Shown: positions 1 to 63,269, counted from the whole stretch's first letter. The stretch is 63,269 nucleotides of DNA, filler included, from Reticulomyxa filosa (GCA_000512085.1; 19 parts of 19 records of this genome joined end to end with filler, not necessarily neighbours in it), one strand, 5' to 3'. Program-made: numbers and translations. The notes: generated from the sequence alone by a model not told the origin.

Positions 1-116
1 TTGTTGTTTGTTATATGCATATATATGTATATATATATATATATATATATACATATATATATAAATGTATATGTGCATGCATTATGTATAATGGGCCAAA
101 TGAATAATGGAACAAG

Positions 117-1897
117 GTGGAATGGACTGTGGACAACGCAGGAAAAGATAACAAAGAGATAGACGAAAGCTTGATACCTTACAAATACCAATTGGAATAC
201 TGTGAAATCCTCGATTTGGGTCAGCAAGAATATGCAATCAAGTTTGAAAAGGGAAAGGAGGACAAGCGCACAAAGCGCAAATCGCACAGCCTTGAAAAAG
301 GCAAAGAAAAAGAAAAAATAGGGCTTCGCAAAGTGGAAGCGAAGAAAGTCGCGAAGCCACGAAATGCAGCTTATGATGCAATGGATGACATTGAATTTGA
401 AATGTTTGAGAAAGAAGCGAAAGAGATGCCAGTCCATGAGATGGACGTGGACCAAGACGACGAGGATTTCGTGGCCGATTACCTAGAGGAGCAAGAAGAA
501 ATACAAGAAAGCGAAGAAGAGTCAGATAACGACGAAGAGATCAAAGGCGGCAACAAAAAAGGAAAAGTGGAAAGCGAAAGTGAAAGTGAAAATGAAAACG
601 ACGAGGATGATGAAAAAGAACCAGAAGAAGAAGAAGAAGACGAAGATGAGGATAACGATGATGATCGTGATGACGCTAAAGGCGGCAAAAAAAGAGCAAG
701 TAGTAAAAAAAAGATTACCTTGGGTGAGGATAATGTGAACGCGGATATTGAAGGTCAAGTCCTTGACGGCAACACCACCACCACCACCACGGTCAGTGGT
801 ACTGTCCAAAAACAAATGAAACAAATGCTCAATGACACAAAAAAAGTCGACCGAATTGACGAAGGATTAAAAGAACAAGGTTTGCTTGAGTGTATGTGTA
901 CGTATCTTTTGTAAATGTTTTTTTTTTTTTTGTAGTTTTCTTCTTTCTCTTAAAAAATAAAAATAAAAATAAAAATGTTTGCAAAATAGGACTCAATCCC
1001 GTAGACTTGGTGTGGAAACGAGTCGATGATACCATTACGATGAAAAAGAAAGAGATTAGCTGCCATTATAAATTACGTGGATTAAAAGAAGGAGTCAAAT
1101 ATTTGGTGCGAATTCGAGGCAAACATGGAAGTGGATGGACTGAATGGACTCCCCCTGTTTCCGCCACAACTTATTCCCTCAGTTAACATTCGTCTTGTTT
1201 GCCCATATTTTGTAAACTGCATTGTATCACATTTCAAATTTGCTCATTCTCTTCATAGCTCTGACTTGGAGTCATGGACGTATAAACCGTCAGATCGCTG
1301 CTCACAAAAGTCGCTCTCGACTGGTCTTGTCCGGCATTGGCAAAGCGGCTGTCGAGTTTTTGGCAAAACAAGACAGACAACCTATCTTCTCTTGGGGAAT
1401 TCAGTGTATTAAAATATCCAATCCCACTTTCCTTGGCTTCTTCCAAGGTTTGCTTCTCATTGATATGATACTACAATCAGTGAAAACATTTCTGTTTGTC
1501 ACGGTCTCCCACATTGCATGATTCTCTATGCACTATTCTATACATAAAAGGTCCAATAAAGTACAAAGTCAACTACGCACAACCGTTTTTAACGAACAGC
1601 AATCCAAATGGAATATTCCGAGAATATGGAGTTCAAATTAAAAATCATAAAAAACAAGTGAGTGTGTACAATTCGAATGGAAAAGGCAAGAAGAAAACCT
1701 TTGCTTTGAAAAAAGAAATCGAAACTGGTGACTGGTTTTACTTCAAAGCGAATTTACAACGAGGCTATGCAGAAATGTGGCATAACGTTTCGTACGTGGG
1801 AGTTATCTTCAAGAAAGTCCCCACGTGCATTGTTCCTATCATTGGGAACAATAAAAAAACAGGAGAATATGAACTTATTTGTGCAAATTTTTTATGA
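117..1897 (+). CDS. FN3 domain with large acidic insertion plus SPRY/B30.2-like domain; multi-exon, 5' end missing
   Basis: VEW...YKYQLEYCE before the D/E/K-rich tract. After the intron 880-989: WKRV...YKLRGLKEGVKYLVRIRGKHGSGWTEWTPPVSATT (FN3 strands C'-G). The last exon has IETGDWFYFKANLQRGYAEMWHNVSYVGVIFKKVP, which is SPRY-like. Confidence 0.6.
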
Positions 1898-2219
1898 TTG
1901 TTTTTTCTTGTTTAAGTGCTTGGATTTGGGATTAAATTTCTATTAGTTTATTTCCTTTTTCATTCATTAGGCAAATCTATCATTCTGCCTTATATGTTCT
2001 ACTTTTCGAAATTTTTTAAGTTTACCGAAGCAATACAGGATGTCAATAAATAAAACAAAAAACTAAATTATTTTGTATTTGGGCATTACTAAAAAAGACT
2101 GCTGAGGAAAGTAAAATTTGAACAGAAGGAAAACCTTTTCCCCCCCGACCGAGAATTTTTTAAATTGAACAAAAAAATTGATATCAAAGATAAATCATCA
2201 GAAAGCAGGAGATTGAAGA

Positions 2220-3398
2220 ATGGACTCAAAGGACAAAGTCAGCGATGTGTCGGCAGAATTTTTACATAAACATTTGGGCGAAGGGTTTGACTTCAGTCTT
2301 GCAAACCGAAATGCAGCACTAATGAAAAAAGGGGTGCAACTTCCCAAGTACACGAAGACAGGAACGACAATAGTAGGAGTGGTATACAAAGACGGAGTGG
2401 TGTTGGGAGCAGATACTCGAGCCACAGCAGATACAATAGTCGCTCAAAAAAATTGTGAAAAGATCCATTACATTGCCCCAAATATCTATTGCTGTGGTGC
2501 AGGTACAGCGGCAGACACAGAAAACGTGACAGAAATGCTGTCGTCGCAATTGGCATTGATGCGATTGAACACGAATACACAATCACGCGTGGTATGCGCA
2601 ATGACCCGATTGAAACATTATTTATTTCAATATATGGGATATATTTCCGCTGCGTTAGTGTTGGGAGGAGTGGACTGCACAGGCCCACATTTGCACGCCG
2701 TATGGCCTTATGGAAACGTTGACACCCTACCTTACATTACCATGGGGAGTGGCTCGCTAGCCGCTATGGCTGTGTTCGAAGCCGAATACAAAGACAATAT
2801 GGAGGTATGTTTATAGCGTTTATGTTTGATCTCAGGTTTATATGTATGTGTGTGTGTATGTGTATGTATATGTTTATTTATTTATTATACATATTCATTC
2901 ATAGTTTTTTTTGTGTATCACACACACACTCTCCTATCTTTAATCGATTGTTCAGGAAGAAGAAGCCAAGGAGTTGGTGAAACAAGCAATTCTCAGTGGT
3001 ATCAATAACGATTTGGGCAGTGGAAGCAATGTCGACTTGTGTGTGATCACCAAAGACAAAACCCAATTTTTTAGAAATATCTTTAAAACTGAAATACCAC
3101 AAAAAAAAAGTCATCAATTTTCATATCCCCACGGAACGACTGGTATGAATCTTTGTTTGTTTGCCCCCCTTTTTTTTTTAATTGGTTGTTTATTTTGCTA
3201 TTGTGAACGTATGTGAAGACTTATCCATTCGGATTTTTCTGTGTACGCGTGAATGGCCTTGTGTTGTTGTTTATCAAATGTATAGTGGTTCTGAAGCGTG
3301 AAGTAGTGCCTCATGGCGACGAAGATGAAAAAAAAGAAGAATGGTGCGAACCCGAAGAAAGGGTACAAAAAGCGTTGGAGCGTATAGACGCCGATTAA
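2220..3398 (+). CDS. PSMB7: 20S proteasome subunit beta type-7 (beta2/Pup1), 3 exons: 2220-2804, 2956-3142, 3286-3398
   Basis: Propeptide/catalytic junction KTGTTIVG; [61 protein letters not shown] introns keep the frame. Confidence 0.95.
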
Positions 3399-4086
3399 TT
3401 TTTTTTTTTAACCAGTTGCTTTTATCGAAGTTGTTTTTTTTTACTAAAAAAAAAACAACAGAAAAAACCAACCAACAATTAAAAACAAAGCATTCCCACT
3501 TTTTCGGGTTGTGTTGTGCTTTTTAAATTGAACATTAAGATGTTCCGTGCCATTTGGTTTTTTTCTCACAAACTTGCAAGAAATTCATTCAAATACTTGA
3601 AGGAAATAAACAATACGATAAAAAAGCAAAAGTGCACTTTAATTCATCCTGTCCTTGCCCACACAAAATTCGTTGATATGATCAACATGAATTAAGTTTT
3701 CACTTGTGCTATAGTAAAATTTTCACAAAAATATACTCATTAAAAATCTAAGTCACATATTTTTTTGCCCTGGATAAGGGAAACATCTATGAATCTTTGA
3801 AATATTTTTAAAATAAAAATAGCAACAACGAATGAAAGATTATACAAATAGATAGAACAGATAATATGTTTCTCAAAGCAAACGAACAAGAGAGTACGTA
3901 TTCATTTCATGATACATAAAAAAGAGTGAATAACAATACATAACATATTTTCTACCAAAATTATATAAACTTGATTTTGAAAAAAAATTGTAGCTTTTTT
4001 CTTTTTCAGGGTTTACAGGATTATATATATATATATTCCATCTCCGTTTTTTTTCTAAAACTTCATATTTCAACAACATTAACAAT

Positions 4087-4980
4087 ATGGACAATGAAAA
4101 CACAACGCAAGAATTTCTTGAAAGACAAACTGAAGAAAAGCAAAATCTGGCTGTCTCAACTTCCAACCAAGTTTTAAAGGATTCCCCTAGTCCAATTGTT
4201 GGTCTTGAAAAAAAGTTGAACAAAGCCAAGATGTTGTTACTTCAACTCTCTTTCAAAGTTTGAAGAATTTGCCCGTTCCACTTGAAGGCTGTCAATGTGT
4301 GCAACACAAACACGAAATCCTGATTTGTGGAGGTCAATTAAAAAGAGATTGTTATTCTTATCATACACTTAAAGATGAATACAAATTTATCTGTGAGTAT
4401 CCAGAGACGGTTTTGTTAAACGGATATTGTGTGGTGAAACTGGTAAATAACGACAATAACAAAGATAGCAGTGAAATCACTTTGTTGTCTTTTGGTGGAA
4501 AGAAAGGAGTAAAAAAACATACGCTAATAATGAAATATGTAAGTGTTTGGAGTAATGACAAAAGTAATGATAAAGATAATGAAATAAATAAATCAAATAA
4601 TTATAATAAATGGGTTCCTTTGACAGACGAGCACAATAATCCAGTTATCATTGGAAGAAAGGAAGATAATTATTTTGGAGCGCGTGCAGTGCTTGGTGGA
4701 AGTAACAATAATTTGTTGTTTATTACTTATTTTGAACATCATATTAGCGTGTTTGATGTAAATACACTTCGATTTATTAACCACGCTATCTTGCCAATCT
4801 CATTTTTGGTTTCAATATTTTATCATTGCTTTGTATCAAAGCCAGCACATCAAGGACAAGAACAAGAAATGATGAAATTAAATAAAGACAAAGATAGGCA
4901 AAGAAAATATGAAATGCTGTTATTTTGTGAACGTGCAGGATTATCAATTGAATATAATGAAGATAACAACACTTTTCAAT
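4087..4980 (+). CDS. Kelch-like beta-propeller protein of an expanded lineage-specific family; 3' truncated; frameshift at A-run near 4208-4214
   Basis: FQSLKNLPVPLEGCQCVQHKHEILICGGQLKRDCYSYHTLKDEYKFICEYP...LLSFGG. Paralogues at 34228 and 43502. Confidence 0.7.
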
Positions 4981-5080
4981 NNNNNNNNNNNNNNNNNNNN
5001 NNNNNNNNNNNNNNNNNNNNNNNNTTAATTAATTAANNNNNNNNNNNNNNNNNNNNNNNNNNNNNNNNNNNNNNNNNNNN
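4981..5080. other. Artificial contig linker N44-TTAATTAATTAA-N44. Others start at 9432, 10722, 11955, 15535, 16663, 19466, 20702, 22572, 29866, 31373, 39469, 42101, 43402, 44534, 46729, 47829, 56910
   Basis: Same 100-nt unit each time, with a six-frame stop core; ORFs are cut at its edges. Confidence 0.98.
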
Positions 5081-5158
5081 TTTTTTTTTTTTTTTTTTTT
5101 TGTTTGTTTGAAGAGTGAAATATACATACATATATTTATTTATATGCAATTTTATCGC

Positions 5159-5659
5159 TTATGCGCAAAATCGCATGTTAATTTTATACATATACATATA
5201 TGTATATGTATATATTCCTCCACATTGTACGCGTGCGTGAAATGTAAAACTAAAATAACAAAGGGATAAAAAAAAAAAAAGAACCCGTGAAGCGTTTTGC
5301 TCGTCACTGATAGGGGATAAATGACCAGTGTTCTTAGGTTTGGCAGACAATGATAAACGAGGTTGGTGATTTGGATTGACAGCGGCCATCCCGCGACTAT
5401 GTGTGTTGACGTGAACTGTGGGCACTCGGTACGACTGGTGCGGGTCATTCGGATTGATTGATCGGTGTATACTGTGACTCGTGCTTATTCCTGAATTTGT
5501 TGGATAAGGCCGGATACGTCTTTCGCCATTCATCTCTTTTTGCTCTCTTCTGCCCTCCTTGTTCTTGTCTTTGGCATTCACGCTTGTGCTAGATGCCCCT
5601 GGATCGAGGTTGTAGTCTAACAGTCCGTCGGTTATGTAGTCCTTCTTGTTCCATCGCAC
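5159..5659 (-). CDS. Hypothetical low-complexity protein exon, partial
   Basis: Open frame with coding-like composition that runs into intron-like T/AT-rich sequence near 5285. Confidence 0.35.
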   Translation of the reverse strand: MRWNKKDYITDGLLDYNLDPGASSTSVNAKDKNKEGRREQKEMNGERRIRPYPTNSGISTSHSIHRSINPNDPHQSYRVPTVHVNTHSRGMAAVNPNHQPRLSLSAKPKNTGHLSPISDEQNASRVLFFFLSLCYFSFTFHARVQCGGIYTYTYMYMYKINMRFCA

Positions 5660-6334
5660 ACCCGTTTTTGTTTTAATGTTTTCTTTCTTCTCAAAAGGTT
5701 TTTAAAAACTAAAAAAAAAAAGGATGCATGCAGTTTGCATGTATATATATGAGCTCACATCTTGTGCATTATTGTACCCCCCAAGGCTATTTGGAACTAT
5801 TGGAAATTCTGGAGAATTTGGCATTATAAAAAATTATGAGCTTGAATTTTTTTGTCGGGGGGACTTCCTACACAGCGTAATTAAAGCAATCTGAAAAGTC
5901 AGAATGAAAATTCAATTGACAAATTGAAAGAGAAAAAAAAATGATGTTTGAAGAAAATGAGAAACAAGGAAGTTTTTACAAACATTGAAAAAAGAAAAAC
6001 TTTGGCTAAAGGGGCCACGCTTAATAATTAATATACATTTAACGGGGAGAGATGCAATCATTTCATGTTGCTCAAAGTTGGATAATGCGATCCCAATTAT
6101 CAAGAAATAGCAATGTTTGGAAGAATGGGATCTTTTCAAATGTGATGAAACTCCGTCTGCCTTCCCTTGCCAGAGTGGTAGGTAGAACATTGTTTTCAAT
6201 TGTGTTTTTTTAAAAAAAAAACCTTGCAAAAAAAAAAATAAAATAAAACAACACAAAAAAAAAAAAAAACACCATACCCACATCAAAAAAAAAGTAAAAA
6301 TATGGGAATGAAATAGCAACAATCGAAGCGTTGG

Positions 6335-7278
6335 ATGCAAGCAGCAAAAGCAGAAACATCCGAGAGCCAAGCAGCAACGACTGCACCACCCAAAGACGAC
6401 GATAGTGCCAAAGGTGACAATGCCGATAATAATAGTAATACCGATAATAATAGCAATGCCAATGTCAATAATAATAGCAATGAGAATGACAATGACAATG
6501 ACAATAGCATTAACAATGACACAGACAAAGAAACAACATCACAAACAGTCGGCAAGACAAAGGAAGAAAGATACCGCGCAATTGCGGAGAAGTTGGATCA
6601 CTCGTCTATCCGGTCGATGGAGATTCGAAAGTTTATTAGCCCATTGGTATTGGACGAGAAGATGTATGCAGCTGTCCAGCCATACAATGACACGTTCTCG
6701 ACGATCATGAAGGACATGGTATGGCTGCTGAAGTTTTCGGACGGCGTCCCAACCCGCGACGAGCCGCAATTGCGTGACATCATCAACTTTTCTTTTGCAC
6801 AGTCCAAAAAACACCAACAAACTATCCAACAGTTTCAAGTGCCTCAAATTGCTAAACACTATTTAGGGCGTGCCATTGAGAAAGCTCATAGTCGTATTGT
6901 TTTTCGTTGCATTCGAAAGTTATTCATTGGGTTCCCCCTTTTTTTAAAAAAAAAATAAAATAAAATAAAATTTATCTTCACAATCGATACAAAATATCAT
7001 TTGTTTTGATGTGTTCAATGGATGAATTTTATTGGCTCCCAATTCCTTTTGGGGTTCAAAGAATTATGCACTACAAATATCCACAATGGCGTGAGAAAGA
7101 CAACTGGGCAAGCTTCGAAAAGACTAACTGTTCGTGGGCATTTGTTGAACCAGAACCTGAAGGGGCTGATGCAGCAAAGGCAGAAGGAACTGATGCAACA
7201 AAGGCAGAAGGAGCTGATGCAGCAAAAGCAGAAGGGGAGAAGGGAGAGGCAACAAAAACTGCTACAATCACATCTTAG
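6335..7278 (+). CDS. Hypothetical protein, Asn-rich N-terminus and AEGADAAK repeats at the C-terminus; probably two exons
   Basis: ORFs 6335-6958 and 7006-7278 are separated by an intron-like T/A-rich segment. Confidence 0.5.
7159..7236 (+). repeat. 24-nt coding tandem repeat, about 3 copies (EGADAAKA)
   Basis: gaaggggctgatgcagcaaaggca / gaaggaactgatgcaacaaaggca / gaaggagctgatgcagcaaaagca. Confidence 0.85.
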
Positions 7279-7744
7279 ACTTATTATAATCGACTCCTTT
7301 TCATTTTCTAACTCTCTACTATGAATTATACCTTTTTTTTTCCTTTCTCATCCCCTCCTCTTCATACGTGCTCTTCATTTTAATCTCAGACGATTCCTCT
7401 TAGAAACCTTTTTAACTATTCTCAAACCCTTTTTTTATTACTGCTCGATTTGTATACCAACTGCTAAAAACTAAACTCTATGCTAAGAAAGCTGTTCATT
7501 AAAAGATTACATAATGCATATTTCTTCACAATCATTTTGCTAAATCTCAGCTAATTGTTTCGTTTGGTATTTATAACCTTTTCTTCCATAAAAAGTCGAC
7601 AAAACAAATAAGGGCAAATGCAATGATGTTTGCAATGAAATATTAACAAAAAAGTCTGTTAATGCTAAGAGAAAGACACTTTTTAAAGAATATAAAGGGG
7701 GAGTTAACTACCAGAATAAACGCCCCTTTCTTATTATCAGAGAG

Positions 7745-8173
7745 ATGATTTACGGTTTTTACTTGTTCGAGAGAAAAGGCAACTGCATTTATTTCAAAGA
7801 GTTTGTGAAATTCAGTCGTAATTTGAAAACGAAAAATGAAAAAGAGTACCAAAAGTTTTTGTTTGGGATTGTTCGAACGCTGAAATCCTTTTGTCATTTT
7901 GTGAGCCACACGCCAAAAGACAACATTATTCGAGTGGTAACGACGCAGTCATTCAAGTTACATGTGATGCTGACACCAACGGGGCTGACATTTTGCATTC
8001 TTTCGAATATCGATACTCACAGCGTCCAACAGACATTGCATTTTTTGTATGACCAGTACATTACATATGTGAGTAAGAATCCCCTGCAAAACGCAGGAGA
8101 GCCCATTGAATCGCAATTATTCGACGCTAAAGTGTATTCCTACCTAACACGAGACTCTTACGCTCTGAAATAA
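7745..8173 (+). CDS. TRAPPC1: TRAPP complex subunit 1 (Bet5, sybindin-like longin)
   Basis: MIYGFYLFERKGNCIYFKEF, FLFGIVRTLKSF, FKLHVMLTPTGLTFCILS, LYDQYITYVSKNPL...IESQLF; 142 aa. Confidence 0.85.
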   Translation: MIYGFYLFERKGNCIYFKEFVKFSRNLKTKNEKEYQKFLFGIVRTLKSFCHFVSHTPKDNIIRVVTTQSFKLHVMLTPTGLTFCILSNIDTHSVQQTLHFLYDQYITYVSKNPLQNAGEPIESQLFDAKVYSYLTRDSYALK

Positions 8174-8672
8174 GACTCGACCCAACAAAGCAATCCAACA
8201 GTCAAACAAGCAAACAAAACAAAAAAAAATGAGTGAATAGATACTTTTAGATATTTCCAAACTGCTTAAAAGAAATTTACATTTTTTCAAAGTACTTGAC
8301 GTTAGTACTTCTGTTTGAAAGCTTATACAATTGTCTTGTTTGAAAAGGATGAATTGAATTTTGTCATTTTTTATTTTTTTTTTCTTTCAATAAAATCAAG
8401 CAAAATTCATTAAAACATATACGTTCGATCGGGCCATAAGGAAGATGACAATAAAAAAAAAATAAAAAAAAAACAAGACTTTACAACCCCAAAGTTTCAT
8501 CCCAATCAAAAATCAAGAAATGAACCAACAAAATCAACAAAATAAATTTGCTTGTCCAATAATTTTCCGCATCTTTTGGCCGGATACTGATGGATACAAA
8601 AACCAAAAATAAAACCAAAACCAAAACCAAAGGGATAACGAGAAAAGAAAAAAAGATGTGTTTTTGTTGCAA

Positions 8673-9431
8673 TCATTTGGTCGGAGGTGACTTGACAGCC
8701 AAGTTGGCCATAATGTAATTGATGGAGATTTTGTAATGCTTTTGGTTTTGCAAAATGTGAATACATTGATCGAATGGACAGTAGATGGCACGATAAATGG
8801 CCAAAACTTTGGGATTGTCATTTTCGAACTTGACGCTTGGACAGTAGTGCCATGTGTTGGTGGAGACGTTGAGCGTGTGAATAGTGTCTTCCAAGCCGAT
8901 GATCACTACGCTGCAATACTCGACACAAAAGAATATGGGGAAATTGCGAAACGAGAAAATGGATGGCACTGTGCCAAAAGAGTAAGGTTCAAAATGGAAG
9001 ATTTCCCTTCTTTCACTACTTCTCTCTCATCTCGAGCGTTTTTTTTCACAGACCGCGAAGACACTGGCTCACTTCTCGGGTCCCTTTTCTCTACTTTGAT
9101 ATTCAACGTTATGTCTTTCTCGTTGTCCTTCTTGTCCGCTTTTCCATAGTCTGTCTCAACATTGCTGTCGTTACTACTTTGCGATCTGGAAGGAGAGCGC
9201 TTTCCAATTAATATATATATTGGGATGTCTGCTCATCTGAAATACCTTCATTTGTTCTTGCTGATTCTTCCATTTGTATCAGTACTTTTACATATTCTTT
9301 CCATTCATCATCTTCTTTTATTTTATCTTTGTGAGGATGATCTCTTTCATTTGCTCTATCACTTTCTCCAACTCTATCCAAGGCTCGAATTTCTCTTTCT
9401 CAAATTGATCTCATTTTTCAACTTCTCTTCC
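8673..9431 (-). CDS. 3' part of a coiled-coil plus Kelch-like hypothetical protein; 5' truncated, with a probable intron or frameshift
   Basis: E/K-rich frame near 9240-9431; C-terminal VVIIGLEDTIHTLNVSTNTWHYC...CIHILQNQKHYKISI. Confidence 0.4.
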
Positions 9432-12054
9432 NNNNNNNNNNNNNNNNNNNNNNNNNNNNNNNNNNNNNNNNNNNNTTAATTAATTAANNNNNNNNNNNNN
9501 NNNNNNNNNNNNNNNNNNNNNNNNNNNNNNNGCAACGAACAAGTGAACTCAGCCGTTATGAAAATGGAGCAAACGTTAGATCTACAGATTTTTTGAGTAT
9601 GGTTATGCACTGGCTATTCACGCCCGCGAGTGGAGACATCGTGTTCCCATACATGAAATACTTTCATAGAACGCGCCAGTCAAAGATAATAAATAAGTTG
9701 TCGAAGCGTCAAGCAGTAGTAATCCGAACAATTGGAAATACTTGTCAATTAACATATGCGTACACAAGTGTCTGGCGCTGTGCCAAGTCAACAATTATCC
9801 GCAAAGATTGCGTTGAAATGTGGTTTACAAACTTCAAAGACAATGGAAGATCGGTTGTTAAAAAATGCGCAAAATACTAGCGTCGAAACTGGTAGTATGC
9901 GTGCGCACATTCGCGACTTTGGTTTTTAATCTGAGTATGTTGATGATGTGAAGAATCGTTAGTGCCGACAGAGATGAAAGCAAGCTATCCAAGAAGAAAA
10001 GAACGTGGTATGTCGTGAAAAGTGGTGGAGAAGTTGTGGCGAAACTCCGTCAACACAGTGGCAAGCAAGAAGAAAAAGATCGTGATGATGAGGATGATGA
10101 AGAGAAGAAAAAAAATAGTAAGTAAGTATCGCTTTGATTTTTTAAAAAAATAACCAGTCAGATGGATTTATTAAGTTTTGGTATAGAGTTGTTCTTCATA
10201 CCTAGGAACGCGCAAAGTCGCCACTCGCGGGCGTGGATCAACTTTCTATATCGCACCCCAATGGCAAACTTGAAACGAGCGCGGCGATTTCAAGGAATGA
10301 CAGTTTGAGGCATTGTAAAGAACGCTTGGCATCAGCACAAGCGCACAAGAGTTTCTACGGATAATGGTTGGCATAGCACAGCGCCAAAGAAAGCGTCAAA
10401 CTGGATCTATAGGCGTCAATGAACAGTGAATACTTGGCGTTATGAAAATCGCGCTAATTTTGTTAACGCGTAAATTGACCATCATTCCAAAACTTGTCGT
10501 GTGTGTGCGCAAATCCGCAACTTTGGATTTGGATTGTGCGTATACTGACGAAGAAATCTTGAGCTCGTGAAACATTTGACATTGTTAATCGTTGAAAAAA
10601 GAGATTAGTTACATTTTCCTAGTCCATCGCTGCAAGAGATTTTTACCTTGCGTTTGTCGAACAAACGTCTGTTATCTTTGCCGAACTGCCTCCGGGATCA
10701 GCCATGAACTACAGACGACGTNNNNNNNNNNNNNNNNNNNNNNNNNNNNNNNNNNNNNNNNNNNNTTAATTAATTAANNNNNNNNNNNNNNNNNNNNNNN
10801 NNNNNNNNNNNNNNNNNNNNNAGTCATAGAAATTATATTGCAAAAAACGTAAAATGAAATTTTAATAATAGAGTGAATTATAGCTCTGTATCAAGTAATT
10901 ATATTGTGCTACAGTACCATTACATTTCTATAGAATTCTGTTTTACACATTTTTTAAAGTATTTGATAAATAGAAATAAATACCGCTTTGAACACTTCAA
11001 TCCAAATGAAATATATTGCATTTTCACAAATCATTGATATAAAGTCACAAATATAGTATTAAATATGCATATTACAGTGATCTTTTGTTTGAAGTAGTGC
11101 TGATAATAATCGTCAAATTTAAAAATATTAATTTTCTTGAATAATTTAGTGATAAAAAATTTGTGTGTGTTGATCAAATAAATAATTATCTTTCTCATAT
11201 TTCCTAAGCTTGAACGAAACAAAGATTTATTCATTGATTAAAAGCATTACATTAAAATAATAATGATAACAATATTAATAATAAAAATTGACAATTTCTC
11301 AAGGAGCAAGGAACCCAACAAATCTCTCTGAGATTATGTTTGCATTCTTTGTCAAATGGAGGCCCAATCGACCGTCGAAACATCAAAAAAAGAAGCTTTT
11401 AACACACAAGAGTTGTCAAAGTAAGAAAAGTGACAAGTTCTCTGAAAGGCGGCAACGTGCAACAAGCCGACTCTGCGTTTATAATAGCAGTGACAACACT
11501 AAAAGAGGGTATTGAAAAAACAAGAAGATGGACAAGAACATGAACAAGCTGACAACGAGCAATAACGATAACAATATCAACAACAAGAACAATGCCAACA
11601 ACAAAAGCAACGGTGTGTCCCATTCCAACCTGGACAACTTCTCGTTGTATTATTCAAAAGATGAGCACGAATGGAAAGGAGAGGTCTGGACGAGATCAAG
11701 TCGGAGACATGTCTATTTCTAATGAAGACGTCAAAGGGCAGTGGTCACAATAATGACAATGGCAATGCGTGATTGCGCAACACTGAGAAGATGGAAAAGC
11801 TAAGAGGCCCATACCACGAACACCATAAAAACGAAAAGTCGAAGAAGAGGAACTATAAAAAAAAAATTAAACATCTAAAATTGCAATCGAAATCGAGCAC
11901 AAAAGCAACCAGGATTAATGGAGGAAGAACACTTTGCTGTCCATGTTATGAACCNNNNNNNNNNNNNNNNNNNNNNNNNNNNNNNNNNNNNNNNNNNNTT
12001 AATTAATTAANNNNNNNNNNNNNNNNNNNNNNNNNNNNNNNNNNNNNNNNNNNN

Positions 12055-15000
12055 ATGTTGGATGGGATAGTCTTTTCGTTGTCGTCATTGGAGAGTCGCT
12101 GTCTCGCTGCTGTTCGCGTGGGCCTTGTATCATTGTACCATTTTGATATTGTTGCTGTTGTTGCTGCTGCTGCGTTGTCGGCTGTCTGGTGACGTCAATG
12201 GAACGTTCAATCGCTGATAAGAAAGCTGGTAGTCCAGTTGATGGCCGCAATTGAATTGGATTGACTGTTTGAGACGGTGGGCCTGGCGACTCGGTCGACC
12301 GTAGCACGGGGGCCTGCCGGAAATTTGCTTCGCGACGGGTTTCCAAGCTGACCGAAATGGGAGCGTTCATCCCTGTTTTCACATGTTCAACGGAAGAAGG
12401 TCGGCTGCACTTGCTGTCCATGTCCATGATACTTTGTATTGATGGGGACACTTCAATGTCAACCCTGGGAGTTACTCTTGGGTTTGGGGAGTTGACCGAG
12501 AGCGAATTATTCATTTCCAAAACTCGAGGTACCTCCCGTACCATTACCTTCGCCATGTCACTCATTTGAATCCTTTTGGCATGAGCATCACCACCTGGCA
12601 TCTGTGATAGCGTCGGATCGCTCCGATCTCTATGGCTATTATTTTGCGGCCTTTGTTCTCTTGTGCCTTGGTTCCGATTGTTACTGTTCATGTATCGGGA
12701 ATTTGCATTTCTGGTGGGGAGTCTTCTGGTCGGGTTGACGACGACCACATCCGGGTCTGTGTCAACATCAACTTGGTTTGTATAAACATGACTGTTCTCG
12801 GCGGCACCTCCCTTCTCGCTTGATGTGGTACCCTCGGTGCTCACACTGCCCTTGCCTCTGGGGCACTCTGGGCTTGGCAGTACTAGTTGCAAATTCGGTT
12901 GCTCACAATAGCTCGATTGTTGGTTTTCGCATGCGTTCTCAACTTTTCTTTCTTCAAATTGATGTTGCTGTTGCTGTTGCTGTAGTTGGGGGCTCCCACA
13001 AGACGAAGCGTCAATAGGCTGAGTAACCACCGGTGTTCTATTGTCAAATTCTTCACCTAAAACTTGGAAGTTCCATACAATTGGAGTTGATGAGAGAGGC
13101 ACAGCCGAACCATGTGTGTTGTCTGTATTCTCATTCTTGAAATGTTCTTCTGATTGCGACGTTGTAACTTGTTTTTGTTTTTGGATTATTCCTCCAGTTT
13201 CTTCTTCGATCAATCGGATTTTTCGCACCACCTCAAAAAATACTTCTTCAATGTAAATTTTGTCTTTGGCACTTGTTTCGAAGAAGGCACAATATTCTCC
13301 CCATTTTTGAGCCAGTGCTTGTCCTTCCTTACTTTGAACTTGTCGGCTTTGGGTCAAATCACATTTGTTACCAATTATTATGATCGGTACATTGTCCATT
13401 TCTTTAACTCCAACAATTTTTTCACGCCACCTTTCCATTTCTTCAAAAGTTTGTTTTACGGTGACATTATACACCAACAAAAATCCTTTTGCTTCTCTCA
13501 ACCATTGATCTTGTCTTGATGATGACTCTTCTTGACTAGTAATATCCAGAATATCCAACAACGCAGGACTGTCATCAATTGTTACCTGTTTGCGGTAGCC
13601 ATCATCCATTACTGGATTGTGTTTGTCCAAGAACATGTCCGCGACGAATCGAATAGTCAGCGCACTTTTGCCAACGCCACTACTACCCAACACTACAATC
13701 TTGTATTCGTTGCTTTTGTTTGCTGTTTTATCATAACCTTGGCAAAACGAGGTATTTTGGGGGGGGGGCCTTTGAAGAGGGGGTGGGCATGAACCCGTGA
13801 TGTTTACATCGTTGTGGCCGGTTGCTTGCGATTTTAATTGCGGTTGCTTTTGAGGTTTCTCGCTGCATGGTACTTTTGGCTCCTCGAGGGGATCTGTTCT
13901 TGTCGAACGCGTATTTTGTGAGTGAATATCGGATTGAGTGCGTTCTTCTCTTGATTGGGAAATTGGCCCTACACAAAATGTTCTCGGTGTTTCCGCCGTA
14001 CATACAATTCCACTTGGATTATGCTCACTAAAAATTGGATTTGAATCATAGATTGATAGAGATGATACTTGGATTACGTGTGCATTACTACGTATTCTTC
14101 CCCCGATTGTTCGCGTGACTGGTTCACCGATCTGTACATTGGACGTCACGTCCGTACATGTATAACTATAGGCATCTGTTTTTGTGCGGTACGTCTTTGG
14201 CTCATTAAATAATGTGGCCGAAGTTTCACGCGTGCGAGTACAACCGCCATCACTACTGCCTCCTATTGAAACTGGCTGCACGGCTTTACTTGTAACTATC
14301 TCATCAGTCTGGCCTTTTCTCCCTTCGTCCTTCGGCATTGCTTGGTACCCCAATGACTGTAGCCTTTGTTGTTGCTTCTTGGACTGAGCTTGCGATGCGG
14401 GCGGCGATGGAGGCGGTGGTGGGATATGGATTGACGATGTTGCGATGTGGTGTAGAGGGGGATGGTGCTTTTGTTTGGATACGTTCGGTGGCGAAATGGG
14501 CCGTTCTGGTCGAGTAACAGCCTGCACGCTATCACCCATAAATTTGTGTTCGCCCCTTCCTTTCGTTTTTGGCTTGGCTACCGTGGGCGGTTGACTAATA
14601 ATAAATGATTCGTCACACGGCGAGTGTTGACGTTGATCCCCTCCTAGCTGCGATTGTAAAAGGGGTAAATAAGTTGAATGTTGCTGAACGATGCTGGTAT
14701 AGCTTGCCGACTTGGCGGTGGTTTGCCTGTTTGCTTGGCGGTGGTCGTTCAACACCGACTGACTTCCACTTCCACTTTGACAATGATCTACCTTATTGAG
14801 GATGGCGGCAGTAATGTTTTGAAATGGCCCCATTTGCGACTCACCCCTATGAGGGGTCTTGCTATTAAAATGTTGTTGACTTGAGATGACTTTTTTATTT
14901 TCTGGGGATTCCACGAAATATTTGGACCTTTTCACCGAGTCATGACCCACTTCCATGTTTTTCGTACATTTTTCGTTTTCTACTTGTACGTACATTTTCT

Positions 15001-15502
15001 TTCTTCGATTGAGAGTATCATTGAGTTTTTCGACAGTCCTAACCAGTTGAATATTTTCTAATGTACTATCATCGCTGGTTCTATTGTCCGCGCTAACCTG
15101 TCCTACCACTTTCTCCCGTGCCTGGACCGTTTTTTCTAGGTCCAATAATCTTGCAACCAGTTGTTGTTGTTGTTGTTGTTGTTGTTGTTCTAACACTTGC
15201 TTGCCTTCCATCAATGCTGACTGCATATTCCTTCTTTTCGTGATGTTTACTATGTCCAATGAATTGTCTTTGCTTTGGAGGGCTTTTCCGATATCTTCTT
15301 CTTCTTTTGGTACAACTAGTTCTGTTTGCAAGTTCCTTAGTACAGCTCCAACGGCCACTTTAGCTTTCCGGCCTGACGTATTGTCTTCAACTAGCTCACT
15401 TTGCAAACTTAATGACGAATCATCTAAAACTTTAATGAGGTTCCGGGGCACAATGGAACAGGCTTCGATGTCAGTACCCTGACTGTAAACCTGTATACTC
15501 AT
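12055..15502 (-). CDS. Large intronless Q/S/P-rich protein with an internal Ras-family G domain (about 13214-13708); 3' truncated
   Basis: EYKIVVLGSSGVGKSALTIRFV, YRKQVTIDD, LDILDITSQEE, GFLLVY, IGNKCDL, FFETSAK, VFFEVVRKIR. Confidence 0.85.
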
Positions 15503-16467
15503 AGATTGAAAAATAGGTTTATTTTTTATTATAANNNNNNNNNNNNNNNNNNNNNNNNNNNNNNNNNNNNNNNNNNNNTTAATTAATTAANNNNNNNNNN
15601 NNNNNNNNNNNNNNNNNNNNNNNNNNNNNNNNNNTGTTAACAATTTGGTTTATGTTGTATATTTTGTAATTAAGACTTAACAATAAATTTTAGATTGAAT
15701 TAAAATGAAAATGTCAAAAACTTCTTATTTTTATTAAAGACTTTTTTTTTGAGCTTTTTATGTAAAAAAAATAAAAGTACAATTCATCCAAAAAAACGGA
15801 TTTGCTCATTTTATTGTATTTTTTAAAAATTAATGTTATTATATTTGAGTAATTCATTGTTTGCAATTAAATTTCATCATCACAATAGGAAATCAGCTGT
15901 ACAAAGAATTGATGATGTTGTCTTATTTGTATAGAGAATAATAAAATGTGTACTGGCCATCATCTGGCGAAGATGAACAAGCAATTCTGTATCAATAGAG
16001 CACTTGACTTTGTTTACCGATCGAATATCCCACAAATAAACACTTTGAGTATCCTTTTCTTTAATTGGCTTATTTCAAAAGAAAAATAATCATACAAATG
16101 ACTATTCTTGAGATATTGGAGAATCCCTTTATCTGATTGAATTTTTTGAATTACTGATCGTTCATATCTAGACTCAGGAGAAATGTTGTTTTTGATACTG
16201 CACCTTGTTGTTTTTTTACTCTATCTTGTTTTAAGTGTTCGATACTACAAAAACACAACAATAAATAGACAAAAAAAAAATTTTAAAATTAATAGTGATT
16301 TGCAATGAAAATAATACAAACGCAAATTTTAAATTTTTTTGAACTAGAACACACCTTTCAATGCTTGCATTCAATCAAACCAAACAAGTTTAACATCACC
16401 TTACTTTTCTTTAAATCAAAATTTTCAAACAAAAAATACTTTCATTTCTTATTTGACAAAATGTAAA

Positions 16468-16662
16468 TTATCCCCATATACGAATGTGACCTTTGCGTGA
16501 ACCATAACACAAATTCAAATCATATGTAACATTGTTTGTCTTGTCTTTCTTTTTCAATCCAATAAATTTAAGACAAATTATTCCACTGTCTTCTTTCTTA
16601 TCTCCTTCAATCACATATAATTCATTCTTATTTGATCGAATATCCCAAAAATGAATTGTATT
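16468..16662 (-). CDS. C-terminal fragment of a WD40-repeat family protein
   Basis: TIHFWDIRSNKNELYVIEGDKKEDSGIICLKF...LNLCYGSRKGHIRIWG*, matching the other paralogues. Confidence 0.8.
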   Translation of the reverse strand, partial: NTIHFWDIRSNKNELYVIEGDKKEDSGIICLKFIGLKKKDKTNNVTYDLNLCYGSRKGHIRIWG

Positions 16663-16903
16663 NNNNNNNNNNNNNNNNNNNNNNNNNNNNNNNNNNNNNN
16701 NNNNNNTTAATTAATTAANNNNNNNNNNNNNNNNNNNNNNNNNNNNNNNNNNNNNNNNNNNNTTCTGAGTTTAGAGCTTGGGCACTTAAAAATTTAGGGT
16801 GAGATTCTTTATAATTACCGGATTTTGGATCTTTAAATTTGCGTTTATTGAAGTTTTTAAGTATACAGGTAAGATGTTTAATTTTTAAATAAACGAGCAT
16901 AAA

Positions 16904-17737
16904 ATGAGCGCAGACAAATTTATCTGGGTTAGCAGAAGCGAAGTCGAGCGAAAAGAATATGCAGAGCATGTGGTCTTTAAAGAATTGCAGGAATACATCG
17001 ATTTTTACGATTATTTCTCTATGTCTATTATGGGCTTTCCTACTATGGGAACGGGTTCGCTCATTATTAACATAGATACTTATTTTTACTCGTCTATTCA
17101 GGGAACTTTGGAATCCTTAAAGCATGTGCTGAAAAATGGACGCATTGGTGACGCGTATGCGTTACTTAGAAAATATTACGATTCTGCGGTACTTAACATC
17201 TACATAAACCTTTATCTGGAAGATAATCACAGCATTGAAAATTTTATTGTACAAGAAATAACAAACTGGATTCAAGGCACAGAAAAGATTCCAGAATATC
17301 GTGCTATTATGCAATATATCAAAGGCTCAGAACGGTTAAAGCTAATATCTGAGCTTCTATATAAAGATGATACCTACAGAAAAATCAAAGAACGCTGTAA
17401 CGATCACATCCATTACAATTTCTTTCAGAATGTAATTATTAATGATAAGCAGGTGCAACCTCTGAACCGCCTTGCTCTTCTTGAAGCTATCATGGGTGAT
17501 ATAAAAAATATTTTTGTACTCCATCTTAGTTACATTTTTTACTTGAAAGATCGCTATATGTGTTCCAGCGATTATCTGGATGCATTGGAGGTAGGTATAA
17601 CACTGGAGGAAAACTCGCAGTACTGGGTAGCCCCGTTTATCCAGAGTACCTTCAGCAATATTATTGTTAAACAAAGACCGGACATTGCACAGGTAATAAT
17701 TGAAAACACCTGTATGTATCTGATGGAAAAGTCATAA
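16904..17737 (+). CDS. Bacterial hypothetical protein (277 aa), HEPN-like candidate
   Basis: Intronless, in a compact bacterial context; helical; DAYALLRKYYDS and YRKIKERCNDHIHY (R-x5-H). Confidence 0.7.
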   Translation: MSADKFIWVSRSEVERKEYAEHVVFKELQEYIDFYDYFSMSIMGFPTMGTGSLIINIDTYFYSSIQGTLESLKHVLKNGRIGDAYALLRKYYDSAVLNIYINLYLEDNHSIENFIVQEITNWIQGTEKIPEYRAIMQYIKGSERLKLISELLYKDDTYRKIKERCNDHIHYNFFQNVIINDKQVQPLNRLALLEAIMGDIKNIFVLHLSYIFYLKDRYMCSSDYLDALEVGITLEENSQYWVAPFIQSTFSNIIVKQRPDIAQVIIENTCMYLMEKS

Positions 17738-17989
17738 GGTTTTGCCAATCCTTGTTAGGGCATCCGTCAGGCTGACGTAACTGAAATTCTTTTCTCCAGC
17801 CTCATGCTGCTTTTCGTTGATATAGGAAGTAAGGTTCTCCGAGATGAAGCGATAGAACAGCATTCCAAGAACGTATGACTTGAAGTCCCAACCGTCTACG
17901 CTACCACGCAGGTCGTTAGCTATCCTCCAGATGGTAGAGTGCAATGCTGCGCGTTCTTGTTCTTTTTTGTTATCCACTAAATTATTCAT
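17732..17989 (-). pseudogene. hsdM: Truncated type I restriction-modification M subunit (HsdM N-terminal domain only)
   Basis: EQERAALHSTIWRIANDLRGSVDGWDFKSYVLGMLFYRFISENLTSYIN is the type IC/EcoR124I-like HsdM N-terminus. Similarity ends near 17760 and there is no methyltransferase domain. Confidence 0.9.
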
Positions 17990-18050
17990 ATCATAAAAAT
18001 TTTTAACTAATAATTCATTTTGACATTATTAAACTCAATATCAAATTTAA

Positions 18051-18254
18051 TCAATAAAGTAGGTTATGGTTAGAATCGGTTGCCGAATTGAGTACTGCCA
18101 ATGTTGAAAGCTTGTGCTTACCCTTCAGTAAGGCATCATCCATCTCTTTCTGAACTACCGTATAGTTTTCGAGATTGTTAATGTTCAGCACTCTCATGTT
18201 AGGTATAAACTTGGTTGGTATGTTCTGATTTGCTATTTGCTTTGGATAATCCAT
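18051..18254 (-). CDS. Small bacterial hypothetical ORF (67 aa) or gene remnant
   Basis: Co-oriented between rpn and hsdM; no motif recognised. Confidence 0.3.
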   Translation of the reverse strand: MDYPKQIANQNIPTKFIPNMRVLNINNLENYTVVQKEMDDALLKGKHKLSTLAVLNSATDSNHNLLY

Positions 18255-18295
18255 AAAGATTTCGTCTTTTGGTTAATGCATTTGCAGAGATAACT

Positions 18296-19273
18296 TTAGT
18301 GGTTGCAGCCAACGCCACATTCAGTTTGGAACTTTTTCACTTCATCAGTACTTAAGCCTGTGACTTTGGCAATAAAATCTGCATTTTGTCCAGATTTTAG
18401 GAGATTCATCGCTACCTGTCTCATACCTTCCTGTTTACCGAGCTGAATCCCTTCCTGTTTACCGAGCTGAATCCCTCTTTGTTCGCCGATTTGTTTACCT
18501 TTTTCTATTAGTTTTTCTGCAATAGTCATAATATTACCCTTTTGTTCTTCTGTTGCTATGTCTTTAAATACTTCTACTACCTTAGCTGGATCAACAGTCT
18601 CTGCCTGACTTATAATATAATTAAAAACTCCTTCCATGTACAGGAAATTATCCTTGCCTATCTCTATAAAAGAGGCCTTTAGCCCTTCTACATATGGTAG
18701 TATATCTTCACTTTTAGCATATTTCATTACCATCATCATTACACCTAGCCATATAGTAGAAAGTATCTTTTCGTCCGGAGTCCTGTGCAGATCAATAAGA
18801 TTAAAAGGCTCTGTCAGAAACATTTTAGCCAAAAGCGGCTGATCAAACAGTGCAAAGAAATCAACTGGGGCAGTGTATTATTGCTTGCCAGTGTAATAAA
18901 CAAAGGCATAGATAAGTGGCAGCTTTTTACTTTTGGGATTTTCTGCACGATATCTTTCCCAAATCATCAATTTGTACTTTATAAGACGCAAGGCCATAAA
19001 GTAATCAACAGTTGTTTGATGTTCTGTAAGCAACATCAAATATCCGTCTTGTCCGTTAAACTTTGCTGAGAATAGTACATCAACTGCGCCACCACCAACT
19101 CCGGGATCAGAAAGCGTATCTTTTTCTGGTTTTAAAGTGTTCAGGTCTATTACGTCGAGTACGTATCTTGGTAAATGTTGTTCAAAAAATTCTCTTGCTA
19201 CTTGTTTATGACTCAAGGATTGTCTAAAAAATGTATCATGTGCATTGTTAACTTTTTTATTATCGTCGTTCAT
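18296..19273 (-). pseudogene. rpn: Rpn/YhgA-like PD-(D/E)XK nuclease (Transposase_31 family) interrupted by an in-frame TAA at 18878-18880
   Basis: HDTFFRQSL, DLNTLK, VDVLFS, LTEHQT, MALRLIKY, PLIYAFVYYTG-KQ*-YTAPVDFFALF, PFNLIDL, MTIAEKL...GIQLGKQEG...VAMNLL...IAKVTGLS. Both ORFs are in the same frame. Confidence 0.9.
18426..18477 (-). repeat. 24-nt tandem repeat (GIQLGKQE x2) in the Rpn C-terminus
   Basis: ccttcctgtttaccgagctgaatc occurs twice in tandem. Confidence 0.85.
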
Positions 19274-19463
19274 TTTTTATCCATGCATCAAGTAACTGTT
19301 TCTCCTTTGGGTTTATATATTGGTTTAATATAGCCTTTAATTCCTCCATCCTATTTTCTTGCTTATACTTTTTAATAAAACAAGATCCAATAATGGACAG
19401 CTGTTTTAGTTCGTCGGCTCTTTTTTTTGCCTTATCTTTATTCTTTAGTTTATTAATTTGCTT
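19260..19463 (-). CDS. 3' part of a small mobilisation accessory protein (MobS/TraD-like); not in the ORF track
   Basis: Hand translation: KQINKLKNKDKAKKRADELKQLSIIGSCFIKKYKQENRMEELKAILNQYINPKEKQLLDAWIKNERR*. Its 3' end overlaps the rpn start codon. Confidence 0.5.
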   Translation of the reverse strand, partial: KQINKLKNKDKAKKRADELKQLSIIGSCFIKKYKQENRMEELKAILNQYINPKEKQLLDAWIKNERR

Positions 19464-19565
19464 TTNNNNNNNNNNNNNNNNNNNNNNNNNNNNNNNNNNN
19501 NNNNNNNNNTTAATTAATTAANNNNNNNNNNNNNNNNNNNNNNNNNNNNNNNNNNNNNNNNNNNN

Positions 19566-19602
<37 letters not shown>

Positions 19603-20160
19603 AGATTGGAGTTAAAAGGAAACAAAACTCGATCTTTTATGGAGACGTCACATCGCACGTCTTTGAGCAGCAACAGTCGCAGTGCATTCACGCGTTGAGA
19701 GCGGCAGCAATGATGCAATGCTGTTCTTCCCATCTTGTTTATGATGTGTTTGTGTGTTTGGAAGGAGAAAAACAGTCACTCCTGTTTCAAACAACAACAA
19801 AAGGGAAAAATAACTTTATCTACAGCATTGACTTCCAAACGAGGTCGAATGGCGTCGCTTAACAGCATGTCAATCACTTCCGTGTGATCCCACTTGCAGG
19901 CCCACATCAAAGGAGTGGTCATTTTCTAATCCGACATCCCAACGAACATACACACAACTTTGTATTTGTTCAAATATGTATATACATATGTGTATATATG
20001 TATATGTATAATGCCCTTCTGCAAAAGTGCAGACATAACATCTTGATCAAACGAAGGCTTGTTGAACTCGACAGATCGAGATCCAGGCAGACGTAAAAGA
20101 TAATCAATAATCAATGTCCGATTGTCCAAACACGCCCATGCAAATGCGGTTCGTCCAATC

Positions 20161-20214
<54 letters not shown>

Positions 20215-20701
20215 CATCACATCACATCATATCATATCATATCATATCATATCATTTGTTTTACTATATGTCCAAGTATGGACCAAACTCCCTTTTTTTT
20301 TTTTTTTGGTTTATTGTTTTTCTTAACATACGTGATCTTGCTTGTTGATGTCAATAGCATACTCGGTTTCTTCCTGTCGGTTTTCATAACGAACAATTTT
20401 CTTGTGACGACACAGCAATTTGACGACGGCAGTGTGTCCGCGACGACAGGCGTGCATCAGCGGCGTCATTCCTTTAAAGTCTGCTTTGTTGATATCCAAT
20501 TTGTCGTGGGCATGTTGCAATATCAATTGCACCGCTCGCGTGCCATATCGATATCCCCTCATCGCAGCATAACTCAAGCACGTATTGCCAAACTTGTCTT
20601 GGATATTTGGGTCCATTTGTTCTTGCACCAGCAGTAATCGAACTAAGTCTTCATCGATCATTTCTTGATCGCAAGCATGCATTAAAGCAGTTTTTCCTAC
20701 C
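19566..20701 (-). CDS. Ankyrin-repeat protein, multi-exon, both ends truncated
   Basis: GKTALMHAC, GNTCLSYAA, GMTPLMHACRRGHTAVVKLL, IGRTAFAWAC, TTPLMWAC, GRTALHHCC; intron 20160-20331. Confidence 0.85.
20164..20254. repeat. Compound microsatellite (ATCA)n-(ATCAC)n-(ATCAT)n in an intron
   Basis: Directly visible in the sequence. Confidence 0.95.
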
Positions 20702-22671
20702 NNNNNNNNNNNNNNNNNNNNNNNNNNNNNNNNNNNNNNNNNNNNTTAATTAATTAANNNNNNNNNNNNNNNNNNNNNNNNNNNNNNNNNNNNNNNNNNN
20801 NCTTAAAAACTATCAACTCGCTAAGTTTTTACCAAAATAAAATGTTATCATCTGAATCATGTGTTGCCCAAGAAGGAAATGAGTATCACTCTGTTACAAG
20901 CCTTCCTTGGACAAAGAAAAAGAAAACGAGAAATAAGATCGCAATGTATAATAGAGATAGAAATAAATTGTTATCAGATTATAATTACAAACCCCTGGAC
21001 CAAGTGAATGGCATAATAAAGGTCGTTATCAGTCGTGGAAATAATTCAAGGGCTATACTCATCTATTGTCCACAGTTGTACTATCGCCGTAGAAGAAGGG
21101 ATGATGTTGTATCCATTACAAATGGACACTGCTGTCTGTCCTGCGATATTAACGCACGATGATGTATATCTAGCCCCTCAACGACAAATCGTAGTCGTTG
21201 ATGTGGTCTAGGGCTTCCTTGACTATCGTCAGCACACCTTTGACACGCGATGCACTGAAGCTTATTGCAAAAAGTCCCTATTGCACCAGTGAAAAGATTA
21301 ATGCAGCAACGACTGACGCAGACGCTGCAACAAATTGGAACCTCATCATCAATACCAATACTGCAACAACGAACTGGTGCCAAATAACAATTATAAATCC
21401 AGAATACTATCTTGAAATAAACCGGCTACAACGAACTTTCTTTTTTTTGGATGTGCAAGATTGGAGCATTAACTTTGGAGTGTCTCGGCGAAGCCGTGCG
21501 AACTATGCAAAACATAAACCAGAAACTTTAAATAATTTATCTTTGCTCTTGACTAATAGTGGCTTCGTTTTGTCATTACGTCATTAAAGCTTTGCTTACT
21601 TTTCCAAAAAATTAAAAAAATATATTGCAATTGTTAAACAAATAAAAACTTTTGTGGTGTTTGTACAAAGAGAAAAAAAACTAAACAAACATTGTTTTCA
21701 ATTCTTTTTTTAAGGCAAAAAAAAAAGGTCTACTGCTACACTTGTATACTGGTGTAGTGAATTTGCTATTGGCTTAATTTGTATATATCATATAAAATTT
21801 CACGTAACGTTTCTTTTTTTTCCTCGTACTTCCGTTCAAAAAAAAAGAAAAAACAAAAAGGAATTTTCTCTCCTCCTTCTTTGAGGACTGTGAAGTAACG
21901 AGGAAGAACATTGAAGTGGCTAACAAACCAAGCTATCGTACAAACTTATGTATGCTCTTTATTTAAAAACTTAAAGCGACAGAACGCGACAACAAAACAT
22001 TGGAAATCAATTATCAATGCGATATAAAACGGAACATATTGAATACTTAAATTTAATTGAGAAGTAGTTCCAAAAAGAACAGAGCTCAAATAAATCCTAC
22101 AAATCATCACAAAACAGTCTACAAAACGGACAAAGTACATTAACGATCACATATGTAAATTTTTATCAATATACTTGGTAATTAAAATAGAAAGAGCTCT
22201 CCAAATATGGATATTTTGTAAAAATAATTTAAAATTATGTGACAAAGTTAGAAAAATTCCCAAAATTAAGATAAGTTTACAAACTCTCAAATCGTTTCAA
22301 GGTTTTTTTGAAACGAATTTAAATATCGATATTTCTAGTATTGCACATAGTTTAAAAATAGTACTTATTACACTGCATCACATTTTAAAATTCAAATTTT
22401 ACACAATGTTTTTTCGCTGCGACAAAAAATTGAAGGTGAACTTTTTTTCCTTTTTTAAAGTTGTTTAGCTAACGTCGTTCCTGTACAAGATTGCTAGTGG
22501 ATGGATTAAGTTTGGTTGCAGTATCCATATCGTTCCTGTCAAGTAAAAGCGATTCTTTTCTCATCTTTTGTNNNNNNNNNNNNNNNNNNNNNNNNNNNNN
22601 NNNNNNNNNNNNNNNTTAATTAATTAANNNNNNNNNNNNNNNNNNNNNNNNNNNNNNNNNNNNNNNNNNNN

Positions 22672-23326
22672 AAATATCTACCACCATTAAATGATGAAAA
22701 TTCAATGGCATTAACACCATGTGTATGTCCCTGGAATATTTGTGATTGTCGATTATCTTTGACATCCCAAAAACGAATAGTTTTGTCAAATGATGCAGAA
22801 CAAACTACATTACGACGGTGATTATGATAATGATATGATGAAAATTTCACACAAAAAATAGAATCAGAATGTCCATTGAATGTTCGAATTTGTTTGCTGT
22901 TATCAATATCCCATACACAAACCGTGCGATTTTGTGATCCAGAATAAATGAATTGACCGTCATCAGATGCCGAATAATCAATACCATACAAATAGCTGTC
23001 GTATTCAGTGAATGTATTAAGTAATTTGGATGATGAAACAAATGTATCAAGCATGAAGATAGTAGATACCTATGTTAAATACATATTTGGATATTTTTGA
23101 TTGAAAATATAAATACATAAATAAGCTAACATAATTGAACAACGAGCTTGTCAAATTCTTTGATCCATCCTAATTTAATATCTAATATTCGAATCCAATG
23201 ATGAATAATTAGTTGGATCTCTTCTTCTTTTGGCTGTTCAATAAAGAAAAAACAGCGAACAAGCAATAAAGAAGAAAAAGCTAAAGATAACTTGAACGAA
23301 ACTTTCATTGCTAAGCTTAAGTTCAT
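22672..23326 (-). CDS. WD40-repeat family protein, tandem copy 1; 3' truncated
   Basis: EEEIQLIIHHWIRILDIKLGWIKEFDKLV exon followed by GH...WD repeats (FNGHSDSIFCVKFS, SFDKTIRFWD). Confidence 0.85.
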
Positions 23327-23707
23327 TGTTTCAACTTGTTAGTTTTTTTTCTTGAGATAATCTCTGATGATGTACGAGAGAAAAATGATCAAACTTTTTT
23401 TTTAGATCAACAAAGGGGAATGAAAAATTGAATTGAATTTTCTATTTAATGATCTTTGACTGAACTATAGCATAAATTAATACTTTTACTGTTGTTATTG
23501 CTTTGCATTGATGAAATAAAATTGAATTGAATAAAGATTTGAATTGTCTTTGTTAAGTATTCAAAAAAAAATTGTTAATATTTTATAAGATAAAAAAATG
23601 ACAATATCAATTTTCTGCTCACTTTATTTAAAGAACAGTAAGGGAAGTGAAACTTGCATTTTATTAATTAAAAAAAAATACAAATTTTTAATGTTAAATA
23701 AATTATG

Positions 23708-25041
23708 CTACCCCCAAATACGAACAGGGCCATTGGCAGAACCATAACATAGACTGATATTACTATTACTTTTGGTTTTCTTCTTTGACTCTAAAAATTT
23801 AAGACATTTATTCCACGACTTTCTTTGATTACATACAATTCTTTCTTATTTGATCGAATATCCCAAAAACGAATTGTATTATCCAATGATCCAGAACATA
23901 TCACATTAGAAATACCACCAATTTCGCTATTATCTACTACAAATGGTGAATATCCAACAGACATTATACTATGTAAATGTCCATTAAATAATCGAATTTG
24001 TTGACCAGATCGAATATCCCATAAACGAACAGTTGTGTCTTGTGATCCAGATAATATCATATCTCTTAATTCACTTGATCCATACTTTACACTAAACACA
24101 AAACCATTATGTCCTTTGAATAAAATAAATTGTTTAGTTGTTTCAATATCCCATAAACGAATACTATTGTCCAATGACCCAGAACAAATGGTATAACCAT
24201 TACCACCAATCACGCCCATACTATTACTTTTATTATTGTCATTACTTTGCAATGGTGAAATATCCACACACCAAATCCGATTTTCATGTCCATTAAAAAC
24301 ATGTAATGATTTGGGTGTTTCAATGTCCCATAAACGAATTGTTTTGTCAGACGATGCAGAACACAAATATTTACCACCATTAAATGGTGAAAATTCAATT
24401 CCATTAATCGAGTTTATGTGTTCGTCAAATACTTTCACTTGTCGATTATCTTTGATATCCCAAAAGCGAATAGTTTTATCATATGATGAAGAACAAATAA
24501 CATTACGACGATTACTATAACGGTGATATGATGAAAATTTTACACATAATACAGAGCTTGAATGACCGTTGAATAATTGAATTTGTTTGTTAGTTTCTAC
24601 GTCCCATACACGAATTGTTTTATCATTTGATCCAGAACAAATAAATTCACAATAATCAAATATAATATAATCAATACTATTCACGCAATTAAAATTTTCA
24701 GTAAATACTTTGAGTAATTTGGATGATGAACGAAACGTATCAAGCATAAAACTGGTGTTTGCCTATGTTAAATAATGATTATAAATATTTGATCATTTTG
24801 ATTGCAATAATCAAAAACAAAAATATAACATATTCAGCAACGAATTTTTCAAACTCGTGTATCCATCCTAATTTTATGTTTAATATTCGAACCCAATACC
24901 GAATGATGAATCGGATCAATTCTTCTTCTGACTGATTTTCATGCAATAATAACGTAAAATAATGAACTTTCTTGCGATTGAAATAAAACTTACCAATGAA
25001 GACCGCATTGAAATTCGTTTTTCCTTTAAAAAAGTAAACAT
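23708..25041 (-). CDS. WD40-repeat family protein, tandem copy 2; 1-nt frameshift near 23808
   Basis: Repeated GH/WD units. The family terminus LCYGSANGPVRIWG* lies in the neighbouring frame and ends at 23708. Confidence 0.88.
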
Positions 25042-25338
25042 TTTTTCAGCTTCTTTGATTTTTTCTCTTGAGAGCATCTTTAATGATGTAAGAGTAATAA
25101 ATGATTGAACTTTTTTTTTTCAGGTCAAGAAAATGGAAGCCCCGAGGAGATAAAAAAACTAAAAACAAAACGCAAAGCAAAGACAACGAAATCAATTAAT
25201 TGAAATTAGACAATATCTTTGTTTGATATCGTCCAAAAATATTTTTAGTTTATTATCTCAACTGTTGATATTATGAAAATAAAAAAGACTTCATTTAATT
25301 CATTCTAAAGAAAATTACATCAGCAAAAAAATAAAATA

Positions 25339-26679
25339 TTATCCCCAAATACGAATAGGACCATTGCATAAACCATAACACAAATTAATATAATAACCAC
25401 GTTCATTATTATTTTTGCTTTTCTTTTTCATTGGAAATAATTTAAGAGATTGTATTCCATCATCTTCTTTTATTGAACATAATTCCTTCTTATTTGATCG
25501 AATATCCCAAAAACGAATTGTAAGATCAAATGATCCAGAACATATCACATTTGAACTACCACCAACTTCAATATTGTCTATTACAAATGGTGAATATTCA
25601 ACAGCAGTTACATAACTTATATGTCCATTGAACACTTGAGTTTGTTGATTAGATCGAATATCCCACAAACGAATACTTCTATCGTGTGATCCAGATAATA
25701 TTATATCTCTTAATTCATTTGATCCATATTTTATACTTCTCACCGCATTTTCATGTCCTTTAAATACATTCAGCGGTTTAGTTGTTTCAATATCCCATAT
25801 ACGAATGGTATTATCATATGATCCAGAACAAATGGTATATCCATTACCACCAATCATACCAATATTACCATTCTTATTGCTTTGCAATGGTGACATACTC
25901 GCACACCAAACTCCAGCTTCATGTCCATTGAAAACATTTAATGATTTGGATGTTTCAATATCCCATAAAAGAACAGTTTTGTCAACAGATCCAAAACATA
26001 AATATCTGCCATCATTAAATGATGAAAATTCAATTTCACAAACATCATTAGTATGTTCAAATATTTTCATTTGTTTATTATTTTTGATATCCCAAAGACA
26101 AATAGTATTGTTAAATGATGAAAAATAAATCATATGACAATGATTTTTATGGTAATGATATGGTGAAAATTTCGCACAAATTACTCGATCTGCATAGTTA
26201 TTGAATAATTTTTTTTTTTGTTTGTTTCTAGATTCCATAAACAAATTTTGTTATCGTTTGATCCAGAACAAATAAATTGATCACCGTCAAATGTAAAATA
26301 ATCTATGCTATTTACACAACCAGCGTGTTCATTGATTTTTTTGAGTAATTTAGATGATGCTCGAAACATATCAATCATGAATATAGTAGTTGCCTATGTT
26401 AAATAGTGATAAATAATAAATGAATATTTGTCATTAAATAAAAAACAAGAAATAAAAATCATAACATAATTGACAATAAATTTGTCAAAATCTTTGATCC
26501 ATCCAAATTCAATCTTTAATATATGAAGCCAATGTTGAATAACAATTTGGATTTCTTTTTCTTCTGACTGTTCAATCATACAAGATCCCTAATGAAAATC
26601 AGCTTTTAAAAAAGTTGAAAGAACTTACCAATGATTGTCGAGCAGTTATTTCTCTTTTTTTTTTAAAAAAGGTGAACAT
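25339..26679 (-). CDS. WD40-repeat family protein, tandem copy 3; frameshift at the T-run near 26209-26219
   Basis: Same exon layout as copy 2; ends LCYGLCNGPIRIWG*. Confidence 0.85.
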
Positions 26680-26856
26680 TCTTGCAAGTTTTGTTGAGAT
26701 TATCTCAGATGATGTTTGAACTTTTTTTCAGGTTTGTTGAAGGGGTTGTTCAAAAATGCTTTAATGATATGAAGATTAAAAATTTTAAAAAGAGAAAAAT
26801 AATTATTCAAGGAAAATCAGGCTCAAGAAAATGTTTATTTTCGAATTGCAATTGAA

Positions 26857-27190
26857 TCAGATTGTCAATATCAAAACTTTTAAATTCTGAAAATATACAG
26901 ATATGATATCTGTTATCTGGTAAACATGTGTTGTTATTGTTGACGAGAAATTTCTTAAGCAATTCTCTCCAACAACCAATGATTTGTCAATGATCTCATA
27001 TTGGAGACAATTAACTTCTATTGGATTGTTTGTAACTTGCCTGCAAATCAAACAAGTAAAAAGGCCGATTTGATCCGTGCATTGAATTTCAGTAACAAGT
27101 TTTTATCAAAGCGTTGGTCAAAAGGAACTGGAGTTGCTCTAGTTTTAACATGTCCACTATTTTCTTTCCATTTTTCTTTAGTTTTACTCA
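26857..27190 (-). pseudogene. Degenerate RING/TRAF-type zinc finger gene fragment
   Basis: ICRQVTNNPIEVNCLQYE...VVGENCLRNF, with disrupted frames on both sides. Confidence 0.5.
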
Positions 27191-27762
27191 TATTCGCTTC
27201 TTGTGATTGGTTTGCTTTCTACGATTTTAGAGATTTATTATGAGCAGAAAGTGTTTTTTTTTATTGAAATAACGCGTACAAATCATTGTACAACAGAACA
27301 CAGGTAAATCTATGTACTTATGGACAATAAGAACAACAACTTCAAAAGTCTTTGTGGCTCTATATGCTATTGTGAAATTAGAAATTTTAACAATCGCAAG
27401 AAAAAACACTGAATTTAGATTGTACAATACGATTATGGGATGTTCAGTTAGAAGTAGAAATATATAAATTTAATTGATATCCTAGTAATGAAAAATAGTT
27501 ATTTTTTGCATATTATTTTCATAGCACATACAATTCTACTTTTTCTTTGGTTAAAATGTAAGTATTCAAGTAATAAATAGATTTGCTTTAAAAAAACAAT
27601 ATGCAAGTTTCACAAAATAAGAATTAATGAAAAAATAGTAAGTTTAATGTAGGTGGCTGATGAAAAAGAGGCAATTTTTTTTCAAAAGTTTCAAGTTTTA
27701 CAAATCTCTATTCTACTATCAACTAGTATGTTGAAGATATTAGTGATTTGAAAACTTTGTAG

Positions 27763-29865
27763 CTAGAAAGTAATCCAATCAATTTCTCCATTATTAATCC
27801 ATCTTTGGTATTCCATCACTTGGGCATCATCAATTTTCATAATTTCGACAATTTTTTGAAAAAAAACCATTTCTGTCTGGAGAAAATTATCTTTGGGATT
27901 GAAGCCCTTCGAGTGCTGCAATAATTGTTTGGCATATTCATAATATACTGAGCGCTGCAATAATCGTTTGGCATGTTCATAATATATTCCTGGTCTTGCC
28001 GCAATGATTTGTTTGCTCTTTTTTCTTGAAAAAAGAAATTGAGGAAAGATCCAGTTGTCAGATGTCAAATCATGTATAGTTCGTTCTGGTAAATACATAC
28101 AAAGTTGCACATCGCAACATTTGTTGGGCAATGATAGCAAATCTTCCCAGTACCTAATATCTTCTGTGTTTCTAATCCCCAGCCAACCAATTTTGAGTAT
28201 TGTTTCTGTCGGCCATTTGATAAAACAAGGATTCCAAACTTTTATTTTTTTTTGGATAGACCAAATTATTTCATGTTTTTTTTTTTGTGCATACAAAAAA
28301 AAAAACAAACAAACCTAATTTATTAATACGTTTGCATCGGCTCAAATCTAGTCGAACACATAATGGACGGTTCCGTTTTTGCTTGCCATCTATCATCAAC
28401 CACTCCAAAGTAGATGGAATTTCAAGTATATCTTCTGAATTTTCGTGTTCACCAAAGTAATAAAATGCCAGCAAGTTTGGACAAGAGAGCAACAAATGAT
28501 TAAGAAATTTAATTTCAAAGGGTTCTTGCTTTTGCTGACAATCAAAAGAAGGATCGGGAAAAAATGTTGACAAGGAGCTATTGTAATCACTAAAATTACA
28601 TGTTTCAACAACTTCAAGCACTTGTTTCCAATTGCAATATGCACACGACTCTGTCGATAAGTGGTTAACTTGGAGCGTTTTCAATTGTGGCATTGATTCC
28701 TTCACATTAATGGAATTAAAGCAGCTGCCGATTTTGATATTTTCCAGCTCTAAATGCACTAAATTTGGAAGTACTGGAAAAACTATCATTTGATCAAATG
28801 CATGTGTCACTGTCAATTTTCGAATCGATTTGTGGGCTTTATTCAGCATTGCAATAAATAAATTTATTTGCTCCTTTGCAAATTTCTATATGTATGTATG
28901 TATACACATATATTCTTTATTTATTTATTTGTAATTTTAAAAATAAAAAAGAAATAATAACTATTTTCTTTTTCCAAAACAAATAGCTTTTAGGAAGTAA
29001 TGCATTGAATTTCTGTTTTTCGATTTCGTCATCAGCTTTCAACAGATCAAGAATGTTCCATCCATTCCCGTCTCTGTTGTTTGCCTCTGTTTCATTTGTT
29101 TTTTGTGTGTGTTCTTTCTCTTCATTTTGATATGTGAAATCAATCCATTCCTCCCATCAGAATGTATTGCATGGCATTACTCATCGCCAATGATCCTTCT
29201 TGACAAATATGTGCAAATTCATCTCCTATTTGAATATCCTTCCATATATTCGTATCAACAGCAACAATAGCAGAAGCATTGCCACTGCCATCATTACCAC
29301 TATTGTCACTGCTATTTATATAATGCATATCATCAGAATCATTATTATTGTTATCATTTTCCTCGTCTATAACAAGTGCAATTTTTCCTTCATTTATTTC
29401 AACCACAAATTTTGTGAAACTGTGCCAACCAAATCGAAACTTGTCGGAAGTACCATACAATGACTCTAACCATTCCCGCAGACACAGAATGTGGTCATAG
29501 ATACACTGCACTCGCACAATCGGATCGTTGGTATTTGGTTTTTTTCCTTTTTTCCTTAGAGCAATTGCATTGTCCAAACTAAGTATATACTCACGCAAGG
29601 TCTTTTCCGAACACTTCCAATTTGCTATATAATTATGTAATGTTTATGTATTCATAAATATAATATCAAACGTGAAATACTATCAAAGTTGTCTTTTCGT
29701 AGTTGTTTTGCAAAAGAAAAAGAAAACTGTCTTGAAAAGGGAACCGTTGAATATCGAAGTGAAGTGATGCCCTATTCTTTTTGGACAAGACATCATGTTT
29801 AACAAAAAAGAATGGACGATCAGGAGGAGTGTTGTTGACATTTTTTGCAGTGACCCAGACAAAGT
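27763..29865 (-). CDS. Multi-exon hypothetical protein with LRR-like segments; 5' truncated
   Basis: LPNLVHLELENI, MPQLKTLQVNHL, CPNLLAF, IPSTLEWLMI, LDLSRCKRINKLGL; co-oriented ORFs separated by intron-like sequence. Confidence 0.5.
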
Positions 29866-31472
29866 NNNNNNNNNNNNNNNNNNNNNNNNNNNNNNNNNNN
29901 NNNNNNNNNTTAATTAATTAANNNNNNNNNNNNNNNNNNNNNNNNNNNNNNNNNNNNNNNNNNNNGTCTTGACGCACACTCAACCGTCGCTGTGGCTGTA
30001 GCATATCTGCTACTGGTCGCAGTTGTGGTGTCATGTTTTTCTTTCCGAGGATCCCTTTTTTCGTTATGTTTGCAATTGTTTTCAAAGTCGAGATCCTCCA
30101 AAGCAAACTTTGTTGACGTTCGCCAAGTTTACTTCTTTCCACTGTTGGATATTCTATGGGAGAGTCCTTTTTTTTTTTTTTAATTGTATCTTTTTGACAA
30201 GAGACCACAGATTTAAAAAAAGATGTGTGTTTTTTTACAGGTTATTGTATACGTTGTTTCTCTCCCCTTAGCGACTACTTTTTCATCATCGACGCAAACA
30301 AACAAAAAATAAAATTTATATTTGTCAATCTGATCACCACCCCTGGAATGTTCAGAAAGTATAATTTTGTTGAAATGGTAACACGTCGCTTTTTTTTTAG
30401 TACCGCTGAAGATGTACATGCCAAATATCATCGGGTTGATTGTGTACATATTTACCTGTGGTTTTTCCTCTTTTTTCTCGTATTTGGTATTGAACATTTT
30501 TCCCATTGATGACAATTCCGAAAAAGAGGAACTTTTCGATTTCATCCCAAATTTGATCATTTCTAACTTTTTTATGCCTTGTTTTTCAGAATCCCTTTTT
30601 TATAAGATAACAAGTGTTCTGGATAGTCAAGGAATTGAAGTATTAGATTTGAAATGAGTTTGATCACAATAAAGTGATAACAAAATACATAAAAACATGA
30701 CCTTACTAAACAGATTGAATGAAACAACAAAAAAAATTAGTGTCCTCACTTGACTGTAAAGATAGATGTACAATGTCAATTTGAATGTTGCCAATGTCAG
30801 GAGAGATCAAAATAGACAAGCGTATTTGTTTGAGCCGTGATGATAGCGCTCTTCTTTTGAATGATGTTATTGTTTTGGGTGTATTAGGTTTACACTGATT
30901 ATTTTCTTTCTTTTTCGGCAATTGTTGCACTTTGCAGAGGAATACACTGGTGAAGGAACTCTCAAGAGCGAGTTCCATGTTGTAGAAGTTTGCTTTGCTA
31001 GGTTGTTTAAGAGAAGAGCCGAAAGCACGGTTGTAATGTCCAAGAGAATTTTTTCTAAAAAAAAGGGAAAACTTTTTCTGTTCAACAGAAAAATCATTAC
31101 TCAAGAAAAAATAATGAATCATTCTAAAAAAACAATTTTAATTTTCAATTTTTTGTAATTAATCCTTTTTTTGGAATCACAATTATAGAAATACAATACA
31201 AAAATTTTAATCATTTTTCATAAATTTTTTTGTCAAAAATCTCAAAATATTCCCAAAAAATTTGTAAATTTGCATCTTTTTTGTAAATATTTATAAGTTA
31301 TGAATTTACGTTTTAATGAAAAAAAGGTTTTTTTTTTTTGGTTGTATCTCTATGTCTCTCGTACCAGTCCACNNNNNNNNNNNNNNNNNNNNNNNNNNNN
31401 NNNNNNNNNNNNNNNNTTAATTAATTAANNNNNNNNNNNNNNNNNNNNNNNNNNNNNNNNNNNNNNNNNNNN

Positions 31473-32230
31473 AACCTGAAGCCAGCGTATGACAATGTGA
31501 CAGTGTTGGTGAATCTGAAGAAGCGAGCATTGGAGCAAGGAGAGAGAAGTTTGCAAGCAGCGGCCAGCGTAATAAGCAGCAGAACCATAGCAGCGGACAC
31601 TTTAGTATTTTGGAGACAGTGGCAATAGAAAATCAGATCCGATCGAACATCAGTGACTCGTTGTATTTGGGAGTGGAAATACCTAATGTGTTAGTGACGA
31701 CATTGGCAATCTGTGAAATCGAAGATGCAAAGGGTGACATGGATCGTATTTTGAAAGGGACAAGTCGTCAATGGTCACAATGGAGACAAGAAGATAATAA
31801 TAATAACAATAATAATATTAATAGCAATAATATAAGTAATGAAAGTTTGAATGATAAGAAAATCATCAACAACGGCATTGAAGCAATGCAAAGCAAAGTG
31901 AAACAGGAGATATTGAATGATCAGTGGCAGTATATTGACGGCGACCAGCATGTGACGGACGACAACAAAGACGAACCGGTGCAACAGTTTCTGGCGAAAA
32001 TGGACAACTTCATGGAAGACTTGCAATTGGTAACCACGCATATCCATCCTTGCTTCCCGCCCAATACAAGATCCTGCCCTTTTATATCGACAACTATCTG
32101 AAGATCCTGACGATTCCCTTGATGAATCGTCTGGACGCAAACATGGTGAAGATCCAAGAGCGACTCAGCATTGTGTCTTGGATCGACCGCTTCAAGCGCA
32201 AAATCGAAGATCTGAGGAGCAAGCGCCATA
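31473..32230 (+). pseudogene. Exocyst Sec6/EXOC3-like fragment with a frameshift near 32062
   Basis: EDLQLVTTHIHPCFPP, frameshift, then YKILPFYIDNY...LSIVSWIDRF; resembles the Sec6 CFPP.Y.I..FY motif. Similarity is lost after about 32230. Confidence 0.6.
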
Positions 32231-34227
32231 TTTGTATCTATGTCAAATATAAAAATAAAACTACAGTGATATCATATTAACTTTTTAAACCAATTTAAAT
32301 GGTTAGTGTTTATTACAACAGGAATCGGAAGTTTTTTTTTTTAAGCTTGGAATAATTGATTCAATGACTCAAGAGATTTCAGAAAAGAAAAAACTAGATG
32401 GCGCATGCACATTGACTGTTGAAAAATGGAGATGGTAATATTACAGAGCTAATTTTAGATACGTCCATTTTTTTTTAGTTTGTACATCCATTGTACCGAG
32501 CATTGCAAAAAATGAACGAAAAAAGTTACAGTTAAAATTTACAAAAAAACAAAGACCAGTATCACCAGGCATGTGTCAAATTGCTTGGACAGGATTTAGG
32601 ACCTTATAAACTGTATTATTTCTTAAATACTTTGGCTTTGCATAATAATGTTGATCGAGCGGGATCATGTTTGTCAATTTGAACAATTCCTGGAAAAGAT
32701 AAATACATATCAGTGTTGATGTCTGCCTTGTGTTCAAATTCAAACCATTCAATAATAGATTCTTGTGGAGTATTATCTTGATTGGAATGGAATTCCAAAG
32801 GATAAAGTAACAAAGTTTTTTCATTAGTTTCCATGCACAAAAGACACTATATTACTTCACAACGCTTTGCGATGAAGGCCTTGGTCACACTTGTCACTTC
32901 TTCGTTTCTATGAGTATCAACTGTATTCCTTATTGTCAGGATATTAAAAAAAGATCAATGAAACTGTTTGATGATATCGACGTAATCGAAATAGGTGGAC
33001 AGGACATCATCATAAATTTGATTGACGATATTTTGACATAAAGATAGCGACGCATTTTCATTTTTAGAATATTTGGAACAATGTTTTTCAAATGCGACAA
33101 AAGTCATATATGTTTGATTGTCTATCAACGCGATCATAGGTCTTTTTTTTTTGAATGCTGTGTTACCTTTCTTAAAAAAAACTATAAAAAAAAACCTTTA
33201 AAACGTTTGCCTTTTCGCAAATTATATAATAATAACAAGAGATGACTGTTTGAAATATGACTTCTTTTGCCAGTGTTAAATTTTTGCCTGGCAATGCTTG
33301 GAGCATTTCTCAATGCTATTTTGTTTTAAAAACAAAAAGTAAGATAAAGAAGTAAAATAAAAATCAGTGCACAGAACTGTAGAGTAAATGCCAATGTAAG
33401 TGCTGTCAAATTCAGCAACGATATCATTGTGTCCAGGAATGTCCGATTCAAGATTATCGATAATGATTTGGTCGTTGATTTTTTCATTTTCATTTGCTCC
33501 CTTCCAATAGGGGATGTGCAATTTTTTGTTGAAATCTTGATACGATTTTTCAATAACTTTTCGCTTTCTTTTTTCAATATCTTTCTTTATTTTCTATCTA
33601 TTTTTTATTCATTTAATTGTGAAATTGTATCCATTTACAATGTATACAAGTTGTGTTGTTAAAAATAGCAACTGAGCTTCATTCAACAATTTCTTGTTTG
33701 CTGTCTAAGGGAGCATGGCTGTTGTGTTCTGAACGTCGTCTTAATAACGGCAGATTTTGATCCAAATTCAACTTCAACTTTGACACAATCTCTTTCATTG
33801 ACTTGCCCAGGCTTTGCCTTTTTAAAATGTAATCATTTGGCTGTGCCGAAAATGCACTCCACTTTGATTTCCATGTATTTGTTTCCTCTTCTTTTTTACT
33901 TCCTTTTCTTCTCCTTTTTCTTTTTCCTTTTCTTGTGCCTGTTCATTTTCTTTTTCCTTTTCCATCCCTTTATCATGATCCACCAATAAAACGTATATAA
34001 CTAGATTTGATCATCCGTAATAATTTTTGTTTGTGTGTTTTAAACTATTTTGATAAAGAAATCATGTGTAACGGTATTGGATAATGAACAAATGCAGACA
34101 AGCTGTAAGCGAATGAAAAATATATGCGTATTACAAATTTGATATATTGTAAAATTTCATAAAATTCAACTGTCAAGGTTTAGTTCCCTTTTTTGCTTCT
34201 AGTAAAAAATTTAGCAACATTAATAAC

Positions 34228-34428
34228 ATGAGCAATTACAATACAATACAAAAAACTTTTGAACAAAGTCAATATATTATTGCAACTCCCTTTCAAGATT
34301 TGAAAAATTTGCCCACTCCATTTGACCAACCTCAATGTGTACTACACAAACGCGAAATCCTCATTTGTGGAAATCAGCCTAAAGGAGCTTGTTACTCTTA
34401 TCATAGGTTAAAAACAAATACGTGTTGA
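34228..34428 (+). pseudogene. Truncated 5' fragment of a Kelch-like family gene
   Basis: TPFQDLKNLPTPFDQPQCVLHKREILICG...CYSYHRLK, then abrupt loss of similarity. Confidence 0.7.
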
Positions 34429-35233
34429 AGGGAGTGTTATGATGAAAAAAAAAAAACTATATTTAGTAGTCTTAACATCTAAAAAATGTTGTCTGGCAAT
34501 CTGTTCTCAATAAAAGAAGATTCAGTAACAATTCAATTTGAACCAACAGTGATGGATAAAGCTGCACAAGAATGTTGGTTCGAATGTTTGACGAAATATG
34601 TAGGGATAAGACCACAAGTAAAAGGCGGTCAACAGAAAATTTCAACGAAGCAACGTCGTATTGTAGTGATTTTTCTGCGTTGAAAGGCCTTTCAGTCCAT
34701 TTTCATTTTTCAAATATGGTATTTTCAGTGCCAGTGATAAGTTGGTTATGTGAACTTTTGAGTATTTGCACAGACACTCTTGAACATTATGAATGTTATT
34801 TTGGTGTAATGCCACGAGTATCAGAGAGCAATAACCAAGATGAATATATGAATCAAAATGAAAATAATGACAAAGAGGAATGGAACACATGTTTGCAAAT
34901 GATACATAAAATGGATGATAAATTGACAGCATGTAAAAAATTGGAAAGTTATAATATAATGTTTACGGAAGATAATGAAGTATGGCAAGAAGACATGTAT
35001 CATCATTTAAATTGGAAACGAATGAACATATCAAAGGACATGACATATTTGAAATAATTGAAAAAGATAATAATAGATTTGACCATAGCAATAACAATAA
35101 CAGATTCAAATCAGGAAGAGATCAGTTGTGGGAGTACTTTGAAGGAAGGATCGAAAAATGGGAGGACATTGAAATTTGATTGCCAACATCAATGACCGCT
35201 TTGTTTGCATGTACTGTGTCTTTGGCAAATAGA

Positions 35234-35857
35234 AACGCATACGTAGGGGACGAAGCTGTTTCAAAAAGGTGAATATTAGTAATTAAATATCCAGTTGAGC
35301 ATGGAGTCATTACCAACTGGGACGCGGAGAAGATCTGACGTCATAATTTTTATAAGTTTGTAAATGTGTGTTTAACATATCGGTACATATACTGTAACAA
35401 AAAAAAAAAATAAAACTTTTTTTTTGGGGGGGATGAAAAAAAAAGTGAACTACGTATAGCCCCCGAAGAATACCCTTTATCAATGACGGAAGTAGCGTTT
35501 AATCCCAACGCGAATCGAGAAAAGACGACACAGATAATGTTTGAAACTTTCAACGTGCCAGTGCTTTACCTTGCTCCACAGATACTGTTGACATTGTTTT
35601 CAACAGGACGTCCAACAGGTCTGATGGTGGAGACTGGCGATGCTGTGACGACAGTAGTGTCGGTGAATGACGGAATTTGTTTGCTACGTGCGTCATCCAA
35701 GATAGACATTAGCGGACAAGACTTGACAGACTTCCTGAGATGTCCCGAAGCCATGTTCCAACCCAACTTGATTGGGAGAGAGCAGGCAGAATTACATCAG
35801 ATTATTGCGAATTGCATTCAAAACTGCGACATAACTCTTCGCAAAGACACAATATAA
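35234..35857 (+). pseudogene. Actin/actin-like pseudogene: unprocessed, two nonsense codons, internal deletion
   Basis: [38 protein letters not shown], intron 35356-35445, ELRIAPEE...NREKTTQIMFETFNVP...GQDLTDFL joined directly to RCPEAMFQP. Confidence 0.9.
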
Positions 35858-36643
35858 ACACAAAACGGTGTGATCAGCATACTGGGATTGACGCTACGGA
35901 TTTACGGCCTTTATAGTATTGCTACTTGGAAGCATATTCGTGTATGTGAACGACAAACGGAGCCAAGCCAATGAAGGGAGCTCTGGTAAGAGACCAGATG
36001 ATGGAGGAAACAGAAATAGACCCTTCGAATTCGAACTATCAGTGACCAGCCAAGGTCCCGTCGGCTGTTAGATGAATCGACAATTGAATCAATCAAAGGA
36101 ATTACACAAATTTTGATTGATATGCTGCCGTTTAACAGTCGGTATTTGGAAAAAATGTTACACACAAAATGTTCAAATAAAATATGATCAAGAAAAACCA
36201 CAAGATTAAAAGAAAGAAATGTTCGCATGAATGTTAAAACCACCTTTTTTTGTTTTAATTTTGTGCGTGCGATGCAATTGTGGTGATGATACCCCAATTC
36301 AAACGAAAGAATTGCTCGTTGGTTTGAATGGTGTCGGATTTAACTCTTTTCTCTTTTTCTTGAATTAAAGCTTTGCTTTTCTTTTTGGTCGTTTGTTTGA
36401 CGTTGTGATATTTTCAATCGCATGTAAATAAACTTTTTAAATAGTACATTTTTTCATTTAACACAAGTTAAATCTTAAAATTTTTCTATTCAAACAAATA
36501 TGTTTGTAGCAATATAATTCTTCATGATATTTTTCGAAACAGATGAAATCATAACTTAACTTGACAGTAAAGTCGCAAATCTTTCAAAAAAAAAAGCATA
36601 TTTTTGATTCAAATTTAGGAGCACATACAAATATGATGAATTA

Positions 36644-37411
36644 ATTTAAGACACCGCTAAATCGCAAAGATGCAGTCATTGCGGAGATAAATTTCAAATT
36701 ATCAACATCTGGTTTGTCAATTCACAATTGTTTCTGGCAGGCCTTGTTATCTAATAGTAAAGAAACTTCGGCGTGGTCCAATAACAAATGAGTCGCCAAC
36801 AAAGCATTGTAAGGTCCAACCACGCAGGTGGACAAATTTGGTGAGGGATATACCTCAAAGCCAATTTTTCGCTTCTTTCTGAAACCAAACACCAAACAAT
36901 CTAAAATTAAGGCACCCAGCCCTGAGCCAGTGCATCCGCATAAACTGTGTCCAATAGCAAAATCCATCACGTTGTCGCAATTGTCGACAAATTTTCTCAA
37001 TTGGTTGTTCACTTTATCGATAATTTGTTTACTGATAGTGTAATGATCACAGGCAAAGTTGTTTGCTGCGTACTCTTCCATGGACCAGAAACTCAGGTTG
37101 GAATATGGCCGCAAAAGGGCCGTTTTTAACATCATCAATAACGTTTGGTTCCAATTCGACCTATTTATCTTGCTACTTATACGCATGAGGAAAGACTAAA
37201 CCCAAATAGAGCACTTAACTGCAATGTCATAACGAACAACTTTGCCACTACATGTCTCTTCAAAGAATACTTTGAAAGAGTCATCCTTTCCTGAGTTCGC
37301 GTTTCTTTTGTTGCCATTATCAATTCCGTGCTCTGCACAGTATTGCTCACAGATGTCGTTGCCTAATTGTATGCCGGCCTGGCCTACTTCAATTGTGAGA
37401 ACTTCTCTCAT
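36644..37411 (-). pseudogene. Alpha-tubulin pseudogene of the divergent retarian alpha2 type
   Basis: MREVLTIEVGQAGIQLGN..EQYCAEHGI, VELEPNVIDDVK, AANNFA, DNCDNV, CGCTGSGLG (from GGGTGSG), YPSPNLSTCVVGPYNALLATH, ISAMTASLRF. Frameshift near 37075, stop codons, no C-terminal half. Confidence 0.9.
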
Positions 37412-37672
37412 TTTTTTTAATTTATCAAACAACTGAAAATGACACAAGAACTTGAACAAAAAAAAAAAGTTTTAGGTTCAACACTTGGGCCTTCCTCAAA
37501 AAATATTTGAACCAAAGGTTAATTTATACACACGTATTGTATGGTTTTGAAAGTTCAAAGAATTCAACGAATTCATTTTTTAGACTTTTCAAAAGAAAAT
37601 ATTTGAAGTCCACTATTTGCAAGTGAACATATATTGTAAGGGGGGAACTAGTCTGATTTGTTTTTTGTGTAA

Positions 37673-38260
37673 ATGGATTATATTAGTTTGGAAGATATGG
37701 CAGCACAATTAGCATTAATTTTGAGTGAGTTACATGTACCAACAAGAGCAAGAGATTTAGCAGAGCAATTTAAAAATTTGTTGACAGTACGACAAAACAT
37801 TAAGACACTTGACAAAGTCCATCATGTATTGGCCACTGAAAATGTCGGAAATAAACAAATACGAGAATATTTGATAAGGACATCTCCAAATTATCATCAA
37901 GTGATAGATTATTTTGAAAAAAAGCTGTACAAATTGATAATTTTAAAACTTGTATCATCCATGACCATGGCCATCAGGTATTTTTTTAAATCTAAAATGT
38001 TAACATTTGTTGTATTGCATAAACAATAAATAATAATAATAAAAAAAAGATTGTTCCTTGGGATGATACTGAATCGTTATCTTATCATGCAATGCCAATT
38101 AAATATAAGCATATTGATCATTTTTTATCAAACTTTACAAGTGCTATTGCAATATGATGGAACAAATATCGAATATAATTTTATATTTAGTTTAGCAATA
38201 TCCTACAGTACGTCTATCTGTTGTGAGGTGTTTGTTTACTTATATATTTTTTTCTTTTAA
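37673..38260 (+). CDS. Hypothetical protein, probably spliced
   Basis: 118-aa ORF followed by a GT-initiated AT-rich segment and more coding-like sequence. Confidence 0.3.
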
Positions 38261-39929
38261 TGTGACAAGTAAAATAAGTAAATAACAAATGAATTACCTT
38301 TGGTAAGCAACCAATTAAAACCATTGTAATGCAAATGTACAAATACATAGTTGACGTGAGATGTAAGGCCCTAAAAAAAAATGTGAGCAAAAATGGCCTG
38401 ACTTAAAGAAGTATGAGTCTTTTGACGAAACTGAGAACTAAAATAATACCCAAGTCTGTTTTTTTTATAACCCCCTTTTTTCTATCTCTATCTTCTCTTT
38501 TCTCCCAATTCTCGTGAAGATGTTTGACTACTTTTTGCATGCCACGCACAGATTGGAATTTTGGAATCAAATCGAAGAAATTGAACCATTTCCATGTTGG
38601 ATTGTACTCTTTTCTTTTTGATGTTTTTTTTCTTCTGTGGCTTTCTCTCTAAGGGCAATCCAACTTTTGTGTACGCATGTATATGTATAAGTATATGATG
38701 TGATATGTGTGGGGTATAGACGTACATGAAGTGCCGAGACTTGGGTGCAGTAATGGGTAAGAACAGCACTCGTGAAAATAATACTTATTCCTCGAATCAA
38801 GTAGATCCACGTTATTTTGTCATTGACGAATGGGATATAGAAACCGCTCTTATTGAATTAGATTAAACTATAACGATGAGAGAAAAAAAAGCTCGAATGC
38901 AATATAGAACCAGCTCCAAATTATTTGTTTGTTTTTGTTTATTTAGATATTAAATATAGTTAGATTATCGATAGGGGAGGCACTATGTGGAACGTATTTT
39001 TTTCAATGTAGTGCATTATCGTTATTTAGCATCGATGCTATTATCACTGGCGATCAGTTACACTTGGCTTCACACTGACCTTGACAGAACTAGTGCATTT
39101 TTATTAATTTGCTCCTGTCTCGTCATTGATATGCAGAAATGCAAGTGAATGAATGAAGGAAGGAAGATTGCTGATGTTTCGAGCCACTCAAAAAAGTCTC
39201 GTTGATTGAAACATTTGAACAAAAAAAAATTCATCATGTGTGCAAGCGTGAATTTTTTTTGTTGTTGTTGGAAATAACTCCACTATTAGATAGTAGTATT
39301 TAGTGTTCACTTCTTCATTCGTTTGTCAAAAAAAAAAAGTTGCTAAAATAATTTTTCAATAGAAAGTACTCACCCTTTGCAAAACAAAGAAAATCAACTT
39401 ACACATCATAATTGGCCTTATTTGATTTATTTTTGTTTGAAGCTATTACGATACTTCATTCACATGAANNNNNNNNNNNNNNNNNNNNNNNNNNNNNNNN
39501 NNNNNNNNNNNNTTAATTAATTAANNNNNNNNNNNNNNNNNNNNNNNNNNNNNNNNNNNNNNNNNNNNAAAATTATCTCTTTTTGCAAAAGACAAATAAA
39601 ATACATTTAGTGTACAACAAGCTGAACATATTTTTGGCGGCATTTCAAAAACAAAAATCTTTTCGTAATATTCAAAGTTTTTAGCTTTAAAAACGTCGTG
39701 TTAGTATTGACAAGATGTGCATCTTTAAAGTTTGAGAACATCAGTTTATTTACCAATCGAAAAATGATATGCTTGTCTTGCTCTTATTCTCATTTTATTT
39801 TTCAAAGCTTGAGGAAAAAGAAAAAATTAAAAGTCCTAAGAAATTAATTGCAAGCCTTGGGAATGTAAAAGAGCACTTCCCTCAAAAAACCCAATAGAGG
39901 ATAAAAATGAAAGTTCGGTTTGGCTTCTT

Positions 39930-41993
39930 TCACTTGTTCATTGCTTGTTTAAGTGCTGCAACTACATGTGGTTTACTTGCCAGTCTATTCATAAAAGCAG
40001 CCCATATAAGCTCAAAAGAACAAGATGAGGAAAAACAGAAAGAAATAAAGCCTCACTTTCGAACAGCAGCAAAATCTCCTGATTTCATTTGTTGTACAAG
40101 CTGACCGACTTCAGGGTCATTGCGAATAGCAGGATCACTCAATGCCTCTTGCATCGCTTGTTTAGCTTTCTCGGGATTTTGCATAAACAATTTCATCATC
40201 TGATGGAGCATATCATAAAACAAATTTTATAATTTTTTTTGGCTTTGAATTTAAAGGAGAAAAGAAAAACATTAAATAAAAAATGTGTACACATACATAT
40301 ATATGCAAAAAATGAATAAAAATATTATCAATACAAATACAAAACATCTTGCATCGCTGACGCGTCATCACTGTTGCCATCACTGTTGCCAGCACTATTA
40401 GTATTAGGAGCATCACCAACTATATTCTGGAAATTGGGATCACCCACAATATTCTGGATTTGTGACATGGAATCTGGATTGTTCATAAATTCACTCATTT
40501 GTTGCATCATTTCTGGGTTGCTCATCATTTGTTGTGCCATTTGTTGCATCATTGGATTATTTAATAATCCTGCCAACCCACCTAAGCCTCCACCTGCTCC
40601 ACCACCCATCTGAGACAAACCGTCCATCCAGTTTCCAAGGCCTCCATCACCACCGGCGCCACTACTACCTCCTGGGTTAGCATTTCGGCTAGGTTTTGAG
40701 CTTTTATTTTTTTCGAGCTCAATTTTTTGTTTGATATATTCGACGCGCTCCATATAAGTATCCCAAGAGGGATCACTCGTTTTTGTACGCTTCGCTGCCT
40801 CTTGATACGCATCCCTGGCTGCCTCCAAATTCCCACGTTCCAATTCAGCCACTCCAAGGCGAATATAGGCTTTGACATAATTGTTGTCGAGCTTCAGTGC
40901 CTTGTGTCTACAAAAACAGAGTATTTAAAAAAATTTCAACAAATGTGAGTAAAAAATTAGATAGTAAAAAGATTATGAAATCTACAATCAAAGTTCAAAA
41001 AAGTTGTTTTTTAATTTAAAAAAGTTCTTTTTTTCTCCCCCTTTTTTTGTTTATTTTGTTTAAGTTAACGTAACGCGTCATTGACAGCATCTTCAAACTT
41101 TTTGACATGCGTATAAGCGGCGGCGCGATTGCAAAAGTACACGGCATTGGTAGGGTCACACTCAATTGCAGAAGTATATTTGGCAATAGCTTCTTTGTGT
41201 TGGTTACTGGCAAACAATTGGTTGCCTTCGGTTTTGTACACTTCCGCTTTTTTCTTTGCTTCGGCGCTGACTTCCTTTTCTTCCACAGTCGTGTTTTCTT
41301 GTTTCTTTGTTTGCGGCTTCGAATCATTGGTCTCTTTTTTTTTATTGACTGTCGAATCATCGCTCGTCGTTGTCGCTGTCGCTGTCGCAGTCGTGGCTGT
41401 TGCTGCAGTAGACACTGGTGCAGCACCGCCAGCTTTTCCTATTTGTTCGATCTCTTCTTTCGTTATCCCCAATGACTCCAATGGCCCTACTTCAAACAAT
41501 GGGCAACGTTGATTGTATTTTATTCGTGCTTGCTCCAATATCAATTTATACTGTCCCGGGTCGTTCTCGACTTGCTTAAAATAACCCTTCTCATGCAACG
41601 CACTTAAAAATTGCAAGAAACGATCTCGATGTTTGCTTTGCGGCTTTTTTTTTTTGCACACAAAATTTCTGTCAAGTTCAACATTTTAAGAAAAATTGGA
41701 AGATCCTTTTTTTTCCCTCTCTCCATCCCTCCCCCCCCTCTCCTTCTCTGATTCGTCTTATTTGAAAACTAAACTTTTTCGTTTCGGTCGCGATATTGCT
41801 CGTATAATTGCTCTAGTGTGAAAGGCAATATGTCATTGTTTTCACCTCCAAATGATCGCAAACAGTCAATCGCTACTCCCAACGCGTCTTTGTTGTCGTT
41901 GTCCACTGACTTATGCGCTTTCAAATCTTCCAAATACCTTATGACTGCTAATAGCAAACTTTTATCATTACCATCAGGCCAAAGCTGTGACAT
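39930..41993 (-). CDS. SGTA: Small glutamine-rich TPR co-chaperone (SGT/Sgt2), multi-exon
   Basis: N-terminal dimerisation motif LLLAVIRYL...ALGVAIDCL; TPRs AEVYKTEGN...AIAKYTSAIECDPTNAVYFCNRAAAY and YVKAYIRLG; C-terminal GGLAGLLNNPMMQQMAQQMMSNP STI1-like region. Confidence 0.88.
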
Positions 41994-43501
41994 CTTGGAA
42001 AAAGGAAATGCAACACTAATTTGTCAATCAATTATAGAACAAAAAATGATCTCAGTCTTTTTTTGAGGACGTTTCCACCAATAGTCAGTTTTGTAACAAG
42101 NNNNNNNNNNNNNNNNNNNNNNNNNNNNNNNNNNNNNNNNNNNNTTAATTAATTAANNNNNNNNNNNNNNNNNNNNNNNNNNNNNNNNNNNNNNNNNNNN
42201 TCTGTATTGAAACACACACACAAGTATGATAATACAAAATAAAAGAAGTCTTTTTTTTTGTAATGAACTTAAAAATGCTTCTCCATCCTGGTCCAATCAT
42301 CGTCGCCGTCGCTACTCCGACGCCATCAACTTTTCCGTCATGAGCCCGTTGTCCATTGGGCCAACTTTTCTTTGAATAGTGCGCTTATGCGCATATCTCC
42401 ATGTTGCTTGGGAGAATATCCCATTTTTTTCTTTTTCAATTTCCCTCCCATTTTTTATATTTTCTTCTAATTTTTTTTCTTTTTTCAAATTGACATTTTT
42501 TTAATTTTTTTTTTTCTTTTTCATTTTCAACATTTTTTTTCTTTTTTCTTATTTCTTTTCTCATTTTTCTTTTTTATAATTTTTTTCTTCTTTCTTAAAT
42601 AAAATTTCCCCCCCTTTTTTTTCTTCTTTTTCCCCCTCATTTTCCACCCTATATTTTCTTTTCCCCCCATTTTCTTTTCCCCCAATTTTCCCTCTTCTCT
42701 CTTAAACAAAAAAAATAAAAAAAATAAAAAAAAAATAAAAACTTCCAATAATGCTTTGACTCTTGCGATCCTATCACAGTCACAAATTAAACATTTTTCA
42801 TTTTTTCAAGAAAAAAAAAAACATACTTTGCCTCGGAGCTAAAAGCTCCAATTCCAAATCTATTTTTTTTTTTCTTGTCATGGGGAAGGAGGGAACAAAT
42901 AATTTTTTTTGATGGGGGCATGCCTGTTGACAAACAAACAACAATTTGATTAAAAAAAAAACATAAAAAAAAAATACAAACCCTTTTATTGTATTTTCAA
43001 TGCGGGGTGGCTTCAACCCCAAAAATTTTATTTGTAGGGAGTTGGGACTTGGACTACAGATTTTTTATTTTTGGACAAACGGGTCGAGGCTATAATTGAA
43101 AAACAAACAAAATTGATTATGTTAAAAAATAAATAAATAAATAACAAACCTTTGTTACTCCTTGCGGAGACGGGGGGCCTTACCCCATATTCAACATATA
43201 TTTTTTATTTTGCTCAAGGATGCATTGCATCCAAATGAAAAAATCATTATTTTTTTTTATTCAGAGTGCGAGAACTGTTAACAAAAAACAACAACACCAC
43301 TCTTTTATGTTGCAAAATTTTTAAAAAAACAGAAAAAAGACGTACCAGTGCTGAGAGAGGGCAATATCACCCTAATTACGAAATGGTGCGAAGAGACAAC
43401 CNNNNNNNNNNNNNNNNNNNNNNNNNNNNNNNNNNNNNNNNNNNNTTAATTAATTAANNNNNNNNNNNNNNNNNNNNNNNNNNNNNNNNNNNNNNNNNNN
43501 N

Positions 43502-44179
43502 ATATTTTATTAATAATCCTGTGTTTCGACAAAATAATATAAAATTATTCATCAATTTTTCATTATTCATTGTCAATGGCACAAAACAATGATATTCAAT
43601 TCCAAGTCTATGTTTTTCTCTTGGAATAATGTTATTTTTGATTTCAGTCAATGGTTTCATTGTTTTCAAATCAATTACTTCAATGTTTTCTGGACAATAT
43701 GTAATGAACAATAAATCATTATCTTTTCCACCAATTAATCCACGCACTCCAATTAAATCGTCTTCTAATTTTCCAATGATGGTGTCTTGATCATGTCTTA
43801 TCCAAGTATTAAATGATTGGTGTTCAGATTTGGAGTCACATTGATCATCACTAATTTCCCATACACTTTTATATTTCATTGAAAATGTTTGTTTCATTTT
43901 ATTTTTACCTTGTCCTCCAAATGATAATAAATGAATTTCATTGGAATTGGTTTGTGAATCAATCAATTGTACAACACAATGTCCAAGTAATTGAACATCA
44001 TTAGGATAAGAGCAGATGTATTTGTATTGTTTTTTCAGAGTATGATAGGAATAACAGTCGTTAGTTGTATAGCCTCCACAAATAAGGAGTTCAGCCTGGA
44101 ACAGAAGGCATTGTGAAGTCGCTAGTGGCTTGGGTAATTCAGGCAAAGTTTGAAAGCCGTTGTTGAGTTGAACAGACAT
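43502..44179 (-). CDS. Kelch-like family protein; 3' truncated
   Basis: FQTLPELPKPLATSQCLLFQAELLICGG...CYSYHTLKKQYKYICSYP...HLLSFGG. Confidence 0.75.
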
Positions 44180-44633
44180 ATCAGATGTGTTTTTTTTTGG
44201 AAGTGTTCTGACAACTCCTTTTTTTGGAACGAGTATTTGGATACGAAAAATTGACAATCCACTTGGAAATGATTGAATATTTTCATTTTCAACAAATAAT
44301 CATAATTTTGAAATTGTTTTAAAATTCATTTGTTCAAATTTCTACTTGATTAAATGAAATAAAGAAGATTTGTATTTGAAAAAGTTTTTGATATATAAAC
44401 TTTACAATGAGGGTATCAACAAATGGATATTGATTTGAATTGAGAAAAAAGACAAATTAACGAATAAATTTTTGTTTGTTTACGAAAAAAATAGTTGTTT
44501 TTATGGGTGCGCTTTAAAAGTCAAAAAAACTCANNNNNNNNNNNNNNNNNNNNNNNNNNNNNNNNNNNNNNNNNNNNTTAATTAATTAANNNNNNNNNNN
44601 NNNNNNNNNNNNNNNNNNNNNNNNNNNNNNNNN

Positions 44634-45082
44634 TTCGATCTAGTGAACAGATTCAAGTGTTCAATGGACATACAAATACTGTATGGTGTGTTGAATATTC
44701 ACCATTTATAATAAAGGATAGTATTTGTAATTCAAATGTGATATGCTCTGGATCATCTGATAATACAATTTGTTTTTGGGATATTCGATCAAATAAGAAT
44801 GAATTGTATATGATCAAAGGAGATGAAAAAGAAGATATTGGAATAATTTGTCTGAAATGTATTGTATTGAAAAAGAAAGATAGTGCAAAGGATATCACAT
44901 ATGATTTGAATTTGTGTTATGGTTCGACCAGAGGTCTCATTCGTATTTGGTCTAAATTTAAACATTACCAAAAAAAAGCTAGGACACACAAACATTCAAA
45001 GTTTATATTTTTAATCTCCTCTCTTGGTTTGATCGTTGTCATTGTTGTGTGCAAGCACACTGATTTTTTCCAAATCCTTTAA
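44634..45082 (+). CDS. WD40 family C-terminal fragment whose WG* end is replaced by unrelated sequence
   Basis: FNGHTNTVWCVEYSPF...LCYGSTRGLIRIW followed by SKFKHY instead of G*. Confidence 0.75.
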
Positions 45083-45279
45083 TTATAATGTATATAATGC
45101 ATACAAGGTGATGTCGCTTTCCTGAAATAAGCACTTTATCATTATTATCACACATACACATGTGCATCCTCCATTTTGTTAACAGAATTATGATCGCATG
45201 TTTTTGTTTTTTTTTTACACATTCAGTTTTTTAGTTGAATTTTTATTTTGTTCATTCGTTTTTGTTTTTTTAAAATAAA

Positions 45280-45510
45280 TTTGTGGGCAACGAATACAGT
45301 TGGCGCTTCACCACTACATCTTGCTTCAAAAATGAAACAACTTCCATGTGTAAAAATGATATTAAATTAATCAATGCAATATCAATGAATATTACATTAT
45401 GTGTGTTCTTTTACGTGATATAAATAATAGTATTGCTTAACATTAAATAATTACGATGAGATTGTTAAATTGATGATAAAAGCTGAAATTGATATTATAA
45501 TTAGAAAAGA
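45280..45510 (+). pseudogene. Ankyrin-repeat relic
   Basis: LWATNTVGASPLHLASKMKQLPCVKMILN* and NNYDEIVKLMIKAEIDI. Confidence 0.45.
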
Positions 45511-46144
45511 TAGCATTGGACATTTAAAAATCTTAAATTGTGCCAAATAAACAAATAATAATGAAACAACTGATGAAAAAGAAACTGCCTACAAAGAAAG
45601 CCAGGTAATAGCTTAACAAAAAAAGGCAATACTTTTTAGAAATGCAAATATACTTGGAGTCAAAATCATTTAATAGGTTCTACAAATAATTTCTTTTTTA
45701 ATCGTTGGAGCAAAGTTTTTATAAGGATTAATCTAACTCATTTCAAAGGGCATTCACTGATCAAAACAACTGTTCTTACTTTGCTGTCTGCCTTTCAAAT
45801 TTAAAACGCATTTTCCCTTTTTTATATCTATTGTTGTATTCCTTCAAAAAATTCAATGATAACAACAACATTTTAACTTCTTAAATGATATTCCGATAAT
45901 CGTATTCAACGCTATAAAAAAAAATACTTAAAATATTTTGCAACTTGTTTCATATTTGGATACAATTTCTTTGTTTCTTCAAAAAAATTGAACGCAGCTT
46001 TTTTAATTTTTTTAAGCAAAAAAGTAAGATAAGACACATCTTTCAATGCTTGCATTCAATCAAATTTAATATCACAGTATTTTTCTTTCAATCAAATTTT
46101 TCAAACAAAAAAAACTTTCGTTTCATATTCGACAAAACAGTACA

Positions 46145-46728
46145 TTATCCCCAAATACGAATGGGACCTTTCAATGAACCATAACACAAATTCAAATCAT
46201 ATGTAACATTTTTTGTCTTTACTTTCTTTTTCAATCCAATAAATTTAAGACAATATATTCCACCATCTTCTTTATGATCTCCTTTGATCATATACAATTC
46301 ATTCTTATTTGATCGAATATCCCAAAAACGAATTGTATTATCATTTGATCCAGAACATATCACATTTGAATTACCAATATTATTCTTTATTAAAAATGGT
46401 GAATATTCAACAGACCATGTTTCATTTGTATGTCCACTGAACACTTGAGTCTGTTGACCAGATCGAATATCCCACAAACGAACACTTCGATCTCTTGATC
46501 CAGATAATATTGTATTCATTAATTCATTTGATCCATATTTTACGATCCTCACATAATCTGTATGTCCATTGAATACATTTAATTGTTTGGTTTTTTCAAT
46601 ATCCCATATTCGAAAGGTTTTATCAAATGATCCAGAACACAGTGTATATCCATTTCCACCAATCACACCAATATTACTTTTATTACTGTTGTTATTACTT
46701 TGTAATGGTGAAATATCAACACACCAAA
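46145..46728 (-). CDS. WD40 family protein, C-terminal half; 5' truncated
   Basis: IGGNGYTLCSGSFDKTFRIWD...LCYGSLKGPIRIWG*. Confidence 0.88.
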
Positions 46729-46841
46729 NNNNNNNNNNNNNNNNNNNNNNNNNNNNNNNNNNNNNNNNNNNNTTAATTAATTAANNNNNNNNNNNNNNNN
46801 NNNNNNNNNNNNNNNNNNNNNNNNNNNNCGACACGGACACT

Positions 46842-47546
46842 GTGGTGGAGTTTGTGTCTCATGCCCAAGAGATGAAAGAGGAAGCGAAAGAGGAAGCCAA
46901 GACGGAGGTTGTTGACAATCCCGAATCGCTTTTATTGGGGACTGTGGCGAGTGAAATTATTATTATAAGCGACGATGAAGAGAAAGAGGTGAAAATAAAG
47001 GAAGAGGAAAGTGGCGATGCTGATGATGAAGAAGAAGAAGAAGAAACGGAATCAGAATCGGAGGAGACGATGCTAGATAAAGTTCTTCATGGAAGGAGGG
47101 ATCCCGAGGAGACTGGTCGGCAATTGATGGAAGCACGCGCCAGATTTGTAAACGCCTTTATGAACAGGCGAAGGGACATGAACGAGATGAGGCTGTCCAA
47201 GAAAGGGAACCATCGCTCGACCTGGACACCGGTGAAAATGTGGTGGAAGAGAAAGTTCCTGATTCCGGGTTTTCGATTTCTGTTATGGACACCGCCCACG
47301 TGGACTCGGAGAAGAAATACACGTTCGAAATCGTGCACTCCTTTAGTGTGGAGAGTGGATGGTGCTCGCATTGTAAGGTCCCGAAGGTTAAGTTTTTTGC
47401 GCCACAAGGGGCCTTCTTTCTTTATTCGTCGTCCTGTATTCATGACATGGCCTTCTCAAACTCGTCTCCCCGCAAAAGAAACAGAAGGGAAGCGGAGGAA
47501 ACAGACGAAAAATAAAAGTATCAAAGTTTGCGTTTTTTTTGTGTGA
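46842..47546 (+). CDS. Acidic hypothetical protein with a SIM-like motif; probable frameshift near 47235 into the Cys/His-containing frame ending at 47515
   Basis: EIIIISDDEE and an acidic tract; alternative frame GWCSHCKVP...SSCIHD. Confidence 0.45.
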   Translation: MVEFVSHAQEMKEEAKEEAKTEVVDNPESLLLGTVASEIIIISDDEEKEVKIKEEESGDADDEEEEEETESESEETMLDKVLHGRRDPEETGRQLMEARARFVNAFMNRRRDMNEMRLSKKGNHRSTWTPVKMWWKRKFLIPGFRFLLWTPPTWTRRRNTRSKSCTPLVWRVDGARIVRSRRLSFLRHKGPSFFIRRPVFMTWPSQTRLPAKETEGKRRKQTKNKSIKVCVFFV

Positions 47547-47603
47547 CTTTGGTTGTAAAACAAAAACCTTAAGTATTTCCTTTTTTGAACTTGTCGATAT
47601 TTT

Positions 47604-47828
47604 CTAAAAGAGATTTGTTATTTCCTCAGTATCTTCATCTTCATCAGCATCTTCGGGTATATTCTTTTTGGATTTTCCTTTGGAATTTTCTTTGGGTATA
47701 CGTTTTCTTTCAACTAGTTCTCTTTTGTCCTGCTTGTCACTTACAAGACTATCTAAATGTAGTTCTTCAACTCGTGGGGAAGGTATTCGTATTTGCTCCC
47801 ATGAGGGTTTCTTAGCTTTTCCTTTGCT
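47604..47828 (-). CDS. 3' end of a convergent K/E-rich ORF; not in the ORF track
   Basis: Hand translation is open from the contig edge: SKGKAKKPSWEQIRIPSPRVEELHLD...EDADEDEDTEEITNLF*. Confidence 0.45.
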   Translation of the reverse strand, partial: SKGKAKKPSWEQIRIPSPRVEELHLDSLVSDKQDKRELVERKRIPKENSKGKSKKNIPEDADEDEDTEEITNLF

Positions 47829-49835
47829 NNNNNNNNNNNNNNNNNNNNNNNNNNNNNNNNNNNNNNNNNNNNTTAATTAATTAANNNNNNNNNNNNNNNN
47901 NNNNNNNNNNNNNNNNNNNNNNNNNNNNCTTTATAATTTTTTCAAAAATTTTATTCTTTCATTTGATTTGGTTGAATGAGCTGATTTCATTTTGCTGCAT
48001 CCTTCTTTGAAGTAGCTATATGTCAATACATTAATGTATGATTAACAAATTGATTTCACTAAATGCAAAGCCATTGCTGGATTGCATTTGATAAGTATAT
48101 ATTTGCTTTTGTTAAATTAATATAAATAAAGATGACAAAAAATATAAAAAAAAAGATTTATCAACAGACACTTTGAAATCAAATTGGATGTTTTTGCTTC
48201 TATGAACAAAGCTTTCGCTTCCAGGCATATAATCTAACTTCTGGAATTAGCATGATTTCTTGTTAGTAATAATGTCTCGCAGTTCAATGTTCAATTGTAT
48301 TTGCACCAAAACCAAGACTAGTTAAAGCTGTTTGATATGTCCAAGTATTCTTCTATTGTCTGCATCTTTGAGCACAGGATGTCGAGCCATGAAGTGAAGG
48401 AATCGCCAATCGATCAATCCTTCAACAGATATGCTGCACTCGAACAACACAAAAACTATGAACATACTTTTCTCAAAGAGTTCTTTCTTTTTTTAGTTTT
48501 TATCTCCCGTTCGGATTGTGCAAACTACTGAACCTTTCATAATTGTACTTTCATTTGGAGAAATATTAATACAACGCTTTTGGTCAACACGTTTTTCTGA
48601 TGTCGTAAGAATTTGCACAATATCAACATTTGTCTAAAAACAAAAATTTAAATAGTAATTATCTTACATTCAATAAACTTTCTTTAAAACTGTTTCCCAA
48701 AATTATATTAATTATCAACAAAATTATTTTACACTTTTTTTTATCATTAATTTTCCAAAAATCAGAAAATTTTATAACTTAAAAAAAAATTATTAGATTT
48801 AAGTTCAATTTAAGTTTTGTTCATCTAGATATAATGGAAAGAAAAGAACAACAATGAACCGTTTACGTCAAATTGTAGGTCGATGTCAAGAGTTACGTTC
48901 ATGTTCAATCGTATTTATTTCAAATTTGAGTGTTGCTGCGTTGCTTTATTTGATGAATTTTGAACTGTTTGCAATGTGTGGAATCACATTTTATCGTTAT
49001 TTTTTGGAGTAATTATATTTGTAATGACAGCTTCAAGTAAAAATACTCTTATATTATTCAATCACATATTAGTTTTTGTTATTTTTTTATGTAGAAACAA
49101 TCATTACCATAATCATAACATCGAGCATTGTGCTAATTATAACAACTACGGTCATTATGGATATCATCATGGTAGTAATTTCAAAAACATCATTATTAAA
49201 GCACAACAGCCAGTGACAGTCTTAATTAAATTTTTTTTTTTCAATTTTTTTCAATTATAAATAATTTGTTATATATGATCTTGGTGATTGTCCTTTTCAA
49301 TTCGATTGTATTTGGTATCAATCTTATCAAAATGATTCTACTATTGCACAAACATCTGTGATTGACATTTTCAATTTACAATTTATTTTGACACTTCCAT
49401 AACTTCTTTAATTACAAAAAATATACATATTTTTTTATTTGCTTATAAAAAAACTTTGACTGAATTGATACTTTTATACAATGATATTCTCCATCAGATT
49501 TTTGCGCTTTTGAAATGTTCTGCTTTTTATTTGTTTGATATTTGTGTAACAGGATTATGCATCAGTACTCTGAGATTTGATGTTTTTTCATCAATTTACT
49601 TGTTCAATAACCGAATGGCTTCTGGGCAAGCGATAACAATTTCGATTATTTGATGCTGCAGCCCTGTTGCGCAGTAAAAGACACGAAACAGGACAGAAAT
49701 TTAAAAACTATTTTCCAAAGCAGCAGGACTTTACACGATTCATTTTAACTTTCAAAAAAAATTCGCTCACAAAAAAAAGTAAATAAGAATATTGTGCCTC
49801 TTTATATGCCCAATCAAAAAATGTAAGAGGCCCAA

Positions 49836-51062
49836 TTATTGGCCTTTCAGCTTTGCCAACTCATTTTCCAACTCGTCAATTTGCTTTTGTTTCGCTTTAA
49901 GTTGGTTTTTAGTGGCTTCAATATCGTCTTGTCTGGTTTTGTTGTCACTTTCTAGCTCAGAGCGTCGTTGTCGTGCTTGCTCCAATTCCAACTCATTATT
50001 TTTCAATTCTTTTTTTTTATCTATCCATTTCAATAAAGCCATTGGTTGACTCATTGTTTTTTCTTTTCAAAAAGAAAAGAAAAACCTTCAATATTTTTTC
50101 TAGTGGATTCAATATCGGCGCTTGCTTGATCATTTTCTTGGGTCAGTTGTTGATTGGCGGCAGCTAACTCGTTAATTTCTCCAGTTAATCTTTTTTGAGT
50201 ATTCAATAACTCCCCTTTATTTTTAACCAAATTGGAATTGATATTTTTCAGGTCGAGGTTTTCTTTTGTTTTGCTGTCAATAGTGGCTTTATTTGCCAAA
50301 ATAGTAGCAGCATTTTTGTCGGTTACCCCTTCCAATCGCAAAATTCGTTCTTCCAATTCTGATGGCTTAATAAAACGTCCTACCACCTTCACATGGATAC
50401 TTCCCGTTTTTACATCTTGCAGTTGAAGTGCACCTTCAAAACCTTTTTTTTTTCCGTGTCCCCCCCACAAAAAAGAGCATACAAAATTCAGCAATTTTTT
50501 TTCTGCTTTTGTCAATCACAAAACTTTGAAAAGAAAAAAAAAAGCGTTAGTTTTTTTTTGGTGTGTACGTTTTTTACTTTGGTATAGATCGCTCATTTTA
50601 ACAGGGAGCTTATGTTGATTGGTGACATAAAAGCATACCTTTATGCCCAGGGTTAAAAAATTCAGACACATTAAGTGTAGCATTGCCGATTCGATCTCCT
50701 TTGGTAAGCTTGTCCCAGTCCCATACTTCGAATTTTATATCTTTCACAGGTTCCAAAAAGCAAAACTGTGTTTCTTCATTCCATTCTGGATTTAATGTTT
50801 TCTCTATAGTTTTTGTCTTGAAAAATTGCTTGTTTCCAATGATCTGTTATTTGACATTTGTTATTTCATTTTGTTTTGTTTTTGCCTTTTTTGTACGTTA
50901 CTTGTTTTTAGAACAGATAAAAACTTTGCAGTATGGGTCTGATTTTCCGTTCAAATCTGCGGCGGCTAACTTTTCTCCACGGTAAACGTTTATTTGCAAT
51001 AAATACAGTTCCAACTTTGTTTCCTGATTCTTTGGGGTTTCAGCTTCTGAATCGGCAGACAT
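49836..51062 (-). CDS. C2-domain plus coiled-coil protein, multi-exon
   Basis: LLQINVYRGEKLAAADLNGKSDPYCKV and FKTKTIEKTLNPEWNEE...IKFEVWDWDKLTKGDRIG (Ca-binding Asp residues present), then a heptad-rich tail. The C2 exons are missing from the ORF track. Confidence 0.85.
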
Positions 51063-51495
51063 TTGATTTCGTTCTTTGAAGTTCTACTGGAAAAACTACC
51101 CTTGAACCTCACTACAAAGAGGAAGAATTTTTTTTTTCCAAAATTCCTTTAGTTGTTACAATACTAGCTTACAGCTCTTTATTGTTGCAGTAGCAAATTA
51201 GTCTTACTTAATAAAAAAATGCAGTGTATTTTTATAAAAATTTTCGCTTGACAGATTTCTTTTATTTAATAAAAAACAATTTTAAAGAAAGTAGGGGAAT
51301 ATTAATAGCATATCTTCTTGGGAAAAATCAAAGTCAAAGTAATAGGCAATTGACTATATTAAAAATCTTTTGCTATCAGTAAGTTTTTATATTATATGCA
51401 TTATGCTTTGAGAAGTAACAGTAGTTGCAGTAAAAATGTGTAAAACGGAAGAGAAAAAGGGTTATTTTTTTCGAAATATAGAGAAGAGACCATAG

Positions 51496-54089
51496 ATGTC
51501 TTCTCAAAATCATAGAAAATTCTTAGTATTGCATAGATTTTCTTTCTTGGCCTTTCTCCTTGGTTTGGTATACCAATATTTTTATCCAGAACTCGCTTCA
51601 CAAGTACGAAACTCTCCAACGTATGATTTTGTGTGTCCAATCCTGTGAACTGAAATGAAAATAAATAAAAGTGATTATGCATTTGCGATATATTTTTTGA
51701 GAAACAATAAAAAACAAATAAAAAGGGCGTGTTTGTGGATGAGAATGCGGTTGGTGCCGAATTTCCAAGCATCGGTTTAGTCGGCTGGGAAAAAGTGTTT
51801 GAAACATACGAAGAAACATTTCGAAAAGCAAAAAGCAAAGAAGCTTTAGATCAATTCATTGACACAATTTGGAACAAACAAGGCATTTCGCATTACGCAT
51901 ATCGAAGCAATTTAACTGAGAATGTTATTCATTATGGACTATTTCGAAGTCCATTTTCAAGTGGTCAAATGTCAGTCATTATCGCTTTGACACTGGACAA
52001 GAGTGATGTAGAATATTTATGGGAAAATCCTAAAAGGCAGATATACGCGAATGATCGTAGCTTATCTTCCATTAGTGCATTTTTTACCTTTTCTCACTAT
52101 GCTACCAGTTTTGTGTAAATCCATCAAACAGGAGAAGTGTAAGAGAGAGAGGGAGAGTAAATTAAACGTATTTTATTGTTGTTTGATGGACGACATTAGT
52201 ATACGTGTTTTTTTTTTTTGGTTCCCTTTTGCTTAAAAAAAAAAAAAAAAGCTGTAAATTGGTGTTCGAAAGATATATTATTTTTAATAATTGAACACGA
52301 CTCAAAGAACAACGACAACTCCAAGCAATTATTTGAAGAGTTTGTGGATGAATATATCGACGAGGAGCACGGACACGGGACAAATGGTATAACAGAACGT
52401 GTGTCAAAGAATTTTGTCGGAGGACTTGTATTGGAGATCCCTTTGTACATGTCAATCGAGGCTGTATTGTCCAAAAATAAAATGCGAGCAATGCGACACC
52501 TTGGCGTGTTGTTGGCTGGGCCCAAAGGGGCACAGCCGAATATGGACATATTTAGTGTGACAAGAACGTGTGCCAATCGAGCTGGCTATGACTTGTACGT
52601 TGCCCCTTTTGATGACCCAAAAAGCAAGCTGTCGGGATTTCCGTATTATTCGACAGGAGTGCTAAACAGTGATCATAACAGCGCTCGGCTAACAATGTTA
52701 AGAAGTATGGTATATCAAGCTTCCGGACAAAGCAACGGTTATCATGGTTCGTTGATCAAGTTTTGTTCTTTTTTTTTTTATATAAGTAAGGTTGAATGCG
52801 AATTTGCGTAATTGAGTAAATATGCACAATTACTTACAACATACAAAGACATCAAATTAATGCACTCACATTGAAAGCTAATCGATCTACCTTGAATTTG
52901 ACCGAAGGAAAAGCAAGTACTATCCCTTTGATGCAGTTACTTTTCTTTTTGTTTTGTTTATTTTTTTATTTTTTAAATAATTATACGATACAAACAATGG
53001 TAAGGGCCGTTGATTTGTGGTTGCGATCGATGAGTAATTTAATTGAGATGTTTCATCATCACACGTACAACTATGTCATAATATCTTCTGAAAAATTTGT
53101 AACAATGACCAAGTATTTTCCTTCCTTGGCATTGATGATGGCCACGCCACTACTTCATGCGTTTGCAAATTATCGCTTTTTTCGGGATGAAATGTCTCGC
53201 GGAATTGTGCAAGGAACTTGTGTTGTGTTGACGGGCACAATGTTTGGACTGTACACGTACACTATTTGCAATTTGTGGACTTACTTCCAGTCTTTGGATA
53301 CCTTTGTCATTCTATTCAGTACTGTGTTTTTGGTTTTGCTTGGCTTGGCAATTATGGTGTGGATGTGGCGATATTTTGACATGACGAGTTTCACATATGA
53401 CTATTATCATTTTCATTACTAATTAAATATATCACATATACACATACACACAACATACGTGTTCGTTGATTTTTGCCATGTTTGTGTCACAATGAATAAC
53501 ATAGAACGTATTTATTATGTTGGTTTAATCTTCCTTGTCGACATTTTTAGTGTTTTTGGACAGTTTTGGCTGCCATTGTGTCTAAATTTCTCTGCAGGGG
53601 TCCTTACTATGCTTATCACTGTCATATTATTATTGACCATTCACACAAACACTTTGGCACTGCCTATCTTTGATAAAACTGCACATGACAAAACCGTCAT
53701 TGCCCATCTCTTTTCTTGGAAACAGAGACTTTTCACCTGTCTCCTGTTGTTTTTTTTACCACTCATTATCCTATTTGGTAATGAATTAATACATATTTTG
53801 TGTATGTATAATATAATTTTTTTTTTTTGAAAAGATTAAGCTGTCCTTTTTTGTTTTTACAGGTTTGGTGAATTTATTCAATACTGATATTTATGCATTT
53901 ATTAGCAGTGCCGTTAGTGATATTAGAGACAAACCTTTAGCAAACCAACACCCTGTCTGGTTTGTGATATTTGGGGTTATTCAACCATTATATGTGATTG
54001 CTTGGTTTTTTATGTTTGTACCAGTCTGTCGAGAGTGTTCAGTTTTGATTGAAGAAAAAACAACCATTTCTAAGGACAAAAAAGATTGA
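51496..54089 (+). CDS. GPAA1: GPI transamidase subunit Gaa1, multi-exon
   Basis: N-terminal TM segment, GVFVDENA, YGLFRSP, WCSKDILFL, GPKGAQPNMDI, MVYQASG...HG, LRSMSNLIEMFH...KFVTMTKY, multiple C-terminal TM segments. Confidence 0.85.
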
Positions 54090-54599
54090 TCAGTCTCAAC
54101 ATGTACTCCCTCTCTTATTTTTAGCATTGAATCTTATTTGGCAACTTTTTGGAGATTTAAGACACAAACCAGGCATTAACTATCATTAGCATTTCATACA
54201 AACATTTTTTGCTGTTCTTTTTCATAACTGTAAAATACATCAATTTCCTTTGTTACATCCTATACTAAACTATAAGTCAATTACAATTGTTTATTTGTAA
54301 TCTGCATCAAAAGGTAAGATTCGGTAAACAAATATTTGATTATGTTTACTGTCATGAAAATGTGGACAACTCTTGTCAAAATTGTCCTTTTTTGTTTATA
54401 TCCTCAATATTTGTTTTATGTTCGTTGACAAGTGTCCGGAAATTGTAATTTGTAATTTTTTTCACGATAAAAGTGGCTTCATAGGGCTAAATTAAAAAAA
54501 GCTATAACACATCTCATAAAGTGGTCAAATGACAGTTCCATTAAACTCGCGAAATCCTCGAACGTGTTCAAGGTTTTTTCTAATTATTTGTTTTTTAAG

Positions 54600-56479
54600 C
54601 AAAAATCTCAAAATGTGCTGGGGTCTGTGCTAGTCGAAGACAAGTCCTGGAAGATTACGAGTTAGCGTTCTACAATACAGGATACTCAAGCACAACGCAT
54701 GTCGAGCACTTTCAACAACAATATGACGAGTTTTTGAGGAATTTGCCGTCGTACTACTTATTTGACAGGACAAATGTTCGAAGGAATATTCAATTGAAAG
54801 AGTATCACTTTAATAATCCTCCAGAAAACAGACACAAAAGAATACAAAACATACAATCGAGGATTGACCTATCTAACTTACCATTGCATTTGCAAACGAA
54901 TGATCTGATCGCACCGACCCCTCATTGCCTAATAAAGAAATGTGTTGACAAATGTGTCCATTATTACGCCTTTGACTTTCAAAGGACAGTCCAACAAGAA
55001 AATGAACAGCAAACCCTTGCCAAAGGCACCGAACAAGATCTGTCTCACCCCGAGTCTCAGTTGCATGACAACATTTCTAGTTTGTATATATATATTTATA
55101 TTTATATTTATTTACTTATTCCAAAAAAATTTTTTATTTTTTTATTTTTTTTTTTTTTTTTACGAGGGATCAAACAATAGATGATGACGCAAAAGCGAAA
55201 AAAGAAGAACAAAAAATAAATTGTGAAGAAAATGAGAGCGAAATGACAACCAAAGTTTTTATTTTATAGTTTTCGTTCAATTTCTCGCTTTTGGCAAGCA
55301 AACAAACTATTATTTGAAAAAAAAAAAAAAAAAAAAAAATTTGCACAGTCACAAAAAAAAGCAAAAAAGAATTCTGAAAAAAAAACCCAAGAAGAATTCC
55401 AAAAAAAAAACCCCCGAAAAAACCTAAACAAACCCTGGCGTCAAAAAGATTCGAAAAATTTGGACACACATTGTTTGCGAATAATGTTAGCGTTCCAAGT
55501 ATGGACGATTTAACGAAATGCTTTGCAAAACTCCAGTTTTGTCAAAAGGGGTTTGTTTGATTGATTACATTGGTTGGTTGGTTACATTGTTCTGCAATAT
55601 GACTCGAGGGAATTTGGTTTGTTCAAATGGACTCAATGACACATTGACAGAGAACAACGTAGTTGTTTCAAAGAACTACAACCAAGAGAGGCCAATATGC
55701 TGACGGATGCATGCTATCAACATCGTCTGAAGACAGCGGAACAACTATTCGGCCAGGAATACCCTAGCTCCAGTGAAGTGGTTTTGTCAATTACAGTACT
55801 TCAAAGCAACAAAGTAACACGCCGTTTTACAAAAGCAAACGATTTCCTCTTTTTGGGAAAGCATTATTTATCTGATCTCAAAGATCAAATTCAATGCCCT
55901 TTGGACAAGGATCTCATTGGACCTCGTTGCAAAAATTCTTTTTTTTAATTGAAAATGTCTTTTTTGATGACATGAGACATAAAAATGCGGAGAGAATTTC
56001 TCAGTTGTGTCCACTTCTCTTTAACAAGGAAAAAACAGCAATTCATTAATATATATGTGTATGTATATAGACCTATCATTGATTGGTATCGCCAAAATCC
56101 TGGCTTACCTTGTGTCCGCCAAAAAAATATGAATGAAGTTCGTTTCTATGATTTAAATATTCGCGTAGGCTCATATTATTTATACGTTCATCAAGGAGAC
56201 TGCGAACATACCTTTATTGTTACCAATGTACGGATGATTCATCGTAGTGACCCTCTTAATACTTACGCTTATCCATTTGTTACATATCAGCAACTTCCAA
56301 AACGACAAAAATGTAACATTTGTGAAACGTATAATGCCAAGTTTGTCTCTTATGACGATAAATATACTACAGAGAGTCCCTTTTATTTTTGCAAAAACTG
56401 TTTTATTTCTTTCCATTTTGATACAAATGGCAAACTGTTGTATAATGACTTTACTGCATTTGAGTATGACCACCATTAA
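54600..56479 (+). CDS. SNAPC3: snRNA-activating protein complex subunit 3 (SNAP50); start uncertain; 1-nt frameshift at the T-run near 55940
   Basis: FLFLGKHYLSDLKDQIQC, FFLIENVFFDDMR, RFYDLNIRVG..YLYVHQGDCEH, CNIC...PFYFCKNCF zinc finger. Confidence 0.88.
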
Positions 56480-57009
56480 GTCGAAAACAACTAGAAAACA
56501 CAATACAATTACCACACATAAAATGGATTAAATTTTAAGATTCTTAATTTGCTAGCAATATCAATTTAGCAAAAACATTAATAACCTAAATAAAATTTTA
56601 ACTACAATTTTTTTAACCCTAAAAATATAAAAAACAACAAAAGTAACAGTTATTAAAATTCATTTTTTTAAAAATTCATTAATTAGATTAAATCACTAAG
56701 ACAATTAAAAAATCATCAAAAAAACAACCAATCAAAAAAGATTCTTACCGCGAAGATAAGCCAACAAATATAATTTGCAACACCTCCAACACAAAAAAAC
56801 ACAAAATAACACAAATCAAATAAAAAATAACTTCAAACAAACCACTCACATCACTAAAAAAAGCAAAAAAAAAAAATAGTACATTGAACTTTGCATGTTC
56901 AAAAAGGGGNNNNNNNNNNNNNNNNNNNNNNNNNNNNNNNNNNNNNNNNNNNNTTAATTAATTAANNNNNNNNNNNNNNNNNNNNNNNNNNNNNNNNNNN
57001 NNNNNNNNN

Positions 57010-57125
57010 AATAATAATAATAATAATAATAATAATAGCAATAATAATAATAACACCGATGATACCGTAAATAACAATAGCAACAATGATAACCACAGTA
57101 ATAATAACAATAACAGCAATGACGA
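57010..57125 (+). repeat. (AAT)n-derived poly-Asn coding repeat
   Basis: Directly visible in the sequence. Confidence 0.85.
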
Positions 57126-59532
57126 AAATAGCAATAATCGAAAAATGACCAACCCACAACTCCTGATCAAACTCCTGTGTGTGGATCTCCACTGAAGCAT
57201 GAATCAGTGGCAAGTCGATCATTTCGCGAAGAGCCAGGATCAACTACGCACTATCGTTACAGTGAAAGTGAAGATTGCTCGCCACTGTCGAATGGAGATG
57301 AGCACGATGACAAAGATCAGTATCCTTATTCCCCGACTTCAATTCTGTTGCGAAGGCCGCGTGAAATGACCATTGACATTACAACACCGCAATTGCAGCA
57401 AAGAGGACAAAGCACGGTCAGCGCGAGCGAGGATGAGGACGATGACAACAACGACGACGCAGCCTCGTTGACAAGAGAGAACAACGATAACAGCAATGAC
57501 AATGACGAAGAAGAAGAACATTCCAAAGTTCCAAAAAGCAGAAAGAAGGCCAAAGCCAAGTTGAGAGTGAAGCTCCTCCGAATGGAGTTGCCACCAACAA
57601 TTGAACAGAAAGCGTCGTCCACAATCTATTCCAAAAGTATCAATGAAAGGTACAGCGGACAGAACAGAGACAAGCACAGCGATCAAGACAAAGACGAGGA
57701 AGATCAATCCCCACCACAGTTTCGTAGTGGCGAGAAACGAGAGTATCATAACCGTAGACAATCACAGCACTTGGCCTTAGCCATTGACGATTGCCAGTCT
57801 AACTCAAGTGAAATCTTGCATGCAGCCACTGGGTCCACCACCAAGTGGGTTGAGTCAAACACACCACCAAAGAGTAGTACTACCCACTATTTGGGCGTAC
57901 ATTTGCAAGCCGGTCAACCTGTCACCATTGCCAACAATACTGTCACTACTGCTGTCACTACTGCTGTCATTGCTGCTGCTGATCAACCCAATCAGTTATG
58001 CAAAGGCGCAATCAATGAATACATTGGAGACGGAAGTCGAACTCGCAACAGCAGTGACAATACTCCATCAGTTTCGGCCACTCCAACGGTGTTGCAAAAA
58101 AATACAGTAGCGACGAACCGCGACAATGAAGTAACTGTTGAGAGGGGGCGTAATAACAGCATTGACGTCGGAGGAATTGAATATGGACACATGCCATCCA
58201 CAACTCGAGAACGATTATTGACATTAGATCCTAGAGAAAGTGATGAAGAAAAAAAGAAGGAGGACGTCGATTAAAATCGCGCCCACAAAGACCGCAAGAT
58301 AATTATAATCAATCTCAATCGTTAGTACTGGATTCAAGTCATCACAATAAGCAATCCTCTACGGTTAGTATTACAAAGACGGAAAACCAGAAAGAAGATA
58401 AAGAAAAAAAACAAGTTTGAAATCTCATTGTGATCCCAAAAAAAAACCGGAAGGAGAGCAATCCCGTGTTTGTGAACCCTGTTTCGTCAATGTGTTTTAT
58501 TCCACTCCTCAAATGTCGCCGCAACAGATGATCGAGGGAAACTTACTTTTGTGCGACACATTGTTCAAAGTGTCCAACATCTCAAAAGATTGTGATTTAT
58601 GGCTGAAGGGCTATCACTTGTTTTCAAAGGCTTCGAATGAAGGTAACAATGCTATTGCATTAGGTGTTGTGTTGCGACCCGGCGAAGGAGAGCGATTGTT
58701 GGTAGACACCAAAATCCCCATTATTCCTTCAGAACATGTGATGCATTTCATTTGTAGCAATTGTGACGGTGGCTATCTCATTTTCGAGTTGTACACGGAT
58801 AGAGAATTGGAACAACTAGACAATCCCAAGAATATTCCAGTTTCTACCACTGGTGCCACAACCGCCAATAATCGGGGTCTGCTTTTGTCGCAATGTCGTA
58901 CCAATCGCTTAACGATGAAGACCACCAATTATACACATCGAAGACGCCAGAGCAGCGTTTGGTCTGTGTTCCCTTCTTGTCGAAGCCATCACATGTCGCC
59001 GAGTTTAACTCAATTCACCGATGATGACAGCAATACACACGCGGGCGACATACCTGATTCTTTGTGGTTGGATTTAATCATCGGTTGGAAATACAATTTG
59101 CTTTTGAACAAATGCGAATTATTCGTTTTTTTTCACGAATTTAGTACCATTGAATCATATCGAGGACAGTTCAACGGATGGGAGGTATTTACATATTTTA
59201 TTTAAATTGATTAAGTGTATCCTCGACAATGTTCACTAATACTCAAAATCTGTGTATGTGTTTTGCTTTGCTTATTTTGTTGCTTGCTGTTAATGACGTG
59301 AAAACTTTAGTCATTATCAAAGGTGGCTTGTCCCAGCGAAAATATCAACATTCGTGGTGGTCGCCATAGTGAATATTCAGTGCAAGCTCAAGTTTCTTCC
59401 TCTCTTGGGAAAGAGGCAAGCATTCGACATATTACTTTTGCAATTTCTTATCATCCTGATGCCATCCCTGAAGAAAGCGACAAAGAAACTAGTGCCAGTC
59501 CCACGAAATCAATTATCATTGATGTCGATTGA
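57010..59532 (+). CDS. Large low-complexity protein with a possible FYVE-type zinc-finger end; 5' truncated; probable frameshift near 58250
   Basis: Co-oriented ORFs 57177-58274, 58417-59205 and 59323-59532; SRVCEPCF motif; intron near 59184-59310. Confidence 0.5.
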
Positions 59533-60085
59533 TGTTTCACCACAACTCTGTTTTCTTCCTGTTTTTGTCTTTTTTCCCTTTTCTGGTGTAAGTGTAGGTT
59601 TTTAATAGTCAAAACCGTGGCGAAGCCTTGCTTTGAGCAAGCTTTTTGTCATTTCTTTTTGTTTTTTTTTTGGATGAGGTTTGATTTGTTTGTGATTGTA
59701 ACATCTATTAATTCTATTGGTGCTTACTTTTTCCTCTCTTGATTTGTTTCATGTAATTTTTCCATTTTTGTGGGGGGTGCAGGTGCTTGACGTGCTGTTT
59801 GTGACTGTGCATTTTTTTCAAATGGCAATAAACGCCAGCCGCCATTTCATTAACTGAGAAAAAAGCTGTGGAAAAATTTGTGCGATAATTGCCAATGAAT
59901 TGAACAATCAACAAATATTGAAGAATGTTACTCAAATATGATATTCATTGTTTTTACAGACTCTCAACAAAAGACCTTTATTTGTTGATCTTAAAAAAAA
60001 ATTGAATAGACATACTTCCTCATTTCCCAAGAACAAACAATGTACATGAAACCAAAAGGTTTTTTCGTTTCTGCCAGAAAAAGAT

Positions 60086-63000
60086 TTATTGCAATTTTTG
60101 TATTAGTTTTATAAGTTCAATTTTTCGTTCGTCAGTTTCGTGGATACTGTGGCGTGCTTTTTGGCGAACAAAATCGATCATAAACCGACTCGCGGCATAG
60201 TTGTCGTGTCCTTTCATTTCACTGCGTATAATTTGATATTTTTCGTGATGTAATTGTATTTCACATATGTGGCCTCTGAATCGATATGGATCACCAGGAG
60301 TCGCTTTTGTTTCTTTCATATTTTTATCTTGTTCCAAAAATCGAATATTAATGAGAACATCTTTATATCCTCCTTTATAAGGACTATTAAAACGGTTCTT
60401 GATACGAAGAATTTCAATATGTGGATTTTTTTCGATAATACGTAGAGCTTCAATAATTTGTTGAATCCCTTGACAGGTAACACCTGCCCTTGCATAATCT
60501 TTGATCGAGGCATAGTCAATGAACACTTTGCCAGACGCAAACAAATCGTCTTTTTTTTCTGGTGTCTGGCTGTATCTTTTTTTGTCCCATTCACCAATGT
60601 ATTCTATAAGGTTATTATTTTCCATTAATATTCTTATTCACATATAGCAGTGATAAATTCCAACATATTTACAAAGAGAAAAAAAATTACCCAATAAACC
60701 CTTTTCAATAATTCTTTGAACGTGTTTAACCCCTGGATCGCCTTCATATTGTCCTCGAACACGATAGTTTTTGGCAATCCATCGTATCGCTTGTTGCAAC
60801 TTTTTATGCGCCAAATAAGCGGAACGCAACAAAAGGTAAATATCTTCATCTTTTTGTTTCAAGGGAGCATTTTGGTTTTTACCGCGCATGATACGATCGC
60901 AGTCATTTTTAAGCTGAGCTAAATACACTTGTTCACGGTCGCGTAGCTCTTCAAAAACTCCAACGTACCTTTGATCGTCACTGATAAGATAATCAATGAC
61001 AGGTCGAGCCAATGTACTAATGCTTGCAAATAAAAAGCTCTCATTATCCCACATGTGATACCAACCTTGTGCACTTTCAATTTGCTGTTTCTCAAACTCT
61101 GCGACGGTAGTGCGGATATGTTGTTCATATTCAACTTCCTCAATTTGGTCCATGTCAAATTGATATCCAGAGGTATGGCCATCCTCGCCATCTTCAGCGT
61201 CCTCCGCCGCGTTACCGTGTGACCCACCCGCCAAACGAATCTTGGTCTCGCGCATGGTGCTGTGAGTATATCCATTGCGCACCAAGTCTAAAATATCCAT
61301 ACAAACCACTCCTGGATCTGCCTCCAGCTGTAGTATTTGGCATTTTATATTCCATACATTCATATTTTCATAAACATGTATACACATCGAAGAGCAAACA
61401 AATAAACAAAACTATGTCTTCCGTTTTTTTAAAGGTGCGAGTATTTGCTTTTTTCTTTGTGTTTTGGGTAGATCCAGTTGATTCCGCGCTTATTTGTCGA
61501 CTCATGCTACTAAAAACGATTTTGCTGTTGGAACCACTCTTGTCCATGTTATTACTGAAATTGTTGGAAAAAGCACTGTTTGCGTGTATCAAGTCAGCAT
61601 TGTTGTTTATGATATTGTGGTCTTGGTACCCACGAGGTTCACTTTTTACTTCTTGACGAGCAAGCGACAAGGACTTTTGCGTGGAATTGACTCCAGGGAG
61701 AACGTGCTTCGATCGCAAAAACTTGCTCATTTTCACGATCGTGTATGTCTCCGTTTCTGTCCTCTGCCACGCGGAGCCGCCTTTGGATTTTTTGTTTCTA
61801 TTCGAGGATCGATCTCTGTTACGCGAGTTGGATTTGCGGTTGTCAATCGCGTCGTCCCTTTCTCTTTCTTTTTTCATATCCGACGACTGATTTCTTTGCT
61901 TGCCCTTTTGCCGCTGTTTCTGTGGGCCTTCATTGCGCCGTCTGCCTCGAGACGTTTTACTTTTGGAGTCTTTGATGACGAAATTGGAACTTGCATTGGA
62001 AATGGAGCGAATATTTTCATTGCTATTGATATTGTTATTGATATTGCTATTCATATTGAGATTGTTATTGATATTGCTATTCATATTGCTATTGCTATTA
62101 ATATTGCTATTGCTATTGCTATTCATATTGCTATTGCTATTGCTATTAGCATTGGTATTGATGTCAGTGGATAAGCTAATGATTCTTTCGAAGGACAATT
62201 GAGAGTTCAAGGAGTCCTCAATGGACGAGGATGGCAAAATGATATTGCTGTCGAGTTTGTTTGAATCGTCAATGACATCATCAGTTTCAGAGTCGATGTC
62301 ATTTTTTGACTCGTCTGCAACCAGTTTCTTGCCATCGTGCAGCTCGGCAATCATACTTTCATCACGACCAATATCCACACTATGATTCATCTCCGTCATA
62401 GTATCAGCGTCCGCGTCCATCTCCAAATCCGTGCCCAGCCCCGTGATACTAAACTCCTCATCCTCGACGCGACTGGCACTGGCACTGGGGGTCCGAATGG
62501 ACGAGTTGAGTCTCAAGTCCGAGTCATAAATGTTGGAGCCAATCAACAACGGGATGCCTCTGACTCCGGTCACGTGAGGCGATATGATCGATCTCGACGC
62601 ACTCTGATTTTCGAGCTTGCACAGCAGCACAGGCTTTTCCTGCTGGTCTTGGTTCTGCTGCGTCACCACCAATGGTGATTGCAGCATCGGTCTCAAATCC
62701 CAAATGGTCACAGTCTCGTCTTTGCTGCATGCCACGCACAATCCACGATTGATGGACAAGTCGGTGATAAAATCAAAGTGTTTATGCTGCAAGTCAGCAC
62801 AAATCCAATCAGCAGCTCGGCCCGTCTTTGAAATCGGACTTCCAATGTCCTCTTCGCTGTCATTTCGTTTTCGCTGGAATTCGCACTTCCGCCGCGCACG
62901 CGGGTGCCAAACGCACTTATGTCTGCGCGCTTCCAAAAGTACAGCTCGCCCGTGTTGGTGCCGCCGACCAACACTGTGTCGCAACTGCTGAACACCATGC

Positions 63001-63171
63001 GCACCACAAATGATCGATCTACCGTGCCACTGCTCGGCACATCCACCGTCTGGAATATAAAGTCGGGCTTATAGCAATTCATGCCTTTCTGCGACAGCAC
63101 AAACACGAGTGAGGAAAAGGTCTTGGCCAATCGAAACGCGACGGCGTAATTGGGAGCATAATTGCAGGTTC
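60086..63171 (-). CDS. WD40 repeats, Asn-rich linker and C-terminal RelA/SpoT-like nucleotidyltransferase; exons about 63171-61413, 61327-60691, 60603-60086; 5' truncated; frameshift near 62865
   Basis: WD: VGGTNTGELYFWK, HFDFITDLSINRGLCVACSKDETVTIWD. Transferase: GVKHVQRIIEKGLLEY, IKDYARAGV, RIKNRF, GGYKDVLIN, ICEIQLH, GHDNY. Both GT-AG introns keep the frame. Confidence 0.75.
62018..62152 (-). repeat. Imperfect 6-nt coding repeat (Asn-Ser/Asn-Ile/Asn-Met)
   Basis: (attgct)n-type units on the + strand. Confidence 0.85.
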
Positions 63172-63269
63172 CTATTATTCAGAGTATTTATATATACATT
63201 CATATATATATATATATACATATATATATATGTATATGTATTGTTTGGTTATAAGGGCTATGGATGACC

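Follow-up and report, generated by a model that had tools for sequence, protein, structure and literature searches.

The gene RFI_09234 of Reticulomyxa filosa lies on the minus strand at the far end of the window (the whole stretch of DNA analysed, 63,269 nucleotides with filler). The 6,260-nt piece containing it is the R. filosa contig ASPP01006975.1. At NCBI the gene is listed as a partial "hypothetical protein" (protein ETO27900.1, P0004 in our set). Its features, from the 5' end, are the following.

63172-63269, minus strand: 3' part of a probable upstream intron, read from the sequence; AT-rich with TA repeats, acceptor AG at 63173-63172
62874-63171, minus strand: coding sequence in frame A whose first full codon is at 63169; one WD40-like blade ending ELYFWK
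62856-62877, minus strand: frameshift zone located by codon-usage scoring, with short A-runs adjoining
62526-62873, minus strand: last WD40 blades, P0004 residues 1-116; Pfam WD40 E=0.089, below the cut-off
61413-62525, minus strand: Ser/Asn-rich low-complexity linker of about 370 aa (18% S, 15% N)
61328-61412, minus strand: intron 1, 85 nt, GT..AG, GC 0.27, phase 0
60691-61327, minus strand: exon 2, holding the conserved helical pre-domain and the first part of the synthetase domain
60727, 60715 and 60703, minus strand: K688, R692 and K696 of the KxxxRxxxK motif in exon 2
60604-60690, minus strand: intron 2, 87 nt, GT..AG, GC 0.22, phase 1
60086-60603, minus strand: exon 3, catalytic core and two C-terminal helices, then the stop
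Within exon 3, minus strand: D735 at 60499, R738, RxKNR, D781 at 60361, E814 at 60262, Q816
60187-60850, minus strand: whole RelA/SpoT-type synthetase domain, about P0004 647-839, interrupted by intron 2
60088-60086, minus strand: TAA at the 3' end of the gene

The bounds of the synthetase domain are those of the structural match (range 74-265 of the model of residues 575-871). The pre-domain in exon 2 carries a GWxxxW motif at P0004 575 and is helical in the structure model. Exon 2 is 68% identical to both paralogues and about 29-30% identical to the marine foraminiferal proteins, while exon 3 contains the motifs GYxDxxxN, which holds D781, and GHxxYxxxR. Searches with RFI_09234 were run exon by exon, and the spliced sequence used for folding and alignments was the public protein P0004.

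The two GT-AG introns that the original prediction had placed at 61412-61328 and 60690-60604 are compatible in frame, and the NCBI model has identical junctions. The R. filosa paralogues RFI_19972 (P0006) and RFI_00339 (P0005) have introns at identical codon positions (two of two), and the intron-less JGI contig L001, 64-74% identical, reads continuously across intron 2. The splicing is therefore confirmed by homology. The gene is also, as had been claimed, a nuclear gene of the rhizarian host, being located on an R. filosa contig with introns common to the paralogues; bacterial contamination is ruled out by the conserved introns and by a foraminiferal clade with SH-aLRT 99. The GC3 along the gene (60089-63169) falls steadily from about 0.68 at the 5' end to about 0.28 at the 3' end. 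Such a drop could reflect two fused genes or a chimeric contig, but the paralogue L003 118-2738 has the same layout and the same gradient, from about 0.65 to about 0.3 in both copies, and this explanation was rejected.

Two annotated hypothetical genes at 57010-59532 of the window (plus strand) are convergent with RFI_09234. By eye, the start of the ORF at 58417-59205 (plus strand) has a Cys/His pattern like the end of a FYVE-type zinc finger; this ORF gave no significant Pfam match. The convergent neighbours of the paralogues (L004 1872-6208 and L003 3203-3880) encode F5/8 type C (+RING) and TPR proteins. Since these domains are so common, it is probably by chance that the neighbours share domain types with the modules fused to the enzyme in marine foraminifera.

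The C-terminal domain was originally predicted to have the fold of the RelA/SpoT-type (RSH) synthetases, on the basis of motifs that are all present in it. The comparison with Pfam RelA_SpoT (PF04607) bears this out in part: exon 3 alone falls below the gathering score (E=0.011, 16.4 bits against 27), but the family profile and the structure searches match RSH synthetases. Among the relatives, Pfam RelA_SpoT is found at E<=0.01 in 27 of 110. PADLOC and NCBIfam gave no match for the synthetase domain, single-sequence searches of the PDB gave nothing significant, and a length-limited search with exon 2 alone gave no matches. The model of P0004 residues 575-871 has a pLDDT of 86 and a pTM of 0.84. 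Its top eight structural matches among 48,161 representative chains (Foldseek, VIA) are all RSH synthetases with Z from 8.7 to 11.6. They rank as RelP (Z 11.6), Tas1 (10.7), RelP, SaEAS, RelQ, Rel, CapRel and SpoT (8.7); the scores are tied (Z 10.1-11.6), so that they do not give the substrate, and enzymes making ppGpp, making ppApp or acting on tRNA are not separable by them. The profile and structure searches settle the fold despite the weak Pfam match, and the modelled domain almost certainly has the RSH-synthetase fold.

The aspartate and glutamate singled out beforehand as key residues are invariant or nearly so. In an alignment of about 110 relatives, in which the overall identity is 20-30% for most pairs, D735 is conserved in 100% and E814 in 99% of the sequences. 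The corresponding values for K688, R692, K696 and R738 are 96%, 95%, 97% and 99%. Residues R766, K768, R770, G778, D781, Q816, H832, Y835 and R839 are conserved at 92-100%, and N785 at 89%. D735 (Syn2) and E814 (Syn4) are the putative Mg-binding residues, and K688, R692, K696 and R738 the putative ATP-binding residues.

In agreement with the expected absence of further catalytic or regulatory domains, Pfam detects no HD hydrolase, TGS or ACT domain in the RFI_09234 protein, the 5' end of which is missing, or in its full-length relatives. No hydrophobic leader, signal or transmembrane segment is found in the full-length relatives either. The long RSH proteins (Rel, SpoT, plastid RSH) are characterised by an HD hydrolase, TGS, ACT and, in plastids, a leader, whereas none of these is found in the foraminiferal proteins scanned. 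There is no NACHT or NB-ARC domain in P0007, P0010, P0012 and P0156 (the 5' part of RFI_09234 being missing). A PAAR or MuF N-terminus like that of Apk1/Apk2 is also absent, WD40 or TPR being found instead, and the adjacent annotated gene is on the opposite strand.

The claimed fusion of WD40 repeats to the enzyme is recovered in full-length marine and soil relatives, which have both parts in one polypeptide or contig. Proteins of Bolivina, Nonionella and Elphidium (EukProt) have the order TPR-WD40-enzyme or WD40-discoidin-enzyme in a single chain. An intron-less soil-type contig has WD40 above the Pfam cut-off, upstream of the enzyme; the contig of P0012 is intron-less. In the model of the Bolivina protein P0007, the propeller leads through a short loose linker to helices and then to the enzyme. 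The propeller is of the 7-bladed type, with a Foldseek E of about 1e-11 to WD40 propellers, and no confident packing between propeller and enzyme is seen (pTM 0.55). The closed propeller of about seven blades is thus seen in the model of P0007, while for RFI_09234 the window holds the last blades only. These blades are 62% identical to P0006 (dN 0.16 against dS 2.1), and the WD40 segment of the paralogue aligns to the WD40-positive L008 at z=10. P0006 repeats the order blade, linker, enzyme. Its blade and enzyme are both under purifying selection, with dN of 0.16-0.21 and a dS that is saturated, and its linker is not conserved. There is little doubt that the WD40-synthetase fusion is real. Eight foraminiferal domains and three unlabelled ones form one branch with SH-aLRT 99 in a quick tree, which is unrooted, has SH-aLRT support only and gives no direction of transfer. 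From this branch the fusion appears to be old in Foraminifera.

The long disordered linker proposed as a tether is present in RFI_09234 (about 370 aa) but peculiar to the Reticulomyxa copies, the marine and soil relatives having a few tens of residues in its place. It is poorly conserved, with mostly 10-32% identity to the paralogues, and is, from these comparisons, an elaboration of Reticulomyxa. The idea that the low-complexity stretch is inserted within the last blade was rejected, because in the alignment of the paralogue with L008 (z=10) the blade is complete before the stretch begins, and the start of exon 2 gives no match (z=-0.7). An Atlas search with residues 488-640 gave no matches.

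In the WD40-discoidin-enzyme proteins, a discoidin (F5/8 type C) domain interrupts the enzyme at the loop that joins Syn3 to Syn4. The insert spans residues 812-918 of P0010 and 1004-1121 of P0012 (L005), and further copies are found in the propeller region. In P0101 a PH domain follows just after the synthetase domain.

The survey of related architectures shows that the synthetase domain is not a one-off; it belongs to a large protist family with many other partners. A profile search gave 763 relatives among 50%-identity representatives. They occur in Guillardia (several copies, automatically named "RelA/SpoT domain-containing" in UniRef), Polykrikos, Incisomonas and Namystynia, and in bacteria with eCIS-core domains. 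Two metagenome scans and one viral scan for relatives gave nothing. In other protists the fusion partners are EF-hand, TPR, ankyrin, HEAT, LRR, PH, TRP-channel and CHAT (caspase-like) domains, and in some relatives WD40 stands in the opposite order, C-terminal to the enzyme. This variety is the pattern of a putative swappable effector, and the assignment of sensor and effector roles relies mainly on the repeated pairing of the enzyme with binding modules. For example, P0074 has a TRP-channel-like partner, P0021 has CHAT and ankyrin, and P0067 has ankyrin and EF-hands. The TRP, CHAT and EF-hand fusions suggest calcium- or protease-linked control. The foraminiferal genes have few copies and are conserved, without the hypervariability of arms-race genes. 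The bacterial relatives are, by their sequences, eCIS-type toxins, one of which (P0020) matches the (p)ppApp synthetase Tas1. The Guillardia theta proteins P0015, P0019, P0025 and P0154 represent a lineage expansion of long proteins with the domain mostly near the C-terminus and no Pfam matches in the N-termini; P0019 and P0154 have consecutive locus numbers. A bacterial-type gene at L009 1278-3345 encodes two tandem Tas1-like domains and is followed by a 77-aa ORF, possibly an immunity gene.

It is useful to compare this family with the known systems. Tas1/Apk1 (PDB 6OX6) has the same synthetase-only RSH fold (Z 10.7, rmsd 2.9 A over 153 residues). Together with Apk2 and the exported alarmone synthetases, it shares KxxxRxxxK, DxxR, a non-IR pair after EIQ, and GHxxY (PMC10083569, PMC12691689, PMC12226406). 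The bacterial family members carry eCIS-core (DUF4157), which is listed among Apk1 homologues in the mBio paper; that homologue survey is confined to bacteria. However, the foraminiferal protein is eukaryotic and intron-bearing, has no secretion domain and no adjacent immunity gene, has G[YW]xDxxxN in Syn3 instead of GYxGxN, and is fused to WD40, TPR or discoidin. RelP and RelQ (PDB 6FGK, 6EWZ, 5DED) give the best structural scores (Z 11.6, rmsd 3.6 A over 158 residues) and share the metal-binding D and E and the G-Y of Syn3, but their RxKxxxSxxxK, DxxGxR, SxH and EIQIRT are all replaced and a large N-terminal fusion is added.

The fungal NLRs also have a eukaryotic cytosolic RelA_SpoT domain and WD40 repeats in one chain, arranged as RelA_SpoT-NACHT-WD40, and the RelA_SpoT domain was proposed to be the effector (Dyrka et al. 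2014, PMC4986451). The foraminiferal proteins scanned differ in lacking NACHT/NB-ARC, and their enzyme is C-terminal, so that the order is reversed. Thus the proposed sensor-plus-effector layout is observed as far as the WD40-enzyme arrangement is concerned but is not a new kind, since the fungal NLRs already pair RelA_SpoT with WD40. With divRel, the plastid RSHs and Mesh1, the common feature is a synthetase-only RSH in a eukaryote with no partner hydrolase domain. The divRel proteins occur sporadically in Dictyostelium, ascomycetes and diatoms and are unplaced (Atkinson et al. 2011, PMC3153485), whereas the present protist family is large, mostly under the Pfam cut-off, with its own invariant motifs, many fusions and no targeting leader. 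The tRNA-pyrophosphorylating toxSAS enzymes CapRel and FaRel2 have the same fold, and CapRel is a sensor-enzyme fusion in immunity, but this likeness is one of fold, and PADLOC gives no match for the foraminiferal proteins. RelA/SpoT-like toxin domains are known in bacteria (PMC3482391). The foraminiferal enzyme, judged by sequence, resembles a toxin-type small alarmone synthetase and is outside RelP/Q, long RSH, Apk1/2 and the fungal NLRs as these are defined. A literature search of incomplete coverage found no description of this protist family and no paper pairing foraminifera with ppGpp.

The motifs around the acceptor may be compared in the same way. None of the canonical motifs RxKxxxSxxxK, DxxGxR, SxH and EIQIRT is found in the RFI_09234 protein. 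It shares KxxxRxxxK, DxxR and GHxxY with Tas1, where RelP has RxKxxxSxxxK and DxxGxR; the Apk-type Syn2 DxxR and the non-IR pair after EIQ are present as DYAR and EIQLH. Guanosine enzymes have AVR at syn2, SxH at syn3 and IR at syn4, while Apk2 has RYT, GxN and YH, and SxH is described as the guanosine-recognising site (PMC12226406). The RFI_09234 protein has RAG, DxL and LH at these positions; it resembles the Apk type at two of them and is unique in the remaining one. In Syn3 of about 110 relatives, D occupies the S position in 100% and a hydrophobic residue the H position in most. The family Syn3 is DxL or DxM with N two residues later; the Apk GxN is absent, Tas1 having GYSGVN. The suggestion that the motif changes alter specificity is plausible, with SxH absent and DxxR and EIQxH as in the Apk type. 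Since SxH is absent and Syn1, Syn2 and Syn4 are of the Tas1/Apk type, an adenine nucleotide would be the most likely acceptor.

Alternatively, the same sensor-gated enzyme could be a cytosolic eukaryotic synthetase of ppGpp, making (p)ppGpp alone or together with (p)ppApp, and its targets may be symbionts or bacteria that the cell has engulfed. RelP ranks first in the structure and profile searches: the family profile matches RelP at E=4.6e-9 and Tas1 at 1.1e-8, and a foraminifera-only profile reaches RelP alone (E=0.0014) and not Tas1, although the bacterial member P0020 matches Tas1 at 5e-10 against 0.92 for RelP. In addition, some Apk1-like enzymes make (p)ppGpp, VpEAS and AaEAS making only this product and SaEAS both alarmones (PMC12691689), and motif swaps did not switch specificity (PMC12226406). 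The guanosine-recognising SxH, however, is missing in all relatives, and this reading is considered unlikely.

The acceptor could also be a macromolecule presented by WD40/TPR, modules that typically serve as substrate adaptors. It could be the tRNA 3'-CCA, as for FaRel2 and CapRel, a different RNA end, or a protein. CapRel (Z 10.1-10.4) scores level with the other structural matches, the tRNA-acting toxSAS enzymes have no clear sequence signature (10.1101/2021.04.30.441581), and D781, N785, H832, Y835 and R839 are specific to the family as invariant residues; the extra invariant D781 may even support a different chemistry of nucleotidyl-transfer type. The nearest characterised motif set is nevertheless that of the nucleotide-acting Apk type, and a macromolecular acceptor has a small but appreciable chance of being correct.

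The 5' end of RFI_09234 has to be considered separately. The single frame originally read from 63171 does not hold, as the frame switches at 62856-62877. Frame A, called as coding by codon score, lies outside the NCBI model, which begins at 62873 and is flagged partial; frame A runs into a stop at 62710, and frame B holds the second WD-like blade and all that follows. The frame A blade weakly matches the corresponding blade of the Nonionella protein P0010 (phmmer E=0.012; hhalign P=0.0015), and its match to L008 is not significant (z=0.3). It is unlikely that the two frames are joined by a hidden intron, because the candidates have 49-65% GC and atypical ends while real introns have 17-31% GC. 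The likeliest cause is an assembly slip next to the A-runs; the frameshift was left unrepaired. In the paralogue, L003 1-117 is an AT-rich intron ending just before an ADWIC blade, close to the frameshift site of RFI_09234, where the latter has no intron. The sequence from 63172 up to the contig edge is intron-like, each of the three frames being closed by stops within 63174-63260, and only two or three blades are inside the piece. The gene extends past the contig edge and most of the propeller is outside.

If the frameshift near 62865 is real, the RFI_09234 copy would be a recent pseudogene or encode a shorter product, and the reading of the family would depend on the other copies. In favour of this, the change of frame is clear-cut, there is no plausible intron across it, and the gene has two paralogues. 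On the other hand, the lesion is the only one and adjoins A-runs, the draft assembly is fragmented (contigs of 5-6 kb), and about 870 downstream codons are open and under strong purifying selection. Early R. filosa sequence data are prone to homopolymer errors, and a true pseudogene is quite improbable. The enzyme is very probably active as judged from its residues. Another reading is a WD40 protein with a structural or scaffolding role, in which the domain binds nucleotides without catalysis; the loss of the RxK arginine from Syn1 and the remodelled Syn3 would fit this, and low copy number and conservation would suit a housekeeping scaffold. This reading is very unlikely, since D, E and the basic residues stay 92-100% conserved in bacteria and several protist lineages although the overall identity is 20-30%, and the active enzyme Tas1 has the same Syn1 change.

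The reading we favour, though tentatively, is a sensor-gated cytosolic 3'-pyrophosphokinase with an adenine-nucleotide acceptor. RFI_09234 would encode a cytosolic synthetase-only RSH-fold enzyme located behind a WD40 propeller. Mg2+ would be held by D735 and E814, as in all characterised RSH synthetases, and K688, R692, K696, R738 and R766/K768/R770 would form the basic ATP pocket. Pyrophosphate would be moved from ATP to a ribose 3'-OH, most likely of an adenine nucleotide, giving (p)ppApp. The propeller, with TPR or discoidin in relatives, may keep the enzyme off or localised as long as no protein or glycan cue is bound. In a stress or anti-microbe response, the enzyme could then act by producing a second messenger or by draining ATP locally.

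To our knowledge, the characterised eukaryotic alarmone synthetases are plastid enzymes. A 2021 review describes ppGpp in eukaryotic cell lines with the synthetase not known (PMC8118318). RFI_09234 represents a broad, apparently uncharacterised protist family, which provides concrete candidates for cytosolic synthetases, with catalytic residues intact, in plastid-free protists. A new product might come to light through the remodelled acceptor strand, and the number of sensor fusions suggests that a signalling or defence output is widespread and has mostly escaped the Pfam cut-offs. It is conceivable, though we hold it with considerable reserve, that many unrelated protists, plastid-free ones included, run a cytosolic pyrophosphorylated-nucleotide system on a Tas1/Apk-related enzyme wired to varied sensors, the foraminiferal protein being the WD40-gated form that makes (p)ppApp or a new nucleotide as second messenger. 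If this is true, the system would be a parallel to cGAS/CD-NTase signalling, with an enzyme common to bacterial toxins and with WD40, TPR, ankyrin, LRR, EF-hand, TRP-channel and caspase-like sensors.
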